The notes under the pieces were generated by a model that did not search any database, was not told where the DNA came from, and saw only the letters and a program-made list of their open reading frames with translations. From IMG/VR virus record IMGVR_UViG_3300011005_000151: a stretch of 64,000 nucleotides of DNA; one strand, written 5' to 3'. This document shows positions 1 to 64,000 of the stretch, piece after piece. Source of the stretch: a virus. A program made the position numbers and the translations under genes. Numbering within the stretch: position 1 is the first letter of the stretch; every line of letters begins with the position of its first letter.

Positions 1-1
1 T

Positions 2-649
2 CTCATCCGCAAGGATCTTGATGAGGCGATCAAGAAGTACAAGGATCTGTCTCTGGAAGTCCTGCATGACGAGTGCCGCGCCTCCGCTAATCCCATGCTT
101 GAGCTGGTCAAGCGCCTGACGTATCCGACCATCAGTGCCCAGGCGAAGAAGCCTGACGGTGTGCCGGATGCGGACTACACGGTCCTGAAGATTGCCGACG
201 GCACCGCCTATGCGGATATCGTCGCCTTTGGCAACGCCCTCAAGACCGGATTCCAGTGGTTCCCGCGTATGCAGAAGATCGCGAGAGCGCTGCATGACAG
301 CCTCGCGAAGTCCACCAATGCCCAGACTGGCGAGTACATCATGTCTGATGCCGCCAAAGAGATCGACTTCGGCAAAGACCTCGGCAAGCTCAAGAATACC
401 GACAGCATCAACGCCTTCCTTGTGGAAGTGTTCCAGCAGATCGCCAATGCGATGTTCGGCGATGGCATTGTGACCGTCGAGCCCCGCGATGCCGCATGGA
501 TCAGCAACAGTTGCTCTAGCGCCGGCAAAGGCAAGCATGGCACCAGATTCCAGGGCGACCAGGAGTTCGCGCTGACCATGGCCCGCGCCTTCAACCGTGC
601 CATCACTGGTGCCTCCTATGTGATGGAGTGCAAGAACTACAAGAAGTGA
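2..649 (+). CDS. hypothetical protein, 5' end lies outside the window
   Basis: Open frame runs from position 2 and continues the 95..649 ORF in the same frame. It is followed by a GC hairpin. Confidence 0.5.
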   Translation, partial: LIRKDLDEAIKKYKDLSLEVLHDECRASANPMLELVKRLTYPTISAQAKKPDGVPDADYTVLKIADGTAYADIVAFGNALKTGFQWFPRMQKIARALHDSLAKSTNAQTGEYIMSDAAKEIDFGKDLGKLKNTDSINAFLVEVFQQIANAMFGDGIVTVEPRDAAWISNSCSSAGKGKHGTRFQGDQEFALTMARAFNRAITGASYVMECKNYKK

Positions 650-664
650 CCAGAACACAACGAA

Positions 665-687
665 GCGCCGCCCTTCATGGGCGGCGC
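665..687 (+). terminator. stem-loop GCGCCGCCC-ttcat-GGGCGGCGC after the first CDS
   Basis: Perfect 9-bp GC stem seen directly. The downstream T-run is weak. Confidence 0.4.
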
Positions 688-1756
688 TCTGCTATGCCCT
701 CATGCACAAGCCTCCACGCGGCGAGGGTGGATAACCAACCGATTGCACAATAATTACATAAGGAGAACGCATCATGATCAGCCGTTACAATCAGGAGCGT
801 TACCTCGACCTGACCGCGCACTATGCGCTGTCCAAGATCCGCGAGGAAGAGAAACTCGGGAAGAATCCGATCCATCGCAAGCGCACAACCCGGCCCCAGA
901 CTCGCGTATGGCGAGCCGCGAGCCACATTCGCCCTGCCCGGGCGTGATTTCTAGCACAATGGAATAGGCCGCCTGGTTTTTCAGGCGGCCATGGTTTTCG
1001 ATAAAACTCTTTATGTAGGGTTTTTCATAAAGGGTTTTATGGGAATCCACCACGCAAAGCGTGACTAGGGTTTTCCAGACTCGGGTTTTTAGGCTTTGCA
1101 TCGGTCAATAAGAATGGGCGCACCAGAAGGTACGCCCGACCCCGTTTCATCGATCATGATTGCGTATTTCTTGGATAATTGCGAACGCAATCATAGCCAT
1201 CAGATCGATGGAAAACTGTACGATAGCATTTTTTTAATTCCATAGCTTTTTCTTTTGGCAAAGATCAAGGTTTGCGGAGATGCTATCATATTTGAATTAT
1301 ACCATATTCTTATTGGCGTTGCAACCCCGTCTGATTATTCAGACGGGTTTTTTAGTAGGGAAATTCAAATGTAGGGTTTTCTATATTTGGGTTTTTAAGG
1401 CATGGAAACTGCAAAAATAGAAGCGGGCCGCTTTCGCGGCCCGCTCGCCCATCAGCGATGGAACTGGCTGTGAAGCCAAAGCCCTAACTGCAGCAAAAGG
1501 TAGTCGAGGGTAACGGAAAATGCGTGCTGCAGCAGCGTCTGACAAACGCTTAGAAGGAGCTCCTTGATAAGATCCCACCTCCTTTTCCATGGATTCGGGA
1601 CTAGCTTAACCTGTAGTCCAAAGGTATAAGTGGGAACTTAGGGCTAGTTCATACGAATCCACAGGATGGGCATTTCAATTTTAGCGTTTTCATGTCGAGA
1701 AGTCAACCCGCCGGGTTTATCCTGGCGGGTTTTCTAAAACTAAATAGGAGGGGATT

Positions 1757-1930
1757 ATGCGTTTACTTATCGAGGGTATCACGGTATACCCGATCATTTC
1801 CGCGCTGCTTATCATCGCGGGTATTTGCCTCGGGTTTTCCTGTGCGGACAAAATCGTCGGTTTCGTATGTCGGGTTTTTCCTGCTCTGGATGCCTGGATT
1901 CTCAGACTTGCGGAATCCAAGAAGGATTAA
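1757..1930 (+). CDS. small membrane protein (57 aa)
   Basis: Strong RBS (AGGAGGGG, 5-nt spacer) before ATG. The product is hydrophobic. Confidence 0.4.
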   Translation: MRLLIEGITVYPIISALLIIAGICLGFSCADKIVGFVCRVFPALDAWILRLAESKKD

Positions 1931-2015
1931 CGCGCAATGCGTGACTATCACAGATGATGTGATAGTGAAGCAACATAGAAGCAGCCGGGTTTTTAAGCCC
2001 GGCTTTTCCCGCCCG

Positions 2016-2138
2016 TTAAAGTGGGATCTTCCGCGAATCGCGTCGGACACCTTTGCCATTACGCACGACGGTAGTAACCTTAGCGGTTTTCCCGCGTACG
2101 ACAATGGTTTTACGGACTTCAACAGTGGTCTTTTTCAT
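2016..2138 (-). CDS. small basic protein (40 aa)
   Basis: GGAGGTG RBS with 7-nt spacer before ATG. Followed by a GCCGGG hairpin and T-run. Confidence 0.3.
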   Translation of the reverse strand: MKKTTVEVRKTIVVRGKTAKVTTVVRNGKGVRRDSRKIPL

Positions 2139-2828
2139 GCGTCAACACCTCCTTCCATCAACAGCTAGTGCTCCTAAATTATGTGAGAATCATATTCAGG
2201 AGGTCCCAGCGCAATGCAAGGGTGTTTGGCAATCCAATCACCTATGTTGCTTCATTATCATATCATGGTTTTTCAGTCTAAGCAATAGGAGGGCATTTCA
2301 TGGAATGCTATGAACGGTTTTCTACGCCGCACATTAGGGTAACTGACCATTACAATGGTTTGCCAACCGTCGAAGTCGTCTGGACTTGCGACGTAGCTAA
2401 ACGGGAATTTCGGATGCTACACACTCCACTTGAGGGCAAATCGCCTATCGACCTAACCTCGGTTTGTGAGGCTATGAAGTGCGCTACAGAGGTATGTTCT
2501 CAGTGCCCTCGATCTCGACGGTGAAATCGCAATGAGGGCAATGGCATAGCAATACTCTGTGCTCACTACTGCGGGTTTTTGCCGTCCAGCAATTTGCGAT
2601 TCCGGGTTTCTTTTCGATGGTTATAACAGCGCCTGGTACTCCGGGCCCGCGCTGTCTATGCCCATCATCGACATATTCCCATTGAAATTCGGTTTTGCAG
2701 TCTGGGCACACTTGTTTCCCTGAATAGTATTTTGGATAAGTATCGTTTTGTGTCCACATAACACAACACCTCCATGGTTTTTACCTATTATACACCATGC
2801 AGGGTTTTCTATCAACGAGGAGGGTGAC

Positions 2829-3077
2829 ATGAACGTTCTCGCACTAATCATAGCAATGGTTTCTGCACTCGGGGTTTATCCAATGGGCGCAACTGTTGTC
2901 GAAACAGATCGGGTTTCTGATACCGTCATTATCGAGGAATCCAATGGCAATACCTGGGCTTTTCAGGGTGTCGAAGACTGGGCAGTCGGCGATGGCGTTG
3001 CGTGCATTATGCACGACAACGGAACGCCCAAGTGGGTTTACGATGATATTATCGTGGATGTTAGGTACACTGGCTAA
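2829..3077 (+). CDS. hypothetical protein
   Basis: GAGGAGGG RBS upstream of an internal ATG of ORF 2748..3077. Confidence 0.4.
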   Translation: MNVLALIIAMVSALGVYPMGATVVETDRVSDTVIIEESNGNTWAFQGVEDWAVGDGVACIMHDNGTPKWVYDDIIVDVRYTG

Positions 3078-3139
3078 CGAATACGAAGGGTTTCTATATC
3101 GGCAATTTGTAGCTGAGGCCATTGTTATGGAGGGAAACT

Positions 3140-3337
3140 ATGAGTTTTAAGGAATTTAAGAGGGTAATCCTCAAATACCGCCTGGTTGCAGGCATACGAG
3201 AAGAGGCTAGTTTTAGAAAAGACGACAACGGGAATTACATCGCTGTTGTCGGGAATGTCGTATTACACGCTAATCCGAGCAAAAGGCAGATCCTAGATAG
3301 CGATAACAGCGATCATTGGCTTTCTGCCCTTGGGTAA
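3140..3337 (+). CDS. hypothetical protein
   Basis: GGAGGGAAA RBS before ATG, in frame with ORF 3122..3337. Confidence 0.4.
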   Translation: MSFKEFKRVILKYRLVAGIREEASFRKDDNGNYIAVVGNVVLHANPSKRQILDSDNSDHWLSALG

Positions 3338-3388
3338 TTGCTTGCAACACCCCGGCGGATGAAGTATAATTGCAAAGGGGTGGTGTTT

Positions 3389-4066
3389 ATGACCATTACG
3401 ACGGAAGACATAAGAAGGGTTTTCCGCAAGACATGGGTTTCAACGACAGAGGATGGTTTCTCAGTTGTTCATCCATGTGCAGAGAAACAAGACGATTCTG
3501 AGGCGTATAATGATATACCCAAAGAAGAGTTTGGTTTATTCAAAGAGATTTGTAGGGAATGCGATGCATTCCGTGTCCGTTATGAAGATGGGAAATCGGC
3601 TGGTTTACAATTTCGCATCAAGGGTATCCAAGATCCGGGTATGGTTTTCCCACCACTAAAGCGAGAGATCACAGCTGCGGAATTGGAGCGCATGAACCGG
3701 GAACTTGACAACTATAAGTTGCCGCCGGAAGCTGATATTGATTGGCTTATCGAAAGAGTAACGGGAAAATCGGAACCATATGAGTTTCGCAGTAGGGTAA
3801 AGTGGCCTGGTTTTCTTGCGAAGGCTGAGGAATTAGCCGATGCATTGCCTGATTTTTCATTGGATGTAAGCCAACCGGATCACACGGGTATAGGGTACGT
3901 TGCATTCCGTGGACCCATGGACGACGATTCCGACGGGTTTTCCATAGTTATCTCGGGCAAGGTAAAGGAAAAATTCCTGGAGTTGCTTGACATGACATAC
4001 GTTTTCGAGATTGTTTTTTGTTGCTACAAGGATTTTTCATCCATTGATTTTTTGTTCACGGCATAG
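3389..4066 (+). CDS. hypothetical protein
   Basis: Long ORF. AAAGGGGTGG RBS before ATG at 3389. Confidence 0.45.
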   Translation: MTITTEDIRRVFRKTWVSTTEDGFSVVHPCAEKQDDSEAYNDIPKEEFGLFKEICRECDAFRVRYEDGKSAGLQFRIKGIQDPGMVFPPLKREITAAELERMNRELDNYKLPPEADIDWLIERVTGKSEPYEFRSRVKWPGFLAKAEELADALPDFSLDVSQPDHTGIGYVAFRGPMDDDSDGFSIVISGKVKEKFLELLDMTYVFEIVFCCYKDFSSIDFLFTA

Positions 4067-4079
4067 CGAGGTGCGGAAA

Positions 4080-4727
4080 ATGGCATATACAGAAGAAGAA
4101 AAGCGCCTCCGTAACAATGCGTCGGCGGCAAGATCTAAAAAGCGAAATAATTACGAGGCCAACAAAAGATCGAATCAAAAGAACTCTACTACATTTTTGG
4201 TTCGTATGTCTTACTCTACAGATGGGGATTTAATTGAGTTCCTAAATGGTTTGGAAAATAAAAATGGGTATCTGCGCGAGTTAATTCGCAAAGATATGAT
4301 AGCTCGCCAGACGGGGAAAAGTGATGTACCGACTCGTATTATCCCACTTTTTGGTGCTTCTTTTGCCGCAGGTGTCGGAGAACCAGACTTCGGAAACGCA
4401 TACGAAGACTACGAAATCCCCGCAGATCAGAAGGGCGATTTTGCTGTTCGGGTAAACGGCGACAGCATGGAACCGTATCTCCCAGATGGGTCTATCCAAA
4501 TCGGTATCAAGGGAACGCCGCAAGACGGTGATGTAGCAGCCCTGCTCGTCGACGGGGCATTTTATATCAAGCAAGTCTGCATCGACAGTTTTGGAAATCT
4601 GTATCTGTTCAGCCTGAACCGGGCCCGCAAGGATCTGGATTTGCCGGTCTGGGCGAGCGGTGAAAATAAGGTTTTATGTTTTGGAAAAATCCTAATGAAT
4701 GAACGAGTCCCTCTGCCAAGAGATTAA
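4080..4727 (+). CDS. LexA/CI-like repressor with C-terminal S24 peptidase domain
   Basis: The sequence RVNGDSMEPYLPDGS...DGDVAALLVDGAFYIKQV matches the S24 Ser/Lys dyad region. The N-terminus is basic. RBS lies before ATG at 4080. Confidence 0.7.
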   Translation: MAYTEEEKRLRNNASAARSKKRNNYEANKRSNQKNSTTFLVRMSYSTDGDLIEFLNGLENKNGYLRELIRKDMIARQTGKSDVPTRIIPLFGASFAAGVGEPDFGNAYEDYEIPADQKGDFAVRVNGDSMEPYLPDGSIQIGIKGTPQDGDVAALLVDGAFYIKQVCIDSFGNLYLFSLNRARKDLDLPVWASGENKVLCFGKILMNERVPLPRD

Positions 4728-4744
4728 TTAAATTTGTGAACAAT

Positions 4745-4770
4745 CCGCCCGGGTTCTCCGGGCGGTTTTT
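4745..4770 (+). terminator. intrinsic terminator CCGCCCGG-gttct-CCGGGCGG followed by TTTTT
   Basis: GC stem and T-run seen directly. Confidence 0.7.
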
Positions 4771-6231
4771 AATATGCTACCGTCCGACGGGGAAAGACGA
4801 GGCCGATCGTCAGCGCAGCACACATACCTCCTGATCTTGTTGCGGTTAATTTTCATGGGTCTCCTTTCATCTCTCTCCTGTCCTTAAAACTGCGCACTCG
4901 TCGGATCTCCTATGCCGGGGCTTTTCAGCCCCGGCTTTTTAATCCGCTAACACCATTCATGTGTTTCCTCCATTCTTGGGCGGAGTAGGACCCAAGCCTT
5001 TCCAAACTGCAGCGGCTCAGTTCCAATCACCTGGTGCCAGCACCGGGAGACGTTTTACAACCGCCCTTTATGACATGGTATTTTTCATCCGAATGGATGT
5101 CAAATAGAATCTGGAAAGAAAGGAAGTGAACAGCGTGCAGACCAGAGCGTATGGCTACGATGTGCTTTGGAGGCAGTTTATTCGTGAGCTGCGAAAATTT
5201 AGCGACGACTTCGCCAAGTTTCCGTCGTTAGCCATTATGAGTCGGATGAGATCGCCGACGCGATCCCGTATGAACACGCTCCGCAGGGAATATACCTGCG
5301 GGTTTATCTGAATACCCTGCAGGGCAGCACCCATGGCGCTGAAAGTTCATGGACGGGTCCCGTGCCCCGTACCACAAGCACGCTTTGCGGGTCTTTCCCC
5401 GCACAAAAAATGGGGAGACGAGAAATACCGTCTCCCCCGGCACACCGCATCAGCGGCGGCGCACCTTGACCCGCACGCGGGTCTTAACGGTGATAATGAC
5501 TTTCGTCATAACGCCGCACCTCCTCTCTGGACGGGGTTCCGTCCCGTTGTCAAACGTACTAACCGCCAGGGGAAATGTGTGCGCTCGTAATTATATCACC
5601 ACCGCCGCAACAAATCAACAGTCGTCCGCCACTTCCGCGTACTGCACTACGCGGTGAGGGAAGTGCAGTTCCCAACAGGTTTGCAACGCCTTAGAGAGTC
5701 GCTGGACACCTCGCCCATTGAGGAGGGAAATGTAATGCGCCCGTGTTATGGATGCGCATTACGGCCAGAACATAAGGGCATATGGAATGGTAAAACAGAC
5801 ACGGGCGGAGGGCTCATAGTTGAGCCCTCCAGAGTTTTATAAGGCTGACCGAAGCGCCGCCAACGACGTTTCGTTGAGTTTTATAAACAATAGCCAATAG
5901 TGAAAGGAGAACATTATGGCAACTGTTCACATCAATCAGCTGGAGAAAATCTACTCTCCGCCCATCCTGAAGGTGGATGGGAATGTTTCCAACTATCCCT
6001 GGGATTCTCACAAGTACTTCTGCAAGCGGTGCTTCAAGCAGCATGGGAAATGCCCTAGCACTGGCAGGAAATCTCTCGACCAGGGGTGCCGGATGTGACC
6101 AACGCCGGCTCCGGCGTGGGTTTCGAGCGCATCCGCCGGATCACCGGATATTTGGGGGCGCTCGGCCTCTTCAACGACGCGAAAAAGGCCGAGGAAGCGG
6201 ATAGGGTAAAACATACCGGGGAGCAATGCCA

Positions 6232-6264
6232 ATAAAAATGGCGGGGGTAAAGGAGACCCCCGCC
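6232..6264. terminator. hairpin AATGGCGGGGG-n9-CCCCCGCCATT, possibly bidirectional
   Basis: 11-bp stem. A T-run follows on the minus strand (TTTTTATT). Confidence 0.5.
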
Positions 6265-6275
6265 ATTTCCGCGCT

Positions 6276-6368
6276 TCAGATGATGCCGAACAGCATACAA
6301 AGTAAATCGTATAATGCCGAGCCAATCATACTAAGAAGCACTACGCCAAAAGCATCTTTGATGGTCAA
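6276..6368 (-). CDS. possible 30-aa hydrophobic peptide
   Basis: GGAAGGGGG RBS, 6-nt spacer, TTG start. Product TIKDAFGVVLLSMIGSALYDLLCMLFGII. It ends at the hairpin above. Confidence 0.2.
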   Translation of the reverse strand: MTIKDAFGVVLLSMIGSALYDLLCMLFGII

Positions 6369-6554
6369 AGTTCCCCCTTCCGGAGGATTTTTACATGGCT
6401 AATGGTTAAGGTTTGCGGCGATGCTCCGGCATACGTCTATTATAGCACGGGAAAATTGGTCTTGTAAAGGACGACCCCGTCGTGGAGTTGCACCTCCACG
6501 ACGGGGTCTAGCCTAACATAAAATCTAACTTTATGAAAGGATGAAACAATTATA

Positions 6555-7175
6555 ATGGGAGCTAACAAGAAAGTCAAGGGTACTCGCAAGTCTGGTATTC
6601 GCCCTCAGCACGCGCCGCTCATCGACCGGGTCATCGCCGGTACTGACGAGAAGGCGGATGAGTTTCTGCGCACCCTGGATGGGTACGACACCATTCCCGG
6701 CGTGAACGCCATGACGTTCAGCATGATTGCCAACTTCGCCAAAAAGCTGTCTGGCCGCGCTGATATCCAGGAGAAGGTTATTCGCCAGAGCGCCCACTAT
6801 TGCGGGGTTCGCCACAATGGGCTTTACGGCCAGTGGGAGCCGAGGCACCGCAACACGGTGAATATCCGCAAGGCCATGGAAAAGGCCGGCCTGGATGTTA
6901 CCCTCCCGCAAGGAATGGCGCTGTGCGGGGTAAGTCCGCAGAACAGCCGTCTGAACCTGTACTCTCCCAAGTACATCCTGGCGATCCTCATGTCTAATCC
7001 CTACGTTCGCCGGGTAATCGGCGAGAGGGTTTCTGGTCTGTATCCGTTCGTTCCCGAGCCCGCGCCCGAGCCCGAGGTCACCGCGACTCTCGCTCCCGGG
7101 TTTATGCAGCTCATCCAGGCGTATGTGCAGGAGGCTGTGAAGGAAGCCATGCAGCAGATGAGCGTGGTAAATTAA
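6555..7175 (+). CDS. hypothetical protein
   Basis: 206-aa ORF with RBS. Followed by the TTTAT-loop hairpin and tRNA-Met. Confidence 0.5.
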   Translation: MGANKKVKGTRKSGIRPQHAPLIDRVIAGTDEKADEFLRTLDGYDTIPGVNAMTFSMIANFAKKLSGRADIQEKVIRQSAHYCGVRHNGLYGQWEPRHRNTVNIRKAMEKAGLDVTLPQGMALCGVSPQNSRLNLYSPKYILAILMSNPYVRRVIGERVSGLYPFVPEPAPEPEVTATLAPGFMQLIQAYVQEAVKEAMQQMSVVN

Positions 7176-7191
7176 TTTGTCCATCCTTTCT

Positions 7192-7217
7192 GGGGCGGGT
7201 TTATCCCGCCCTGTTTT
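7192..7217 (+). terminator. GGGGCGGG-tttat-CCCGCCC hairpin followed by TGTTTT
   Basis: Member of the conserved TTTAT-loop hairpin family. Lies directly 5' of tRNA-Met. Confidence 0.55.
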
Positions 7218-7219
7218 AT

Positions 7220-7295
7220 GGCCGTATAGTTCAGCTGGTAGAACAGCCGGCTCATAACCGGTAAGTCGCGGGTTCGAGTCCTGTTGCGGCCACCA
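7220..7295 (+). tRNA. tRNA-Met (anticodon CAT)
   Basis: Cloverleaf folded by hand. Acceptor GGCCGTA/TGCGGCC, anticodon loop CTCATAA, T-arm GGTTCGAGTCC, CCA encoded. Confidence 0.85.
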
Positions 7296-7319
7296 TGATT
7301 TTTAACAGGAGGGATCGAT

Positions 7320-7601
7320 ATGGGCTCTGAAAATATAGAGATCCCGGATGTGAACTCTATAGAAGAAGCGAGGTATTTTCTGGACAGGTTTTGCGACGGG
7401 CGCGGTTGCTCAGGATGCCCGTTATACGAACCGGTCGATATTTGTGTTGGAGAGTATTTCGAAGCCACAAACGATGATGGAACGTACAAATTATCGGACG
7501 CAATGGTTTTCTCCGCGTTTGATAGGGTTTACGGGGTGAACCTTAACGATGTCATCTACGAAGACGAAGTCGCCGAGCTTGATTTCGCCGGAATTTTGTG
7601 A
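7320..7601 (+). CDS. hypothetical protein
   Basis: AGGAGGGA RBS before ATG. Confidence 0.5.
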   Translation: MGSENIEIPDVNSIEEARYFLDRFCDGRGCSGCPLYEPVDICVGEYFEATNDDGTYKLSDAMVFSAFDRVYGVNLNDVIYEDEVAELDFAGIL

Positions 7602-7618
7602 AAGGAAGAGGGCAATCA

Positions 7619-7996
7619 ATGCGAACGAAGAAGGTAACAATCGACGATCAACGCCTTGTCTTCCATCGAATCAACAGCCATGGTTTTATGGAGGAGCTCC
7701 CGCTCGGGGAATGGGTGCTCGATATCCTTAGCGATATCACAGGCGACTGCCGGTTTGACACACTTGTGGATAAGCGGTTCCCGGTTCGGTTCCGCATCGC
7801 GAATTTTGTTATGCGGGATGAGCTGCGCTGGCATTTTGGAAGTATCCAGTACCATGCGCATGAGATCCTTGACCTTGATCCGGAGTGGGAAGACAACGAG
7901 GATAACCCGATGGTAAACGCTTATAAAAATCGGCTCAAGCTTTCCGAGTGGCACGCAAAACGTGTGTTGAAACACGTTAAGGAATTGGGATTATGA
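7619..7996 (+). CDS. hypothetical protein
   Basis: AAAGGAAGAGGG RBS before an internal ATG of ORF 7598. Confidence 0.45.
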   Translation: MRTKKVTIDDQRLVFHRINSHGFMEELPLGEWVLDILSDITGDCRFDTLVDKRFPVRFRIANFVMRDELRWHFGSIQYHAHEILDLDPEWEDNEDNPMVNAYKNRLKLSEWHAKRVLKHVKELGL

Positions 7997-8153
7997 AAGG
8001 ATTCTTTTATGTTTGTTTGGAAATCATATACGGCAGTAAAGTCTGTCGCCGGGATTTTGGAAGAGAGAAAACACGTAAAGATGCTGCTTCTCTTTGGTAT
8101 TATCCCGCTGTTTATCTCGGTTACGCCCTGAACGAAAGAGGTGTTTGGCACTA

Positions 8154-8435
8154 ATGGAAGAAACGAAGAATAAGAATCAGCGGTATTTCTTCACATATGG
8201 AGTTTCCGGCCAGCCGTTTGTCGGTGGATGGACGGAGGTCGAGGCGCCAGGCTATTCAGCCGCCAGAGCACTGTTTCGTATATATCATCCAGATAGAACC
8301 GAGGGGGTCGTAAACTGCGCGGATATTTACCTAGAGGAGCACATGATGGCTTCCGAGATGTGGAAATCAGGAAATCTTGGTTCCAGATGCCACGAGCGTA
8401 TCACGGTTTCTCGCGTTATCTATGACAATGAGTGA
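8154..8435 (+). CDS. hypothetical protein
   Basis: Internal ATG with GAAAGAGG RBS. Product MEETKNKNQRYFFTYG... Confidence 0.45.
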   Translation: MEETKNKNQRYFFTYGVSGQPFVGGWTEVEAPGYSAARALFRIYHPDRTEGVVNCADIYLEEHMMASEMWKSGNLGSRCHERITVSRVIYDNE

Positions 8436-8452
8436 TGAAATGAGGTTTTGAG

Positions 8453-8605
8453 ATGAAGCGAATAGCAGGGATGTCACTGTATAGCAGGGGGACATATATC
8501 GCCGCCTATCATTGGTTCGGCTGGAAACTGGAGAAAGCCGAGCGAATGTACGAAGAAGGAAAACGGTACGACAACCTCGTGTTTGAGTATCTGCGCCATA
8601 AATGA
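8453..8605 (+). CDS. small hypothetical protein (50 aa)
   Basis: ATG with a weak RBS. Stop codon overlaps the TGAAAGG junction motif. Confidence 0.3.
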   Translation: MKRIAGMSLYSRGTYIAAYHWFGWKLEKAERMYEEGKRYDNLVFEYLRHK

Positions 8606-8619
8606 AAGGGGAATCGCAT

Positions 8620-8988
8620 ATGACATTCAATCAGCTTTGCGGCGTTGACAGCCGTGGTGACGATGCGGTTACCGGGCTTCCTGTCTCGCATAAAGAGAAG
8701 TATCAGCGGGCGATACAGGCGCTCGGCGGGCTTGAGGCGGTGATTCCGTACATCCCGTTCAGACGTGCGGAAATCGCCGAGGCTCTGGAAAAGGGCGATG
8801 AGTATCTGAACACCCTGCCTCTCGCAAGATGGGATTTCGCCTCCGGGTTCAGAACCCTCTATAGCCGGGTTATTCCGATCGGCTCTGGTTTGGTGGACTC
8901 ATACCATGCCCACGGCGTTGACTGTCACAGCAACGCGGAAGGGGTTTGTCTCCTCAAGGAAGCGGCCCGTATGTGGGTCGCGTCGTAA
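8620..8988 (+). CDS. hypothetical protein
   Basis: AAAGGGGAA RBS before ATG at 8620. Confidence 0.45.
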   Translation: MTFNQLCGVDSRGDDAVTGLPVSHKEKYQRAIQALGGLEAVIPYIPFRRAEIAEALEKGDEYLNTLPLARWDFASGFRTLYSRVIPIGSGLVDSYHAHGVDCHSNAEGVCLLKEAARMWVAS

Positions 8989-9036
8989 ATAAAACGAGGA
9001 TTTCAAATTTTAAAAATCATAGAAAGGGAAAACAAA

Positions 9037-9681
9037 ATGACGACTGAAACTATGACCATCCATAAGGCTCTGACTGAGCTCAAGACTCTCGATTCCCGCA
9101 TCCTCAACACCATCGTCGGCAACCCGTTCGTGTTTGCCAACAAGCACTCGAACACCAAGGTTTCCGGCGTGGATATTTCCGACTACTGCGCGGAAATCAA
9201 GTCCGGGTATCAGAAGATCAATGATCTCATCGCCCGGCGGGACGCTATCAAGCGGGCGGTCGTGCTTTCCAACGCGACAACATATGTCGTTATCAACGGT
9301 CAGACATACACTGTCGCTGAGGCGATTGAGCTCAAGAATCATTCTGTCCCCCTGCTTCAGCGGCTTCTCAGCCAGATGAGCGAGGCAAAACGCGCCGCTC
9401 AGAAGCTGGCAGACCGTTCCAACGGCGATGCCCTGGAGGACCGTGCCGACGGGTATGTCCGCGCCATGTTTGGTGACAAGACCGACATGAAGAACATGAG
9501 TGAGGAAATCCGCAAGACCCGCGACGAGTTCATCAAGCAACAGACGGTGGAAATCGTCGATCCCCTCAACGTGACCGAGGAGATGAAGGCGCTTGAGGAG
9601 CGCATCAACGGGTTTATGGTGGAGATCGACTCCGCCCTGTCCGTTTCCAACGCCCTGACAAGCGTGGTAATCGAGTACTGA
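9037..9681 (+). CDS. hypothetical coiled-coil protein
   Basis: 214-aa ORF. AAAGGGAAAA RBS. Confidence 0.55.
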   Translation: MTTETMTIHKALTELKTLDSRILNTIVGNPFVFANKHSNTKVSGVDISDYCAEIKSGYQKINDLIARRDAIKRAVVLSNATTYVVINGQTYTVAEAIELKNHSVPLLQRLLSQMSEAKRAAQKLADRSNGDALEDRADGYVRAMFGDKTDMKNMSEEIRKTRDEFIKQQTVEIVDPLNVTEEMKALEERINGFMVEIDSALSVSNALTSVVIEY

Positions 9682-9817
9682 GTTATCACGCTCGCTGCTA
9701 TGCGAAAACCTCGAACCATATGCCTTCTACGTTTTTGACGTTTCGCAGATGTAAAACTTAATAAAAGCGTCGCAACAAATTGCTATTGGAATACAGCTAA
9801 TACTCTATAAAGCGATT

Positions 9818-9893
9818 TACAGATTAGTCAAATGGATATTGACGCTGGCTAGATAGAGCCGGAAGTCTGGGTTCGAATCCCAGATCTGCAAAT
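9818..9893 (+). tRNA. tRNA-like element or pseudo-tRNA with an 8-nt anticodon loop and no CCA
   Basis: Hand-folded. Acceptor has one mismatch. D-stem GTCA/TGAC. Anticodon stem CTGGC/GCCGG with loop TAGATAGA. T-arm CTGGGTTCGAATCCCAG. Confidence 0.3.
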
Positions 9894-9939
9894 TGATGAA
9901 GACAAGAACTGTTGATTTCTTGTTTATTGAAAATGGGGC

Positions 9940-10035
9940 TGTAAAGTTCAATAGTCAAAGTTCAACCCTTAACGTTGAACGCTTAAAGTTTTTGTTTGAA
10001 GAAAGTTCAAATAGTGCGCCGAATGTGCGCGGAAA
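9940..10035. repeat. cluster of four or five AAAGTTCAA direct repeats plus one inverted copy
   Basis: Read directly from the sequence. Spacing is 12-30 nt in a roughly 700-nt non-coding stretch. Confidence 0.45.
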
Positions 10036-10145
10036 GTTCAGAGAACAAGGCTTTACAAAATCCATGGTTTTCGGTTTGTCGGATGTATATGCTGCCGCGA
10101 GGAGAACCGCATGGCTGCATAGCAGCGAGTTTGGTATATATGAAA

Positions 10146-10171
10146 GCCGGGGTTAATCGCCCCGGCTTTTT
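10146..10171 (+). terminator. GCCGGGG-ttaatcg-CCCCGGC followed by TTTTT
   Basis: Stem and T-run seen directly. Confidence 0.6.
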
Positions 10172-10200
10172 ACATCCAAAAACAAAACACATGTTTAATA

Positions 10201-10252
10201 TGCGTGGCTCAAGGCGGAGGCGGTAACCAGCCCGTTGCGGTTCGATCCCGCA
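10201..10252 (+). other. truncated tRNA-like fragment (T-arm and acceptor only)
   Basis: TGCGGTTCGATCCCGCA T-arm with pairing acceptor ends. Too short to hold D and anticodon arms. Confidence 0.2.
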
Positions 10253-10438
10253 CCACGTACTCATTCCCGCATTCCGGGCAGGTTAGCTACCTGTCCTGCG
10301 GGCGTTCGGTCAGCGTAGTGGCAAGTCAGGGAAATGCTGTCCTGGCGGTGGGGTAAGTGGGATAGACTCCCACAGACAAATGTGCATCCTTGCGGGGGAG
10401 AACGGTAAACCGCAACCCACTAAATGAAAGGAGCGTCC

Positions 10439-10771
10439 ATGAGAACGGTATATTTGAAAGACGGATCGTCTGAGGTCATCTTCGATGACGATGTCGGGGC
10501 GTTCCTGCGCCGGGTAATCGGAGAACGCCTCGGTAGTGACATGGAATCGCTGTTAAGCGAAGCCATTGAACGACGGGAAACCTCGGAAGCGCTTTTCAAC
10601 GCTGTCGAGGACACTCTCAGGGATTTTGATTCCCTGAAAGAACTCATGCCAAGTACCTACGAGGACAGGCATGAGATGGAACGGTTTTGCATCAGCGCCC
10701 ACACCGTCATCACGGCACGGGCATACACACTGCGGATCACGCTGCGCGACGCCATGTCGTGCTGTGAATAA
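10439..10771 (+). CDS. hypothetical protein
   Basis: AAAGGAGCG RBS before ATG. Confidence 0.5.
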   Translation: MRTVYLKDGSSEVIFDDDVGAFLRRVIGERLGSDMESLLSEAIERRETSEALFNAVEDTLRDFDSLKELMPSTYEDRHEMERFCISAHTVITARAYTLRITLRDAMSCCE

Positions 10772-10790
10772 ACGAAGGAGGGATTTTCCT

Positions 10791-10961
10791 TTGGCAATTA
10801 TTGAAGCTGCGAGCAACTCGGGTCTGACAGTCGAGGAAATGCGTGAACTTTTCGAGGACGAGACCGGCATTTATATGTCCAAGGAGGACGACACGAAAGA
10901 GTGCGCCCATAAGATGAAGCTTTTCAAAGACTGGCTGCGAAAGGAGTTCGACCGGGCATAA
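10791..10961 (+). CDS. small hypothetical protein (TTG start)
   Basis: GAAGGAGGGA RBS before TTG. Confidence 0.35.
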   Translation: MAIIEAASNSGLTVEEMRELFEDETGIYMSKEDDTKECAHKMKLFKDWLRKEFDRA

Positions 10962-11095
10962 TGTACAGGTATTACAAGAATGTCGTGACAGGTGAAATCA
11001 CATCGTCCCACGGTGAGGCTTCCTACTGGTACCGCCAGCACGAGGCGGTAGAGGTCTGGCGCGGCGACAAGCTTATCTGCACCTGGGGTTTCTGA
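10961..11095 (+). CDS. small hypothetical protein (44 aa)
   Basis: Stop and start overlap (TAATG). Product has protein-like composition. Confidence 0.3.
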   Translation: MYRYYKNVVTGEITSSHGEASYWYRQHEAVEVWRGDKLICTWGF

Positions 11096-11097
11096 GT

Positions 11098-11373
11098 ATG
11101 GATAAGTTTCATGAGGGCGATTACATCCAAGTAATTGATAATGATTACGGGCCAGATGTCCCGGTTGGGTCGTTCGGTACTGTGGTCTACTATAGCAGGA
11201 ACAGGCATGCATATGCTATTCGTCTGGACGAACCTGTTGGGTATAGTCATGGTTGCGAAGGTCATGTAGAGCCTGATTATTCTGTCTGGTTCAGAGATAT
11301 AGATATAGCTATCGCAAGCCCGACCTCTGCGGATGACGAGGTTGAAGACGACGCAGTCTTCATGGTTTTGTAG
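11098..11373 (+). CDS. hypothetical protein
   Basis: ORF with overlapping start TGAGTATGG. Confidence 0.45.
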   Translation: MDKFHEGDYIQVIDNDYGPDVPVGSFGTVVYYSRNRHAYAIRLDEPVGYSHGCEGHVEPDYSVWFRDIDIAIASPTSADDEVEDDAVFMVL

Positions 11374-11433
11374 TAAATGAGTACGCCGGGTCTCACACCA
11401 GAGACCCGGCTCTGCTTTTCAAGGAGGATGGAC

Positions 11434-11964
11434 ATGGAACACACAACGATCACGGTATCGCCCAAAAACATATGGCGATACTTCCAGGAGAATCGGGAGG
11501 TTCTCAAGAAAAACATCGTCACAATCGCGGAAAACGATGCGACTGGCAATCAGATCTGTGTTACGGAAAACAATAGCTTCCCGCAGATTCTGGTTTATAT
11601 CAACAACACAATCAAGTACGCCGAAACAATGATTTCCGAGGGCGATGCTATCGCCACCGCGACCAGGCTTTACAGCCAGTATCTCAAGACTCCGCCCGAT
11701 GAGGAGGAGCTTACCCGTCAGGATCTCGAAGACGAGATGTATGAACGGGAAACCGAGCTGTATGACGCCACGAAGGATTTTCTGGATGTCGTGATCGGGA
11801 ATGACTTCATGGCCGAAGGCGGGTCCGAGGAGGTCATCTTTGAAATTATGGATGCGTTTCTGAAGTACATCTCCGACGAATGGTGGTTCCGGGTTTATCG
11901 CCCGGTCTACATGGACGACGGCGACGGGAACGAGATCTATATCGAGTACCCGTACGAGAGTTAA
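11434..11964 (+). CDS. hypothetical acidic protein
   Basis: AAGGAGGATGGAC RBS before ATG. A hairpin precedes it. Confidence 0.5.
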   Translation: MEHTTITVSPKNIWRYFQENREVLKKNIVTIAENDATGNQICVTENNSFPQILVYINNTIKYAETMISEGDAIATATRLYSQYLKTPPDEEELTRQDLEDEMYERETELYDATKDFLDVVIGNDFMAEGGSEEVIFEIMDAFLKYISDEWWFRVYRPVYMDDGDGNEIYIEYPYES

Positions 11965-12033
11965 TTCAGTCCAATATCGGTCAGCCATACCGATTGGAAA
12001 AATATTGATCCATACATAAAGGAGGGTTTGTTT

Positions 12034-12426
12034 ATGGCTAAGATCAAGATTTGCGGGGACGCGGTGGTTGTGACTTCCAGCCTCAAGCTGGAGGACATCA
12101 AGAAGGTCGAGAAGTATCGCCCCGAGGCGCTCTGCCTGAAGGGTGGCGAGGATAACAAGGATATCCTGTTCATCCTTGGCACTACCGCCGGCTTCGGTTC
12201 CATCAACACGATGGGCGCGGCTTTTGGCCGTGAGGCTCGCGACGGCTCCGGCTGTGCGCAGATCACCATGACCACCACGGCGGTCGAGGACGTGGCGGAG
12301 ACTGTCGCCGATGAGCTCGGCGCGGCTCTGGGTTACCTCGGCAAGATGGAGCAGGCTCTGCCCGCTGTGATCGCTGAGATCGACGCGGAGCGTGCCGCTA
12401 TCCTGGCCTCTATTACCGTCGAGTAA
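12034..12426 (+). CDS. hypothetical protein. Its N-terminus MAKIKICGDA recurs as decayed copies at about 1255 and about 6395
   Basis: AAAGGAGGG RBS. Followed by a hairpin. Confidence 0.6.
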   Translation: MAKIKICGDAVVVTSSLKLEDIKKVEKYRPEALCLKGGEDNKDILFILGTTAGFGSINTMGAAFGREARDGSGCAQITMTTTAVEDVAETVADELGAALGYLGKMEQALPAVIAEIDAERAAILASITVE

Positions 12427-12436
12427 TAGGGTAATC

Positions 12437-12456
12437 GGGGCGGGTTTTCCCGCCCC
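12437..12456 (+). terminator. GGGGCGGG-ttttc-CCGCCCC hairpin
   Basis: Same hairpin family. No strong T-run follows. Confidence 0.35.
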
Positions 12457-12525
12457 AAAGCACTCTTTTCCTTCACTTTTCCTTCAAAAAATCAAAAAAA
12501 ATACTACATAAAAGGAGAATTTGTT

Positions 12526-12807
12526 ATGACTAAGGTCGTTGTTGGAAAGAATCTGGATCGCCACACCTATATCGTTGCTGATTCCTACATCGTCGCCGAG
12601 GACGGCTCCCGCAAGAACTTCACCCACGAGCCCACTGTCCGCGACCTGCTGGAGATCGCCGATCCCGAGTACGCCCGCAGCTCCTACAACCTGGTCGGCA
12701 CCACCATCGATGCCGGCAACATCGACAAGACCTTCCCCCAGCTGGGTGTTGCCGATGGCGTCACGACCTATCTTCTGGCCGTGGCGAAGGCGGACAACGC
12801 GGTCTGA
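12526..12807 (+). CDS. hypothetical 93-aa protein
   Basis: TAAAAGGAGAA RBS. A terminator follows. Confidence 0.6.
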   Translation: MTKVVVGKNLDRHTYIVADSYIVAEDGSRKNFTHEPTVRDLLEIADPEYARSSYNLVGTTIDAGNIDKTFPQLGVADGVTTYLLAVAKADNAV

Positions 12808-12825
12808 CCTGAATAGCCAAGTCTT

Positions 12826-12854
12826 CCCGCCGGGTTTATCCCGGCGGGTTTTAT
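12826..12854 (+). terminator. CCCGCCGGG-tttat-CCCGGCGGG followed by TTTTAT
   Basis: TTTAT-loop family. Directly 5' of tRNA-Leu. Confidence 0.65.
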
Positions 12855-12856
12855 AT

Positions 12857-12942
12857 GCCGGTGTGACGGAATCGGAAGACGTACCAGACTTAAAATCTGC
12901 TGAGCTTTGCTCGTGAGGGTTCAAATCCCTTCGCCGGCACCA
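12857..12942 (+). tRNA. tRNA-Leu (anticodon TAA), type II with long variable arm
   Basis: Acceptor GCCGGTG/CGCCGGC, anticodon loop CTTAAAA, long variable arm, T-arm GGGTTCAAATCCC, CCA encoded. D and anticodon stems are imperfect. Confidence 0.7.
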
Positions 12943-12971
12943 TTAGAGATTACGAAAAGGAGGTTCGGGTT

Positions 12972-14462
12972 TTGTTCAACACAGTTATCAGACAGACGCC
13001 ATTCACCACCGAGGGTGCGGATGAGTTTTTCCCGAACATAACGGGAGGCGTAAGAAACGGCGACGTATCGTGGCTTGCAACGGTTCGCGCCGTCATCGGT
13101 CATCGGAAACCGGCGGATGAAAGCATCAATATCCGGTTCGGTGAATCGCGGTTCACAGCGGAAGATATCTCCGGGTTTTCTCCGGAGAGGGTCATGCAGT
13201 CCTGCCTCTGCAGTTACCAAATGGCGAGCGAGAACACGCTTTACATCCATGGTTTGGTATGCCTGAAGCGTGACGACAACAATGCGAATTTCGAGGTTTT
13301 CCAGAATCATTTCCTGTCTGCGTACCCCGGATGGTATCAGATGGAGCCGGTCACCGCGATGTTCCGCAGAACGTTCAACATCCTGTGCTTCGTCAACGCG
13401 GAGCTTCACAGCACGATCCTGATTATCGCCAGTCTGAATAATAAGTATCTGCACTATGCTCAGGCCGGTGTCACGGCGTATTTCCCCTGGTATTACAAGC
13501 GCGGCACGGATACTGTCTCGCAGGAGGAGCTTGACCTTCTTCAGTCTTTCAGCAAAAGGGAACCGGATGATTTTTACGCGGCTATCCGCAAGCTGGCGGA
13601 GGGGCACGATTTCGAGTCGGCGAGGATCCGAAGGCTTCTCAGCGGGTTTGAGAGCCAGTATGAGAAGGAGCAACTCTCCAGCTTGCAACTGGAAATCGAG
13701 AGATACCATAACGAGATCCGGGAATTGAATGACAGGATCGCGGCGTATTACCAGACCATCAATGAGAGAAGTATCACAGCTCTTGGTCTGGAAGCGAAGA
13801 TCGCCCAGGGAGGCGAGGACTCCGAGATCATGAACTACGTTCTTCAGAACAAGGAAATCGATCTTGTCAGTGTCGATGAAGACCGCATGAAGTTTATCGT
13901 TCGTACTCATCTGGCGTGGTGGGACGAGGATATGGCGCGGCGGTATATCGAAAATCACGATGGTTTCGTGTATTCGTTCCTGACAGAGCTGTCTGCGGAG
14001 CAGATGGAGAAGTTGATGAAGGCAGTTTTCCTGGATCAGAAGATCAAGGTTCGGTTCTGCGCGGCTTACGAGTTCCGCATCAGCGGGAATGTCCGCGCAA
14101 CAGGCGGGTATGACTTTGGCGGAGAGTATAACACCTACATGCCAAATCCCCATATCGACCAGTACAGCTGCATGGGCGGTTATGAGCGGAAAATCAACCG
14201 TTTCCTGGAGTCTCGTGATTATATCGGGGCTTTGGAACAGACCTGTGCGTCTGCCAGAAGCCTGAACTGGGGCGACAGCACGGTTATGCGCCAGTTCTTC
14301 CGGACGGTGTGTCACTACGGTGATAATCGCGTGAATAACAAGGCGTTTGAGCTTCCCGACGGCACCGTCGTTGACCCGAAGGGTGCGGTCGAGTGGCTGG
14401 AAAAGGAGGAAGCCGCAGGTGAGTCATCGGAAACGCAGGAAGGAGCGACGGAAAATGTCTAA
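12972..14462 (+). CDS. 496-aa protein of unknown function, first gene of the JAB/E1 operon. The C-terminal region has a YMPNPHIDQYSC motif reminiscent of the E2 HPN-Cys signature
   Basis: AAAGGAGG RBS with TTG start. Its stop overlaps the JAB start (ATGTCTAA). The antisense ORF 12921..14315 is judged spurious. Confidence 0.6.
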   Translation: MFNTVIRQTPFTTEGADEFFPNITGGVRNGDVSWLATVRAVIGHRKPADESINIRFGESRFTAEDISGFSPERVMQSCLCSYQMASENTLYIHGLVCLKRDDNNANFEVFQNHFLSAYPGWYQMEPVTAMFRRTFNILCFVNAELHSTILIIASLNNKYLHYAQAGVTAYFPWYYKRGTDTVSQEELDLLQSFSKREPDDFYAAIRKLAEGHDFESARIRRLLSGFESQYEKEQLSSLQLEIERYHNEIRELNDRIAAYYQTINERSITALGLEAKIAQGGEDSEIMNYVLQNKEIDLVSVDEDRMKFIVRTHLAWWDEDMARRYIENHDGFVYSFLTELSAEQMEKLMKAVFLDQKIKVRFCAAYEFRISGNVRATGGYDFGGEYNTYMPNPHIDQYSCMGGYERKINRFLESRDYIGALEQTCASARSLNWGDSTVMRQFFRTVCHYGDNRVNNKAFELPDGTVVDPKGAVEWLEKEEAAGESSETQEGATENV

Positions 14463-15399
14463 GATCATTCGTTTGACGCCAGATCTGATTAATCAGGCAA
14501 GGCAGGAATTCGAGGAAGCCTTGACGAACGGCAAGTTCGCCGACGGGAAAATCGAGTTTAAGAAAACCTTCAGCCACGTCGACCGCAAGGCCACAGTGGT
14601 TTTCTCGGAAAAGGCGTGGATCAAGCAGGATATGCTGGTATCCAAGTTCCCGAAGGAGATCGCCTGGCATGGTCTTGCGTATCGCGGCGAGGACGATACA
14701 TATATCATCGAGGATATCATGGTTTATCCGCAGGTCGTCACCGGCGGCGATGTGGAAACCGACCAGGTCGAGTACCAGACCTGGCTTTACGCCCACGATG
14801 ACAAGACGTTTGCCAGCATCCGGTATCAGGGGCACAGCCATGTGACCATGGGTGTTACGCCGTCCGCCGTGGACCGAAGATGGTATCAGGAGATCATCGA
14901 CCAGCTCGGTGAGGATATGTTTTATATCTTCATGATTTGGAACAAGCGCGGGGAAAAGACCATCATGATTTACGACATGCTGAAGAACTGCCTGTTCGAG
15001 ACGGCGGATGTGGATGTGAAGGTCGCGCCCGGCGAGCTTGGGCTTTTGGAATTCCTGTCCGATGCCAAGGACAAAGTAAAGGAAAAGGCTCCGGCATACA
15101 ACTACGGCAACTACGGCGGTTACGGCACTGGGTATAAACCGCAGACACAAACCACGCCGGCACAGCCGCAGGCCAATAAAACAGCTCCTGCTACGACCAC
15201 GGGGGCGACGCCTACTACCAAGGAGACGAAGCCGGAATCCGAGACAAAGGCGACGAGCCCAGCCCCGGCGCTTCCGTCCGGAACAAAGCCGAGAATCGGT
15301 GCAGGATGGTGCGGTCGCCGGTATCTCGACGACTACGGTTACGAGGACGAGGACGAGGACGATCCTTACGACTACTACTATCACAGGGGAGGTAAATGA
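14455..15399 (+). CDS. JAB/MPN (JAMM) metalloprotease-domain protein with a Tyr/Gly-rich low-complexity C-terminal tail
   Basis: HSHVTMGVTPSAVD matches HxHx7Sx2D exactly, with an upstream Glu. GGAAGGAG RBS. Translationally coupled to both neighbours. Confidence 0.75.
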   Translation: MSKIIRLTPDLINQARQEFEEALTNGKFADGKIEFKKTFSHVDRKATVVFSEKAWIKQDMLVSKFPKEIAWHGLAYRGEDDTYIIEDIMVYPQVVTGGDVETDQVEYQTWLYAHDDKTFASIRYQGHSHVTMGVTPSAVDRRWYQEIIDQLGEDMFYIFMIWNKRGEKTIMIYDMLKNCLFETADVDVKVAPGELGLLEFLSDAKDKVKEKAPAYNYGNYGGYGTGYKPQTQTTPAQPQANKTAPATTTGATPTTKETKPESETKATSPAPALPSGTKPRIGAGWCGRRYLDDYGYEDEDEDDPYDYYYHRGGK

Positions 15400-16070
15400 T
15401 GGATCTTTCCAAGAGTCTTGAGTATTTCAACCCCGATGAGGTCCGCGACCGTGTCCATATCATTGGATGCGGTTCGGTCGGGTCTACCGTGGCGGAAAAT
15501 CTTGTCCGCTGCGGTGTGACGAAGATCACGCTTTGGGATTTCGATTATGTCGAGCCCCATAATATCGCCAACCAGATGTTCCGCCGTCAGGATATCGGGA
15601 AACTCAAGGTTGAGGCTTTGGCTGATATCCTCCGGGAAATCAACGACGAGGTTGACGAGGATCTCATCCTTGAGCCGAAGGGGTGGCATGGCAAACTGCT
15701 CTCCGGGCACATCTTCCTGTGTGTGGACAGCATCGAGCTTCGGCGGGAAATCGTGGAAAAGCACTACGATTCCATGTTCGTAAAAGCGATGTTTGATTTC
15801 CGCACCCGGCTGGAGGATGCACAGCATTACGCCTGTGACTGGTCGGATGAGTCGGCCAAGGAAAATTTCCTCAAGACCATGCAGTTCAGTCATGAGGAAG
15901 CCAAAGAGGAAACTCCGGTTTCTGCCTGCAATGTAACGCTGGGTGTCTGCCAGACTGTGCGGATCATCTGCGGGTATGGCACGGCGAACTTCATGAACTT
16001 CATCAACGGTCGCGGTCTGAAAAAGATCGTGCTCGCCGATGCGTTCCATATGGTTTTGGACGCATTCTGA
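15396..16070 (+). CDS. minimal E1-like (ThiF/MoeB family) adenylyltransferase-domain protein
   Basis: IIGCGSVGS Rossmann loop, DFDYVEPHNIANQ, and a CNVTLGV ThiF-like motif. ATGA overlap with the JAB gene. Confidence 0.75.
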   Translation: MMDLSKSLEYFNPDEVRDRVHIIGCGSVGSTVAENLVRCGVTKITLWDFDYVEPHNIANQMFRRQDIGKLKVEALADILREINDEVDEDLILEPKGWHGKLLSGHIFLCVDSIELRREIVEKHYDSMFVKAMFDFRTRLEDAQHYACDWSDESAKENFLKTMQFSHEEAKEETPVSACNVTLGVCQTVRIICGYGTANFMNFINGRGLKKIVLADAFHMVLDAF

Positions 16071-16151
16071 TATCAACAGCGGTTTTCGGGGCCCGCGTAA
16101 AACCCCGAGCATGACTGTAAAGAATAATCGTTTGTTTTTCACAAACGGCCT

Positions 16152-16169
16152 CCTGCTGTCAGCGAGAGG
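16152..16169. repeat. CCTGCTGTCAGCGAGAGG element, copy A, upstream of the reverse transcriptase
   Basis: Identical core at four loci. Contains the GCTG-T-CAGC palindrome. Confidence 0.6.
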
Positions 16170-16522
16170 ATCGAAAAGGTAGGATGAAGATTCTGGGTAA
16201 CGGCCGCCTACAGAGCCGGCACGCGTCGTCATCGCGGCAGCCGTCGGTTCGGGTGCGCCGGAACCCAGGAGTTAAGCCCCGTGCTATATCACAAAACCCT
16301 CTCTTCGTCAAGAGGAATTCACACTTTTTCTGTCGAAATTGTTATCACATCACACACTTTTGCGCAGCTTCATCTACCGTAAATAACATTTGGTCGCATC
16401 TACAAAGATCGCCACAGGCATCGTTCACCTCGAACTCGGGATCAAAACCCAGTTCCGGAGGAGGTCCTGAAGACCGAAGTACCATGAGTTTACAGTCATT
16501 ACCTTATTGGAAAGGAGGATTT

Positions 16523-17665
16523 ATGGTTTACATAACAGTACGTCAGCCTCCGCAGTATCACCAGATCACGCTGGAAGAGCTTTTGTTTTCAGCAGACAAA
16601 TTCTCTGGAGGACTGATAAGCAATAACGAAACGAACACACGTACTTATACGGTATTCAGACCGAGCCCGCAGCTTCTGATGCATTTGGGTGTCGGGAAAA
16701 TGATACGGCGTCTTCATCAGTTCAACGAGAGCACCAAGGAGCTTCGGGGGCAGCCGCGCCAGTCGTTGTATCACACATTTTACATTCCGAAAAAGACAAG
16801 GGGTTTGCGCCGGATCGACGCGCCATGTGATGAACTTATGGATTCTCTCCGGTCTTTGAAGCGGATGTTTGAAAATGAGTTTGGCGCTCTGTATCATACG
16901 TCGGCTTTTGCCTATGTCAAAAAGCGTTCGACAAAAGACGCGGTCATTCGGCACCAGCAGAACGAATCCAAATGGTTTGCCAAGCTTGACCTGTCGAACT
17001 TCTTCGGAAGTACAACACTGGATTTCACGATGCGGATGCTAGGCATGATTTATCCCTTTTCTGAGATCTGCCGGAATCCATACGGGTATAAAGAACTGGA
17101 AAAGGCTGTCGAACTTGGGTTTCTGAACGGCGGTCTGCCGCAGGGAACACCGCTGTCCCCGACGCTTACCAATATCATTATGATCCCGTTCGATTACACG
17201 CTCAACAAGCGGCTTCGCAGTATGGATCAGCGGTATATCGAGACACGATATGCGGATGACTTCGCGTTTTCCTGCCGGTACGCATTCAATGTAAAGGATA
17301 TTGAGAACGTTGTGCAGGGGGTTATTCGAGAGTTCGACGCCCCGTATGTTCTGAATACAGAGAAGACAAAGTACGGTTCCAGTGCCGGGTCGAATTGGCT
17401 GTTCGGCATGATCCTCAACGCGGATAATCAGATCACCGTCGGAGCGAAGAACAAGCGGCAGTTTAAGGCCATGCTCACATCCTACGCCCTCGACAGAAAG
17501 GGTGGCGTCGAGTGGGACAAGCACGATATCCAGGTTTTGGCCGGACTTCGGAACTACTATCGCATGGTCGAGGAAAAGGAAATCGACGATATCGTTACAA
17601 AGATCGGCGGGAAATTCGGGGTCAATATCCCGAGACTTATCCATGACGATCTGAAAGCAGCATAA
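16523..17665 (+). CDS. stand-alone reverse transcriptase (retron or group-II-like; QGxxxSP and YADD motifs)
   Basis: RT motifs IPKKTRGLRRI, LDLSNFF, LPQGTPLSP and RYADDFAF. GGAAAGGAGGA RBS. About 440 nt of structured non-coding leader lies upstream. Confidence 0.85.
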   Translation: MVYITVRQPPQYHQITLEELLFSADKFSGGLISNNETNTRTYTVFRPSPQLLMHLGVGKMIRRLHQFNESTKELRGQPRQSLYHTFYIPKKTRGLRRIDAPCDELMDSLRSLKRMFENEFGALYHTSAFAYVKKRSTKDAVIRHQQNESKWFAKLDLSNFFGSTTLDFTMRMLGMIYPFSEICRNPYGYKELEKAVELGFLNGGLPQGTPLSPTLTNIIMIPFDYTLNKRLRSMDQRYIETRYADDFAFSCRYAFNVKDIENVVQGVIREFDAPYVLNTEKTKYGSSAGSNWLFGMILNADNQITVGAKNKRQFKAMLTSYALDRKGGVEWDKHDIQVLAGLRNYYRMVEEKEIDDIVTKIGGKFGVNIPRLIHDDLKAA

Positions 17666-17713
17666 GAAATCATTAAATCAATTCCCGTGATGCATAGCTA
17701 TTTACATAGCACC

Positions 17714-17729
17714 CCTGCTGTCAGCGAGG
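17714..17729. repeat. CCTGCTGTCAGCGAGG element, copy B, downstream of the reverse transcriptase
   Basis: Same core as copy A. Confidence 0.6.
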
Positions 17730-18172
17730 GTTACGAAAAGTCAGATCAACGAAGGCAGGCGGATACGAGTCGATCGCAGGTTATCCAGTTGAGCTGGGCT
17801 CGCAAGTTGACGACAAGAGACATCAACCAGTAAGAACCACTCGGATAAATATTGAAAAGTCCAGATGCATCAACATTTTATATGTCGAAAAGTTATGGGT
17901 TTTTTTTCGACACATCCGACCCTTGGCCGATGTCGTAATGAAACTAACTTTGCAAGCTTACAGCAGCCGGCGCCTTCAGTATCCAGGTAGACATTACCAT
18001 AGATCACGGGAATTTTATAGCGGCGTAGCACAAATGGTCAGTGTATTGGACTTTGACTCCAACGATGACGGTCCGAGTCCGTCCGCCGCCGCCAGCTCTC
18101 TTTGAGAGCGTGTTCTCCTTTCGTAAGGGGCGGCTTTCCCGCCGCCCCGTCTCTTAACATGGAGGTATAGAG

Positions 18173-18736
18173 ATGACAAGAACAGAATTTCGGGAAGAAA
18201 TAAACTCATGGGACGAGCTGATTACTTTCTGTAACGACGCAGGACTCAATGCCTGCGAGGATGTATACGACGATGGCGCGTATGACGATATGGTCGAGGA
18301 GGATATCAGCGAACGTGACTGGGGCTGGGAGCGTCTTCGAGATTGCCTGAGCGATCTGCCGGAAAGTCGGTGGAATGAATTCTATTACCGCGACGGATGG
18401 CTCGATTATCGTGTGCTCGATGAAGACGATTTTGATGCATGGAAATCCAGCGCCGAAGACGAGATGGATAACTGGGGTGGGTTCGACGAAGAGGATGAAG
18501 ACGAGGATGAAGAGGGAGAAGAAGTTGAGGAGGAAGAAGCGCCGGTCGAGGACGAAGACGAGATCGACGAGAACTTTGACCCTTCACAGATCTTCGATGG
18601 ATGCCAGTCGATCTTCCAGCGAATCGACCAGGACACGCAACACAAGCGTTTGGAAGAGCTTTCCGCACAGCAGAAAGAGGAACGTGCGGAAGTAGAGGCT
18701 TTTGAGGTAAGTCTTTCCGGCATCGTATTGGTATAA
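18173..18736 (+). CDS. highly acidic 187-aa protein, candidate DNA mimic or anti-restriction protein
   Basis: Asp/Glu runs (EDEDEDEEGEEVEEEE). A hairpin precedes it. Flanked by repeat copies B and C. Confidence 0.5.
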   Translation: MTRTEFREEINSWDELITFCNDAGLNACEDVYDDGAYDDMVEEDISERDWGWERLRDCLSDLPESRWNEFYYRDGWLDYRVLDEDDFDAWKSSAEDEMDNWGGFDEEDEDEDEEGEEVEEEEAPVEDEDEIDENFDPSQIFDGCQSIFQRIDQDTQHKRLEELSAQQKEERAEVEAFEVSLSGIVLV

Positions 18737-18744
18737 GCCGGGTT

Positions 18745-18822
18745 TGACATAACTGTGTTATGCAGATGGGGATGTGTTCCAAGCATACATAATCCCGCCC
18801 CTGCTGTCAGCGAGGGTAACGT
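18745..18822. repeat. long form of the repeat element (about 80 nt), copy C
   Basis: AACTGTGTTATGcAGATGgGGAT...ATACATAATCCCGCCCCTGCTGTCAGCGAGGGTAA aligns with copy D over about 75 nt. Confidence 0.6.
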
Positions 18823-18973
18823 TTTGTCGGCTACGTCGTAAAGTTTTGTTTTCTCATATTTATTGAATTTAATTACATAGAAATTCAATAAATACTCGAA
18901 AGGCAAAACTTGTACGCCGACGCTCTTAGCATATCACCCCACTCAATTTGCCAGGTGATATAGATAACACAGC

Positions 18974-18992
18974 GGCGGGGTTTATCCCCGCC
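18974..18992 (+). other. GGCGGGG-tttat-CCCCGCC hairpin 5' of tRNA-Pro, with no T-run
   Basis: TTTAT-loop family. Possibly a processing signal. Confidence 0.4.
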
Positions 18993-18997
18993 AATAT

Positions 18998-19073
18998 CCG
19001 GGTGTAGCTCAGTCGGAAGAGCGCCTGATTTGGGATCAGGAGGCCGCTGGTTCAAGTCCAGTCACTCGGACCA
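18998..19073 (+). tRNA. tRNA-Pro (anticodon TGG)
   Basis: Acceptor CCGGGTG/CACTCGG, D-arm GCTCAGTCGGAAGAGC, anticodon loop TTTGGGA, T-arm GGTTCAAGTCC, CCA encoded. Confidence 0.85.
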
Positions 19074-19122
19074 CGCTCTTTAGGCATGTATATAAAACGA
19101 CAGTTTAGTGAGGAGGTGCGTT

Positions 19123-19920
19123 ATGGCAGAAATCATTGATATCAGTAAGTTCCAGACATATACTGCGGAAATCAATGTAAACAAGCTCAGGCCGGATCTT
19201 ATCAGCCCAGCCAAGGAGTTCGTTGAGTGCGATGTCGCGCCGAATCATACATCTGAACCCATCAAGAAGATGGAGGATATCGACCGGATCACCAATTATC
19301 TGATCGAGCACAATAGATGGCGTGACAATATGCTGTTTATCGTCGGTATTAATTTTGGTTTGCGAGTCGGGGATCTTCTGCAGCTCCGGTTTTGTAATCT
19401 GATAAACGACAACATGACTTTCAAGGATACGTTCCCTGTTTTTGAGCAAAAGACGCGGAACACGAGAAAGCGGAAAAAGAACCGATATATCACAGTCAAT
19501 TTCGCGGTCAAAGAAGCGGTCGTGTTATATCTGGAGCATGTAAAAAATGTATCTTTGAGCGACTATATGTTCCGAAGCGAGTCAAATAACGGGAAGTTCT
19601 ATAATGAACCGATGAGCAGAACAACGGTACACACAATGCTGAAGGGCATTGCAAAAGATCTTAATTTGAATATCCAGATATCGTCCCACACTCTGCGGAA
19701 AACATTTGCGTATCACCAGATGGTCATGTCTGACAACGATCCGCGCAAGCTCATGCTTCTGTCCAAGATGCTAAACCACAGTTCGGTGTATCAGACTTTG
19801 GATTATATCGGAATCACGGCAGAGGAAATTCACGATGCGTACCTTGCGCTTAATCTAGGCAGCTCCAGGAATTATCTTGCCGGCAGTCAGCTTGTTGAAA
19901 TGGAGGAGGAATCTGCATAA
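19123..19920 (+). CDS. small tyrosine recombinase (phage integrase/XerD-like)
   Basis: HTLRKTFAYH...LNHSSVYQTLDYIG catalytic-region motifs. AGGAGGTG RBS. Lies adjacent to tRNA-Pro. Confidence 0.7.
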   Translation: MAEIIDISKFQTYTAEINVNKLRPDLISPAKEFVECDVAPNHTSEPIKKMEDIDRITNYLIEHNRWRDNMLFIVGINFGLRVGDLLQLRFCNLINDNMTFKDTFPVFEQKTRNTRKRKKNRYITVNFAVKEAVVLYLEHVKNVSLSDYMFRSESNNGKFYNEPMSRTTVHTMLKGIAKDLNLNIQISSHTLRKTFAYHQMVMSDNDPRKLMLLSKMLNHSSVYQTLDYIGITAEEIHDAYLALNLGSSRNYLAGSQLVEMEEESA

Positions 19921-20261
19921 TGAGCGCAGACGAATTTTGGGATCTATTCACAAAACGCGAGCTTTGCGTGCATGTCAGATCCAGAGAGGAAAAGATAGAT
20001 TTTGCGAAAGTCGTTCGCGACCACGGCTTACCACTAGGGGGATTTGTTTCCGAGCTTATATCTGGTGGCAAGACGGGTGGTTGGGGCGGTATATATGCCT
20101 ATATGAGCCTTTATGACAGCCCGCCATATTTGACGGCATGTTGCGCTATCCCCAAGTATAATGATATTGAGATGGGTGTTATACAATATGACGAGGCAAT
20201 AGAGATCATTAATGATGCCCAGGAATACGATTATGACATTGACCTTGAATTGCTGATATAA
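19920..20261 (+). CDS. hypothetical protein
   Basis: ORF with overlapping start TAATG. Confidence 0.45.
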   Translation: MSADEFWDLFTKRELCVHVRSREEKIDFAKVVRDHGLPLGGFVSELISGGKTGGWGGIYAYMSLYDSPPYLTACCAIPKYNDIEMGVIQYDEAIEIINDAQEYDYDIDLELLI

Positions 20262-20270
20262 AGGGGAAAA

Positions 20271-20408
20271 ATGAACAAAGATGAGTTTTTAGAGCAATTT
20301 ATCGCCGGTAAAATTGGCATTTTGTGCGAGGATTTGGGCGAGAAAACGCAGGTCGTAGAGTGGTTTGGAGCAACGGCCTTGAATTGGCAGACCATCTCAA
20401 GGACTTGA
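20271..20408 (+). CDS. small hypothetical protein
   Basis: AAAGGGGAAAA RBS before ATG. Overlaps the next gene in another frame. Confidence 0.3.
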   Translation: MNKDEFLEQFIAGKIGILCEDLGEKTQVVEWFGATALNWQTISRT

Positions 20409-20602
20409 TAGAATATGGCTATGGGAGTGATCCTGCTTTCCCATACGTGTTTTATGACAAACATGTAAACACTTGTAGATACAGATATATTGAGAAATAT
20501 AGGTTATCCGTCATTGATTTCGACGAGTTCAATCGCATCGTTTCCGATGGAGAAGCGGAGAACGCCGCCGAGTTTGACGATATGCTCGACGCTTTGATAT
20601 GA
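20384..20602 (+). CDS. small hypothetical protein (TTG start); alternatively a frameshifted continuation of the previous gene
   Basis: Product has protein-like composition. GGAG lies 11 nt upstream. Confidence 0.3.
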   Translation: MADHLKDLIEYGYGSDPAFPYVFYDKHVNTCRYRYIEKYRLSVIDFDEFNRIVSDGEAENAAEFDDMLDALI

Positions 20603-20612
20603 GGTAGATCCA

Positions 20613-20828
20613 ATGAAAGTATGGTTGGTTATCAAGTCATTTCCGTATCTCGACCTTGTTGATGACGACCTGAGAATCCACAGTTGGGATGTCGGTATCG
20701 TGGAAAGTGTCCGCAAAACTCGGAAAAATGCGGAGGATTACGCAAATAAACTGCGCGAGGAAAACCGAAATGATATCGACGCAGACCCTATTGAGGTTAC
20801 AGTGGTTCCGTGGGAGGTTGAGGAATGA
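20613..20828 (+). CDS. hypothetical protein
   Basis: ORF with RBS. Confidence 0.45.
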   Translation: MKVWLVIKSFPYLDLVDDDLRIHSWDVGIVESVRKTRKNAEDYANKLREENRNDIDADPIEVTVVPWEVEE

Positions 20829-21043
20829 GCGGATATAATCCGGATGAGTTTTTCAGCGCCGAGCGTTCATCCAATACCGTGTGGGTCGTGACCTGCGATG
20901 ATGAGGTAGTCGGCGTTTTCGCCAATGAAGAAAAGGCTCGGGCTGTTCAGGAGAAAATGGTCGGTGTCAACATCCATAACATCTCGGTTTTCGGATGTGA
21001 CCCGATTGCAGTCGCAGTCACAGAATGCGAGTTAATCAGGTAG
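20825..21043 (+). CDS. hypothetical protein
   Basis: GGAGGTTGAGGA RBS. Overlapping ATGA. Confidence 0.45.
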   Translation: MSGYNPDEFFSAERSSNTVWVVTCDDEVVGVFANEEKARAVQEKMVGVNIHNISVFGCDPIAVAVTECELIR

Positions 21044-21058
21044 GTAAAGGAGATATCT

Positions 21059-21214
21059 ATGAACATTGCGTTTTGGGTTATTGTCGTCGCGGCTTTGGCG
21101 CTGATCTGGCTTCTGTTCGCACCGTCGTATAAGAAGATCGGGCAGTTCTGGAAGGGTTTGTTCGACGACGCAAAGAGGGAAATGTCCGACGATGAGTCGG
21201 ATAAATATAACTAA
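21059..21214 (+). CDS. small single-pass membrane protein (51 aa)
   Basis: AAAGGAGA RBS. Hydrophobic N-terminus. Lies directly upstream of the SPFH gene. Confidence 0.4.
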   Translation: MNIAFWVIVVAALALIWLLFAPSYKKIGQFWKGLFDDAKREMSDDESDKYN

Positions 21215-21231
21215 GAAAGAAGGACAAGTAT

Positions 21232-22155
21232 TTGAACAAAGGTAAAATTGGTGCAATTCTCGTCGCAATCATCCTCGTCATCGCGCTGATCTGTGTTGTG
21301 GCGTGCCTCGAAAAGGTTCCTGCCGGTTACGTCGGTGTCGTGTATAACATGAACGGCGGCGTGGATGGCGAGATCCTGACACAGGGATGGCATATCGTCA
21401 GCCCGACGAAGAAGATTACCGAGTATTCTATCGGCATCGAACAGTCGTATCTTACCGCAAAGGACGAGGGTGATTCACCGAAGGATGACAGCTTCGAGGT
21501 CCCGTCTTCCGATGGTAAGGGGCTGAAGGTCGAGCTGACGTTTACATACCGGTACGACGTTGATACTGTCGCCAACACGTTTACCAGATTCAAGGGTCAG
21601 TCAGGCAGAGAGATCCTAACATCTTTTATCAAGCCGAACATTATCTCGTGGACGAAGGAAGTGACATCCCGTTATCCTGTTACGGAAATTCTCGGTGACA
21701 AACGCGCCTCTCTGAACGCGGAACTCTCTGAGTATCTGCACGCCAAGTTTGAGTCTTACGGAATCGTAATCGAGTCTGTTTCTCTGATCGATATCAATCC
21801 GGACGAAGAGACTCGCAGCGCTATCCAGAAGAAGGTAACGGCTCAGCAGGAATATGAGCTTGCCAATATCGAGGCTCAGACCGCGATGGTACAGGCTGAA
21901 AAGGAACGTCAGGTCGCCGAAGTGAATGCTGCCAAGGCTGTGATCGAAGCAAACGCGGAAGCGGAAGTCGTGCGTATCGCGGCACAGGCCGAGGCTGAAG
22001 CGAACCGGGAAATTGCCGCATCCCTGACGCCGGAACTGATCGAAAAGATTATGTATGAACGCTGGGACGGTGAGCTTCCCAAAGTTTCTACCGGGAGCGA
22101 TTCTGGGACAATTGTTAGTGTCGGAGAAATCTTCGGCTCTGGCGAACTCAATTAA
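21232..22155 (+). CDS. SPFH/band-7 (stomatin/HflC-like) domain protein
   Basis: N-terminal transmembrane segment, PAGYVGVV...GWHIV SPFH core, and an Ala/Glu-rich coiled-coil tail. Confidence 0.75.
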   Translation: MNKGKIGAILVAIILVIALICVVACLEKVPAGYVGVVYNMNGGVDGEILTQGWHIVSPTKKITEYSIGIEQSYLTAKDEGDSPKDDSFEVPSSDGKGLKVELTFTYRYDVDTVANTFTRFKGQSGREILTSFIKPNIISWTKEVTSRYPVTEILGDKRASLNAELSEYLHAKFESYGIVIESVSLIDINPDEETRSAIQKKVTAQQEYELANIEAQTAMVQAEKERQVAEVNAAKAVIEANAEAEVVRIAAQAEAEANREIAASLTPELIEKIMYERWDGELPKVSTGSDSGTIVSVGEIFGSGELN

Positions 22156-22160
22156 ACACA

Positions 22161-22180
22161 ACGGCGGGTTTTTCCGCCGT
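22161..22180 (+). other. ACGGCGG-gttttt-CCGCCGT hairpin 5' of tRNA-Thr
   Basis: Same hairpin family. Confidence 0.4.
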
Positions 22181-22185
22181 CTTAT

Positions 22186-22261
22186 GCTGGCGTAGCTCAG
22201 TCGGTAGAGCAACGCACCTGTAATGCGTAGGTCGGGAGTTCGAGTCTCCCCGCCAGCTCCA
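22186..22261 (+). tRNA. tRNA-Thr (anticodon TGT)
   Basis: Acceptor GCTGGCG/CGCCAGC, anticodon stem ACGCA/TGCGT with loop CCTGTAA, T-arm GGGAGTTCGAGTCTCCC, CCA encoded. Confidence 0.75.
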
Positions 22262-22283
22262 AAACTCATGCGAAGGAGGCAAC

Positions 22284-22691
22284 ATGAAGTATTTAGTCGT
22301 TGAGGTAACGAACGATAAAATTGAAGCTATAAGTAATCATCCTAGCGGTATATATATGACAGGCGAGTACGATGTTGTCGTATCTGCACAGAGTGCGAGT
22401 ATAGTTTTTGATAAATTTAAAGATGCGTACAACAAAGCGGAAGAATTGGCTAATAAAGCATACAATCTTATCGCTAATAACCCAGGCTTGAACGAAGGAT
22501 GGACCCCATATATTATGCCGGGGTATAGCGAGGTTGGAGTTTCTCATTGGCTGGAAGATAAGATAATTGACACACCTGTATGGTTGGTAATTTACGAGAT
22601 TATCAGTATTCCAGAAACAGAAAAAGATCTTGCCGATCTTAGAAGAAAATCAATTTTTAGTTTAATGGAATTGGAAAATGAGAATAAATGA
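22284..22691 (+). CDS. hypothetical protein
   Basis: GAAGGAGG RBS. Confidence 0.5.
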   Translation: MKYLVVEVTNDKIEAISNHPSGIYMTGEYDVVVSAQSASIVFDKFKDAYNKAEELANKAYNLIANNPGLNEGWTPYIMPGYSEVGVSHWLEDKIIDTPVWLVIYEIISIPETEKDLADLRRKSIFSLMELENENK

Positions 22692-23244
22692 TTGCCCGGT
22701 ATGTGGCAGAAAGCCAACAATCAGAGATTGTGTGCCGTTTTCCGACGGTACACGCAGAAGGTTGTGCGGATGCCCAAGGTATTGCTCGGTGATTCCATCT
22801 ACGTTGAGTCATCTTAATACCGCGTGGTTTATGTATAACGGCGAAGGGGATGACAATGCGATTTTTAAACTTTGGAATCTCGCAACAGACAGATGGAAGA
22901 AGAACAAGGAATTAGACTGGTTCGACTGGGACTGGTCGCCATGGAGTGACAACGAACATCTAAGTTGTGGATGCGACGTTTCGGATATTGCGGTGTATCC
23001 GTACGATCCGATCAGAGGAGGTAACAATATGAGAGATGCAAATAGAATAGACCGTTTTTGTGACGAACTGAAGGCTATCTGGCATTGCGTCCCGGACTGG
23101 CGATTCGGCCAGCTTATGAGCAACATGCTCGGCGCGTATGTCGGGGAAACCGGCAAAGATATTTTCTTCCCGGAAGACGATGAAATGTTTGAGTTTTTCG
23201 CCAAGTACGTACACGGGAATTCTCCGTTGGTGAAGCCGGAATAA
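22678..23244 (+). CDS. Cys-rich hypothetical protein, possibly two fused small genes
   Basis: N-terminal CPVCG zinc-ribbon-like region. Loose resemblance to Lar-type restriction-alleviation proteins. Confidence 0.4.
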   Translation: MRINDCPVCGRKPTIRDCVPFSDGTRRRLCGCPRYCSVIPSTLSHLNTAWFMYNGEGDDNAIFKLWNLATDRWKKNKELDWFDWDWSPWSDNEHLSCGCDVSDIAVYPYDPIRGGNNMRDANRIDRFCDELKAIWHCVPDWRFGQLMSNMLGAYVGETGKDIFFPEDDEMFEFFAKYVHGNSPLVKPE

Positions 23245-23428
23245 ACGGTTAGTGCCAAACATTTCGAGCCATTCATAATGGTTCTGGGTATAAAGGGTAA
23301 ATGATGTGGAATCCATAGCGTGTCCACCTTCTGGGCGCACCGTAACAGCCGGGCTATAAGAAATGCAGCCGAAGACCGTTGCAAGCCGGTTGGGAGTGTG
23401 CTAAACTAAAATTATAGGAGGAATTGCT

Positions 23429-23605
23429 ATGGAAACCTATTATCGTGTTTTGGATGAATTCGTCGATGCATGGTATGGCAATGCCGGAACGGACGAAATC
23501 AACGCCGCACAGTCCGCAGGCATTGGTGTTGATGAAATCAAGCGTCTGTCTTCCGAGTGGGGCATTCCGGTCGAGGAACTTATGAAACAGGTTGAAGCGA
23601 TCTAA
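23429..23605 (+). CDS. small hypothetical protein (58 aa)
   Basis: ATAGGAGGAA RBS. Confidence 0.4.
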   Translation: METYYRVLDEFVDAWYGNAGTDEINAAQSAGIGVDEIKRLSSEWGIPVEELMKQVEAI

Positions 23606-23622
23606 TTAAACGGAGGTTTTAT

Positions 23623-23817
23623 ATGGTAACAAATGAATTTGGCATTGAGATTGACTATGAAGTTGCCGTCAACCTTATGGATGATGATCTCCGGGAAGAG
23701 CTTCACGCAAGTCTCGCGCCATGCACCAACCAGGAATTCTTTGACGCCTATGCCGAGGCGTTTGAGAAAAAAATTGGCGAGACCTGGGAACTTGCCAAAG
23801 CGAATCCTGTATACTGA
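23623..23817 (+). CDS. small hypothetical protein
   Basis: ACGGAGG RBS. Confidence 0.4.
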   Translation: MVTNEFGIEIDYEVAVNLMDDDLREELHASLAPCTNQEFFDAYAEAFEKKIGETWELAKANPVY

Positions 23818-23900
23818 TTGATTCTTACAACTGAATTGCTTGCAACACATCCGTCAAGGGTGTGTTGTATTTTTTTTGGCGAACTTGATGAGGTATAACA

Positions 23901-24038
23901 ATGAAAGAGTTTATGGTTGAACTGACGTGCACCATGCGTATCGAGGCAGAGAACGAGGACGAGGCCGTTGAGATAGCTCGTGATAATATGGAAATCGACT
24001 ACCTGTATGCTTATGTAGACGGTCACGATTACGGATAA
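23901..24038 (+). CDS. small hypothetical protein (45 aa)
   Basis: ATG with GAGG upstream. Confidence 0.3.
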   Translation: MKEFMVELTCTMRIEAENEDEAVEIARDNMEIDYLYAYVDGHDYG

Positions 24039-24044
24039 AGGGGT

Positions 24045-24323
24045 ATGATGGTGTCTAAAATTGATATCCAACTACCAAATGGCTATCATTTGGTTGCAGA
24101 GCAGAATTCAGATCCAAAGTATTGTAATGAGCTTTTTATTGGCATAACTGATGGTAATGGCGTTTGGTGGCAGGATCTTGCTGTCGTTCGTAACGCTTAT
24201 GTATACGACGGTGATGAAGTTGTTTGGAAAGATGATGAGTTTGATGTTCTGGTTTATGGGAATGAGAACGATGAGGATTTCACAAACGAATATACCGTTG
24301 GTTTATACCATGGCGGTATTTGA
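24045..24323 (+). CDS. hypothetical protein
   Basis: ORF ending in the TGAAAGG junction motif. Confidence 0.45.
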   Translation: MMVSKIDIQLPNGYHLVAEQNSDPKYCNELFIGITDGNGVWWQDLAVVRNAYVYDGDEVVWKDDEFDVLVYGNENDEDFTNEYTVGLYHGGI

Positions 24324-24407
24324 AAGGCTGGAAGCGATAATGAGGTTCTTCTCGACGCGGAGATTTACACGATCTGCGCAAGAGAGGATCAATGAAAGGA
24401 ACCTTTT

Positions 24408-24581
24408 ATGGAACATGATTATCACTTTGGGGATAAAGTCGTATACACCTCTCCAATGGTTCAAGGGCTTGAGACACCTTGTATTTTTGTGAGAGATGAC
24501 GATGGTAAGGCGGTTGTGATTTTTCAACACGCCGAGTGGGTCGCTCGTGTTAATTATGGCCTGCTCTTCCGGCAGGAATGA
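24408..24581 (+). CDS. small hypothetical protein (57 aa)
   Basis: Junction motif AATGAAAGGAACCTTTTATG before the start. Confidence 0.35.
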   Translation: MEHDYHFGDKVVYTSPMVQGLETPCIFVRDDDGKAVVIFQHAEWVARVNYGLLFRQE

Positions 24582-24596
24582 AAGAGGGCTTTTATT

Positions 24597-24812
24597 ATGA
24601 GTTTGCTGACACGAATTGATAGATGGTTGACGCTGCACCCAAAGATTCTTCCATGCAGATGTGGTTATCCGTATGACCCAATTCTTCGTATGGTTGGCGA
24701 TAATAAGCAACTGTGCGCGTATTATTGCCCTCAGTGCGCCGCTAATGCTCTTCCACATGGAAGGCGTACCGAACGCGGAGCTCGCGTTGAGTGGAACAAG
24801 ATTCAGAAATGA
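24597..24812 (+). CDS. small Cys4 zinc-ribbon protein
   Basis: Two CxxC pairs. Junction motif TGAAAGAGGGCTTTTATTATG upstream. Confidence 0.5.
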   Translation: MSLLTRIDRWLTLHPKILPCRCGYPYDPILRMVGDNKQLCAYYCPQCAANALPHGRRTERGARVEWNKIQK

Positions 24813-24827
24813 AAGGCGATTTTTATA

Positions 24828-25064
24828 ATGAAGCGTGGAACTGACCACACATGGGTTATTAATAGATATAAAGGTGACTTGATGCTTTATGCCCATTGTA
24901 GGTGTGGCTTTGAATATGGATGTTCGCAGAGCCGCAGGAATCAAGACGGAACGTGGTCTTTTGAACAAGAGATTCACAACTTGTTTAACTACTGTCCATC
25001 ATGCGGGGCCAGGAAGAAGTGGATGACAGAGACGAACCGCGTAGATAGGATAAGGTGGGGATGA
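24828..25064 (+). CDS. small zinc-ribbon protein
   Basis: CRCG...CPSCG motifs. Junction motif upstream. Confidence 0.5.
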   Translation: MKRGTDHTWVINRYKGDLMLYAHCRCGFEYGCSQSRRNQDGTWSFEQEIHNLFNYCPSCGARKKWMTETNRVDRIRWG

Positions 25065-25076
25065 AAGGATATTTTT

Positions 25077-25439
25077 ATGTGGCGATCAACTAAATGCAGC
25101 TACTGTGGTAGGCGAATCCAAGTCAATATCCCTGAGCTATATCGAAATTCGATCAAGTCGCTAAATGGATATGCATGTTACCGATGCGTACCGGCAGACA
25201 GCGGAGCGAGAAATGGGATTGATGAATCGGCATTGCCAGTTCGTGAGATATATGAGATTGATTCAAGTGATTATGAGATCTACTATGGTAAGTATGCCGA
25301 CCTTATCAAACGTCTTGAAGATTATTCGGCGGCAAGACAATGCCATGGCGGTATATCAGCGGAAGCCGCAGACGCAATTAAAGAGCTATGTTCTAACATA
25401 GATGAACTAGAAGATATGTGCGGTATTTTAGACCCTTGA
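25077..25439 (+). CDS. small protein with N-terminal zinc ribbon
   Basis: CSYCG...CYRC motifs. Junction motif upstream. Confidence 0.5.
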   Translation: MWRSTKCSYCGRRIQVNIPELYRNSIKSLNGYACYRCVPADSGARNGIDESALPVREIYEIDSSDYEIYYGKYADLIKRLEDYSAARQCHGGISAEAADAIKELCSNIDELEDMCGILDP

Positions 25440-25455
25440 ATGAAAGAAGATTTTT

Positions 25456-25809
25456 ATGTTTCGGGTAATTGTCGCAGGCGGTCGTGACTTCGACGACTAT
25501 GATTTGCTAGAAGCCAAGATGGACTATCTGCTGCAAAACAAAACAGAGAGCATCGTGGTTGTGTGCGGAGAGGCGCGGGGTGCTGATAGTTTGGGAAAAC
25601 GCTATGCGAAAGAACACGGCTATAAGATTCATTCGTTTCCGGCTGATTGGGAAACCAATGGTAAACGCGCTGGTTTTATCCGCAACGTCGAAATGGCTGA
25701 GAACGCAGACGCTCTTGTCGCTTTCTGGGATGGTCAAAGCAAAGGAACGAAGCACATGATCGATACAGCAAAGACACATGGGCTTGAAGTAAGGATTATC
25801 TATTACTGA
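25456..25809 (+). CDS. SLOG-superfamily (DprA/LOG-like Rossmann, DUF2493-like) protein
   Basis: VIVAGGRDFDD...VVVCGEARGADSLGKRYA...ALVAFWDGQSKGT pattern. Confidence 0.5.
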   Translation: MFRVIVAGGRDFDDYDLLEAKMDYLLQNKTESIVVVCGEARGADSLGKRYAKEHGYKIHSFPADWETNGKRAGFIRNVEMAENADALVAFWDGQSKGTKHMIDTAKTHGLEVRIIYY

Positions 25810-25821
25810 TGAAAGAGGTTT

Positions 25822-26187
25822 TTGGCAATGCCGGAATACATAGATAAAGAATATTTGCGAGGATGGACGCTCATTCCACCACAGACACCAAGCGGGAAAC
25901 TGATTCCGTATAGTGTTGATGATATTCCTAGCGCAAAGATTGAAAATCCATTTGTGCGTCAATGGAATTGGTGCTACGAGTGTCTGCCTCCAGAAGAAGA
26001 TTATGTACAATTATTGTGCTTGGATGAACATGGAGACAGACCGTGGACGTATACCACTTTTGGCTGGAGGATAGATAAATACTGGATTGCCGAAAATAAT
26101 TTGTGCAGCGATCATGTTGTTGCGTGGCAGTATCCAATGAATCCATTGAGCGAAGCGCTTGTACTAGAGAAGCTCAAGAAGAAATGA
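25822..26187 (+). CDS. hypothetical protein
   Basis: ORF. Stop overlaps the next start within AAATGAAAG. Confidence 0.45.
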   Translation: MAMPEYIDKEYLRGWTLIPPQTPSGKLIPYSVDDIPSAKIENPFVRQWNWCYECLPPEEDYVQLLCLDEHGDRPWTYTTFGWRIDKYWIAENNLCSDHVVAWQYPMNPLSEALVLEKLKKK

Positions 26188-26627
26188 AAGAGAATTTTGA
26201 TTCTATGTCTGAAGCACCATCAGAAAAACAACTCAAAGTCATTGGTTATATCGAATGGAACCTTGGCGTGAAGTTCACCGGTACGACAAAACACGACGCG
26301 CAAAAGTTTATTTCCGATCATATTGAAAACTCTAAGAATGCCAGACATGATGCCATGATGCGCGTTTACAACGCACGGTGTAATCGGGAAATCAAAGACT
26401 TCATACACAAATTCCGCGATACATTCCAACCACGCCAGAGTACAGCCGATATAAGACGCCAGCGAGAGGAAGCAAGACAACAACGTTACGAAGAATACAT
26501 TGAAGATGCATCGTTGGCATATGTAAACGATGACGACGATGGCTTTGGCGGATTCGCTGCGGATCGAGCTGCCAGACGAGCAATGCCGTATGATGAGTTT
26601 TGCCGATGGCACGACTGGGGAGGTTAA
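26184..26627 (+). CDS. hypothetical protein
   Basis: Internal ATG of ORF 26103, placed in the junction motif. Confidence 0.45.
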   Translation: MKENFDSMSEAPSEKQLKVIGYIEWNLGVKFTGTTKHDAQKFISDHIENSKNARHDAMMRVYNARCNREIKDFIHKFRDTFQPRQSTADIRRQREEARQQRYEEYIEDASLAYVNDDDDGFGGFAADRAARRAMPYDEFCRWHDWGG

Positions 26628-26637
26628 GAACACGTAA

Positions 26638-26868
26638 ATGAAAGTGGATTTTAATATGGATGTAGATAGATTGGCGACTTTGCTGTCGGTATGTCCAGAC
26701 GCAGAGTACGGTTGTTCTCAATGCGAGCTTCAAGCAGATCTGAGATGCCGGGAATCTCTAATGCGCGAAGCTGCTAGCGTTATAGAACGACAAAAACTGC
26801 AACTAAAAGAATGGGATAAATTTACTCCATTCCTTGCCTCGCATGGGATGCTTGAATATGTGGAATAA
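26638..26868 (+). CDS. small hypothetical protein
   Basis: Junction motif AAATGAAAGTGGATTTTAATATG. Confidence 0.45.
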   Translation: MKVDFNMDVDRLATLLSVCPDAEYGCSQCELQADLRCRESLMREAASVIERQKLQLKEWDKFTPFLASHGMLEYVE

Positions 26869-26880
26869 AAAGGGATTTTT

Positions 26881-27105
26881 ATGATGGATGAACATGAGTA
26901 TTGTAGAAATTGCCTAAAGCAGTCTGGGTGCAAAGACTGGCGCAATGTTATACATGGATGTCCAGACTTTCAAAGCAAATCCTCTCGATGCACCAGGAAG
27001 CATCTTTACGGAGCAGTTCATCGAATCGTATTGGAAACTGTAATGAAAGTGAAATTTCATAAGGAGGAATTATCGTGCGTAAAATCGGCGTCACAATGGA
27101 GATAA
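26881..27105 (+). CDS. small Cys-rich protein
   Basis: AAAGGGATTTTTATGATG junction before the start. Confidence 0.45.
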   Translation: MMDEHEYCRNCLKQSGCKDWRNVIHGCPDFQSKSSRCTRKHLYGAVHRIVLETVMKVKFHKEELSCVKSASQWR

Positions 27106-27302
27106 CGAAACGCCTTTATCGTGAGTACGTTATCACAGACGAGCAGTTTGAAGAATTAAAAGAATGTTCAAGCCTCCGGGAAACAATCGGAGGGGATGCC
27201 TTCAATGATCTTGTACACGATGTGTCCGAGAACGGAGACTATGAATCGGATTATGCCGTAACTGATGAAGATGGCGTTACCATTCTTGATTGGGACATAT
27301 AA
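27075..27302 (+). CDS. small hypothetical protein (GTG start)
   Basis: AAGGAGGAA RBS before GTG. Confidence 0.4.
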   Translation: MRKIGVTMEITKRLYREYVITDEQFEELKECSSLRETIGGDAFNDLVHDVSENGDYESDYAVTDEDGVTILDWDI

Positions 27303-27324
27303 AACAAACATTTCATAGGAGGTT

Positions 27325-27507
27325 TTGGAGAATATGAAAGCTATCAATATCAAGTGGGACGTTGACTGCCCGGAAGATTTGGAAAATCTGCCGGAAGAAA
27401 TCGAAATTCCTGATGATCTTCTTGACTACGAGTATGAGGATGAAACCAGCGATTACATTACAGATTTGACCGGGTTTTGTCATTACGGCTTTGATCTGGT
27501 GGACTAA
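27325..27507 (+). CDS. small acidic protein
   Basis: TAGGAGG RBS. Confidence 0.4.
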   Translation: MENMKAINIKWDVDCPEDLENLPEEIEIPDDLLDYEYEDETSDYITDLTGFCHYGFDLVD

Positions 27508-27571
27508 CAGATAAAACAATCTTTTGAAGACTAGAAAGAAATATAGAATGAAAGTAAAGGAGCGGATGGCT

Positions 27572-27739
27572 AATGCCGTTGAAGATTGAACGAGATCTTG
27601 AGTTCTTGGATTCTCTCATCCAGAAAGCTGTAGAGAAAAAGTGCGAGATCCATATCGAAATCACACCGGAAAACGAGACAATCACAATCAGTCCATGGGA
27701 GGCGTTCAGCTACATGTGCCCGTATAGGAGAGAGGCATG
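27572..27739 (+). CDS. small hypothetical protein (55 aa)
   Basis: AAGGAGCGG RBS. Overlaps the pnkp-like start by ATGA. Confidence 0.3.
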
Positions 27740-29974
27740 AGAGTCCTTCTTCTTCTGAGAGGCGCACCGGGCTGCGGTAAATCCACATGGATCGAACAAA
27801 ATGGGCTTTCCAAGTACACATTATCCTCAGATGATATCCGCATGATGTGTAATAGCCCTGTTCTGACAGTCAGCGGGAAGCCAGCGATCAACGTATCGAG
27901 CGACCAGGTTGTGTGGGATACGCTGTTCCGTCTTTTGGAAGTACGTATGAAGAACGGCGCTTTCACGGTAATCGACGCCACAAATTCCAAGACGATCGAA
28001 ATGAAGCGGTACAAGGATTTGTGCGACTCTTACAGGTACCGTATCTACTGCGTCGACTTCACCAACATCCCGATCGAACAGTGTAAACAGCAGAATCTGC
28101 AGCGTCCAGAGCTCAAGCAAGTACCGGAAGAATCAATCGACCGAATGTATGCGCGGTTCGCTACACAGAAAATCCCGTCTGGGATTACGGTCGTCAAGCC
28201 GGACGAACTCGACAAGATCTGGATGAAAAAGATCGACCTGTCTTCTTATAAAATGATCCATCATATTGGAGATATCCATGGGTGTTATACAGCTCTATCA
28301 GAGTATTTCGATAGAGAAGGCGGGCTGAAGGATGACGAGTTCTACATCTTCTGCGGCGATTATATCGACCGTGGGATTGAAAACGTGGAAGTTATTAACT
28401 TCCTACTTGGGATTTATGACCGTCCGAACGTCCTGCTTTTAGAGGGGAATCACGAACGATGGCTTTGGATTTATGGTAACGATGCTGTCGCGAAATCCAA
28501 GGAGTTTGAACTCATAACCAAAACGCAGTTTGAAAACGCCCGCGTCAGTAAGAAGGAAATGCGTAAGTTCTACCGGAGGCTATGTCAGTGTGCATATTAC
28601 ACCTACGGGGATAAGACAGTTCTGGTGACTCACGCCGGTTTGAGCACACTTCCTGAGAATTTGACGCTCGTTTCAACATACCAGATGATTCACGGAGTCG
28701 GGAACTACAACGATTTCGAGGCGGTCGCCAACAACTTCGCACTTAACACACCGGCGGATACATATCAGATCCACGGCCATAGAAATACAAAACGTCTGCC
28801 AACTCAGGTGAATGAACGGGTATTCAATCTTGAAGGCCGGGTCGAGTTCGGCGGTGAGCTTCGTGCAGTTCAGCTTTCTCCGGACGGATTCCGTACTGTG
28901 GAAATCCAGAATACGGTTTTTCAGATGCCGGAGGCTCAGGAGCCGGAGGAAAAGAAGGAAGAGAAGAAGACGGTTGCTGACATGATCCTTGAACTTCGTA
29001 ATAACAGATACGTCCAGGAGAAACGTTACGGCGATATTTCTTCATTTAACTTTACTAAGGGCGCGTTCTACGACAAGGTTTGGGATGCGCAGACGATGAA
29101 AGCTCGCGGGCTTTACATCGATATCCCAAAGGCGAAAATCGTAGCGCGGGCTTATAACAAATTTTTCAACATCAACGAGCGTCCTGAGACGAAGCTCGAT
29201 ATGTTGGAGTACAAACTGGCGTTCCCTGTCACAGCGTATGTGAAAGAGAACGGTTTTCTCGGTTTGGTCAGCTACGACGAAGCGAACGACGGGCTTTTCA
29301 TCACAACAAAGTCTTCTCCGGATGGAGATTACGCCGTCTGGCTGCGCGGGAATTTTGAGGTCTATCTCCCGAGTATCCGTGAGAAAATCAAGCAGTACCT
29401 AAAAGAGAACGACGTAACTATGGTTTTCGAGTGCGTGGATATGGTTCACGACCCGCACATTATTGAGTACCCGACGAACCGTCTCTACCTGCTTGACATT
29501 ATCAAGAACGACATGACCTGTACGAAGATGGAGTACAGCGAGCTCTGTGAAGTAGCCAAGTCTTTCGGACTCCGCTGCAAGGAACAGGCGTTTGTGTTGA
29601 GCGATTGGCAGGAGTTCTTCGATTGGTATTACGAAGTCACCGATGAAGATTATCTGTACAACGGCAGGTACATCGAAGGATTTGTGATCGAAGACATCGA
29701 AGGATATATGGTTAAGCTCAAACTAGCGTACTACAACTTCTGGAAATTCATGCGTGGAATCGCGCACGAGACACTCCGGAAAGGGCATATCGACGGGAAG
29801 AGAACATCTGCTCTGACGACAGCGCTCGCCAATAACTTCTATGGTTGGGTTCGCCAACTCTATGAACACACGGAAGACCCGGATACGCTACCGCGAGATA
29901 TTTGCACCCTGCGTAGGATGTTCTTCGAGGAGAATGATCGAGTACCGGATATTTGGAGTGCCCGAGCGTATTGA
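27737..29974 (+). CDS. pnkp: Pnkp-like trifunctional RNA end-healing and sealing enzyme (P-loop kinase, calcineurin-type phosphoesterase, ligase-like nucleotidyltransferase)
   Basis: Walker A GAPGCGKST. Metallophosphatase motifs GDIHGC, GDYIDRG and GNHE. C-terminal KENG (KxNG) nucleotidyltransferase motif. Confidence 0.75.
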   Translation: MRVLLLLRGAPGCGKSTWIEQNGLSKYTLSSDDIRMMCNSPVLTVSGKPAINVSSDQVVWDTLFRLLEVRMKNGAFTVIDATNSKTIEMKRYKDLCDSYRYRIYCVDFTNIPIEQCKQQNLQRPELKQVPEESIDRMYARFATQKIPSGITVVKPDELDKIWMKKIDLSSYKMIHHIGDIHGCYTALSEYFDREGGLKDDEFYIFCGDYIDRGIENVEVINFLLGIYDRPNVLLLEGNHERWLWIYGNDAVAKSKEFELITKTQFENARVSKKEMRKFYRRLCQCAYYTYGDKTVLVTHAGLSTLPENLTLVSTYQMIHGVGNYNDFEAVANNFALNTPADTYQIHGHRNTKRLPTQVNERVFNLEGRVEFGGELRAVQLSPDGFRTVEIQNTVFQMPEAQEPEEKKEEKKTVADMILELRNNRYVQEKRYGDISSFNFTKGAFYDKVWDAQTMKARGLYIDIPKAKIVARAYNKFFNINERPETKLDMLEYKLAFPVTAYVKENGFLGLVSYDEANDGLFITTKSSPDGDYAVWLRGNFEVYLPSIREKIKQYLKENDVTMVFECVDMVHDPHIIEYPTNRLYLLDIIKNDMTCTKMEYSELCEVAKSFGLRCKEQAFVLSDWQEFFDWYYEVTDEDYLYNGRYIEGFVIEDIEGYMVKLKLAYYNFWKFMRGIAHETLRKGHIDGKRTSALTTALANNFYGWVRQLYEHTEDPDTLPRDICTLRRMFFEENDRVPDIWSARAY

Positions 29975-30057
29975 TAACATCCGCCAGACGCAACACAGGA
30001 CCCTTCGTGGGCACGCTGGGGAAGTTCGTACCTGAATAACTACACCAATATTGATAG

Positions 30058-30294
30058 ATGAAAGAGATTTTTAGGCTCAGTAAACAAAATCGTCATTTTA
30101 TATACCCTTTTCGGCCTATTTGTCCGCTCTGCGGGGACACAGTGGCAATATTTGTGTGCGAGGGAGAGACAAACACCCATGCAGAGCACTGTTGGCACTG
30201 TAATACGACGCGATACAGGGTAAAAGATTCAAAATATGTAAAAGGAGGCAGTAATGCGAAAGTATTATCGACAGGCGCTGCGGTTCAAGGCTAA
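30058..30294 (+). CDS. small zinc-ribbon protein
   Basis: CPLCG...CWHC motifs. Junction motif GATGAAAGAGATTTTTAGG upstream. Confidence 0.45.
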   Translation: MKEIFRLSKQNRHFIYPFRPICPLCGDTVAIFVCEGETNTHAEHCWHCNTTRYRVKDSKYVKGGSNAKVLSTGAAVQG

Positions 30295-30457
30295 ACAGAT
30301 GGGGCTCAAAGAGAGCGCGTTCATCAATCGTCTGTGGCACCGCTACCAGATCGAACGACGCGGTGAGAAAGTCCGGGCAATCAATATGTTCCGTGGTTCC
30401 CGCAAGAGTGTGAGCACTCCGGCACCGAAGGAGAATTACACGATCCCGCTGGTGTAA
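30254..30457 (+). CDS. small basic protein
   Basis: AAAGGAGG RBS. Confidence 0.45.
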   Translation: MRKYYRQALRFKAKQMGLKESAFINRLWHRYQIERRGEKVRAINMFRGSRKSVSTPAPKENYTIPLV

Positions 30458-30459
30458 AA

Positions 30460-30630
30460 ATGATTGATACGCATGGGGACAAATTGATTTCGTACAACTG
30501 GCTGAAATCCGCCGGGTACGAGATCTATAAGAAGTACGCAGACGATGAAGACTTGCGGAAGGTCGCTATGGAATTTGAGAAGCTAATCAATTCCGCGCCG
30601 GATGCGAGTGACGTTTTGCGAGTCAATTAG
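30460..30630 (+). CDS. small hypothetical protein (56 aa)
   Basis: ATG immediately after the previous stop. Product has protein-like composition. Confidence 0.3.
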   Translation: MIDTHGDKLISYNWLKSAGYEIYKKYADDEDLRKVAMEFEKLINSAPDASDVLRVN

Positions 30631-30712
30631 TACATAACCAACTGTGTTATGAAGATGAGGATCAACAAGAATACATATTGGATCCCGCTCCTGCTGTCAG
30701 CGAGAGTAATGG
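30630..30712. repeat. long form of the repeat element, copy D
   Basis: Aligns with copy C over about 75 nt, including CCTGCTGTCAGCGAGAG. Confidence 0.6.
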
Positions 30713-30872
30713 AAAGGTAAGACCTGGAAGGAATTTTTTCGCTCGCTCTGCGAGCGAGCAAATACGAGGGCTCACGAGGGCTTTTCCGGCATATGCCTTG
30801 AAGAAAAGTCCAGTAAGTACTTTTCTACGGCATACGGATAACACAGTTTAATTTTAGAGCGGAGGTGTGCAT

Positions 30873-31151
30873 GTGAAGTGGCAGGACGAAGACAGAGACA
30901 CGGTTTCCGAGATTCTTAAAGTGATTGGATACGCAAAAAAGCGCGGTATTAAGGCATTGTATGTCGGGAATATAAGTAAGCCTGTTCGCAGATCGCTGAC
31001 TCGTCACGGCTACTTCATATGCGACGGCTTCTGTTATTGGACACTCACAGTGGGGCAGCGCGATGAAATCTCTGGGATGCGACGCCCGGCAGACAGATCA
31101 AGATACATAAAGAAGGAGTTGAGTTCGTGTGACCAGAGAGGAACTGGATGA
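30873..31151 (+). CDS. hypothetical protein (GTG start)
   Basis: AGAGCGGAGG RBS. Confidence 0.4.
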   Translation: MKWQDEDRDTVSEILKVIGYAKKRGIKALYVGNISKPVRRSLTRHGYFICDGFCYWTLTVGQRDEISGMRRPADRSRYIKKELSSCDQRGTG

Positions 31152-31452
31152 GTTTTTCGACAATTGTGGCTCGATAGCGTGCGCTAACAAACAGGAGCGG
31201 TTCGATGTGTTGTCCGCGCTGTATGATGCCGGGTATGATCTGAATCATGCGTCGGTAAATCATCTCAATACACCGATCGAAGAAGATGATTTAGAGTTTC
31301 CAAATATCGGTATCGGCTATGATGGACAAATTTGCGGTTATGCCAGAAGTCGTGATGAAAGTATACCAGCGTACGATTTCTTGCTTAATATATGTTTTGA
31401 CAACGAACAGCCGCAAGAGTGTTTCGATACTATTATCACTGGTGTTATTTGA
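31129..31452 (+). CDS. hypothetical protein
   Basis: GTG start overlapping the previous gene. Confidence 0.4.
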   Translation: MTREELDEFFDNCGSIACANKQERFDVLSALYDAGYDLNHASVNHLNTPIEEDDLEFPNIGIGYDGQICGYARSRDESIPAYDFLLNICFDNEQPQECFDTIITGVI

Positions 31453-31456
31453 CAGA

Positions 31457-31549
31457 ATGAAACCATTATCACCTTTTATTGTAATGATCGTCGCGGCGCT
31501 GTTCACGATGATAGCATCGTGGTTCGACAACGGTTCTTGGAGGCTTTGA
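31457..31549 (+). CDS. 30-aa membrane peptide
   Basis: Hydrophobic MKPLSPFIVMIVAALFTMIASWF. Confidence 0.25.
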   Translation: MKPLSPFIVMIVAALFTMIASWFDNGSWRL

Positions 31550-31550
31550 T

Positions 31551-31808
31551 ATGAGATTAAGAAGTAAGTCTGACGGCCTGTTCTACGGGAAACTCGGCGA
31601 CATGGTTGATTTCAAAACGGATGACGGTGCTGACTTATATGTCGGCGATGTGGTTCTTGTGTCGTCAGCGTCCGGCAGACGTATCGGCCTTCGATATATC
31701 ATCCAAAATCCTAACCTGTTTGTAGGACACAGTATCATCAAAGTCGCTGGGTATGAAGACGTACTTGGGAAACTTGGTTTATTGGATATGGAGTTGACTG
31801 CGGAATAA
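31551..31808 (+). CDS. hypothetical protein
   Basis: ORF. Confidence 0.45.
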   Translation: MRLRSKSDGLFYGKLGDMVDFKTDDGADLYVGDVVLVSSASGRRIGLRYIIQNPNLFVGHSIIKVAGYEDVLGKLGLLDMELTAE

Positions 31809-31948
31809 TGGCTTTAATAATTGAGATTTTCGGCGGAGTCGTGCTCGGTATGATCGGGTGCGCAGCTGCGGCTGTACTGTCATGCGGTATTCTCGCGTGC
31901 ATCATTGGCGGAATTACATATATTATTGACTGGATAAGGAGCAGATAA
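31808..31948 (+). CDS. small membrane protein (46 aa)
   Basis: Overlapping TAATG start. Gly/Ala-rich transmembrane segment. Confidence 0.35.
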   Translation: MALIIEIFGGVVLGMIGCAAAAVLSCGILACIIGGITYIIDWIRSR

Positions 31949-32329
31949 ATGTGGTGTCTTAATAACGGAGCTATTTCTCTGAATCGCCCAATCGAAGGTG
32001 AGTATCTGGAAAAGAGGGTCCAGGATATCTTCAATAACCATATAGATGTGTATATTGACAACTTCGAGATCGTTTTCGATGAGATGCCTGGCATGGCAAT
32101 CGAGGGGAAACTGAACGACCTTGTAAAGCTCGTCGAGGAAAACGGGTATACGATCGCCGATGATCCGGTCATTGGTTTCTACGGTGACTGTGATGGCGCT
32201 TACGTGTTCGAGCGCGGGGAATTCGTCTGCTACGATTTAGATAGTGCGGTTTTCTGGAATATGAGCGATGAAGACCTGATTCGTGTGATGGAATCTCGTG
32301 GCTACTATGTGACGGGGACTCGTTCATGA
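31949..32329 (+). CDS. hypothetical protein
   Basis: ORF. Confidence 0.45.
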   Translation: MWCLNNGAISLNRPIEGEYLEKRVQDIFNNHIDVYIDNFEIVFDEMPGMAIEGKLNDLVKLVEENGYTIADDPVIGFYGDCDGAYVFERGEFVCYDLDSAVFWNMSDEDLIRVMESRGYYVTGTRS

Positions 32330-32928
32330 GCAACGTCAGGCTTTCGCCTGGCAACAGCAAAATGGGTTCTATCCCCAGCGTTTCCCTACCCGCTCTTAAA
32401 ACCTGCCGGGTGTGTGGCTGCAACAAGGAGTGCTATGCACTCAAGCTTGAGCGGCTGCGCAAGAACGTAAGAGCGGCGTATCAGGCCAATCTTGACCTGC
32501 TGAATTCCGATAGTGAAACCTACTGGCGCGAAGTAAAAGGCGCTATTATGATGGCACGGTATTTCAGATTCCATGTCTCCGGTGATATCCCTGACGCAGA
32601 ATACTTCGAGAATATGGTCAGAGTGGCGGCAGATTGCCCGCACTGTGAAATCTTGTGCTTTACCAAAAAGTTTAATATAATAAATGAGTGGATTGCAAAA
32701 GGCAATCAACTGCCATCCAATCTACATATCATCTTCAGCGGCTGGGTCGGGCTTGAGATGGAAAATCCGTATTCTCTCCCGGAAGCTCATGTGCGGTATC
32801 GCAGTGGCGATACAACCGCCAGACCGGATGCTATCCCATGCGGCGGGAATTGCACCAAGTGCGCCGTTACGAACGGCGGGTGCTGGACACTGAAGAACGG
32901 TCAGCAGGTAGTTTTCGACAAACATTAA
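32326..32928 (+). CDS. Cys-rich phage protein (possibly Gp37/Gp68-like)
   Basis: N-terminal MSNVRLSPGNSKMG...CRVCGCNKEC pattern. Attribution made from memory only. Confidence 0.4.
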   Translation: MSNVRLSPGNSKMGSIPSVSLPALKTCRVCGCNKECYALKLERLRKNVRAAYQANLDLLNSDSETYWREVKGAIMMARYFRFHVSGDIPDAEYFENMVRVAADCPHCEILCFTKKFNIINEWIAKGNQLPSNLHIIFSGWVGLEMENPYSLPEAHVRYRSGDTTARPDAIPCGGNCTKCAVTNGGCWTLKNGQQVVFDKH

Positions 32929-32941
32929 CAGGAGGAAGGCC

Positions 32942-33547
32942 ATGAGCTTTATTATCGCGTTCTTTGGAATCATATATATTGTTTTTCGTCTCGTTGATGA
33001 ACACGCACAGAAGAGAAGCGTTGATAAGCGTGTCGCGACTGCGGCTAAAGAGGACGCTGATAAGATGAGCGGATGGCTGAATCGTGTTACCGACCCGTGT
33101 CTGGAGTCTGAGATCACAGACGCACTGTATTCGTACTACCATCCAAAGCACGCGCAGTATCAACAGGAACTGGATGAAACGATCCCTACGATCCCTGGTT
33201 GGGATAGAGCGACAGTCGAGGATCTGGTTTATGATAACAAGGTCCGCATCCTTATGGCAAAGCGCGGCAAGCTTATGAAGAAAGACGCCGAGAACGGGAT
33301 CAAGGTAAATACTTTCGTTATTAAGACCGGTATGTCTCCGGCGGAGCACAGGCGCAGGAACATGCGGCAGAAATACCTGTGCCAATGGATCAATGGTCAG
33401 CTCAATGCTCATGGCATCCATTACAGAATGGGCTTCCGGAAGGACTGCGTCAACAATGTGTATGATTTTGAAGACCTTGATATGAGTGAGTCCAATACAC
33501 TCATTGGGTATGTCCTCTGGGAACCGATGGCGCGAACCAGATGGTAA
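32942..33547 (+). CDS. hypothetical membrane-anchored protein
   Basis: N-terminal transmembrane segment. Confidence 0.45.
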   Translation: MSFIIAFFGIIYIVFRLVDEHAQKRSVDKRVATAAKEDADKMSGWLNRVTDPCLESEITDALYSYYHPKHAQYQQELDETIPTIPGWDRATVEDLVYDNKVRILMAKRGKLMKKDAENGIKVNTFVIKTGMSPAEHRRRNMRQKYLCQWINGQLNAHGIHYRMGFRKDCVNNVYDFEDLDMSESNTLIGYVLWEPMARTRW

Positions 33548-33560
33548 TTTAAAATAAGGA

Positions 33561-33827
33561 GTGACAATGGTAAAGGTAAAGAAGGTCGTACAGATCCAGG
33601 ACGGCGACAAGGTCAGGATCAACAAGGCGAGGATCCTTGCCCGCCCTGATTACGACAGGCTGACACCGCTGTACAGGCAGTTTGTCGAGGAAAATTCCGG
33701 CACGGTTTTCACAGCGAAGACAATCGTAAAACCTGACAAATACGAAAGTGGTATCTTCGCTTTTGTAGAATCCCCGGCATGGTATTTCTGGGATGGAGAT
33801 TTGATTAAGGTCGGTGAGGAAGAGTAG
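33561..33827 (+). CDS. hypothetical protein
   Basis: AAGGAG RBS. Confidence 0.45.
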   Translation: MTMVKVKKVVQIQDGDKVRINKARILARPDYDRLTPLYRQFVEENSGTVFTAKTIVKPDKYESGIFAFVESPAWYFWDGDLIKVGEEE

Positions 33828-34159
33828 TGCTTTTTAAAGCGACACATACGGTCTCTGATGTTGTTCGGAAGCAGGATAGTGGGCATAACCCATGGCATGC
33901 ACAGGTCATTGGCAGGCAATGTTTTGTTATCCTTCTGGACACTGGTGAACGGGGTTGGTTAGCAGTTAATTTTTCCTACGACCCAAATCATTTCCATCGT
34001 TTCCACTTGTCTGAGATTCAGTCTATTGAATCCGACGATAATGGGATGATCCATATAGAGACCGAGAACACATATTACACGCTCAGCAGATTGAAAGAAG
34101 GTGAAGCGAAAACGCTGGACGCGGGATTCGATCCAAAAGATTATGAAAGTTGGTGGTAA
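33827..34159 (+). CDS. hypothetical protein
   Basis: ORF. Confidence 0.4.
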   Translation: MLFKATHTVSDVVRKQDSGHNPWHAQVIGRQCFVILLDTGERGWLAVNFSYDPNHFHRFHLSEIQSIESDDNGMIHIETENTYYTLSRLKEGEAKTLDAGFDPKDYESWW

Positions 34160-34162
34160 TTA

Positions 34163-34480
34163 TTGGATAGTTTATACAACGAAGAAGTCAATCCAAAGAT
34201 ATTGGCGATCCTTGCGGCGATAACACTCCCAATTTCCTATCTGTTTGATGGAGCAATTCTTATGACGCTGTGGCGATGGTTCGTAACGCCATTGGGACTG
34301 GCAGAAATTTCCATCTGGTGGGCGATTGGTTTGGTCGCGATTATCAACTATTTTAAAGGGCATGATTCTGTAGACGCGGAGACGATCACATACGGTGTGT
34401 TCATAAAAGGGCTTTTGAAGGCCATCATGAGCGCTCTTCTGTATTTGCTGGTAGGTTTTCTCGTACATCTGGCGATGTGA
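34163..34480 (+). CDS. hypothetical multi-pass membrane protein
   Basis: Hydrophobic segments. Confidence 0.45.
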   Translation: MDSLYNEEVNPKILAILAAITLPISYLFDGAILMTLWRWFVTPLGLAEISIWWAIGLVAIINYFKGHDSVDAETITYGVFIKGLLKAIMSALLYLLVGFLVHLAM

Positions 34481-34481
34481 G

Positions 34482-35663
34482 GTGGATGCCGGCGTGATTT
34501 ATCTTGACAATGCGGCGACCACAAAGCTCGACCCGGATGTATTGGAAGTAATGATGCCGTATCTTACGGAGCAGTACGGGAATGCGAGTACACTATATAA
34601 ATTAGGGCGCGACGCACGAAGCGCCATCGACCGAGCCCGTGAACAGGTGGCGGCGTTTATGGGATGCCAGCCGGAACAGGTAATTTTTACCTCCGGTGGG
34701 TCAGAAGGGAATAATCTGGTTTTCCACGGCGTTGCTCCGCACCTGGAGAAGATCGGAAAGACACACATTCTGGTGTCAGAAGTGGAACATGACAGCGTAA
34801 TCAACGCTGCGAAAGCCCTCTGTATAAAACGGCAATTTGAATGCGACTTTTTAGGGGTAAATCAGTCCAAAATGGTCGATTTTGAGGTAATTTCGCGTGA
34901 AATCATGCCAGATACGGGCTTTTTGAGCGTCATGAGAACCAATAATGAGACCGGAATTATCAACCCGATTGAAGACATCGGAGAACGGTGCCAGAAGATG
35001 GGAATTCTGTTCCACACAGACGCGGTTCAGGCCGCAGGTGGCGAAAAGCTCAACGTGGACAAGTTTCACTGTGACTTCATGACGATCTCATCTCATAAAC
35101 TTCACGGTCCGAAGGGGGTAGGGGCGGTCTTCGCCCGCAACCCTGGTATTCTGAGCCCGATTATATATGGCGGGCACGGTCAGGAGTTTGGTTTGCGAGG
35201 CGGCACAGAGAATGTAGCGGGAATCGTAGGTTTTGGGTACGCTTGTGAGAAAGCCGCGCGGTTTCTTGAGTCATATGAATCATTCATGGACATACAGAAG
35301 CAATCGTTCTACACGACCTTCGTGGAAAGACTGGCTTCACACGGCATTTCACAAAGTATTGTGCATGTAAATGGTTCGGAGAACACGAGCCACAAGATCC
35401 TGAACCTGTCCATCGATGGGATCGACAGTGAGACACTCTTGTTGATGCTGGATTCTAAAGGTGTGTGTGTATCTGCCGGGTCAGCTTGCCGGACGGGGAT
35501 CAATGAACCGAGTCGGGTTTTGCTCGCCATAGGTTTGAGTGATCCGCAAGCCAGAAGCTCTGTGCGTATCTCGTTTTCGCGGGATAACACCAACACAGAA
35601 ATCATGGGGGCCGCAAGTCTGATGGCCGACTGCGTTTTCGCACTGAAGGAATATGTCCAATGA
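34482..35663 (+). CDS. cysteine desulfurase (class V aminotransferase, NifS/IscS-like)
   Basis: YLDNAATT N-terminus, SSHKLHGPKG PLP-lysine motif, and a C-terminal conserved Cys in SAGSACRTG. Confidence 0.75.
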   Translation: MDAGVIYLDNAATTKLDPDVLEVMMPYLTEQYGNASTLYKLGRDARSAIDRAREQVAAFMGCQPEQVIFTSGGSEGNNLVFHGVAPHLEKIGKTHILVSEVEHDSVINAAKALCIKRQFECDFLGVNQSKMVDFEVISREIMPDTGFLSVMRTNNETGIINPIEDIGERCQKMGILFHTDAVQAAGGEKLNVDKFHCDFMTISSHKLHGPKGVGAVFARNPGILSPIIYGGHGQEFGLRGGTENVAGIVGFGYACEKAARFLESYESFMDIQKQSFYTTFVERLASHGISQSIVHVNGSENTSHKILNLSIDGIDSETLLLMLDSKGVCVSAGSACRTGINEPSRVLLAIGLSDPQARSSVRISFSRDNTNTEIMGAASLMADCVFALKEYVQ

Positions 35664-35850
35664 TATAACATACCCCAAGGGGGAGATCCCGTGGGTCGCA
35701 TATTACGATGAGCACGGGAATTTCAAGCGTCTTCTCACAAGTAAAGCTTCAAGGGATTTCTACTACCTGTACGAGGTGACAGAAGGCGAGCTGACTAAAC
35801 TCGGCAGGTCTAGGAATCCCAAGGAGCTTGAAGAAACATACAATATATAA
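35653..35850 (+). CDS. small hypothetical protein
   Basis: ORF overlapping the previous stop. Confidence 0.35.
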   Translation: MSNDITYPKGEIPWVAYYDEHGNFKRLLTSKASRDFYYLYEVTEGELTKLGRSRNPKELEETYNI

Positions 35851-35899
35851 TATAGAGGTAACAGAGATCAACAAAGCGAGAAGGGAAAAGCTCCATCTG

Positions 35900-36097
35900 A
35901 TGATCGACACTTTGGATAAAGTGGTCGGCGCACTGGGGAATGTGCTGAACGAGGAGCAGATGGCTCTTGATAATCTGCCGGATGGACTGGCGGACAGCGA
36001 ACGTGCCTCCAAGATGGATGACGCCATTGATTCCATGGAATCTGCCATCGCCGAAATCGAGATGGCACAGGACTTTTTGAGGGACGCGGCGGTGTAA
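35900..36097 (+). CDS. small acidic protein
   Basis: Internal ATG with AAGGGAAAAG RBS. Confidence 0.3.
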   Translation: MIDTLDKVVGALGNVLNEEQMALDNLPDGLADSERASKMDDAIDSMESAIAEIEMAQDFLRDAAV

Positions 36098-36140
36098 GAA
36101 AAGAAATTTAAAAAAATTGCAAAAAATCCATAAAATTAGA

Positions 36141-36169
36141 TTGACAAATGCTGACTGGCGTGGTATACT
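36141..36169 (+). promoter_or_regulatory. sigma70-type promoter: TTGACA, 17-nt spacer, TG-n-TATACT
   Basis: Read directly. Consensus -35 with extended -10, 33 nt upstream of the mazF-like start. Confidence 0.6.
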
Positions 36170-36201
36170 GCTATCAGATCGAACAGAAAGGAGCAGTCAG
36201 C

Positions 36202-36636
36202 TTGCCACTTCAGCCTTTCGTCAATCGACCCAGATTCGGCGACGTGTACGTCGTCCGCTTCGAGGGGGAGGGTAGCGAACAGTCCGGGATCCGCCCGGCG
36301 GTCGTGTTCCAAAACAATGTGGGAAACGCCCACAGCCCGAACGTCACGGTTTTCCCAATGACAAGCCGGCTGAAAAAGACAAACATGCCGACGCACGTTG
36401 TCGTACACGCAGCGGACTCGGGATTATCGATGGACAGTATGGTTCTTTGCGAGAATCCGGTATGCATCTCCAAGGAGAAGCTCGGGAAATTCATCACGAC
36501 CCTGTCGGAGAAGTACATGGCGCAAATCGCCGAGGCCAGTGTGCTGGCTTCCTGCGGTATCGCCTATATTGATCCGGCTGCGCTCACCGAAATCTGGAAG
36601 CGTGCCTCGGAAATGAACGCATCCGTCTCTACATAA
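36202..36636 (+). CDS. mazF: MazF/PemK-family endoribonuclease toxin, no adjacent antitoxin
   Basis: GDVYVVRFEGEGSEQSGIRPAVV...VFPMTS...PTHV pattern of the CcdB/MazF fold. AAAGGAG RBS with TTG start. Confidence 0.65.
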   Translation: MPLQPFVNRPRFGDVYVVRFEGEGSEQSGIRPAVVFQNNVGNAHSPNVTVFPMTSRLKKTNMPTHVVVHAADSGLSMDSMVLCENPVCISKEKLGKFITTLSEKYMAQIAEASVLASCGIAYIDPAALTEIWKRASEMNASVST

Positions 36637-36652
36637 GAAAGGAGACGATGAT

Positions 36653-37582
36653 ATGTACAATCAGGAACAGAAGCTTGCGTTCATAGAGGAATGCGCCAAG
36701 ACGGAATCGGGGAAAAAGCGGTGCCGGGAAGTGTTCGAGGTCTTTTCCAAGTACGAGGAACGATGGAGCGCTGACCTGAGCACGAGAGACGCGAAAGAGC
36801 TTTCGGCAATCCTAAAGGATATGGCCGGCATTCGCGGAAAGAGCCAATACAATTACGTATCATTTGTTCGAAAGTACCTTCGATGGTGCGGTTACGAGGG
36901 GACAGCGAAGGAGATCTCCATAGACACTACGGAGAATGTGACAGCCGCTCTGGTCAAAGACCCAAAGCAATTTCAGGAGTGTTTAGACCAGATGTTCGAG
37001 CCGGAAAACAAACAGCGCGTAGATCTGATATACCGGTGCTACCTTTGGCTTGGCTACATGGGTATTCAAGAGGGCGATACGTTGAGCATCACCACCGATG
37101 ATGTCGATCTCGACAGAAACATTGTCACAGTGGGGGAGGAGGAGTTCATGATCCCGCAGCAGGCGGCGCGGGTTTTCGAGTCCTGCGCCACGCTGACGCA
37201 GTTCAAGTACCACCACCCACGCAATGTGAACGAAGAAACTGACAGAGATCGGGTTCCAGGGAAATTGCTACTTCGTGGGTATCGAACGAGTCAGGATGAA
37301 AGCATCAACATCTTCGGTTTTCGGGTTTATGTTTCCAAAGCCACGAAAGCACACAATATGGATGTAAGTCTGAGCTATTTCCGCGCATGGCTTTCCGGTC
37401 TGTTCTACAGGGCTTATCAGAAAGAGCTCGCCGGTGAGGAAGTCAGCTTCCGGGACGTGAAGTTCCAGCAGTATCGACGGCAGGAAACCAACAGGGTCCC
37501 GCCAACTGATAAAGCGGTGCGTGTCGCAAAGGGATACGCGGACGATTACAACCGCTGGAAGAAGGCATACAATCTGACATGA
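36653..37582 (+). CDS. integrase-family protein (N-terminal SAM-like domain, divergent C-terminus without a clear HxxR...Y)
   Basis: The N-terminal 100 aa resemble a tyrosine-recombinase core-binding domain. Catalytic motifs were not found. Confidence 0.35.
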   Translation: MYNQEQKLAFIEECAKTESGKKRCREVFEVFSKYEERWSADLSTRDAKELSAILKDMAGIRGKSQYNYVSFVRKYLRWCGYEGTAKEISIDTTENVTAALVKDPKQFQECLDQMFEPENKQRVDLIYRCYLWLGYMGIQEGDTLSITTDDVDLDRNIVTVGEEEFMIPQQAARVFESCATLTQFKYHHPRNVNEETDRDRVPGKLLLRGYRTSQDESINIFGFRVYVSKATKAHNMDVSLSYFRAWLSGLFYRAYQKELAGEEVSFRDVKFQQYRRQETNRVPPTDKAVRVAKGYADDYNRWKKAYNLT

Positions 37583-37584
37583 TA

Positions 37585-37635
37585 CGGTGCCCTGCGTTGG
37601 GCTTGAGATAACGCAGGTTCTTCGCAGGGCATACA
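37585..37635 (+). terminator. GCCCTGCG...CGCAGGGC stem-loop
   Basis: 8-bp stem seen directly. Confidence 0.4.
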
Positions 37636-37764
37636 TAGGTTTTTCCCGCCAGAACACGGCGGTTTAAATAAAGAGTTACCAATCTAATTTTATGGACAGA
37701 AAGCGGTGATTCCAAAGCAGTAGTTTAATTTCGCGTCACATCTTAAATATATTGGAGGGATTAA

Positions 37765-38490
37765 ATGGCATCTAAGCAAGTGGACATTAATAGTCTTAAC
37801 ATCTATCAGAAGCTTGCACTGATTCGCAAGCAGGTCGAGGTAATCCAAAAAGACAAAGCGGGGTACGGGTATAAGTACGTATCGGATGACGAGATCCTCG
37901 CCAGGGTTACATCCTTTATGGACAAGTATCATATCTCTCTTATCCCGAGCATTGATAAGGGAACGCTGAAGGCAGAACCTTATACATACTATAAGACCAA
38001 AAAGGCAGAGAATAAGCAAACCGGTGAGGTAACAATCTACAAGGAAGATGTGAACGAAGTCCTTGTTCAGAGCGATATGACCTACTATTGGATTAATAAC
38101 GATAACCCGACAGAGCAGGTCGGCGTTCCTTGGGGTCTGGTAGGTCAGCAGAGCGATGGCTCCCAGGCAATGGGTTCGGGACTGACGTATTCAATGCGTT
38201 ACTTCCTGCTGAAATACTTCAACGTGGCAACGCCGGAGGATGATCCGGACCGGTGGCGCAGTAAGCAGAAGGCCGCAGCCGACGCGGAGGATAAGGCAAT
38301 TGCGGAAAGTATTATCAAGATTGCAGATGCGGAAATCAGAAACTACCTTGCGAAACACGAGGAGGCGACCGAGGCTGTGGGCAAGTTTGCCCGCAAGTAT
38401 GTGAAGAGCGGCAACTATCTCTCCATCACCGACTCCGCCATGGCTCAGAATTTCCTTAATGCATTCAGAGAAAATTTCAAGGAGGAGTGA
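37765..38490 (+). CDS. ERF-family single-strand annealing protein
   Basis: N-terminal YQKLALIRKQV...GYGYKYVSDDEILARV pattern. Lies directly upstream of SSB. Confidence 0.55.
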   Translation: MASKQVDINSLNIYQKLALIRKQVEVIQKDKAGYGYKYVSDDEILARVTSFMDKYHISLIPSIDKGTLKAEPYTYYKTKKAENKQTGEVTIYKEDVNEVLVQSDMTYYWINNDNPTEQVGVPWGLVGQQSDGSQAMGSGLTYSMRYFLLKYFNVATPEDDPDRWRSKQKAAADAEDKAIAESIIKIADAEIRNYLAKHEEATEAVGKFARKYVKSGNYLSITDSAMAQNFLNAFRENFKEE

Positions 38491-38493
38491 TAA

Positions 38494-38928
38494 ATGGGTT
38501 TCAGAGTTGGTTCTTATTGCAAAGTGTGGGAGGTAGATCAGAAGAGCGATAAGCTGACGAGTCTTCGTATCTCTATCAGCACCAAAAATCGCGAGTCCGG
38601 GGAATATGAGCAGGTGTTCGGCGGTTATGTGGCATGCATCGGTACATCCGCCGCTCGAAAGGCGGCAAGGCTGAAGCAAGGCGACACTATCCGGCTCGGG
38701 AATATCACCAGCCGCACAAAGTGGGACTCTGCACACAAAAAAGAGTACCGAAACGATAATATCTACTCCTTCTATGTCGAAGGGGACCCTGAGTTTACCG
38801 CAAAGCTGGTTACAGATTTCTTCGATGTCGGCGGCGCGAGCAAGTCTAAAAGGGAAGTCGACAGCGGAACCGGGGCTGGTATCGACGACGGCGAGCCGGA
38901 GGATCCAAACAGCAACCTGCCGTTCTGA
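38494..38928 (+). CDS. ssb: single-stranded DNA-binding protein
   Basis: OB-fold-like core and acidic C-terminal tail DDGEPEDPNSNLPF. Confidence 0.7.
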   Translation: MGFRVGSYCKVWEVDQKSDKLTSLRISISTKNRESGEYEQVFGGYVACIGTSAARKAARLKQGDTIRLGNITSRTKWDSAHKKEYRNDNIYSFYVEGDPEFTAKLVTDFFDVGGASKSKREVDSGTGAGIDDGEPEDPNSNLPF

Positions 38929-38947
38929 AAGGCCATGGTGAATAACC

Positions 38948-39733
38948 ATGGATGAAGAATTCAGCTACAAACCACTTATCGAGGATATGACCTGGAGCTA
39001 CACCCGGGTCAGCTCCTTTGAAACTTGCCCACATCAATGGTTTTTGAAGTATCTGAAGCGTTGCAAAAGCCAAAAAATGTTTTACGCCAGTTTCGGAAGC
39101 TATATCCATAAGCTTTTAGAACAGTATTACAAGGGCGAATTGCCGAAGGAGAAGATGGCGGAGACATTCCTCGCGGGTTTTCAGGATAACGTAAAGGGTT
39201 ATCGCCCGAAGGAATCCGTCGTTAAGAATTTTATTCAATCCGGCGTTGATTACCTGTTATCGTTTCATCCATTCCCATATGAGATGGTCGCAGTCGAGCA
39301 CAAAATGGATTTCGATCTGGATGGGTATAAATTCACGGGCATCATCGACTACCTCGGTCGAGATAAAGACGGCGAACTGGTCGTCATCGACAATAAATCC
39401 AGAAGGCTCAAGCCGCGAAGTGGTCGGAAAATCCAGACTCGGTCTGACGAAGAACTCGATACGATGCTTAAGCAGCTGTACATCTATTCTGCAGGAGTAG
39501 AGCAGGAGTTCGGGAAATTGCCAAAGAAACTTTGCTTCAACTGTTTCAGAAACGGCGTGTTCATAGAGGAACCGTTCTGTATTACGGCCTACGAATCCGC
39601 AGTACAGGAAGCGGAAGAAGCGATCAAGGCCATAGAAGACGAGACGAAATTTGAAGCGAAGCCCAGTTTCTTCACATGCTTCTGGCTCTGCGACGTAAGC
39701 GGCGACTGCGAGACGTGGATGAACAGGCGGTGA
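38948..39733 (+). CDS. PD-(D/E)xK exonuclease, Cas4/RecB-like, with Cys cluster
   Basis: IIDYLG...ELVVIDNKS motifs. One N-terminal and three C-terminal cysteines (CFWLCDVSGDC). Confidence 0.6.
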   Translation: MDEEFSYKPLIEDMTWSYTRVSSFETCPHQWFLKYLKRCKSQKMFYASFGSYIHKLLEQYYKGELPKEKMAETFLAGFQDNVKGYRPKESVVKNFIQSGVDYLLSFHPFPYEMVAVEHKMDFDLDGYKFTGIIDYLGRDKDGELVVIDNKSRRLKPRSGRKIQTRSDEELDTMLKQLYIYSAGVEQEFGKLPKKLCFNCFRNGVFIEEPFCITAYESAVQEAEEAIKAIEDETKFEAKPSFFTCFWLCDVSGDCETWMNRR

Positions 39734-39742
39734 TGAACGGCC

Positions 39743-41077
39743 ATGAACGAGAATGATATCAATGCTTTGGATGCTGAGGCTGGGATAATCGCTTCGCTCA
39801 TACATAATATCGACCTGATTACATACTCGGACAGGCTCCTCCCGCTGCACTTCACGCAGAAGGATAACCGATGTATATACACAGCCCTGCAAAAGCTATA
39901 TGAGAAAAACATTAAAAGGGTCGATGCGTACAACATTATTGAGACTCTGAACTCGGAGCCGGCCACTCGCAAGTACGCAGACGAACTCACCATCGATCAG
40001 TTGCAGGAGTTAATCGAAATCAGTGATGAGATCGCACGTCATTCCGAGAATGATTACAAAGTGCTGGTTTCCAACGTGATAGATGCGGCGCTTCGGCGGG
40101 ATCTGTACAAGAAATTATCTTACTGTCAACGTTTATGCCTTGACAGAGGAGAAGAAGAGCTTGCGAAGAAGGTTTATTCGGAGCTCGACGATGTGCTGAC
40201 AGGGTATTCGAGCATCGGAGACGATATTAAAGAGTACAAAGATGTCGTTGACGATTGCTGGGGCGAGATCCAGGCCAGACAGGGTGGCGATTATCAGGGT
40301 TATCCGTTCCCGTTCCGCGAGCTGAACAACTATGTGACGATTGAACCCGGCGAACTGGTGATTTTCGGCGGCGGAGCGAAGGAAGGCAAGTCAATGCTGA
40401 TGCTAAATATCGCGATGAACCTTCTGGAGCAGGGGAAATCAGTTCTGTACCTCGACAGTGAGCTGAGCGACCGGCTTTTCACGCAGAGGTTGCTGTCAAA
40501 CAGGACGGGGATCACATTCCGCAATCTCGGAATCGGGAATTACACAGCAGAAGACGGGCAGAAGGTATCCAATGCAATGGATTGGATCAAAAACCGGAAA
40601 TTTGCCCACATTTACATCCCGATGTTCGATATCAGCACGATTTTCACGACGATAAAACGGTTTGACAACCTGTTCGACGGGCTGGACGTGGTGATCGTGG
40701 ACTATTTTAAGTCAACTTCAGACGCCGGGGCTTTTGAGACGTATAGCGAGCTCGGGAAATTCGTGGATTTTATTAAAAATTCTGTATGTGGGGACATGGG
40801 GATCGCAGGTATCGGTGCGGCACAGACAACAGCCACCGGGAAGCTCGCAGACTCGGCAAAAATCGCCAGAAATGCCAGTACGATCGTGATGATGCACGCA
40901 AAAACTCCGGAAGAAATCGAAGTAGACGGCGAAGAATGCGGGAATCGAAGGATGAATGTTTGTTTTAACCGGAATGGGGCGCAACAATCCGCCGGTGAGT
41001 ATATCGACCTTGGGTTTGACGGCGACAGAGCCAAGTTCTACGAGGTCAGACAACATATCCCGCAGGATCCATTCTGA
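39743..41077 (+). CDS. dnaB: DnaB-family replicative helicase
   Basis: DnaB N-domain, Walker A GGGAKEGKS, Walker B VVIVDY. Confidence 0.8.
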   Translation: MNENDINALDAEAGIIASLIHNIDLITYSDRLLPLHFTQKDNRCIYTALQKLYEKNIKRVDAYNIIETLNSEPATRKYADELTIDQLQELIEISDEIARHSENDYKVLVSNVIDAALRRDLYKKLSYCQRLCLDRGEEELAKKVYSELDDVLTGYSSIGDDIKEYKDVVDDCWGEIQARQGGDYQGYPFPFRELNNYVTIEPGELVIFGGGAKEGKSMLMLNIAMNLLEQGKSVLYLDSELSDRLFTQRLLSNRTGITFRNLGIGNYTAEDGQKVSNAMDWIKNRKFAHIYIPMFDISTIFTTIKRFDNLFDGLDVVIVDYFKSTSDAGAFETYSELGKFVDFIKNSVCGDMGIAGIGAAQTTATGKLADSAKIARNASTIVMMHAKTPEEIEVDGEECGNRRMNVCFNRNGAQQSAGEYIDLGFDGDRAKFYEVRQHIPQDPF

Positions 41078-41084
41078 TATAGCT

Positions 41085-41924
41085 ATGGATTTACAGGATT
41101 TACTCGATTCTGTCGACATAGTTCAGTACATTTCGCAGTTTGTTGAACTTGAACAGAGGGGAGACGAGTGGTGGGGGCTTTCCCCATTCTCGGATCCCCC
41201 CGAGAAGACACCTTCATTCTCCGTTAGACAGAATAATGGGTCGTGGTACTGCTTCAGTACAGGACTTGGCGGGAATTTGTACACATTTATTCGTTACTAC
41301 TTCAAATGTACACGGCGTGAAGCCGTTGAAAAGCTCAAGAAATACGCTGGTTATGACGGAAAGGTCATGATCGTCAACGAAAAACTGTCAGCGACACAGA
41401 TTTGCAAGAAATTTTCCAAGCCAAAGACAAGAAGAAAAGAAGCGAAGGGCGTGGTTTTAGCCGATGACTACATGGAACGGTACGAAAATCGCCCGGAGAA
41501 GCTGGCTGAATGGGAATCTGAGGGAATTTCGCGGGACGTAATGGCAAAATTTCAGGTCAAATACGACAGTTTTTCAGACAGAATCGTGTATCCAATACGA
41601 AACCCAGACGGGAAAATCGTAAACGTCGGCGGGAGAACGGTCGACCCCAAGTGGAAAGAGAAAGGGCTTAAAAAATACTGCTATTTCTACTCGTGGGGAC
41701 GCATCCAGACGATTTATGGACTCGCGGAGAACATCAAAGCGATCCGGGACAAGCACGAGATCATCCTATTTGAGGGGTGTAAGAGTGTTTTGCATGCTGC
41801 TACGTGGGGGATCGAGAATTGCGGGGCAATTTTGACGAGCCATCTGTCGTTGGATCAAATGAAGCTGCTTAAAGGGGAAGAGGTATTCCGAAAGCTATAT
41901 GAAGGGAAAATTAGATATAGATAA
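41085..41924 (+). CDS. DnaG-like primase (degenerate zinc-binding domain plus TOPRIM)
   Basis: LSPFSDPPEKTPSFSV...YCFSTGLGGNLYTFI resembles a CHC2 zinc-binding domain. EGCKSV TOPRIM glutamate. Confidence 0.6.
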   Translation: MDLQDLLDSVDIVQYISQFVELEQRGDEWWGLSPFSDPPEKTPSFSVRQNNGSWYCFSTGLGGNLYTFIRYYFKCTRREAVEKLKKYAGYDGKVMIVNEKLSATQICKKFSKPKTRRKEAKGVVLADDYMERYENRPEKLAEWESEGISRDVMAKFQVKYDSFSDRIVYPIRNPDGKIVNVGGRTVDPKWKEKGLKKYCYFYSWGRIQTIYGLAENIKAIRDKHEIILFEGCKSVLHAATWGIENCGAILTSHLSLDQMKLLKGEEVFRKLYEGKIRYR

Positions 41925-41987
41925 CTACATGGGCTGGAAATCGGTCCAGCCCAAATAAAAAATCTACATAAGAAAGGTAATTACAAA

Positions 41988-42572
41988 ATGAAAATGCTCC
42001 ATGTGACTATGTACGGTACGTCCCCGCTGATTATGCATTCCCCCAAGTGTGTGAACCCGCTTCATCCGATTGCTCGCAGGATGAAAGAGTACACATCCAA
42101 GCGAAAGAAGACGGAAGAGGATCTTCTGACGATTTCCGATTTGGAGTGGGAGGCTGGCGTGTACTGGGACGACACCGTCGGTTTATATATTCCGAACGAG
42201 TGCATTGCCGCAACTCTGATAAACGGCGCAAAGATGCATAAGCTTGGCGCAAATGTTAAGAAGTATTGCCACGTACAAACTCTTATGGCTCCGCTCGATA
42301 TTGGAGAAGTGCAGGATTATGACAGACTGAAGTCTGATGTAAGATACCGTGACACTCGGGATGTTTGCGTACAGAGAGCGAGAGTGAATCGGACTCGCCC
42401 GCGCTTCAATACTTGGAAGACTGAGTTCGATATGACATACGAAGATGACAAGATCGACATCGGAGATATCGCTTTGGCTTTCGCGAACGCCGGTGATTAT
42501 GTCGGAATCTGCGAGATGCGTGATCGCGGATACGGGAAATTTGTGGCTGATATCCAGGAAGTAGAAATATAA
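41988..42572 (+). CDS. hypothetical protein
   Basis: AAAGGTAATTAC RBS. Confidence 0.5.
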   Translation: MKMLHVTMYGTSPLIMHSPKCVNPLHPIARRMKEYTSKRKKTEEDLLTISDLEWEAGVYWDDTVGLYIPNECIAATLINGAKMHKLGANVKKYCHVQTLMAPLDIGEVQDYDRLKSDVRYRDTRDVCVQRARVNRTRPRFNTWKTEFDMTYEDDKIDIGDIALAFANAGDYVGICEMRDRGYGKFVADIQEVEI

Positions 42573-42574
42573 GG

Positions 42575-42840
42575 TCGGGTTTCTAAGTTCCGGCGAGGTA
42601 TGGTGTGGTGAGGTGCGGTTGGGTGTGGTGAGGTGAGGTTTTTAAGGCAAGGTGGGGTCAGGTGTGGCTAGGTTTGGTCGGGTCTGGTTGGGTCCGGTTT
42701 GGTGAGGTGAGGTAGGGTTTCTAAGGTTAGGTCTGGTGTGGCGGGGTCTGGTCGGGTGAGGTGAGGTTTCTTAGGTCTGGTGCGGTAAGGTTTGGTTTGG
42801 TTGGGTGAGGTTAGGTCCGGTAAGGTCTTTAAGGTTGGTA
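42575..42840. repeat. degenerate GGTNNG / GGTGNGG repeat array of about 265 bp with embedded GGGTTTCTAAG units; candidate origin or iteron region
   Basis: GGT recurs every 3-6 nt with a strong G/T strand bias. Placed inside the replication module. Confidence 0.6.
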
Positions 42841-42873
42841 GAGCCTATAATATTTTAGAAAGGAATACATTAA

Positions 42874-43329
42874 ATGAATCGCAAAGAGAAGATTGACAGT
42901 CTGGTGAATAATATTCTCGATAAAAAGTACGGGGATATTATTACACACAATGACATCATGTACTGCATACAGGAACGACGAGGTACATCTGCCTACAAGG
43001 GCATCTTGGAACATGCGAAGAGGCGGCTTCTTGAGTCCGGAAAAATGATCGAGAGTATTCGAGGGGTCGGTTATCGTGTGGTCTACCCGGATGACTACAC
43101 GAAAGTGTCTGTCGGCCATGTTGCTGCAGCTTCCCGTAGGATTAAAAAGGGCGTTGAGGTAATGGATTATGCCCCTGTCAGTAATATGACTGCCGATGGC
43201 GTGGCGGCTTACAATAGAGTTTATGACCGCACAAAGATCCTGGAAGCGGCAATGGCCGGCGCGAGAGTAGAAATCAAGATGCTGGAAAAGTCTCGTCAAC
43301 ACCCGCTGGAAGCTGCACTCAGGCGGTGA
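42874..43329 (+). CDS. hypothetical protein next to the repeat array
   Basis: AAAGGAATACA RBS. Confidence 0.5.
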   Translation: MNRKEKIDSLVNNILDKKYGDIITHNDIMYCIQERRGTSAYKGILEHAKRRLLESGKMIESIRGVGYRVVYPDDYTKVSVGHVAAASRRIKKGVEVMDYAPVSNMTADGVAAYNRVYDRTKILEAAMAGARVEIKMLEKSRQHPLEAALRR

Positions 43330-43400
43330 AAATACATATCAGACATATGTGGGGTGGTCATATGACGTAGCTAAGACCAAACAAATACAGACAAAAGGAG

Positions 43401-43868
43401 ATGATATTAATCGAAGAGGAAAATGTAATAGAACTCGAAACAGAGTACGCGGTTTTCGAGATCCCGGAAGAAACGATTCGTATTGAAATCGAATCTCAGA
43501 TCTACATGGATGGTAAGTTGCAGAGGGTCAAAAGCACCATGGAAATGCAAGCCGTAAAAGACGCGTTTTATGCAGCAAAAAATGGGTATTTTCCGGAAAA
43601 TTGCGACTATAATGACCCTCCACCGGCGAATTGTGCCGTATTTGACGTGCCAAAATCGGCTGTAGATATCACATTTCACGCGGAAGAAGTTTCAGATGGG
43701 GAACTACATAAAAGAGATTACCATTATGGAATTGTAGAGCTTCGGGAGGCATTCCGTAAGGGCGAAAACTACATCCCGGATGATGCGACATTTGTACTTA
43801 CAGAAAAGGGCAAACGGTTAGCAGAAGAAATTTTAAACAAGGAGGGTTCCGCCAGTGATTACGTATGA
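43401..43868 (+). CDS. hypothetical protein
   Basis: AAAGGAGATG RBS. Confidence 0.5.
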   Translation: MILIEEENVIELETEYAVFEIPEETIRIEIESQIYMDGKLQRVKSTMEMQAVKDAFYAAKNGYFPENCDYNDPPPANCAVFDVPKSAVDITFHAEEVSDGELHKRDYHYGIVELREAFRKGENYIPDDATFVLTEKGKRLAEEILNKEGSASDYV

Positions 43869-44178
43869 GTTTTTTGAGAAGTGTATAAAGGACATCGAGT
43901 TTACGCATGCTCTTGTCAACGACATTAGCGAGTGTACCAGCCGTTATAACGAGGCCACGCTGGATTATGCCGGTGTGTCGATGCCGACACTCACGGAAGA
44001 TGATCTTGTCACACTTCTCACTATTATCATGAACGACGAGAACGATCTTATCAGTTACTGGGTTTATGACCTGGAGTGCGGCAAGGAACACAAGCTTGGG
44101 GATTGCGTTGATGACGCTGGTAACCCTGTCCCGCTGGCAACGATTCAGGATCTCTGGAACGCGCTTCATGCTGAATGA
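43855..44178 (+). CDS. hypothetical protein
   Basis: ORF. Confidence 0.45.
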   Translation: MITYEFFEKCIKDIEFTHALVNDISECTSRYNEATLDYAGVSMPTLTEDDLVTLLTIIMNDENDLISYWVYDLECGKEHKLGDCVDDAGNPVPLATIQDLWNALHAE

Positions 44179-44381
44179 AAGAATTCCTTTTTCGCGGGTT
44201 TGCTACCGACACAGGTGAATGGGTTTCCGGTAGTTTACTCGGAAATGACGTAATCGTCCCGTGCGGGCAACTATTCCACGTCGAGAGCGGGCATATTTAC
44301 GATACGCTGGATGCGATTGTTGTTGACCCGGAGACTGTGGAAATGGTTTTGAATGCACGGGATCGAGGAGGTGATCCTTAA
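44175..44381 (+). CDS. small hypothetical protein
   Basis: Junction motif TGAATGAAAGAATTCC. Confidence 0.4.
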   Translation: MKEFLFRGFATDTGEWVSGSLLGNDVIVPCGQLFHVESGHIYDTLDAIVVDPETVEMVLNARDRGGDP

Positions 44382-44410
44382 CGCCAGACAGAAAACTTAC
44401 ACATCTTAGT

Positions 44411-45294
44411 TTGTTCTCTGGCATTTAGTCGGCGGTTTGGATTTGGCGGCAGAAGCTGCCGGGTTTGAAACAGTCGGGCAGGTTGAATGGGCAGATTACC
44501 AAACGAAGATACTGGAGAGACACTGGCCTGACGTGCCGCGATGGAGAGATATACATACACTTACGGGAGATGAATTCTATAACCGAACAGGATTACGAAC
44601 AGTCGATGTCATCTCAGGTGGATTTCCATGCCAGCCGTTTTCCCAGGCCGGGAAGCGGGGAGGCAAGGACGATGACCGTTACCTCTGGCCGGAAATGCTT
44701 AGAGTCATACGGGAAATCAAGCCCACTTGGGTCATTGGTGAGAATGTGCCTGGAATCGTCAATCTGGCACTCGACACGGTGTTGGCTGACCTGGAAGCAG
44801 AAGGTTACGAAGTCCAATGCTTTATTATACCGGCTTGCGGCGTCGACGCCCCGCACAAAAGAGAGCGAGTCGCTATTGTGGCCCACGCCATCGGTAGGAG
44901 CGGCGCTGTGCGGTGGAACGGGGAATTTCAAGACGCTTCAGAAAATGGCGGAGAAGGGGTTAATTACAGAACAGGAGAGGCGGCAGCTCTCGCAGGGGAA
45001 CGGCGGCAAGACGAACCCGGGTTTATTGGAATGGCTGATGGGCTACGAACAGGAGTTCACGAAGCTGATTCCGACGCCGACTGCGACAGATTACAAGGGC
45101 GGATGCCTGAGCAGGTACTGGGGATCACCCCCCCCCATCTGAACAACGGCAAGCGTGGTTACGACGGCCGGCTGAGAAGCTTTCTCGAACTCACTCCGCT
45201 TGGGAGAATTGGCCCGATGAACCCGGAATACCTAGAGTATCTGATGGGATATCCAATCGGATGGACCGAATTAAGTGTCTCGGGAACGCGGTAG
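44411..45294 (+). pseudogene. dcm: C5 cytosine DNA methyltransferase split across frames, with a C9 homopolymer at 45128-45136
   Basis: Motif I LFSGI ends at TAG. A 5-nt shift leads to GGLDLA...PCQ, ENV and motif VIII in the 44437 frame. NPxxLEWLMGY appears in two frames. The C9 tract sits at the frame junction. Confidence 0.6.
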
Positions 45295-45376
45295 TTCCGC
45301 AACAGTTTTATCCGTTTTTCGCGGCGATAGCTGCGATAGAAAACGGTTGATAATCCAATAATATATCTGTGAAAGG

Positions 45377-48300
45377 GGGTGGAAGATGGCCGACAATTAT
45401 ATTCCGTATCACATACATAGTGATTACAGTTTGCTTGATAGCTGTACAAAATTTGAGGAGTATGTCGACCTCGCTGTTCAGAACGGGCAACGTGCGATTG
45501 CCTCGACTGAACATGGTTAGGTAAACCACTTGGATGGATCTCGAAAAAGATGTATTGCGACAAGATGGGTATTAAGTTTATCCATGGCGTTGAGATATAT
45601 CTTACGGAATCTCTTGCAGAGAAAGTCCGAGACAATTACCACACGATACTTCTGGCAAGGAACTGGGATGGGGTTTTAGAGCTTAACAGGCTCGTTTCAA
45701 TGTCCTGCGATGACTACCATTTCTACTATACGAACAGGTTGTCGTTCGATGAGTTCTTGGGCATCTCGGACAACATCATTACTACGAGCGCGTGTCTGGC
45801 ATCTCCACTAAACAAACTCCCAGAAGACAATCCGTATTATTTAGAGCTTGCCAATAAATATGATTTCTTTGAAATCCAGGCTCACAACCATCCAGAGCAA
45901 GCTGCGTTCAATCAAAAACTATATCAACTGTCTATCGAACTCGGGAAGCCGTTGATAGCGGGGACAGATACACATAGTGCGTCGCCTTATAAAGCAGAGT
46001 GCAGATCTATATTGTTGAAGGCGAAGCGCAAGAATCGCAATGGTTACGTCGATGAGGATTCTTTCGACCTTACATATAAAACATATGACGAGCTTACTGA
46101 AATGTTTAGAGTGCAGAATGCATTACCAGAAGAAGTCTACATGGAGGCCATCGCGAACACCAACTTATTGGACGAGCTTACCGAGGATTTTCAGCTAGAC
46201 ACATCAATCAAGTACCCAATCCTGTATGGATCTCGTGAAGCAGACTCGGAGAAATTTACCGAGACTGTTGAGCGGAAATTCAAAGAGAAGCTTGAGTCGG
46301 GGGTTATTCCCCCAGAGCAGGAAACTGCGTTCCGACAGGCCATCGATGAAGAGATGCGGGTTTTCCGTAAACTCAAGATGGACGGGTTTATGCTCAGTAT
46401 GAGTGAGCTTATCTGCTGGTGTAAAGATCATGATATGGCGATCGGCACCGCCCGTGGATCTGTTGGCGGCTCCAGAGTCGCATATGTCACAGATATTATC
46501 GACCTTAACCCGGAGCAATGGCACACCGTATTCTCCCGCTTTTGTAATGAGGACAGACAAGAAATCGGGGACATAGATATAGACTGCGTTGAGTCTGACA
46601 GACCGGCGATTTTCCAACATATCATTGGAAGATTCGGTGCAGATAAGACAGCCAGAGTGGCCGCTTACGGGACGGTAAAATCCAAGGGCGTAATTGACGA
46701 AGTTGGGCGTGCTTTGTCGAAAAAATGGTACGAAAATCACCCAAATTGCGACGAAAATGACGAAAATCCGTGGTCTTTGGGCAATATTTCGCGTATAAAA
46801 TCGGAATTTGATTCGGACCCCGAAAAAACGCGCAAAGACTACCCAGAACTGTTCTATTACTTTGACGGTCTGATTGATACACGGGTTTCGCAGTCTGTGC
46901 ATCCAGCGGGCATGATAATCTCCCCGATCACATTGGTCGATAATTACGGCGTGTTCAATAAAGAAGGGGAGAACTGCCTGATGATGGATATGGAAGAGGC
47001 TCACGAAGTCGGCCTCGCCAAGTATGACTTCCTGATTCTTAAAACAGTCGAAGTTATCAGAGATACTTGCAGGTATATTGGCATCCCATATCCAAAAACA
47101 TACGAGATAGACTGGGACGACCCGGATGTTTGGGATGACATGTGCTCTAACCTCACCACGATCTTCCAGTTTGAAAGTTCGTTCGCTGCGGAAAGTTTTA
47201 AGCGATTCCGTCCAAGAAACATTTTTGAAATGTCGCTTGTGACAGCGTGTATTAGACCGTCTGGCGCTTCGTACCGCGATGAGTTGCTGGGACGGATACC
47301 ACATCATAACCCGTCGAAGCTCATTGATGATTTGCTTTCAGATAACAATGGCTATCTTGTATATCAATGCGACGTTATAAAATTCTTGATGCAAATCTGC
47401 GGGCTTTCAGGAAGCGAGGCTGATAACGTACGCCGAGCAATCGCACGAAAAGATACTGACAGATTACAAAGCGTCTTGCCTGGGATCTTGTCCGGATATT
47501 GTGATAAGAGTGACCAACCTAAAGAAGTAGCCGAGCAAGAAGCAAAGGAATTCCTCAAGATCATTGAAGACGCTTCCTCGTATATGTTCGGACTCAACCA
47601 TAGCATAGCCTATTGTCTTCTCGGGTATTTATGTGCGTACTTCCGACATTATTACCCGCTCGAATACCTCACAGCATTTTTAAACAAGGCTGCGAATGAG
47701 GATGATATCCAAAACGGTACAGCGTATGCAAACCGTGTAGGGATCCTCGTTACGATGCCAAAGTGGAGTATCTCTAAAGGCGATTATTTCTTCGACAAAG
47801 AGCGAAGCACAATTGCCAAAGGGGTCACATCCATCAAGTATATGAGCCAACAGATTGCGGACGAGATGTACAATCTCGCACACGAACGGCATTATAAATC
47901 ATTTATTGACTTGTTGATAGACCTGGACGCCAAAACAAGCTTAAACACACGGCAGTTGGATATCCTCATTAAAGTAGATTTCTTCTCAGACTTCGGGAAC
48001 CAGAGGGAGTTGCTTCGTATCACAGAGTTATTTTACGACATGTTTAAAAAGGGCGAGGCGAAGAAACTTCGCAAGGATGCCATCGACGGGACCCCGTTTG
48101 AGGGAGTTATCAAGAAGTATTCTGTCGGCACGACAAAATCAGGCGGCGCGGCGAAGAGTTATACGCTATTGGATGTGCCGGCGATTATGAGAGAGTGTGA
48201 ACAACTGATTTTACGGGCCGATATGTCCGACTTGGATGATATAACGAAAGTGCGAAACTTCTATGACGCAATGGGGTATTTCGGTTACACATCCGGGAAG

Positions 48301-48546
48301 ACGGAAGATCGAAAGAAGCTCTATGTATTAGATAAATACCCATTAAAACGCAAGAAGGATGGCAAGCAATTCGGGTATTCCTTCATCACAAAATCCATCG
48401 GCAGCGGGAAAGAAAGTCGCTTCACGGTTTTTAACAACGTTTTCAATAGGTGCCCGGTTGATAAAGGCGATGTGATCCTTGTTCGCGGTTGGGAGCGAGA
48501 CGGACCGTATTTCCGAATGACAGATTACGACAAGGAGATTTACTGA
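45377..48546 (+). CDS. dnaE: DNA polymerase III alpha (DnaE-like), with an apparent 1-nt frameshift near 45517
   Basis: PHP start MADNYIPYHIHSDYSLLDS...TEHG ends at TAG. The product continues in the -1 frame as LGKPLGWISKK...GIKFIHGVEIY, followed by the long ORF. Confidence 0.7.
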
Positions 48547-48637
48547 TGCAGAAACTCACAGAACAATCTCTTTCAGAAAGCATAGAAGACGAATTTGAGA
48601 CGGGATTACTTGAGCTTGTCGGTATGGTGTGAATTAA

Positions 48638-48922
48638 ATGTACGATTGGATATATCAACCAAATTATGCTTATACGCCAACATGGTCAACAACCACTAAT
48701 ACTGTTACCACCACATCAACAAGCTCGGACTATTACTACAATGTCGGCTGGAATGCTAACGTTCAAAATTGGATTAATTCGTGGGACACCATGACGATAA
48801 ACTATAATCTCAATGGGAGCGTGATAGTGGAAGATCCGCCAGACGAAATCGACGACATTACTGACGAAGACCTGCGCGAGTTCATCGAAACCTGCGCAGG
48901 GGCTTCGGGAGGAACTGAATGA
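48638..48922 (+). CDS. hypothetical Thr/Asn-rich protein
   Basis: ORF. Confidence 0.4.
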   Translation: MYDWIYQPNYAYTPTWSTTTNTVTTTSTSSDYYYNVGWNANVQNWINSWDTMTINYNLNGSVIVEDPPDEIDDITDEDLREFIETCAGASGGTE

Positions 48923-49122
48923 AGCTATACGAAATTGTGGCAGACTATCGACAAAACAACCAAAATAAACCGCGCTACTATGTTTACGGTGAATCCAAGG
49001 TGCAAGCTAAACGGCGATTTACACAGCATATATCATGGCTGAAAATCTACGAAGTAAATGAGCTCTCCCCGGGTCGGGCGACAGAGATAGCTTCGCACCC
49101 TGAATTACATATAATCTTCTAA
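48919..49122 (+). CDS. small hypothetical protein
   Basis: Overlapping ATGA start. Confidence 0.4.
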   Translation: MKLYEIVADYRQNNQNKPRYYVYGESKVQAKRRFTQHISWLKIYEVNELSPGRATEIASHPELHIIF

Positions 49123-49136
49123 CCTTGGAGGTGGAT

Positions 49137-49772
49137 ATGAGTTTTCCAAAAGATTTTTTCGACATTGAAATCAGCCTTGAGGAGTTGATGGAACACAGCT
49201 CGATCGACGACTATCTGTCGCTGAAAGAGATGAAGCAGAGGAAGCTTTTCCTCACAGACGGAGTCGATATGATGTCTATCGACTACATTATCAAAGCTAT
49301 CTGGCAGTACAACAATGATGATGCCGGCACCCCGACTGCGGAGCGCAAGCCGATTCTTCTCTATGTCGCTTCTCCCGGTGGGCAGATCGACGCGGGGTTT
49401 GCTCTCATCGATGCAATCCTCACGAGCCAAACGCCGGTCTATACAATTAACATTGGATTCGCCTACAGTATGGGCTTCCTGATTATGCTGGCGGGGCATA
49501 AGAGGTTCAGTATGCCGAACGCAAAGTACCTGTTACACGATGGCTCGAATGGCGTTTGGGACTCCGGTGCAAAAGCACAGGATCGTATGGAGTTCGATAA
49601 GCGTGTCGAACAGCGGATGGCGACTTATATCATCAACCATACGAAGATAACGGAGGAAGAGTACCGCGAGAAATTCCGCGTCGAGTGGTATATGTTCGCC
49701 GACGAGGCGAAAGAGAAAGGCGTAATCGACTACATAATTGGTGAAGACGTTACGATTGACGAAGTGGTATGA
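49137..49772 (+). CDS. ClpP-family serine peptidase
   Basis: LLYVASPGGQIDAG, GFAYSMGFLIMLAG (Ser) and LLHDGSNG (His) motifs. Confidence 0.65.
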   Translation: MSFPKDFFDIEISLEELMEHSSIDDYLSLKEMKQRKLFLTDGVDMMSIDYIIKAIWQYNNDDAGTPTAERKPILLYVASPGGQIDAGFALIDAILTSQTPVYTINIGFAYSMGFLIMLAGHKRFSMPNAKYLLHDGSNGVWDSGAKAQDRMEFDKRVEQRMATYIINHTKITEEEYREKFRVEWYMFADEAKEKGVIDYIIGEDVTIDEVV

Positions 49773-50455
49773 GTAACCAGTTCCAAGATTTAACCGGAGA
49801 GCGCTTCACTAGATGGCTAGTTGTCAGCAGGGGCCCAAATGATAAAGATGGGAGCACGAACTGGAACTGCGTATGTGATTGTGGTACGCGAAGGATGGTT
49901 AGCGGTCATGCATTAAGGAGCGGAAGGTCAAAAAGCTGCGGGTGCCTGGCTAGAGAGATCGTCGGACAAAATGCAACGAAACATGGGGCACTTCGCAGTA
50001 ATGCAAAGGATTCGGATAATAAACTATACCGTGTGTGGCAGTCAATGCGTAGCAGGTGTAAAACGCAAAGTAATACTGCGTATAAATGGTATGGCGGCAA
50101 AGGGGTAAAAGTCTGTGCTGAATGGGATAATGACTTTGAGAGCTTCTTAGAATGGTCATATAAAAACGGATACAAACCTGGACTATCTATTGATAGAATC
50201 AGATGTGATGGTGATTACTGCCCTGATAATTGTAGGTGGGTAGGGAGGGCTATCCAAGACAATAATAGAACTGACAACCATTACATCGAATATAACGGAG
50301 AAACGCATACAATGACAGAATGGGCTAGAATTACTGGCATCAATGTGAATACCTTGTCTGGAAGAATCAATCGGTATGGATGGCCCATTAAAGATGCGTT
50401 AACTATTGAAGTGTGGGGAGCATATCATAGTGGCGACAAAAAAGAAGAGAATTGA
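49769..50455 (+). CDS. HNH homing endonuclease (HNH_3-like, with zinc ribbon and C-terminal HTH)
   Basis: LSIDRIRCDGDY...NCRWV motifs. N-terminal C-rich region. Confidence 0.55.
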   Translation: MSNQFQDLTGERFTRWLVVSRGPNDKDGSTNWNCVCDCGTRRMVSGHALRSGRSKSCGCLAREIVGQNATKHGALRSNAKDSDNKLYRVWQSMRSRCKTQSNTAYKWYGGKGVKVCAEWDNDFESFLEWSYKNGYKPGLSIDRIRCDGDYCPDNCRWVGRAIQDNNRTDNHYIEYNGETHTMTEWARITGINVNTLSGRINRYGWPIKDALTIEVWGAYHSGDKKEEN

Positions 50456-50474
50456 TTTCACAAAAGACCCGCCT

Positions 50475-51134
50475 ATGAAAATTGCAGATTGCCAATTCTA
50501 TGGATATACACTTGATCCGGAACAATTAGCATTTGCAGAAGCGATATATAGTAACGATATAGATATCGTGTTCTGTAATTCGCCGGCAGGTACTGGTAAA
50601 GATCTGGTTGCAATTGGCACAGCAAATATTATGGTGCAATTTGGAATGTATGACGAAATCATCTATATTGTATCACCATACGGGGAGAGAAAACAGGGGT
50701 ACCTCCCAGGAGATATACAAAGTAAGTCTGTTGTGTATTATGAGCCACTATTCCAAGCTCTAGTAGCGTGTGGTATTAACCCGAATACAAGCGTAAATAT
50801 GGACGGCATTGGTGTGAATAATATGGGCGGATATATCACTTGCATAACAGACACATATCTGAGAGGTACTACCTTAAATAATGCAATCATCATTCTGGAT
50901 GAGTCTGAGAATTTTACGACACCACAGTTGAAAAAGACACTTACCAGAGTAGGTTCAAACACAAAGGTTATTGTGATAGGCCACGATCAACAGTGCGACC
51001 TCGATAATCCAAGTTCTAGTGGTTTTGTAAAATATATTAATCATTTTGCGCCAATGAAGCGTGCAGCAATTTGCGCCCTAACAACCAACCATCGTGGATG
51101 GATAAGCCAACACGCCGATACGCTCACAGAATGA
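50475..51134 (+). CDS. phoH: PhoH-like P-loop ATPase
   Basis: SPAGTGKD Walker A. ILDESENFT...VIVIGHDQQCD. Confidence 0.65.
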   Translation: MKIADCQFYGYTLDPEQLAFAEAIYSNDIDIVFCNSPAGTGKDLVAIGTANIMVQFGMYDEIIYIVSPYGERKQGYLPGDIQSKSVVYYEPLFQALVACGINPNTSVNMDGIGVNNMGGYITCITDTYLRGTTLNNAIIILDESENFTTPQLKKTLTRVGSNTKVIVIGHDQQCDLDNPSSSGFVKYINHFAPMKRAAICALTTNHRGWISQHADTLTE

Positions 51135-51920
51135 GATATCAGGGCGGTAAAACTAAAACCGCTTTTGGCATCGCCAAAGCCATCAAAGCGGCAATAGAGG
51201 AGGATAGATGCAGTACCAAGGAGGTAAGCATAGGGTCGCAACGCACATCGCGAGTAGAATCGCCGGCCTTAGTGGGGGGGGGTGTTGGTAAGCTTGTTCT
51301 GTGGGGCTTGCTCAGTCGAGTCGGCTCTCGCAAACAGTTTTGACTTCGTTATCTGTAACGACATTAACACCTATTTGATTGAATTGTTAAGGGCTGTCCA
51401 AGGCGGGTTTATCCCGCCAGAGACAGTCACGAGAGAAGAGTATAAATACATTCGGGAACATCCAGATGAAAATAAGGCGTTGACAGCGTTTTGTGGATTT
51501 GGATGCAGCTTCGGCGGGAAGTGGTTCGGCGGATATGCCAATGACAACAACGGCAGGAATTATGCACGGGAAGCAAAGGAATCGTTGCTAAAGGATATGG
51601 CATCACTAAGAGACGCGACATTCTCGTGTATGGATTACAGAGATGTCAGTCTCCCGGAGGGGTGTGTGATTTATGCGGATCCGCCGTATGCCGGCACGAC
51701 ACAATATCGCAATGGGGTTTTCGATACTCGGGCTTTTTGGGACTACGCAATAAAGACGAGCCAGAATCACATGATGTTTATCTCAGAACAGACAGCACCT
51801 GACGACTTCGTAGTGGTCTGGGAGAAAGGTGTCAAACGAACTCTGGATTTTAATAAAGAAAACCAACCACAGGCGACAGAAAAACTATTTATACACAAAA
51901 AATATATGCACAATCTTTGA
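51071..51920 (+). CDS. dam: Dam-like N6-adenine DNA methyltransferase interrupted at a G9 homopolymer (51274-51282); candidate phase-variable gene
   Basis: Frame A has MRYQGGK. Frame B has SLFCGACSVE...NDIN and DPPY. A G8 tract would join the two frames. Confidence 0.65.
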
Positions 51921-51952
51921 AAATATACACATAAATATATACGAGGTTATTA

Positions 51953-52159
51953 GTGAAACAGATATTTTGTAACAAGTGCGGCAAACAGTTCGATTTCTGG
52001 GATGAACAGGAAGATTACAGTATACACACACGGATTGGTTATGGTTCTAAATACGATGAAGAAGAACTCCGGCTAGACCTCTGCATAAAGTGCATGGAAA
52101 ATTTAATCGACGGATGCGTAATCAATCCATTAACAGACTACACGGAGGTACAGGCTTGA
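51953..52159 (+). CDS. small zinc-ribbon protein
   Basis: CNKCG...CIKC motifs. Confidence 0.4.
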   Translation: MKQIFCNKCGKQFDFWDEQEDYSIHTRIGYGSKYDEEELRLDLCIKCMENLIDGCVINPLTDYTEVQA

Positions 52160-52758
52160 GTGTTTATACCGTTCCGGACCATGGGTGTTGCAAAAACACC
52201 CATGTGTACGGGCTTGATGAAAGTATTAAGTACGCAAAGTACCCTATGTCGGTCAATCCAGACAGCTTAACATCCGAATTGACCAGTGGGATATGCGCTC
52301 TTGCGCAGAGCGGAAAAGGGGAGGGGCATGATACATGGCTCCAAGGTATTGGCGTCCAGTTTGAACTGACATTTACTGTCAAAGCGTGGACGGAAGCTGA
52401 GAGATATCACCATTTTGAGTTTATCAGTTCGCAGTCGACCATGCACCGAATCTCAAAATTTAATCTCGACACGGCATATATCGAGTACACCGACCCGCGA
52501 ATTATCGAAATCGTGCGGGGGTTGGTAGACAGATATAACGAAACAAATGATCCAGAGGATTATCTGAGGCTCCTGTACAGCAATCCGTGTGGAATGAAGC
52601 TTTCCGCCGGTATGACGACCAACTACAGGCAGCTCAAGACGATATACGCACAGCGAAAGAATCATCGGCTCCCCGAGTGGCGAGACTTCTGCGCTTGGAT
52701 AGAGACCTTGCCGATGGCCGATAAGCTGATTATTCCAAAGAAGGAGAACGTGGCGTGA
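52156..52758 (+). CDS. hypothetical protein (nucleotide-metabolism neighbourhood)
   Basis: CACGGAGG RBS with TTG start. Confidence 0.45.
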   Translation: MSVYTVPDHGCCKNTHVYGLDESIKYAKYPMSVNPDSLTSELTSGICALAQSGKGEGHDTWLQGIGVQFELTFTVKAWTEAERYHHFEFISSQSTMHRISKFNLDTAYIEYTDPRIIEIVRGLVDRYNETNDPEDYLRLLYSNPCGMKLSAGMTTNYRQLKTIYAQRKNHRLPEWRDFCAWIETLPMADKLIIPKKENVA

Positions 52759-53321
52759 AAATAGTGTGTATATCCGGCAAGGCTCAACACGGTAAGGATA
52801 CCGCAGCGTCAATAGCGGCTGACCATCTGAGGAGTATGGGTTTCCGAGTCCTCGTAACTCATTACGCCGACCTCCTCAAGTATGTATGCAAAACATTTTT
52901 TGGATGGGACGGCAAAAAGGATGATGATGGGCGGTGGTTGCTGCAACATGTTGGCACCGACGTTGTAAGGAACTACGACTCTATGTTCTGGGTAAGATTC
53001 GTAGCGTCCATCGTGAATATGTTCCCCGACGAATGGGACTATGTAATCATCCCAGACACGAGATTCCCGAACGAAATCGGTGCCTGGAAAACATATGGAT
53101 TCGACGCAAAACATATTCGGGTTTTTCGCCCGAACTTCGATAACGGTCTTACTGAGAAGCAACAGAGACATCCATCGGAGACAGCACTTGATAGGCACCC
53201 GGCTGATTACATAATCGAGAATACAGGTACGATCGGTGAATTTGTCGTTGCCGTGCATGATATGGTGCGATGGCTCACAAGTGACGAGCCAGAAATGCCT
53301 CTGTTCGAGGATAATCAATGA
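52755..53321 (+). CDS. deoxynucleoside monophosphate kinase (T4 Dnk-like P-loop)
   Basis: ISGKAQHGKDT Walker A. Confidence 0.6.
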   Translation: MKIVCISGKAQHGKDTAASIAADHLRSMGFRVLVTHYADLLKYVCKTFFGWDGKKDDDGRWLLQHVGTDVVRNYDSMFWVRFVASIVNMFPDEWDYVIIPDTRFPNEIGAWKTYGFDAKHIRVFRPNFDNGLTEKQQRHPSETALDRHPADYIIENTGTIGEFVVAVHDMVRWLTSDEPEMPLFEDNQ

Positions 53322-53896
53322 CAATTTTAGTTGACATGGATGATGTTTTGGAAGGACTGGTCGGAGCGTGGGTCGATTATCTAAATCTGAAGTACGGCAC
53401 ACAGGTCCGGGCGGAAGATATCGTCGAGTGGAATGTCGATGAATATTTCCCAAGTCTGACACACAAACAAGTCCATGGCGTTTTGAAGGAAAGGGCGTTT
53501 TGGGATGCCGTAAAGCCTCTCCATGGTGCTCAGGAAGGGCTAAAAAGATTGATAGACGCAGGACATGAAGTCTACATAGTGACGAATTCGCATTACAAAA
53601 CGGTCGCTCCGAAGATGGAGAGAGTGTTATTTAAGTATTTCCCGTATCTGAAATGGAGCCAAGTCATTCTCACGGCACATAAGCAGATGGTTCGCGGGGA
53701 TGTTCTGATTGATGATGGTATCCAAAATCTCGAAGGCGGCGAGTATGAAAAGATACTCATGGATGCGCCTCATAATCACGAGTACAACGCGGAAGCAAAC
53801 GGTATGTACCGCGTTTGTAACTGGGATGACATCTTGAATGTCATTACCTATCTTAACGATCGCCCGGTTTATAAGGGTGTCAAACAAAGGAGCTAA
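53318..53896 (+). CDS. 5'(3')-deoxyribonucleotidase (HAD family)
   Basis: VDMDDVL DxDxV motif. Size and context fit. Confidence 0.6.
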   Translation: MTILVDMDDVLEGLVGAWVDYLNLKYGTQVRAEDIVEWNVDEYFPSLTHKQVHGVLKERAFWDAVKPLHGAQEGLKRLIDAGHEVYIVTNSHYKTVAPKMERVLFKYFPYLKWSQVILTAHKQMVRGDVLIDDGIQNLEGGEYEKILMDAPHNHEYNAEANGMYRVCNWDDILNVITYLNDRPVYKGVKQRS

Positions 53897-53898
53897 CT

Positions 53899-54120
53899 AT
53901 GTTAGACGTAATCCTTTACAGCACAGGCTGTCCGAAATGTAATGTGCTGAAAAAGAAATTGGACTCAAAAGGGATAGCATATTTTGAGTTCTCTGACCGA
54001 GAGAAAATGGTAGCCATGGGCTTTGACGAAGTCCCAATTCTTGAGGTTAATGGCGTGCAGATGGATTTTACTGCTGCTAACGCATGGCTGAATAGAGGAG
54101 GTGATATTAGTGCTAATTGA
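53899..54120 (+). CDS. glutaredoxin/NrdH-like redoxin
   Basis: CPKC active site. Lies upstream of nrdD. Confidence 0.6.
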   Translation: MLDVILYSTGCPKCNVLKKKLDSKGIAYFEFSDREKMVAMGFDEVPILEVNGVQMDFTAANAWLNRGGDISAN

Positions 54121-56074
54121 AATCAATCTGAATAAGAACTTCACCACACAGTACAATAAGCTTCAAGAAGAGTTCGGTACAGAAATCGCAGCGATAAACG
54201 GGTTTGACGATCCACAGCTTTCGTACACAGATTTTATCGATAACTTCGCGTCAAAGTCTGTTGTGGCTGACGTAAGCATCGACGGGAACTCAAACGTATC
54301 CCATAAAGATGTGGTTACTCTTGAAAAGGAGATGTCAAAGCCGCATGAAAAGCTGATTGCATTTAATAAGATCTATCAGGAAATACAAGACAAATACGGA
54401 TTTAAAGCCGCTAATGAGTGGCTCCGTATGGAATGGATTGGCGACTTATATCTTCATGATGCAAATACTTCGACATTGAAGAGCTACTGTTTCGCTTACG
54501 ATCTAAAGGATCTTGCCGAGAAGGGAATGTATTTTGAAGAGGGACGCAACGCAAAGCCAGCACAACACCTGATTACGTTTGTGGATTTCGTAAAGGAACT
54601 AACGAGCTATGCCGCAAACCGGTCCGCAGGCGCTGTCGGGCTTCCCAACCTGATCCCATATATGTTCTATTTCTGGAAAAAAGATATTGATTCTGGATAT
54701 ATGGGGCTCACGCCGGAGATGGGTGAGAAGTACGCGAAGTCGAACTTCCAACGTTTCATATACGCAGTTAACCAGAGCCACTGCAGGGACGGTTCACAAT
54801 CGGCCTTTACGAATACTTCTGTATTTGACCATCCGTATTTTGAAGCACTTTTTGGTGGAGCTGAATTCCCTGACGGGACGTTCATGATTGATTACGAGGA
54901 AGAAATCATTGCTTTCCAAAAATGGTATATGGAAGAAATGGCGGCAATTCGGTCTGAGAATATGTTCACATTTCCTGTAAATACAATTTCTCTGCTTCGG
55001 CAAGACGGGAAATTTGTAGATGAGGATTTTGCTTTGTGGGCTGTCGAGCATAATCGTCAGTGGTCAGACTCGAATCTGTTTATCGATAGTTCCGTGAGTA
55101 GCCTGAGCAACTGTTGCCGCCTCAAGTCAAACATCAAAGACCTCGGGTATTTTAACTCGATTGGTGGTACGGCACTGAAAGTAGGTTCTGTGAAGGTAAA
55201 CACAGTGAATCTTGCTAGAATTGCGCTGGATTGTTCTACTGAGGAAGAATATCTCGATGAACTTTATCACAGAACTACGGTATGTCTGAGAGCGCTGGAT
55301 GTCATTCGTAGCATTATTAAGAGCAACGTACGTAAAGGGTTGCTTCCTAACTTCTCGAAAGGTCTTGTGGACTTCGAGCATCTTTACAACACTATAGGGT
55401 TCATTGGTGTTTATGAGTCTATGAAGAAGTTTGGCTATACCAGAATTGATCCATTCGGGAATACATACTACACGGAGGCCGCATCTGCATTCGGCCAAAA
55501 GATTTTCCAGACGATGCGCAAAGCGGCTGATGATTTCATTGCCGCCGACCCGAGTATTGATTACCAGATTAATACCGAGCAAATCCCCGGAGAGTCTGCG
55601 GCTGCCAAACTTATGAAGAAGGATAAGTTCTTCTACCCGACTGCGAATATTTACGACCTCCCTCTGTATGGTAATCAGTTTATCCCTCTTGGTATCCAAA
55701 CTACGTTACAGGAGCGTGTTCGTATTGCCGCCGAGTTTGACGGGTATTGCAATGGTGGTTCTATTCTCCATGCGAATATCGACGCCCCGTTTGATAGCTT
55801 TGAGAAGGCATGGGACATGGTGAATTATATAGCAGATGCTGGCGTTACATATTTCGCGTTTAACACAAAAATCAGCGCATGTGAAGACAATCATGCATTC
55901 TACGGGAAAGTTTGCCCTGTGTGCGGCAAACCGGTAGAGAGTGAGTTCACTAGGATCGTAGGATTTTACACCAAAGTTAAAACCTGGTCTAAAGAACGGT
56001 GCGAGGAATATGGGATGCGAAGATGGGAGCCGATCAATACGACAGCAGACGAGATTCAGAGGCTTAATACATGA
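54110..56074 (+). CDS. nrdD: anaerobic ribonucleoside-triphosphate reductase (class III)
   Basis: C-terminal CPVCG zinc ribbon and glycyl-radical RIVGFYT. AGGAGG before GTG. Confidence 0.8.
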   Translation: MLIEINLNKNFTTQYNKLQEEFGTEIAAINGFDDPQLSYTDFIDNFASKSVVADVSIDGNSNVSHKDVVTLEKEMSKPHEKLIAFNKIYQEIQDKYGFKAANEWLRMEWIGDLYLHDANTSTLKSYCFAYDLKDLAEKGMYFEEGRNAKPAQHLITFVDFVKELTSYAANRSAGAVGLPNLIPYMFYFWKKDIDSGYMGLTPEMGEKYAKSNFQRFIYAVNQSHCRDGSQSAFTNTSVFDHPYFEALFGGAEFPDGTFMIDYEEEIIAFQKWYMEEMAAIRSENMFTFPVNTISLLRQDGKFVDEDFALWAVEHNRQWSDSNLFIDSSVSSLSNCCRLKSNIKDLGYFNSIGGTALKVGSVKVNTVNLARIALDCSTEEEYLDELYHRTTVCLRALDVIRSIIKSNVRKGLLPNFSKGLVDFEHLYNTIGFIGVYESMKKFGYTRIDPFGNTYYTEAASAFGQKIFQTMRKAADDFIAADPSIDYQINTEQIPGESAAAKLMKKDKFFYPTANIYDLPLYGNQFIPLGIQTTLQERVRIAAEFDGYCNGGSILHANIDAPFDSFEKAWDMVNYIADAGVTYFAFNTKISACEDNHAFYGKVCPVCGKPVESEFTRIVGFYTKVKTWSKERCEEYGMRRWEPINTTADEIQRLNT

Positions 56075-56568
56075 GAATTAAAGGCGTCGTTGCGGAAGAT
56101 TTCTGCAACTACAAACTACCATCAATGTTCATCAGTACATCCTTCTGCGACTGGAAGTGCTGTACTGAACAAGGAGTGGATATAGGGGTGTGCCAAAACG
56201 CACCCCTTGCCACACAAGAGATAATGGATGCCCCGGTCGAGGTCTTATATAATCTGTATCACAACAACGACATTACCAAAGCAGTCGTACTCGGCGGATT
56301 AGAGCCGATTCTGCAAGCAGACGAGATGCTCGACCTAATACGGTATTTCAGACTTAAAGGTGATAATTGCCCGTTCGTGATTTACACGGGGTACTACCCC
56401 GACGAGATACAAAGTGATATCATGGATAAACTACGTGATTTAGGGAACGTAATCGTAAAGTTCGGTCGTTACATCCAAAACTCAAATCCAAGATATGATT
56501 CTGTACTCGGGATCACGCTCGCGTCTGAAAACCAGTTCGCAAGGGAGTTGGACAATGAGGATTTATAA
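56071..56568 (+). CDS. nrdG: anaerobic RNR activating protein (radical SAM)
   Basis: Cys cluster CDWKCC. Coupled to nrdD. Confidence 0.65.
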   Translation: MRIKGVVAEDFCNYKLPSMFISTSFCDWKCCTEQGVDIGVCQNAPLATQEIMDAPVEVLYNLYHNNDITKAVVLGGLEPILQADEMLDLIRYFRLKGDNCPFVIYTGYYPDEIQSDIMDKLRDLGNVIVKFGRYIQNSNPRYDSVLGITLASENQFARELDNEDL

Positions 56569-56737
56569 AAATCCCGACTCGGAGTACGTTAAGGAGATCC
56601 TCGCGGACCTCAAAGCAAACAACGGATATTGCCCGTGCAGACTCGAAAAAACGCCGGACACCAAGTGTATGTGCAAAGAGTTCCGTGATATGGATGAAGG
56701 AATGTGTCATTGTGGTCTTTACATAAAGGAGAAATGA
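56555..56737 (+). CDS. small Cys-rich protein
   Basis: GGAG RBS. CPC...CMC...CHC motifs. Confidence 0.4.
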   Translation: MRIYKNPDSEYVKEILADLKANNGYCPCRLEKTPDTKCMCKEFRDMDEGMCHCGLYIKEK

Positions 56738-56913
56738 GCACAGACTGGATCCGTTATGATATTACGTTCTGCTTCTGCGATGATTGCCCTGTTGCGGATT
56801 GCTTCCGACATAGGTCTGTCATCGCAGGCAGACCCGGCCACTATAGTATGGCAGACTTCTCGCCGCAGTGCGAGGATTATCAAAATGCAAAATCATTGGA
56901 GATAAACGAATGA
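56734..56913 (+). CDS. small Cys-rich protein
   Basis: AAAGGAG RBS. Confidence 0.35.
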   Translation: MSTDWIRYDITFCFCDDCPVADCFRHRSVIAGRPGHYSMADFSPQCEDYQNAKSLEINE

Positions 56914-57428
56914 ACAGAAGGATTGCAAAATTTGAAAAGGTCAGCTTCGAGCAGTGGATGGCTGATTTAGAAGCACACGGCCTGAATGTGTGCGCGGAGG
57001 AATCCGACTTCCGTAAGGCATATGACGAAATCGAACTCCCGACCAGGGCGACAAAGGGTTCTGGGGGATACGATTTCAAAGCGCCGTTTGGTTTTGTTCT
57101 CCCGGCAGGAGACACCATCGTGATCCCGACTGGGATTCGGTGCAAGATCGACGAGGAATGGGAGTTACTTTGTCTGCCGAAGAGCGGTCAGGGATTCAAG
57201 TACCGTGTGCAGCTCGACAATACCATCGGGCTCATCGACAGCGACTATTATTACTCTGAGAACGAGGGTCATATCATTGCCAAGATCACGAATGACGGGC
57301 ACGAAGGCAAGGTAATGTCTGTAGATCGCGGCAAAGGCTTCATCCAAGGTACATTTGTTATGTACGGTATCACAGAAGACGACGATGCCGACGGTATCAG
57401 AAACGGCGGATTTGGGAGTACAGGCTGA
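56910..57428 (+). CDS. dut: dUTPase
   Basis: TRATKGSGGYDF, GLIDSDY and RNGGFGSTG motifs. Confidence 0.8.
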   Translation: MNRRIAKFEKVSFEQWMADLEAHGLNVCAEESDFRKAYDEIELPTRATKGSGGYDFKAPFGFVLPAGDTIVIPTGIRCKIDEEWELLCLPKSGQGFKYRVQLDNTIGLIDSDYYYSENEGHIIAKITNDGHEGKVMSVDRGKGFIQGTFVMYGITEDDDADGIRNGGFGSTG

Positions 57429-57431
57429 TAG

Positions 57432-57617
57432 ATGAAGTTCGTCAAGATTGTGTATGCAATCGCGAGTCTACTCACACTGCTGCTCACTGTGCTCAGGATA
57501 TTCGGCGTTGTGCATTGGGTGTGGTATTGGGTTCTCTCCCCGCTATGGATAACTGTTGGAGCGTACGCAGTCATTCTGGCGATATACTTTACAATTTACA
57601 TATTCCTGGTTGACTGA
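57432..57617 (+). CDS. small membrane protein
   Basis: Two hydrophobic helices. Confidence 0.45.
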   Translation: MKFVKIVYAIASLLTLLLTVLRIFGVVHWVWYWVLSPLWITVGAYAVILAIYFTIYIFLVD

Positions 57618-57624
57618 GCAAAAA

Positions 57625-57657
57625 AATGACTGCCGGTCACATCTACCGGCAGTCATT
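57625..57657 (-). terminator. ATGACTGCCGGT...ACCGGCAGTCAT hairpin with an A7 run on the plus strand (T-run on the minus strand)
   Basis: 12-bp stem. Orientation suggests termination of minus-strand transcription or a bidirectional element. Confidence 0.4.
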
Positions 57658-58007
57658 CCCTGATTTGTTTTCTCTGAGCCATGGCGCAATGAACATGGTG
57701 GCACCTGTTCCGCTACTCACAAAACAGGATTCCTTTCGTTCGGTATTGCGGGGTGAGTAACTGGCGACGCTCGATTTCTCCACCATGAACATGGGCTGGA
57801 TGTGTCAGCCCTCTCTTACCCGTGGCAACCGCACTTCAGCAGCCAGGTTCTGCGACGCACTATTAAGTGCTTCGCCCATGCGGTGGTGTTGCCTCAGAGA
57901 CAGGCGTACTCAAAAGCTTTTTCATAGGATCAGCTTCCTTTCTGCCCATGTATGGGCAACACCAGTATAACATGGAGCGCAATGCATAGCTATATGCGGC
58001 GCAAAAA

Positions 58008-58070
58008 AATACCCTATCGGGTGTAAATCCATATCAATTCGATAGGACTATACCTGATAGGGTATAATTT
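58008..58070 (+). promoter_or_regulatory. operator-like CCTATC/GATAGG half-site repeats overlapping a TATAAT -10, upstream of xis
   Basis: ACCCTATCGGG, CGATAGG and TGATAGGGTATAAT read directly. Confidence 0.4.
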
Positions 58071-58099
58071 ACAGCAGAACACATGGAGGCGTATTACAT

Positions 58100-58294
58100 A
58101 TGGATATCCCGTTCTGGGAGAAGTATTCACTAACGATAGAAGAGGCATCCTCTTATTTCAGGATTGGTGAGAACAAGCTACGCCGCATTATGAGTGAGAC
58201 GCCAGATGCCCCATTCATACTCAGAAACGGCAATCGCATCCAAATTAAAAGGCGATTGTTTGAGGCGTACCTTGATGAATGTGAATTGATCTAG
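58100..58294 (+). CDS. xis: excisionase-family HTH protein
   Basis: [23 protein letters not shown]. Directly upstream of int. Confidence 0.6.
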
Positions 58295-58373
58295 CTTGCA
58301 AAGGAAGTGAGATTATGGTACAATTTCCTGAATGTCAGGTCTCTTTTCGGTATCGAAGGGAGCCACTATCCAA

Positions 58374-59630
58374 ATGAAACGCAAAGACAAAAAAGGACGA
58401 TTACTTCGGGAGGGGGAATCTCAGCGGTCAGATGGCCAGTACATGTACAGATATGTAGACATGTATGGCGTGAGAAAAAGCGTGTATAGCTGGAGACTGG
58501 TAGAGACAGATGCATTACCGACAGGCAAGAGGCGCGGTCCAGCGCTCAGAACACTGGAACAGCAAATCGATCAGGACATCAATGATGCAATACGGACTTG
58601 TGACGCGGACACAACTACCGTAAATGATCTGTTCGATTCCTTCATGGCGATTCGGATTGACCTCAAACTAACGACCAGAAGCAATTACATGTGCCTCTAT
58701 AACAAGCACATACGTAATGGCATTGGTTGCGCACTCGCGAAGTCCATAAAGCATACGGATATACAGAGGCTATATTCGGCCCTTATCAAAAACGGGCTGA
58801 AAGCGAGCTCAGTGTATAGCGTTCACGCGATTCTGTATCAGTTGTTCGAGAATGCTGTTATGGATGGCATAATTCGTTCCAATCCGACGCGAAACGCGAT
58901 GAAGGTCGTTAAACGAACCAATAACGCGGACAGCGACAAGCGCCATGCGCTCACGGTTGAAGAACAGGAGCGCTTTGTGAACTATGTCTACTCAACGAAA
59001 CGGTATCGCAAACTCGCGCCATTGTTCACCGTGTTGCTCGGGACCGGGCTCAGAATCAGCGAAGCACTTGGCTTAACATGGAAAGATTGTGACTTTAACC
59101 AAAATCTTATTAGGATAGACCACTCGCTATTGTACAAACCAAACGAAGATGGTAAGTATGAATATCGAATATCTACGCCAAAGACGCTGGCCGGAGTCAG
59201 AACAGTGCCCATGTTACAAGAAGTCAAGGACGCGCTGGTGTCAATTCGAGACAGCCAAACTCCGCAGGCAAAGAAGTTCAAAGTCGATGGACATAGCGGT
59301 TTCATCTTTTTGAACTCGTGCAATAAGGTGTACACGCCGAGCTTCGTCTGCGACACGATTAATAGTGTGTCTACTAATTATAATAAGGAAGAGATTGAAC
59401 GAGCGAGGAAGGAAGACAGAGAGCCAGTTCTCTTGCCAAAATTCAGTCCGCACATCCTGAGACACACATTCTGTACACGCATGAGCGAAAATAAGTCTGA
59501 CATTAAGGTTCTCCAAGACGTAATGGGGCATAGGCACATCAAAACGACAATGGACGTGTATAACGAGGCCACTACCACGCAGAAGTACATCAACTTCAAG
59601 GACGTGGAAGGGAAGATGAAACTGGCCTAA
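58374..59630 (+). CDS. int: phage tyrosine integrase
   Basis: C-terminal HILRHTFCT...MGHRHIKTTMDVY catalytic motifs. Confidence 0.8.
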   Translation: MKRKDKKGRLLREGESQRSDGQYMYRYVDMYGVRKSVYSWRLVETDALPTGKRRGPALRTLEQQIDQDINDAIRTCDADTTTVNDLFDSFMAIRIDLKLTTRSNYMCLYNKHIRNGIGCALAKSIKHTDIQRLYSALIKNGLKASSVYSVHAILYQLFENAVMDGIIRSNPTRNAMKVVKRTNNADSDKRHALTVEEQERFVNYVYSTKRYRKLAPLFTVLLGTGLRISEALGLTWKDCDFNQNLIRIDHSLLYKPNEDGKYEYRISTPKTLAGVRTVPMLQEVKDALVSIRDSQTPQAKKFKVDGHSGFIFLNSCNKVYTPSFVCDTINSVSTNYNKEEIERARKEDREPVLLPKFSPHILRHTFCTRMSENKSDIKVLQDVMGHRHIKTTMDVYNEATTTQKYINFKDVEGKMKLA

Positions 59631-59634
59631 ATCT

Positions 59635-59900
59635 TGTAACTTTTTGTAACTTGTCTACACCAATTTCTACACAAATTGATGGTGTAAATTTAAGAAGTTT
59701 TGAAAAGATTTGCGAATTTGCCAGAATTTGCCAGCCCGCAAACCGTTGAAAATACAGGGGTTTTAAGAAGATTTAAGAAGATAGGGGGACATCGATGTAC
59801 CTCAAGGCTCTGAAATTACATTGAACTTCAAAAAAGTCAGTAATACCAAGGCTTTGAGCGATTTCAAAATCCCCAAAATAGCGATTTTACACCAAATTTA
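59635..59900. promoter_or_regulatory. attP-like region with several short direct repeats (candidate arm-type sites)
   Basis: TTGTAAC x2, AATTTGCCAG x2, TTAAGAAGAT x2, TTTACACCAA x2, ACACCAAT/ATTGGTGT. Confidence 0.45.
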
Positions 59901-60111
59901 CACCAATTGCCGATCAGGAACCTGACATTTTTTGATAAGAATCAACGAGCTTGATTGAGCATACCACAAGAAAGTATGTTGAATCGAACGACATTGTGTA
60001 TCGCCCCGTATGACGCCATAGACGGCATTGTGCGGGGATTTCTTTATTTCTATGATTCTATACCAGGTGGCGACTGAAACCGCTCACAAAGCCATCAGGG
60101 GCGTCTGGACG

Positions 60112-60140
60112 CAAAAAAAAGCCGCCCGAAGGCGGCTCAA
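60112..60140 (-). terminator. GCCGCC-ttcg-GGCGGC hairpin with an A8 run on the plus strand (T8 on the minus strand)
   Basis: Terminates the minus-strand toxin-antitoxin/lysis transcript. Confidence 0.6.
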
Positions 60141-60352
60141 CTAATCATGTTGTATCGATAGGGACTATTCTATCCCCATGAGAGACTTGATATCTCGTAC
60201 AGACCATCTTTCATTTGGGAATATGTTCAACTGCTTCTTATGCTTCCGTATGATTCTTACTGGTTCTACATCACTGTTATCATATATATGACAAATGTCA
60301 CATACTCGTAGAAATCGGGGTATCATAGCGCGAGACTTCCAATACCTAGATA

Positions 60353-60739
60353 CTATTTTGTCAACAGGGACATCATGGCCCCATTTGCGACGCGCATCAT
60401 AACTCTGGCGACATTAATACTTGGATCACATGTGAAAATGTAATAGCCTTTAATAAAGAACCCTTTTGACTTCGCTCGTTCAAGTAACAGTGGGTATCTA
60501 TCTGTAGAAAGAACTGTTTCAAAAGAAAAAGATTCCTTATTATCAATGGCGTCATTCCGCATTTTTTCTGCAATAATTGCGGCTTCTTCATTGGATACGC
60601 CTTGCTCTTTTACAATCTCATCGGCATTTATATATGGTTGGATTTTCCACCTGTCACCTGTTATCGTACTCTTGCCAGAGCCGTTCGGCCCTGCGAACAC
60701 ACGTATCTCAGGGGATTTCGATATACTTACGATTGCCAT
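60353..60739 (-). CDS. P-loop kinase-fold protein (zeta-toxin/AAA_33-like), candidate toxin
   Basis: GPNGSGKST Walker A. Preceded by a small overlapping gene. Confidence 0.5.
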   Translation of the reverse strand: MAIVSISKSPEIRVFAGPNGSGKSTITGDRWKIQPYINADEIVKEQGVSNEEAAIIAEKMRNDAIDNKESFSFETVLSTDRYPLLLERAKSKGFFIKGYYIFTCDPSINVARVMMRVANGAMMSLLTK

Positions 60740-60941
60740 TGGGATATTCTAAATACGCTTTTTTGCCGACTGTATCATAACGTGCAACGGGCAATCCTTT
60801 ATCTTGGTGCGCTTTGATCGCCTTTGAGACAGAATGCGAAAAACTTCTGCTTACCGCATCATGTTTTGGTTTGCTAATTTTGACACGATAGCCGCCGGAA
60901 CTAAAGCTCCCCTTTACCTTATATGCGCGAACAACGGACAT
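60708..60941 (-). CDS. small protein, candidate antitoxin (AbrB/MazE-like composition)
   Basis: GGAGG RBS with 7-nt spacer before ATG. Overlaps the toxin start by 32 nt. Confidence 0.4.
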   Translation of the reverse strand: MSVVRAYKVKGSFSSGGYRVKISKPKHDAVSRSFSHSVSKAIKAHQDKGLPVARYDTVGKKAYLEYPNGNRKYIEIP

Positions 60942-61046
60942 CACACGCCTCCAGATAACTGAAATTACATTGTACATGTATAGTATATCATACCTCCGTA
61001 CTTAAGTTCAAGCTATAATTATTGTATGCAAAAAGCTTACCACGAC

Positions 61047-61472
61047 TCACAGAAAATCATTCTTCTCAATTCGCTCTGCATAGTTATCCTTAATCTTCTT
61101 TGTAGTAATCACAGTCTTATTATTTTTGAACTCTGGGTGATCGTGGCAATACTTTTCATATGTATCGATGTCCGCAAGAACCTGGTCGAAACTCTCTTTT
61201 GAGTGTTTGTCACCATGTGTAATTTCGTCCCCGAACCTGAGAATCCTGACACGGCAGGTAATGGCATTCTGTTCCTTAACTGCGTCCTCGATCTCAACCA
61301 CTTTTGTATCAAGGCTGTCAACTTTATCGACCAGCTCCTTATTCATGCGTCTTCCGATCCAAGCAAGTGGGGAGACTTTGATTGGGGATATCTCGATACC
61401 CGCCAATAAAAGAGTTAACAGCCAAAGGCCACTCCCTATAATCTGTCCGACCGTCATTTCCATAATACTCAT
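61047..61472 (-). CDS. membrane-anchored coiled-coil protein
   Basis: N-terminal transmembrane segment. Confidence 0.45.
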   Translation of the reverse strand: MSIMEMTVGQIIGSGLWLLTLLLAGIEISPIKVSPLAWIGRRMNKELVDKVDSLDTKVVEIEDAVKEQNAITCRVRILRFGDEITHGDKHSKESFDQVLADIDTYEKYCHDHPEFKNNKTVITTKKIKDNYAERIEKNDFL

Positions 61473-61488
61473 CCAAACCCCTCCATCT

Positions 61489-61974
61489 TTATACAGGTTG
61501 CCAATATGTAAGTGTAATATCCATTACGTCATCGGCAGACATCTGTCTGCAAGTATAGATGCATAATCCACCTGTGTTTTCATAATAAACACACTTCCAG
61601 TTTGCATCATATACTCTTCGGCCCTTTCCTTCGCCCATATCTTTCAGATGCCCAATTTGGTTGGATACACAGATGTAATGCTCTGCTTGTGCCGGGAAAA
61701 CGATAAACGCTTTAGTGATACCGGGCTGCGCATTTTGAAGATTGGCAAAATTCGCCTGACTAGCATGGTCTGATATCGCATCCTGATTAATCCAATGCAT
61801 ATAGGCCGCTGAGTTTACTTTATCTACAATACTCTGACTTGTACCGCCACCACCATCATATAAAGGGACAGAAATGTTTAGATCCGGGATTTCCAGCCTA
61901 CCGTGATTGCCGAAATTCTGTTCGTCAAAGCAATTTATATCCATTGCCGATACCTCATTCAGCCACAGCATCAC
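61489..61974 (-). CDS. hypothetical protein directly downstream of the holin; possible lysin
   Basis: 4-nt overlap with the holin stop. No domain recognised. Confidence 0.35.
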   Translation of the reverse strand: MMLWLNEVSAMDINCFDEQNFGNHGRLEIPDLNISVPLYDGGGGTSQSIVDKVNSAAYMHWINQDAISDHASQANFANLQNAQPGITKAFIVFPAQAEHYICVSNQIGHLKDMGEGKGRRVYDANWKCVYYENTGGLCIYTCRQMSADDVMDITLTYWQPV

Positions 61975-62273
61975 GCGGCGAACTGCTTCATCTCATAAAC
62001 AGCCGATTCGATCAGCTTATCAATTGTATCCTCATCGACCGTATATCCCTTGGATTCCAGGAAGTCCAGCACGTACTTCTTCTTAGTCTGCCCCATACCG
62101 GTGCCGGTGTAAATCTGCTCGGCGGCGGTAACGGCCACCTGCACCATCGTCTGAATCTTTGCAAACATGGTAGCATCGGTCTTTGACTTGATAAACGGCA
62201 CCAGTACATAAGTGATAACAGCGCCGATAAGACCGATCAGCGCCACAATGATCTGAGTAATATCAATCTGCAT
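61971..62273 (-). CDS. phage holin (phi-LC3/LL-H family-like)
   Basis: N-terminal transmembrane segment, then AEQIYTGTGMGQTKKKYVLDFLESKGY...IESAV. Confidence 0.6.
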   Translation of the reverse strand: MQIDITQIIVALIGLIGAVITYVLVPFIKSKTDATMFAKIQTMVQVAVTAAEQIYTGTGMGQTKKKYVLDFLESKGYTVDEDTIDKLIESAVYEMKQFAA

Positions 62274-62288
62274 TATATTGTCCCCCTA

Positions 62289-62504
62289 TTATATATCTTC
62301 AATGATTTCCTCATTGGATTCTTTTTCATTTTCCCAGTCGGGAATTTTGATATCCGTTTCCGTATAAACTCTGTCCATTCCATCGGGATCAATGGCCTCT
62401 TCGTAAATCTCGTCGTCGCGCTCGATGTAATATCCTTCGTCAGAATATGTACGATACAGATCGACGCCGTCGTATCTGGTCATAAAAAATTCTCGCAAAA
62501 TCAT
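62289..62504 (-). CDS. small acidic protein
   Basis: ORF. Confidence 0.4.
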   Translation of the reverse strand: MILREFFMTRYDGVDLYRTYSDEGYYIERDDEIYEEAIDPDGMDRVYTETDIKIPDWENEKESNEEIIEDI

Positions 62505-62527
62505 AGTTTTATATCCTCCGTTTGATC

Positions 62528-63676
62528 TTAATTATTATTCATAGCCATAGAAACTGGCGGGAAAAGTTGATTATACAGTGCTCGCATATTACATACGGTA
62601 TGATATGCGTTGAAATTTTTCGCGTAAGACTTCCAGCTTTGCCATGAATGATATACGTCTTCATATGTCATTAGGCCGTCATCTACTTTTTTCCTGAAGG
62701 ATTTGAGCTTGCGGCGCATCTTTGTCACAGACCGCTTATAGATTCTTTTTACAACCTTACCGGAAGATGTAAGGCTGAATCTGACTTTCAAATAAGTGAA
62801 GACGTTCGACAGTTTCAAAATATGAGTCTTCTTTTTGTTTAACGTAATTCTGAGTTTGTCGCATAGCTCTGCGATTCTCTCAAGGCAGTAGTTTAAATAT
62901 TTCTTGTCATAGTGTATCAGGTAGCCATCATCCATATAGCGGCCATAATACTTGATTCTTAGTTTTTCTTTGATGTAGTGATCCAACTCGTTCGCGGAAG
63001 CGAGCGATAATACCTGACTAATCTGGCTCCCCAGACCAAGTCCAATATCTCCGAAAGCTTCGACAAAGTGTATGATAATCCATCGTATCTCTTCGTTGTC
63101 GTATGTCTTGTCGATAATTTTCTTTAACACATCATGTGAAACGCGCTCAAAAAATTTGCTGAAATCAAACAGGAGAATGTATCCATCGTTACCATATTTC
63201 CTGTAATACTTACGCAAGTGAGTTGCCATTCTTCTGATAGCAAATGAATAGCCTTTGCCTTGTATTGACGCACCATTATCGTATATAAATGATCTGGTGA
63301 TAGCTGGGACGAGAGAGTAGTCACACAAACATCTTTGCACGACGCGTTCTCTGACTGTGACGCTTTGTATATATCTCTTTTTCCCGCGCTCTGTAATATA
63401 GAAACTGAAAAACTTATCGTGTGTGAATGTTCGGCTTGATAAACGCGTATAGTTTTGATATACTTCCATTGGCGCTCTGGATTTATATTTTTGAATACTC
63501 GCTTTCCATCCTACATTCCGAACGCATTTCTTATATGCATCATATAAATGTGTATACGTAAATACTTCATCATAATTATCGCATGACTGCATAAATTGTT
63601 TTTTCTTATTTTCCCGAAAGGCTTTCCGCCGTTGATATCTGATTTCATGTCTCTCAGAGCTTGTGATTTTAATCAC
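62528..63676 (-). CDS. DGR-type reverse transcriptase
   Basis: LGSQISQ ([LI]GxxxSQ) instead of QGxxxSP, RYMDDGYL, LLFDFSKFF. An adjacent AAC-rich repeat is present. Confidence 0.75.
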   Translation of the reverse strand: MIKITSSERHEIRYQRRKAFRENKKKQFMQSCDNYDEVFTYTHLYDAYKKCVRNVGWKASIQKYKSRAPMEVYQNYTRLSSRTFTHDKFFSFYITERGKKRYIQSVTVRERVVQRCLCDYSLVPAITRSFIYDNGASIQGKGYSFAIRRMATHLRKYYRKYGNDGYILLFDFSKFFERVSHDVLKKIIDKTYDNEEIRWIIIHFVEAFGDIGLGLGSQISQVLSLASANELDHYIKEKLRIKYYGRYMDDGYLIHYDKKYLNYCLERIAELCDKLRITLNKKKTHILKLSNVFTYLKVRFSLTSSGKVVKRIYKRSVTKMRRKLKSFRKKVDDGLMTYEDVYHSWQSWKSYAKNFNAYHTVCNMRALYNQLFPPVSMAMNNN

Positions 63677-63899
63677 CGTCCTTACAACTGCGCACGTCTT
63701 GTTTGATGGTTATAGTAGACGCATAAAACCAATGGGCATGCAATAGCGGATTCACCATCAACTGCTACCATGCAAGAAGCGTCCGCCCAGGTTTGTCACA
63801 GCTTATATTTTCGTACCTATATATTTATTTGACACGATGGTCATGCTCTCCTTCTCCACATGCATTGATTTCGTCCATTAGGATTACTTTGTCTAACTT

Positions 63900-64000
63900 G
63901 TGGGAATCCGAAAACCGCGCCATTCGAGTTGGAGGCGTTGTTGTTATTGACGTTGCCGTTGTTGTTCACATTGTAGAAGTTCGAGCCGTTATTAGCAGAA
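63900..64000 (-). repeat. AAC (Asn-codon)-rich repeat upstream of the DGR RT; candidate DGR template or variable repeat, cut by the window edge
   Basis: The minus strand reads AACAACAACGGCAACGTCAATAACAACAAC...GGCGCGGTTTTCGGATTC. Confidence 0.45.

What the first reader, a model, noticed from the sequence alone, without database searches (positions are those of the whole stretch)
16080..17730. Stand-alone retron or group-II-like reverse transcriptase with a 440-nt structured leader, bounded by conserved palindromic repeats
The protein has canonical RT motifs 1-7 with QGxxxSP and YADD. It has no maturase or endonuclease domain. No group II domain V (GTACGG) was found nearby. A GC-rich hairpin-laden leader (16100-16520) precedes it, and identical CCTGCTGTCAGCGAG elements lie at 16152 and 17714. 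This looks like an RT plus non-coding RNA cassette (retron or defence-associated RT type) carried by a phage. It directly follows the E1/JAB operon. Whether the two are functionally linked is unknown.
Basis: partly seen in the sequence, partly recalled or inferred. Interest (0 to 1): 0.75.

Follow-up and report, generated by a model that had tools for sequence, protein, structure and literature searches.

The report
Phage retron with several template RNAs
A gut-bacterial phage carries a retron-type reverse transcriptase together with four copies of a retron-like structured RNA, not the usual one, which suggests a natural "retron array" whose role in a phage is unknown.

Summary
There is a 380-aa reverse transcriptase (16523-17665, +) behind a 452-nt non-coding leader, and the 15-mer CCTGCTGTCAGCGAG flanks it.

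The 15-mer does not bound a cassette. It is the conserved stem-loop (SL2) of a repeated structured RNA unit. The window has four such units, all on the + strand:
- w1, 16111-16499
- w2, 17680-18014
- w3, 18753-18972
- w4, 30640-30848

Each unit has the layout of a retron msr-msd RNA:
- a unit-specific 9-12-nt arm (a1)
- an invariant G
- a variable-sequence hairpin (SL1)
- the conserved SL2
- a 100-300-nt variable structured core
- "AG", then the complementary arm (a2)

The a2 of w1 ends 23 nt before the RT start codon. The a2 of w2 ends 4 nt before tRNA-Gln, and that of w3 ends 25 nt before tRNA-Pro.

The RT is closest to retron RTs by HMM, by sequence search of PDB chains and by predicted fold. 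It lacks the canonical NAxxH and VTG motifs. It belongs to a large, unnamed clade on viral contigs and gut, rumen and termite Clostridia MAG contigs.

Related genomes carry one unit upstream of the RT and one to four downstream, all on the RT strand, with covariation in the a1/a2 pairing and in SL2.

No recognised effector is adjacent. Linkage to the E1/JAB cluster is frequent but not obligatory.

Verdict: a retron-type module with a natural array of template RNAs, a new variant of a known kind. msDNA production is inferred, not shown.

The parts
16111..16499 (+). Unit w1, the retron-like ncRNA directly upstream of the RT. Parts: a1 16111-16121 (ATGACTGTAAA); putative branching G 16122; SL1 16129-16147; SL2 16149-16169 (contains the 15-mer at 16152-16166); variable core; AG; a2 16489-16499 (TTTACAGTCAT).
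   Evidence: An 11-nt perfect inverted repeat was found. The MFE fold recovers the a1/a2 pairing, SL1 and SL2, with z = -4.56. CM R1 hit at 48.7 bits, E 1e-10. The same layout occurs upstream of the RT in at least 46 of 67 related loci.
16512..16518 (+). Shine-Dalgarno sequence AAGGAGG for the RT. It starts 13 nt after a2 and ends 4 nt before the ATG.
   Evidence: Read directly from the sequence. In relatives a2 ends 11-28 nt before the RT start codon.
16523..17665 (+). Retron-type reverse transcriptase, 380 aa. It has QGTPLSP and YADD. The NAxxH position reads DAVIRH and the VTG position reads LFG. It carries an N-terminal extension of about 70 aa compared with solved retron RTs.
   Evidence: Family and structure searches place it with retron RTs.
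17680..18014 (+). Unit w2. Parts: a1 17680-17691 (AATTCCCGTGAT); G 17692; SL1 17697-17710; SL2 17712-17730; a2 18003-18014. It ends 4 nt before tRNA-Gln.
   Evidence: A 12-nt perfect inverted repeat was found. Fold z = -2.39. R1 hit at 47.1 bits.
18019..18094 (+). tRNA-Gln (UUG), abutting the 3' end of w2.
   Evidence: Detected by ARAGORN and by Rfam tRNA at 59 bits.
18753..18972 (+). Unit w3. Parts: a1 18753-18761 (CTGTGTTAT); G 18762; SL2 18798-18816; a long near-perfect central hairpin; a2 18964-18972. tRNA-Pro follows 25 nt later.
   Evidence: Arms and fold come, with fold z = -6.11. R1 hit at 40.9 bits.
18998..19073 (+). tRNA-Pro (UGG), downstream of w3.
   Evidence: Detected.
30640..30848 (+). 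Unit w4, an orphan copy 13 kb downstream of the RT gene. Parts: a1 30640-30650 (AACTGTGTTAT); G 30651; SL2 30688-30706; a2 30838-30848. It shares a1 and the 5' domain with w3 but has a different core. An SD and a GTG ORF (30867) follow.
   Evidence: Sequence comparison and arm finding. Fold z = -4.62. R1 hit at 46.7 bits. No unit is found within 4 kb downstream of the RNA-ligase gene in the closest relative L094.
12028..16070 (+). Upstream conserved cluster: p132, p93, tRNA-Leu, p496, JAB-like 350 aa, ThiF/E1-like 224 aa. It usually, but not always, precedes the RT module. Whether it belongs to the same system is unresolved.
   Evidence: Exceptions are shown.

Best explanation
This is a retron-type module carried by a phage of gut Clostridia. 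It consists of one retron-clade reverse transcriptase and an array of four paralogous retron-like template RNAs.

**Anatomy (shown).** Each RNA is closed by its own a1/a2 duplex. That duplex places an invariant G (16122, 17692, 18762, 30651) next to the 3' end of a variable, structured core. A conserved stem-loop SL2 and its 3' flank GUAAC..purine tract are shared by all units of one phage.

**Mechanism (inferred).**
- The RT recognises SL2 and its flank.
- It primes from the 2'-OH of the G.
- It copies the variable core of each unit.
- The phage therefore makes several different msDNA-like RNA-DNA molecules from one enzyme.
- The units are probably co-transcribed with the RT and the neighbouring tRNAs. 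tRNA processing (RNase P) could then define some unit 3' ends.

**Role (inferred, weakest step).** The module has no recognised toxin or effector beside it. It lies among tRNA genes, a tRNA-repair enzyme and an acidic protein. I therefore favour a phage-side role, either counter-defence or exclusion of rival phages, over the classical host abortive-infection role.
For: **RT identity**
- PADLOC's best hits are retron RT_II-A (2e-44) and RT_I-A (2e-39), and all top 25 are retron RT models.
- NCBIfam gives retron_St85_RT 1.4e-49, group II RT 1e-21 and Drt2 1e-11.
- The best PDB sequence hits are retron RTs.
- Foldseek ranks 1-10 of the AF2 model (pLDDT 72.9) are all retron RTs.

**RNA anatomy**
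- All four window units and 11 of 11 first-examined units have perfect 9-13-nt arms.
- MFE folds recover the a1/a2 pairing, SL1 and SL2.
- Fold z-scores are -4.6, -2.4, -6.1 and -4.6.
- Arms are unit-specific. The longest perfect complement averages 9.5 nt for a unit's own arms and 7.0 nt against other units. It reaches 9 nt or more in 45 of 69 own comparisons and in 8% of comparisons with other units.
- In 56 of 68 units the best arm is followed by G. G precedes a2 in 44 of 48 units.
- All 10 a1/a2 pairs show double changes: 144 cells, 0 of 500 shuffles as high, and slid controls pair at 30-42%.
- SL2 is 89% paired with 40 double-change cells, 0 of 500 shuffles as high.

**Link to the RT**
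- All 114 R2 hits in 73 sources are on the RT strand. They cluster about 250-310 nt upstream of the RT start and about 50-100 nt after its stop.
- A test that does not use the covariance model finds the a1-G...a2 layout ending 11-28 nt before the RT start in 46 of 67 loci. These include RTs only 42-46% identical.
- SL2 cores within one genome are 80% identical, against 61% between genomes, with 0 of 2000 permutations as high. This fits one shared partner.

**Context**
- tRNA arrays interleave with units.
- A PNK/RNA-ligase is encoded in the window.
Against: - No msDNA, branch point or RT activity has been observed. The branching-G assignment rests on position and invariance only.
- The RT misses both canonical retron signatures: NAxxH reads (D/S)AVxRH and VTG reads N(L/F)G. 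It also scores below NCBIfam's curated retron cut-off, 169 against 235 bits.
- No Rfam retron or RT-associated RNA family matches the units.
- Units have a median length of 302 nt, longer than I recall for classical retron ncRNAs (about 150-230 nt). The G is separated from SL2 by an extra hairpin.
- The msd-like enclosing helix (purine tract against pyrimidine tract) was not distinguishable from a composition effect: -15.3 against -13.8 kcal/mol.
- No effector is recognised, so the biological role is conjecture.
- The SL2-only models detect units in only 50 of 73 loci.
- The a1/a2 pair counts used units pre-selected for complementarity.
Confidence: 0.6

Rival explanations
1. This is a single-template retron with relics. 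Only the unit directly upstream of the RT (w1) is a template. The other copies (w2-w4) are duplicated 5' domains kept for another reason, such as RT titration, RNA stability or processing, or they are decaying.
For: - Classical retrons have one ncRNA upstream of the RT (established knowledge).
- The upstream unit is the most constant feature.
- Numbers and positions of extra units vary between relatives.
- w4 has no counterpart within 4 kb downstream of the RNA-ligase gene in the closest relative.
Against: - Orphan units keep perfect unit-specific a1/a2 arms of 9-13 nt, the G, SL1 and SL2, just like upstream units.
- They fold well below shuffles.
- Their SL2 tracks that of the same genome.
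- Decay would erode the arms first.
Confidence: 0.15
2. The units are RT-independent RNA punctuation of phage early transcripts. They would act as processing, stability or antitermination modules (nut/boxB-like hairpins, tRNA-cluster spacers) that merely share a neighbourhood with the RT.
For: - Units sit in intergenic gaps on the coding strand and are followed by an RBS with a start codon, a tRNA or another unit.
- No sigma-70 promoter or intrinsic terminator lies on the + strand around them.
- They interleave with tRNA arrays.
Against: - In the loci fetched, units cluster tightly on both sides of the RT gene.
- Three of four RT loci that lack the E1/JAB cluster or sit elsewhere still have units: L037 and L050 by covariance model and L057 by arm search. 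No unit was detected in L049 or L051.
- No unit was found in regions fetched through the RNA-ligase gene, except one weak hit.
- The a1-G / AG-a2 geometry is specific to retron priming and is not needed for processing signals.
- This test is biased, because most loci were fetched via the RT.
Confidence: 0.1
3. The units are non-autonomous mobile or retro-mobile elements, SINE- or MITE-like. They would be spread within phage genomes by the RT or by recombination, and the RT with w1 would be the autonomous copy.
For: - Copy number and positions vary.
- w3 and w4 share a1, the 5' domain and a2 but lie 12 kb apart with different cores.
- "Unit plus ORF" arrangements occur, such as L008 with unit, small ORF, unit, RT.
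- The RT module occupies different positions relative to ThiF in L057, L037 and L049-L051.
- A small tyrosine recombinase recurs nearby.
Against: - Terminal arms differ between copies and covary, whereas transposase-recognised TIRs are conserved in sequence.
- No target-site duplications or empty sites could be defined.
- Retron-clade RTs are not known to retrotranspose (established knowledge).
Confidence: 0.1
4. The element is a group II intron, a diversity-generating retroelement or a DRT2-type system.
For: - The RT shares the QGxxxSP and YADD motifs with group II RTs.
- A repeat lies on both sides of the RT.
- DGRs are the best-known phage RT systems.
- DRT2 also has an upstream ncRNA.
Against: - No group II RNA domains are found, even at E <= 1.
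- There is no maturase or endonuclease domain.
- The group II RT HMM gives 77 bits against a cut-off of 300, and Drt2 gives 45 bits against 390.
- The repeats are 20-50-nt hairpin-centred, non-coding and differ by compensatory changes, not A-specific ones.
- Motif 4 ends in SP, not the SQ that I recall as typical of DGR RTs.
Confidence: 0.02

Closest known systems
Retrons (RT plus msr-msd ncRNA; nearest by score are the St85/Ec86 type II-A and Ec78/Ec83 type I-A RTs)
   Same: - The RT is closest to retron RTs by HMM, PDB sequence search and predicted fold.
- The ncRNA lies immediately upstream of the RT on the same strand and is closed by a1/a2 inverted repeats.
- A G follows a1 and a G precedes a2.
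- The 5' (msr-like) part is conserved and the 3' (msd-like) part is variable and structured.
- a2 lies a few tens of nt before the RT start.
   Different: - There are several ncRNA genes per RT, both upstream and downstream, and one lies 13 kb away.
- The RNAs have a median length of 302 nt and carry an extra hairpin between the G and the conserved stem-loop.
- The RT lacks canonical NAxxH and VTG, has an N-terminal extension of about 70 aa, and falls below the curated family cut-off.
- No recognised effector gene is present.
- The carrier is a phage of roughly 100 kb or more, with tRNA arrays, rather than a bacterial defence island or small prophage moron.
Engineered retron arrays, or "multitrons" (PMC10370050)
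   Same: One RT serves tandem msr-msd units that each carry their own priming site and a different template.
   Different: Those are synthetic constructs built from Ec86-type parts. The present arrays are natural and have divergent a1/a2 arms per unit. I found no report of natural arrays.
Type VI retron hybrid RNA (hyRNA; bioRxiv 10.1101/2025.10.22.683967)
   Same: In both, a structured retron template RNA is physically continuous with a downstream coding sequence. There, reverse transcription derepresses translation. Here a2 is followed within 10-30 nt by an RBS and a start codon for many units.
   Different: No small toxin or HTH partner is recognised here. The RT is not of that type by score. 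RBS occlusion was not tested. Some units are followed by tRNAs, not ORFs.
[quoted passage not shown]
   Same: Both are phage-encoded retron-like RTs with a long upstream non-coding region and no linked effector, and the function is unknown.
   Different: That RT is a 501-aa protein with an N-terminal domain of about 200 aa. No RNA structure or repeats were described for it. Homology to the present clade was not tested.
DRT2 (UG2) RT-ncRNA systems
   Same: A single RT gene has an upstream structured ncRNA whose stems delimit the template.
   Different: The Drt2 HMM gives only 45 bits against a cut-off of 390. DRT2 ranks 19th by fold. There is no evidence for a repeat-junction ORF, and the a1-G geometry is retron-like.

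Membership tests
Retron | The RT belongs to the retron RT clade. | tested here: met
   - Retron models are the best hits in PADLOC (2e-44) and NCBIfam (retron_St85_RT 1.4e-49).
- Retron RTs are the best hits by PDB sequence search (3e-22) and by Foldseek (ranks 1-10).
- Caveats: the score of 169 bits is below NCBIfam's cut-off of 235, and no reference phylogeny was built.
Retron | Retron RT signature motifs NAxxH (between motifs 2 and 3) and VTG (after motif 7). The motif definitions are recalled from the retron literature. | tested here: not met
   Across the family these positions read (D/S)AVxRHQxNES and NW(N/I/L)(L/F)G(V/M). Only the H and the G are kept.
Retron | An ncRNA lies adjacent to and upstream of the RT, flanked by inverted repeats a1/a2. 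| tested here: met
   - In w1 the arms are 16111-21 and 16489-99.
- In 46 of 67 loci the best arm pair has this layout and ends 11-28 nt before the RT start.
- Arms are unit-specific and covary.
Retron | A conserved branching G lies immediately 3' of a1. | tested here: met
   G follows the best arm in 56 of 68 units, including all four in the window. Only position and conservation were tested, not branching.
Retron | A stable msd hairpin (b1/b2) forms the template. | tested here: inconclusive
   Cores fold stably. The enclosing purine/pyrimidine helix is not better for a unit's own partner than for other units' partners.
Retron | The system produces 2'-5' branched msDNA. | not testable with these tools
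   This needs expression followed by gel analysis or sequencing.
Retron | An associated effector gene completes a tripartite system. | tested here: inconclusive
   - No PADLOC retron effector lies next to the RT.
- The neighbours are a ThiF/E1-like and a JAB-like protein upstream, and RNA genes downstream.
- Linkage to the E1/JAB cluster is frequent but not universal.
Group II intron | Intron RNA domains (D1-D6, especially DV) flank the RT ORF, and the RT carries a maturase (X) domain. | tested here: not met
   Rfam finds none at E <= 1. Pfam finds RVT_1 only. The group II RT/maturase HMM gives 77 bits against a cut-off of 300.
Diversity-generating retroelement | A TR/VR repeat pair has A-specific differences, with the VR at the 3' end of a target gene. 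| tested here: not met
   The repeats are short, non-coding and hairpin-centred, and they differ by compensatory changes. Avd was not searched for specifically.
DRT2 / other DRT (UG) systems | The RT is a member of the UG2 or another UG clade. | tested here: not met
   Drt2 gives 45 bits against 390 and Drt3a gives 25 against 200. All top-25 PADLOC hits are retron models.

The most novel reading that the evidence does not exclude
A large, undescribed clade of phage reverse transcriptases runs natural retron arrays. One enzyme would prime on several distinct template RNAs, which are processed out of a transcript shared with phage tRNAs, and so make a panel of different msDNAs. The phage would use these either as decoys or sensors against host defences, or as reverse-transcription-dependent switches for the genes and tRNAs that follow each unit. 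This would be a retron used by the virus rather than against it.
Probability: 0.3. Interest if true: 0.85.

Novelty: new variant of a known kind. Interest (0 to 1): 0.68.

Why it matters
- **Biology.** Retrons are understood as bacterial abortive-infection systems with one RT, one template RNA and one toxin. Here the RT clade is abundant: 418 clusters at 50% identity score E <= 1e-30. It sits on large viral and MAG contigs assigned to gut, rumen and termite Clostridia, has no recognised toxin, and comes with several template-like RNAs per genome. If these RNAs are reverse-transcribed, this would be the first natural multi-template retron that my searches turned up. It would also be a case of a virus using retron chemistry for its own purposes.
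- **Practical use.** One RT that accepts several natural templates with different a1/a2 arms and cores of 100-300 nt is what multiplexed RT-DNA editing tools were engineered to imitate.
- **Annotation.** The RNA family is absent from Rfam 15, and its members currently look like empty intergenic space in phage annotations.

Tried and rejected
1. **Rfam.** An E <= 1 scan of 15000-19200 and a gathering-threshold scan of seven related loci found only tRNAs, a tmRNA, one DUF3800-XI hit and two sub-threshold chance-level matches. Nothing covers the units.
2. **GenBank phages.** blastn of 15000-19000 against INPHARED gave only short 60-80% matches and no annotated relative.
3. **RNAalifold on MAFFT alignments** recovered only the inner 4 bp of SL2, because SL1 and the arms vary in sequence and length. 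I therefore set the SL2 structure by hand and tested SL1 and the arms by per-sequence folding and by own-against-other comparisons.
4. **Naive null for inverted repeats.** A best 9-mer occurring anywhere turns up about 17% of the time by chance. Arm length alone is therefore not evidence. I replaced this with own-against-other and position-fixed tests.
5. **msd-enclosing helix.** The purine tract against pyrimidine tract comparison was inconclusive.
6. **Core complementarity.** I searched the variable cores against the rest of the window for a target or donor logic. Nothing appeared beyond the shared SL2 and the w3/w4 5' domain.
7. **Empty-site comparison for w4.** I used the closest relative found via the RNA ligase (L094, 77% aa identity). 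The flanks are rearranged, so no junction could be defined.
8. **Promoter and terminator scan.** Nothing was found on the + strand around the units.
9. **Literature.** Six searches for natural multi-ncRNA retrons or a retron-E1/JAB link found only engineered arrays and an uncharacterised jumbo-phage retron-like RT.
10. **In-frame ORF.** The long ORF 16184-16522 running in frame into the RT is not conserved in relatives. It is treated as a chance product of G+C-rich RNA.
Full report
**1. What is in the sequence**

The ORF list and the sequence show a 380-aa protein encoded at 16523-17665 on the + strand. AAGGAGG lies at 16512-16518, and the protein contains LPQGTPLSP and RYADD. A longer ORF starting at 16184 runs in frame into it, but it is not conserved. 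Homologues all start at the equivalent of 16523 with MxYITV.Q.P.Y.

Pfam sees only RVT_1. The gene upstream (15396-16070) is ThiF/E1-like, and the one before it is weakly JAB-like. The 452-nt gap between ThiF and the RT has no conserved ORF.

The 15-mer CCTGCTGTCAGCGAG is exact at 16152 and 17714, as reported. It is also exact at 18800 and 30690, always on the + strand. Five matches at up to 3 mismatches are found against 1.22 expected, and 0 of 100 shuffles reach five.

**2. The 15-mer is the core of a repeated structured RNA unit**

Aligning the four copies with copies from related contigs shows that the 15-mer is a hairpin, called SL2 here. It has an outer and an inner stem around a U-A-closed GUY triloop, and compensatory changes occur between copies: UGC/GCG, CAC/GUG and UUGC/GCAG.

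On 49 covariance-model matches, SL2 is 89% paired with 40 double-change cells. None of 500 shuffles reaches this, and slid controls pair at 46-60%.

Each copy sits in a larger unit with this order:

- a left arm of 8-13 nt
- a G
- 3-6 nt
- a hairpin of variable sequence (SL1)
- SL2
- GUAAC and a purine-rich tract
- a variable core of 100-300 nt
- AG
- a right arm perfectly complementary to the left arm

The window units are:

| Unit | Coordinates | Arm length | Fold z-score |
|---|---|---|---|
| w1 | 16111-16499 | 11 nt | -4.56 |
| w2 | 17680-18014 | 12 nt | -2.39 |
| w3 | 18753-18972 | 9 nt | -6.11 |
| w4 | 30640-30848 | 11 nt | -4.62 |

Unconstrained MFE folds recover the closing stem, SL1 and SL2 in all of them.

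**3. Is the closing stem more than chance?**

A best 9-mer complement occurring anywhere appears in about 17% of random pairings, so I used stricter tests.

- **Own against other.** Over all 69 covariance-model matches with enough flank, the longest perfect complement between a unit's left window and its own right window averages 9.5 nt. Against other units' right windows it averages 7.0 nt. It reaches 9 nt or more in 45 of 69 own comparisons and in 8% of the others.
- **Position.** The best arm is followed by G in 56 of 68 units and typically ends ..TGYAAT|G. The partner is preceded by G in 44 of 48 units.
- **Pair counts.** On a fixed-register alignment of 46 units, all 10 pairs show changes on both sides. 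There are 144 double-change cells, 0 of 500 shuffles reach this, and slid controls pair at 30-42%. The percentage paired is inflated here, because the units were chosen for complementarity.
- **Without any covariance model.** In 46 of 67 loci, the best complement between the 70 nt before the RT start and the region 150-520 nt upstream has a left arm followed by G, and its right arm ends 11-28 nt before the start codon. This includes loci whose RT is only 42-46% identical and whose SL2 has drifted, for example GCUUACG-UCACA-CGAAGC in L009-L011.

**4. The RT**

Retron models are the best matches everywhere.

- PADLOC: RT_II-A 2e-44 and RT_I-A 2e-39, and all top 25 are retron models.
- NCBIfam: retron_St85_RT 1.4e-49 (169 bits), group II RT/maturase 77 bits, Drt2 45 bits.
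- PDB sequence search: retron RTs at 3e-22 to 8e-17, against GsI-IIC at 6e-6.
- Foldseek with an AF2 model (pLDDT 72.9): ranks 1-10 are all retron RTs, followed by group II, DRT2 and DRT9.

Three points count against simple membership. The score is below NCBIfam's cut-off of 235. The two motifs usually quoted as retron signatures are altered family-wide, with NAxxH reading (D/S)AVxRH and VTG reading N(L/F)G. There is also an N-terminal extension of about 70 aa.

The clade is large. 5024 proteins score E <= 1e-5 in the 90%-clustered collection, and the nearest non-identical ones are 60-61% identical. In the 50%-clustered library, 418 clusters score E <= 1e-30, and the best 150 all score at least 227 bits. 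For comparison, the best solved retron RT scores 82 bits.

Members lie on IMG/VR contigs and on MAG contigs of Oscillospiraceae, Lachnospiraceae, Acutalibacteraceae, Christensenellaceae and others from gut, rumen and termite samples.

**5. Units and the RT travel together**

With two SL2-centred covariance models, every match in the loci fetched lies on the RT strand. Matches cluster about 250-310 nt upstream of the RT start and about 50-100 nt after its stop, with further copies downstream.

Of 73 loci, 50 have at least one detectable unit and 27 have units on both sides. Individual genomes carry 2-6 units.

SL2 cores within one genome are 80% identical, against 61% between genomes, and 0 of 2000 label permutations reach this. 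This is expected if all units of a phage serve the same partner. Recent duplication would give the same result. w3 and w4 are such a pair: they share a1, the 5' domain and a2 but have unrelated cores.

Rfam 15 has no family for these RNAs.

**6. Surroundings**

The window is phage-like. It encodes a DNA polymerase, a DnaB-like helicase, NrdD, a PNK-phosphatase-RNA-ligase fusion, an integrase and six tRNAs.

The a2 of w2 ends 4 nt before tRNA-Gln, and that of w3 ends 25 nt before tRNA-Pro. In relatives, tRNA arrays (and in L008 a tmRNA) are interleaved with units downstream of the RT. No sigma-70-like promoter or intrinsic terminator is seen on the + strand around the units. Co-transcription followed by tRNA-type processing is therefore plausible, but it is inferred.

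The cluster p132, p93, tRNA-Leu, p496, JAB, (acidic protein) and ThiF precedes the RT in 44 of the 46 genome-scan loci that include at least 5 kb of sequence upstream of the RT. Four loci have the RT without the cluster, two of them with detected units (L037, L050). In L057 the RT lies between JAB and ThiF. All of these loci may belong to one phage lineage, so synteny cannot be separated from functional coupling.

**7. How it most likely works**

Shown here:

- a retron-clade RT
- an upstream RNA with retron geometry (a1, G ... G, a2, then the RT)
- extra copies with the same geometry
- covariation
- SL2 similarity within a genome

Inferred:

- The RT binds SL2 and its flank.
- It primes from the 2'-OH of the G next to the a1/a2 duplex.
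- It copies the variable core of each unit into an msDNA-like product.

The biological role is the weakest link. No effector is recognised. The neighbourhood contains tRNAs, a tRNA-repair enzyme, an acidic protein and, in relatives, NAD-salvage genes. This suggests a phage-side conflict function.

A type VI-like logic is a further possibility. There, reverse transcription of a hybrid RNA derepresses the downstream gene. Here many units are followed within 10-30 nt by an RBS and a start codon. I did not test RBS occlusion.

**8. Rivals**

- **Only w1 is a template (0.15).** The intact arms, G, SL1 and SL2 of the orphan units argue against this.
- **RT-independent processing or antitermination modules (0.1).** The tight clustering around the RT and the priming-type geometry argue against this. 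My sampling was biased, though, because most loci were fetched via the RT.
- **Mobile SINE- or MITE-like elements (0.1).** Variable copy number and the w3/w4 pair fit this. The covarying, non-conserved termini do not, and no empty site could be defined.
- **Group II intron, DGR or DRT2 (0.02).** These are contradicted.

**9. Comparison with what is known, and novelty**

The module works like a retron and passes the RNA-layout and nearest-clade tests. It fails the signature-motif test and has no recognised effector. I therefore file it as a retron-type module of a distinct clade, not as a member of any named retron type.

I found no description of natural multi-template retrons. Tandem msr-msd arrays exist only as engineered "multitrons". 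The nearest natural precedent for a phage-borne, effector-less retron-like RT with a long upstream non-coding region is an uncharacterised gene in Staphylococcus jumbo phages.

Rating: new variant of a known kind. Interest is 0.68, and confidence in the retron-like mechanism is 0.6.

Noticed in passing
window 12028-16070 (and L001-L093 equivalents): A conserved six-gene cluster: p132, p93, tRNA-Leu(UAA), p496, a JAB-like protein, (an acidic protein) and a minimal 224-aa ThiF/E1. Only ThiF and a weak JAB signal are recognised by Pfam, PADLOC and NCBIfam, and p132, p93 and p496 have no family. It may be a phage ubiquitin-like conjugation or deconjugation system.
   Followed up: partly
window 18173-18736: A highly acidic 187-aa protein with long D/E runs, possibly a DNA mimic. 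In most relatives its homologue sits between JAB and ThiF. In the window, and in L041, L043, L055 and L057, it lies downstream of the RT, so the RT module and this gene have swapped relative order.
   Followed up: partly
window 19108-19920: A small (270-aa) XerC/D-like tyrosine recombinase lies directly after w3 and tRNA-Pro. Homologues at 59-64% identity recur downstream of the RT or units in L012, L031, L039, L051 and L072. A second, larger integrase lies at 58332-59630.
   Followed up: partly
window 27737-29974: A 745-aa polynucleotide kinase-phosphatase/RNA ligase fusion (phrog_8238, 2e-221). It is a tRNA-repair type enzyme, consistent with a counter-defence neighbourhood.
   Followed up: no
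window 9817-9892: ARAGORN calls a tRNA with a four-base anticodon (gata) and an undetermined amino acid. It could be a frameshift-suppressor-like tRNA or a degenerate one.
   Followed up: no
L008 275-4430: The arrangement is unit, small ORF, unit, RT, tRNA-Gln, phage tmRNA (Rfam 88.9 bits), eleven tRNAs, then another unit. By eye the small ORF resembles an Arr-type ADP-ribosyltransferase (YHGT...). It suggests "unit plus gene" modules.
   Followed up: partly
L085/L087 (after RT aa ~95), L090 (aa ~260), L086 (aa 307), L073: Some RT genes of the clade carry insertions of about 230-290 nt or 1.2 kb, or a partial duplication. The 50%-clustered library also shows a subset of 450-465-aa RTs that match in two stretches. 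These may be in-frame insertion domains or introns. Rfam found no intron at gathering threshold.
   Followed up: partly
L057 4702-8368; L037, L049, L050, L051: The RT module is not fixed relative to the E1/JAB cluster. In L057 it lies between JAB and ThiF. In four loci it sits in unrelated neighbourhoods, with BspA-like repeat proteins, an AAA ATPase or the small recombinase.
   Followed up: partly
L003 11112-13143: About 4 kb downstream of the RT in a relative lie genes for an isochorismatase-family protein, a ribose-phosphate pyrophosphokinase-like protein and a NAMPT/NAPRTase-like protein. These are NAD+ salvage genes of the kind phages use against NAD-depleting defences.
   Followed up: no
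window 16184-16522: A 113-codon stop-free stretch runs in frame with the RT across the core of w1, starting at an ATG just after the purine tract. It is not conserved in relatives and is probably a by-product of the G+C-rich RNA.
   Followed up: partly
window 18973-18993: A G+C-rich hairpin (GGCGGGG-TTTAT-CCCCGCC) lies between the a2 of w3 and tRNA-Pro, with no T-run on the + strand. The scan flags it only as a terminator-like site on the - strand.
   Followed up: no

Follow-up and report, generated by a model that had tools for sequence, protein, structure and literature searches.

Duplicated start modules in alternative reading frames upstream of a poly-G tract in a Clostridia-type phage DNA methyltransferase gene: a probable three-state switch

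Among the described systems closest to the locus analysed here, the phase-variable mod genes (Type III ModA and ModM; Type IIG cj0031) carry a repeat within the methyltransferase open reading frame (ORF) and are switched ON and OFF by slipped-strand mispairing (PMC4525171, PMC4889913, PMC13076061). The use of more than one start is known from licA of Haemophilus influenzae, in which two of the three frames have an initiation codon ahead of the CAAT repeats and the repeat number decides which start, if any, is used (PMC2212159). For phages, poly-G contingency loci were reported in receptor-binding proteins of Campylobacter Fletchervirus, in a methylase of Bordetella phage BPP-1 and in loci of T2/T4 by a 2025 preprint, which presents itself as the first to ascribe contingency loci to phages and according to which the poly-G of the BPP-1 methylase was not studied further (bioRxiv 10.1101/2025.10.21.683753). 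Moreover, prophage Dam-like enzymes can reprogramme host genes, as exemplified by PamA (cited in PMC13076061). The dam gene of prophage CJIE1 was considered as well and was set aside as not relevant.

In the present study a stretch of 64,000 nt of viral DNA (IMG/VR record IMGVR_UViG_3300011005_000151), here called the window, was analysed with a focus on a DNA methyltransferase gene that is split between reading frames at a run of nine G residues. The locus is interpreted as a simple-sequence-repeat contingency locus that acts as a three-state translational switch and is now in its OFF phase; the probability of this interpretation is put at roughly 0.7. The features on which the analysis is based are as follows.

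44396-45350 (approximate), plus strand: C5 cytosine methyltransferase gene (PF00145), the companion locus
45128-45136, plus strand: C9 tract within the C5 methylase gene, which is the second repeat-bearing methylase gene of the phage
50430-51134, plus strand: gene for a PhoH-like ATPase (phrog_170, E=2e-46), directly upstream of the methyltransferase gene
51131-51205, plus strand: module 1 in frame 2, consisting of start 1, MRYQGGK (51131-51151) and the helix TAFGIAKAIKAAIEE
51197-51203, plus strand: Shine-Dalgarno (SD)-like sequence GAGGAGG, 4 nt upstream of start 2 and inside the 3′ end of the module-1 coding sequence
51208-51273, plus strand: module 2 in frame 1, consisting of start 2 (ATG at 51208), MQYQGGK and the helix HRVATHIASRIAGLS
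51274-51282, plus strand: G9 homopolymer, the switch; its length modulo 3 sets whether the body is read from start 1, from start 2 or from neither
51285-51920, plus strand: catalytic body of a D12-class N6-adenine DNA methyltransferase (PF02086) in frame 0, with the stop codon at 51918-51920

The homopolymer GGGGGGGGG, a G9 run at positions 51274-51282 of the plus strand, is located between the N-terminal starts and the catalytic body. In the initial annotation MRYQGGK had been assigned to one frame and motif I together with DPPY to another, with the change of frame placed at the G9 run and with G8 expected to give a single continuous ORF. Direct reading of the sequence confirmed both the two frames (frame 2 vs frame 0) and the position of the change, and an in-silico edit of the tract to G8 yielded a continuous ORF of 262 aa. 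The second start in the third frame had been overlooked, however, and the canonical ON state is G10 or G7, not G8. Initiation codons are thus present in two of the three frames (ATG at 51131 in frame 2, ATG at 51208 in frame 1), while the body is read in frame 0; this arrangement corresponds to that of licA, with starts in two of three frames upstream of a repeat, and is also found in 22 lineages of relatives. The ATG of module 1 overlaps the TGA stop codon of the PhoH gene as ATGA (51131-51134), which suggests translational coupling of module 1 to phoH. In module 2 the helix HRVATHIASRIAGLS is followed by GGG contributed by the tract.

As the tract stands, neither start is fused to the body. 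The ORF from start 2 encodes MQYQGGKHRVATHIASRIAGLSGGG and ends two codons past the tract at 51289-51291 (27 aa), and the ORF from start 1 continues as far as a stop codon at 51343 (70 aa). In-silico changes of the tract to G10 or G7 fused start 2 to the body and gave the canonical enzyme of 237 or 236 aa, respectively, whereas G8 or G11 fused start 1 to the body and gave a long isoform of 262 or 263 aa. The repeat between the starts and the body is uninterrupted, and lengths from G7 to G11 cycle through the three outcomes, as in a contingency locus. The body itself, an ORF of 212 codons ending at 51920, is without internal lesion or stop and carries SLFCGACSVE (motif I, 51291-51320), NDIN (51357-51368) and DPPY (51678-51689).

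The following mechanism is proposed. Slipped-strand mispairing during DNA replication would alter the tract by one G at a time, and the length modulo 3 would determine the state. The essential N-terminal element x-Y-x-G-G-K and one helix are present in two tandem copies, each with its own start and in a different frame. At G10 or G7 start 2, with its strong SD sequence, would be in frame and produce the canonical 237-aa enzyme. At G8 or G11 start 1, coupled to phoH, would be in frame and produce a 262-aa enzyme with module 1 as its N-terminal element, in which the out-of-frame reading of module 2 would form a disordered loop of about 23 residues. At G9 neither start is in frame with the body, so that the gene is OFF. 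Since the repeat lies downstream of a nearly invariant element, the element would have been duplicated with one copy per usable frame, and because of this duplication two of the three tract states would give a complete enzyme.

Both edited products were assigned to PF02086, with scores of 65.2 bits for the G10 product and 54.9 bits for the G8 product at a cut-off of 22. The G10 product is colinear with profile positions 1-63 and matches contiguously from profile position 1, while the best matched stretch of the G8 product begins only at residue 51. Moreover, no gaps are needed to align the G10 product with relatives of about 60% identity, whose residues at the tract site are S-GGG, T-GG or I-GGGG. 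The sequence contains DPPY, AdoMet motif I and two copies of YQGGK, as is characteristic of the D12 class, and these positions are invariant or nearly so in the homologue alignment A1; the N-terminal element is nearly invariant in the family (M1, Y3, G5, G6, K7). All 43 invariant columns of the alignment are kept in the window sequence.

In the AlphaFold predictions the short form reached a mean pLDDT of 89.5 and a pTM of 0.87, and the long form a pLDDT of 82.8 and a pTM of 0.82. The helix of module 1 in the long form (residues 11-20) was predicted with a pLDDT of 92, while the read-through linker (about residues 28-50) was disordered, with a pLDDT of about 50 for residues 31-50. Both isoforms encoded in the window are accordingly modelled as Dam-fold enzymes, and both may be active. 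The best PDB matches in Foldseek were EcoDam, T4 Dam and DpnM (probability 1.0, TM about 0.5), and these alpha-class D12 enzymes are the best matches in sequence as well as in fold. They have PF02086, DPPY, the N-terminal aromatic-x-G-G/N-K element and an FCG-type motif I in common with the window enzyme; the solved enzymes, however, have a single N-terminus and no repeat tract, whereas the window gene has two modules and a tract. The gene product is a predicted D12-class, Dam-fold N6-adenine methyltransferase. Identity to T4 Dam, EcoDam and the other solved GATC enzymes is only 16-22% and the TM score is about 0.5, so that the initial designation as a Dam methyltransferase cannot be taken to imply GATC specificity.

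The gene is located among genes for an HNH endonuclease, PhoH, a small zinc-ribbon-like ORF, a dNMP kinase, a nucleotidase, NrdD/G and a dUTPase. Genes for the DNA polymerase III alpha subunit (PolIII-alpha) and ClpP are found upstream of the methyltransferase gene, and genes for Xis and an integrase downstream. Among the neighbouring genes examined no restriction-enzyme partner adjoining the methyltransferase gene was evident. The methyltransferase is an orphan enzyme, and its gene belongs to the module for replication and nucleotide metabolism of a temperate, Clostridia-type phage.

Homologous loci were collected as the best 80 of 351 IMG/VR hits and the best 80 of 228 GTDB hits, ranked by tblastn score. 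The clade with the motif 'SLFCG' comprised 66 loci, which form 40 lineages at 90% identity, and the closest loci belonged to genomes and MAGs of Ruminococcus, Oscillospiraceae, Lachnospiraceae and other Clostridia from gut and rumen. The two-module layout of the window was present in 37 of the 66 loci. A simple repeat at the linker between the N-terminal helix and strand 1 was found in 36 of these 37 loci vs 10 of the 29 single-module loci (Fisher p=2e-8, computed on loci that are not phylogenetically independent). At this same site different lineages use different repeats, namely G6-G11, (AG)7-17, which is translated as RERERE, and (AT)9-10, which is translated as IYIYIY; in one homologue (P0058) there is an RQTD repeat, apparently encoded by a tetranucleotide. 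None of these repeat types contains a stop codon in any frame. Judged by the sequences of the relatives, the tract of the window is located at a repeat hot spot that is conserved in the family.

All three states occur naturally among the relatives. The 37 two-module loci comprised 15 short-ON, 4 long-ON and 15 OFF loci as well as 3 with both modules in frame, frequencies that are biased by the ranking of loci by tblastn score. In the three loci with both modules in frame a second tract is located between the modules. Tract-length polymorphism among close genomes was present in five related lineages, in which relatives with 95-99% DNA identity and identical flanks have tracts of G7/G8, G7/G8/G9, G9/G11, G8/G9 and G10/G11, while the two assemblies of the phage studied here both have G9. 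Part of the tract variation among the MAG relatives could be assembly noise.

The diversity of repeats also bears on the question of whether the frame change is corrected during expression. RNA polymerase slippage or ribosomal frameshifting on G9 could produce one or both isoforms from a fixed genotype, and the tract is indeed 9 nt long in both assemblies, with both methylase tracts of the phage requiring the same +1 correction. Transcriptional slippage can occur at homopolymers of at least 9, mainly at A/T runs; G/C runs are poor sites for it. Furthermore, programmed recoding predicts a conserved out-of-frame layout and a fixed slippery site, whereas repeat type and length vary in the family and relatives use (AG)n, (AT)n and many lengths, often directly in frame. 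Recoding as the explanation of the locus is thus regarded as very improbable, although programmed slippage could add leakiness to a switch that operates at the DNA level. For this DNA-level switch, it is the relatives that suggest that the tract of the phage in the window changes length as well.

The role assigned to module 1 was evaluated in 22 lineages with the two-module layout. The frame of start 1 is stop-free across module 2 up to the repeat in all 22 lineage representatives, while the third frame, which served as control, is interrupted there by one or more stops in 21 of the 22. The pN/pS ratio was 0.31 for module 1 (codons 2-17) and 0.34 for module 2, and by this sequence measure the two modules are under equally strong purifying selection. 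Where the window has GAGGAGG, the relatives carry the SD sequence GGAGGT, likewise inside the end of the coding sequence for the module-1 helix. The best 120 database homologues included 91 short forms, 19 long forms, 6 proteins with both modules in frame and 5 truncated proteins. The long forms consist of one module and a long 'nonsense' linker, and one of them (P0046) is the long form of a gene whose short form is also in the database (P0002).

These data are difficult to reconcile with the idea that the MRYQGGK segment is a leftover of recombination or module swapping in front of an ordinary ON/OFF tract with one start. Phage genomes are mosaic, the long form contains a 23-residue nonsense linker, and long-ON is the rarest of the single-isoform states (4 of 37), all of which would fit such an origin. 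A leftover would not, however, be expected to recur as a two-module layout in 22 lineages with a module-1 pN/pS of 0.31, to keep the read-through frame open in 22 of 22 lineages when the control frame has stops in 21 of 22, or to be so tightly associated with the repeat and give rise to 19 long forms among the 120 top homologues. This explanation is considered extremely improbable, and a three-state switch with two functional starts is preferred.

The two modules differ at residue 2. In 19 of the 22 lineages Arg at this position in one module is paired with Gln in the other, in either order; in the window module 1 has R and module 2 has Q. Among the best 120 homologues the short forms mostly have R (77 of 91) and the long forms are mostly of the Q type (15 of 19). 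Some of this R/Q pattern could be due to common descent of the duplication. In the HMMER alignment query residues 5-170 correspond to EcoDam residues 12-193, and by ungapped extension residue 2 corresponds to EcoDam K9. EcoDam uses K9, along with Y138, to read the first base pair of its GATC target; conservation of this contact does not extend to the Dam family as a whole (PMC4417163). Since the modules differ at the position of EcoDam K9, a difference in specificity or activity between the two ON isoforms is conceivable. That the tract selects between two functionally different N-terminal DNA-contact modules, giving specificity or activity A, B or OFF, is a speculative extension of the sequence pattern and is rated as rather unlikely. 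If it were true, the choice of module together with a repeat-controlled C5 methylase would generate a repertoire of virion methylation patterns.

A second assembly of the phage was available for comparison. The ENA contig NODE_92 of ERZ3810914 (49.9 kb, SPAdes; labelled L001) shares 99.97% identity with the window across 20,053 nt and likewise has both G9 and C9. The two sequences differ by a 150-bp indel, four substitutions and G4 vs G6, the small changes forming a cluster near the C9 tract; because of the indel and this cluster the two assemblies are not copies of one another. The remainder of the 20-kb alignment is free of indel noise. The coverage of the ENA contig is low (cov 5.87, about 6x k-mer coverage). 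No tract-length variation was seen in this phage, of which two assemblies are known, both with G9. The database proteins from this phage are only truncated calls of 211, 212 and 181 aa, and no ON-form protein of the phage is on record. Every available copy is therefore in the OFF frame.

Additional copies were searched for in several ways. A near-identity search against the INPHARED phages gave no match, and neither did a search of IMG/VR and the JGI metagenomes with the exact flanks and a variable G run. Searches with single proteins of the locus found no close relative of this phage, and exact look-ups returned the ENA contig alone, with no further copies of other tract lengths.

The initial annotation had left phase variation and a homopolymer assembly error side by side. 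If the true tract were G10 (or G8), the gene would be intact and the frame change an artefact of sequencing or assembly. Long G/C runs are error-prone, the coverage of the ENA contig is low, and G9 and C9 each lack just one base relative to the canonical ON length. Against this, two assemblies that differ elsewhere agree on G9 and C9, with the rest of their 20 kb without indel noise, and the OFF frame of relatives is offset from the short-ON frame in the direction opposite to that in the window, which argues against a one-directional undercall. An error is consequently judged improbable, and phase variation is favoured by the comparative evidence of a conserved repeat site, three states and length differences among relatives.

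The second long tract of the phage provides a parallel. Only three G/C runs of at least six were found in the 64-kb window, namely a C6 run, the C9 run at 45128-45136 and the G9 run. For runs of nine, 0.35 were expected per window and two were found, a number that was reached in 6 of 100 shuffles. C9 and G9 are each located inside a DNA-methyltransferase gene, at sites where relatives also have repeats. With nine C residues the main frame of the C5 methylase does not include motif X (LGNAVVP, 45279-45299), which is read in another frame and would be joined by C10 or C7; since these lengths are needed to bring motif X in frame, the C5 methylase is OFF at C9. Relatives of the C5 methylase (loci L162-L194) have G7-G12 or (AG)8-15 at the C9 site, and among them each of the three possible frames of motif X with respect to motif IV is represented. 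A route through the frame that contains WPTP, with C9 as the junction, was also considered for the C5 methylase and was rejected, as homologues run from motif IV to motif X in one frame; the frame with WPTP constitutes a nested +1 ORF that is conserved in the homologues.

Other lesions were detected in the element. In both assemblies PolIII-alpha and the C5 methylase, the latter within motif I, are each interrupted by a 5-nt insert with an in-frame TAG. Reassignment of a stop codon was tested as an explanation for the broken genes and found no support. A translational +5 hop from GGU to GGU over UAG fits the insert in PolIII-alpha, but there is no matching landing codon at the insert in the C5 methylase, so that a hop was rejected as an explanation.

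Such lesions, the out-of-frame state of the C5 methylase at C9 and the lack of an ON form on record would be expected if the prophage were decaying and the once phase-variable methylase were permanently off, with the tract as a relic. The state of the gene itself speaks against a pseudogene: the body of 212 codons is stop-free and has kept 43 of 43 family-invariant residues, and both starts, the SD sequence and the uninterrupted tract are intact, so that one slip would restore the gene. Moreover, relatives are often OFF as well (15 of 37). Permanent inactivation is thus given low odds, and a switch in its OFF phase remains the preferred interpretation.

The locus would probably serve for bet-hedging, given that some hosts restrict unmethylated DNA and others methylated DNA, and/or as an epigenetic switch carried by the prophage. 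With respect to its wider significance, this methyltransferase family of phages and prophages of gut and rumen Clostridia combines a repeat hot spot with an architectural answer to it, the duplication of the motif for each usable frame. The locus may serve as a model for the hedging of phages between unmethylated-restricting and methylated-restricting hosts, for the question of whether prophages impose phase-variable methylation on their hosts, and for the question of whether a swap of the N-terminal module alters the specificity of a methyltransferase. For genome annotation it is relevant that gene callers split or truncate such genes, and that calls of a 'frameshifted methylase' in MAGs may reflect biology and not error.

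In comparison with known systems, the window gene and the phasevarion methylases have in common a repeat inside the ORF of a DNA methyltransferase. The mod phasevarions are chromosomal components of restriction-modification systems of Proteobacteria with one start and two states, whereas the window gene is an orphan gene of a Clostridia phage with two starts and three predicted states. The poly-G loci of phages resemble the window locus in their hypermutable homopolymers and frameshift sub-populations, but none of them has duplicated start modules or a family-wide site with varied repeats. In a non-exhaustive literature search no methylase of a phage or prophage with two starts and a repeat switch was found, and likewise no account of duplicated N-terminal modules in alternative frames or of a family-wide hot spot. 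This suggests that, while repeat-switched methylases, multi-start switches and poly-G in phage genes are already known, duplicated frame-specific modules apparently are not. The closest counterpart with regard to the choice of starts is licA (lic1) of H. influenzae, which has in common with the window locus a repeat in the 5′ part of the ORF and a choice between multiple starts. In licA, however, the alternative starts add only dispensable leader residues before the tetranucleotide repeat, whereas in the window the tract is located downstream of an N-terminal motif that is essential and nearly invariant, the motif and its helix are duplicated for each frame, and the locus is phage-borne and encodes a DNA methyltransferase.

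A C5 cytosine methyltransferase gene of the window carries a homopolymeric tract, and comparison with related sequences makes this tract a candidate second contingency locus in the same phage.

44396-45350, + strand: C5 cytosine methyltransferase gene
45128-45136, within this gene: C9 tract

The position of the C9 tract is a repeat site that is conserved throughout the family, the relatives having G7-G12 or (AG)8-15 at the equivalent site, and all three frames of motif X relative to motif IV are represented among them. In the window, motif X (45279-45299) is out of frame at C9 and would be brought back into frame by C10 or C7.

The reading frames of this gene and of the PolIII-alpha gene are additionally interrupted by short insertions, both of which break conserved motifs.

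44426-44430: 5-nt insertion with in-frame TAG, C5 methylase motif I, LSLFSGI|TAGTC|GGLDL
about 45518-45522: 5-nt insertion with in-frame TAG, PolIII-alpha PHP domain, STEHG|TAGGT|KPLGW

Homologues show equal spacing without interruption at these sites, and both insertions are shared by the independent ENA contig L001 (ERZ3810914 NODE_92). The insertions may represent decay, or may be bypassed in some form. Every difference between the window and L001 over 20 kb was located in the 19 bases immediately 5′ of the C9 tract (window 45101-45119, L001 3815-3835), comprising four substitutions and G4 versus G6. The L001 sequence of this cluster, GGGGGGATCACCCCCCCCC, could form a hairpin. An in-frame indel of 150 bp (50 codons) was also identified (window 41869/41870, L001 434-583), at approximately the 3′ end of a DnaG-primase-like gene called in L001 (1-638).

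Among the relatives of the Dam-like methyltransferase, some lineages (loci L024, L094, L099, L100, L101, L106, L107 and L114) possess an additional poly-G tract separating the two tandem N-terminal copies, modules 1 and 2, so that a tandem in-frame state of both modules is possible, for instance MQYMGGK..NGG..MRYQGGK. In the homologue P0058, the linker that follows the N-terminal helix carries an RQTD repeat, which suggests a tetranucleotide repeat in its gene.

In the left part of the window, six tRNA genes (Met, Leu, Gln, Pro, Thr) were found at 7.2-22.3 kb, exclusively on the + strand and including one with a four-base anticodon. The left 35 kb also contain several long ORFs, of 200-520 codons, for which both strands are open at shared coordinates. 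Stop-codon recoding was considered as the cause of the fragmented ORF map in these 35 kb and does not explain it.

9817-9892, + strand: tRNA with four-base anticodon (gata), ARAGORN
12894-14459, 14287-15426, 6534-7301 and 32870-33649: ORFs open on both strands

The region coding for the catalytic domain of the C5 methylase is overlapped by a long, conserved nested ORF.

about 44465-45142, + strand, frame 2: nested ORF in the +1 frame, WPTP/YPTP repeats

This ORF gave no match in Pfam and is present in the C5 methylase family (loci L162-L241, and L242 from Paenibacillus phage Leyra). At the corresponding locus, the annotation of phage Leyra lists two overlapping CDS, LEYRA_61 and LEYRA_62, each as 'DNA-cytosine methyltransferase'.
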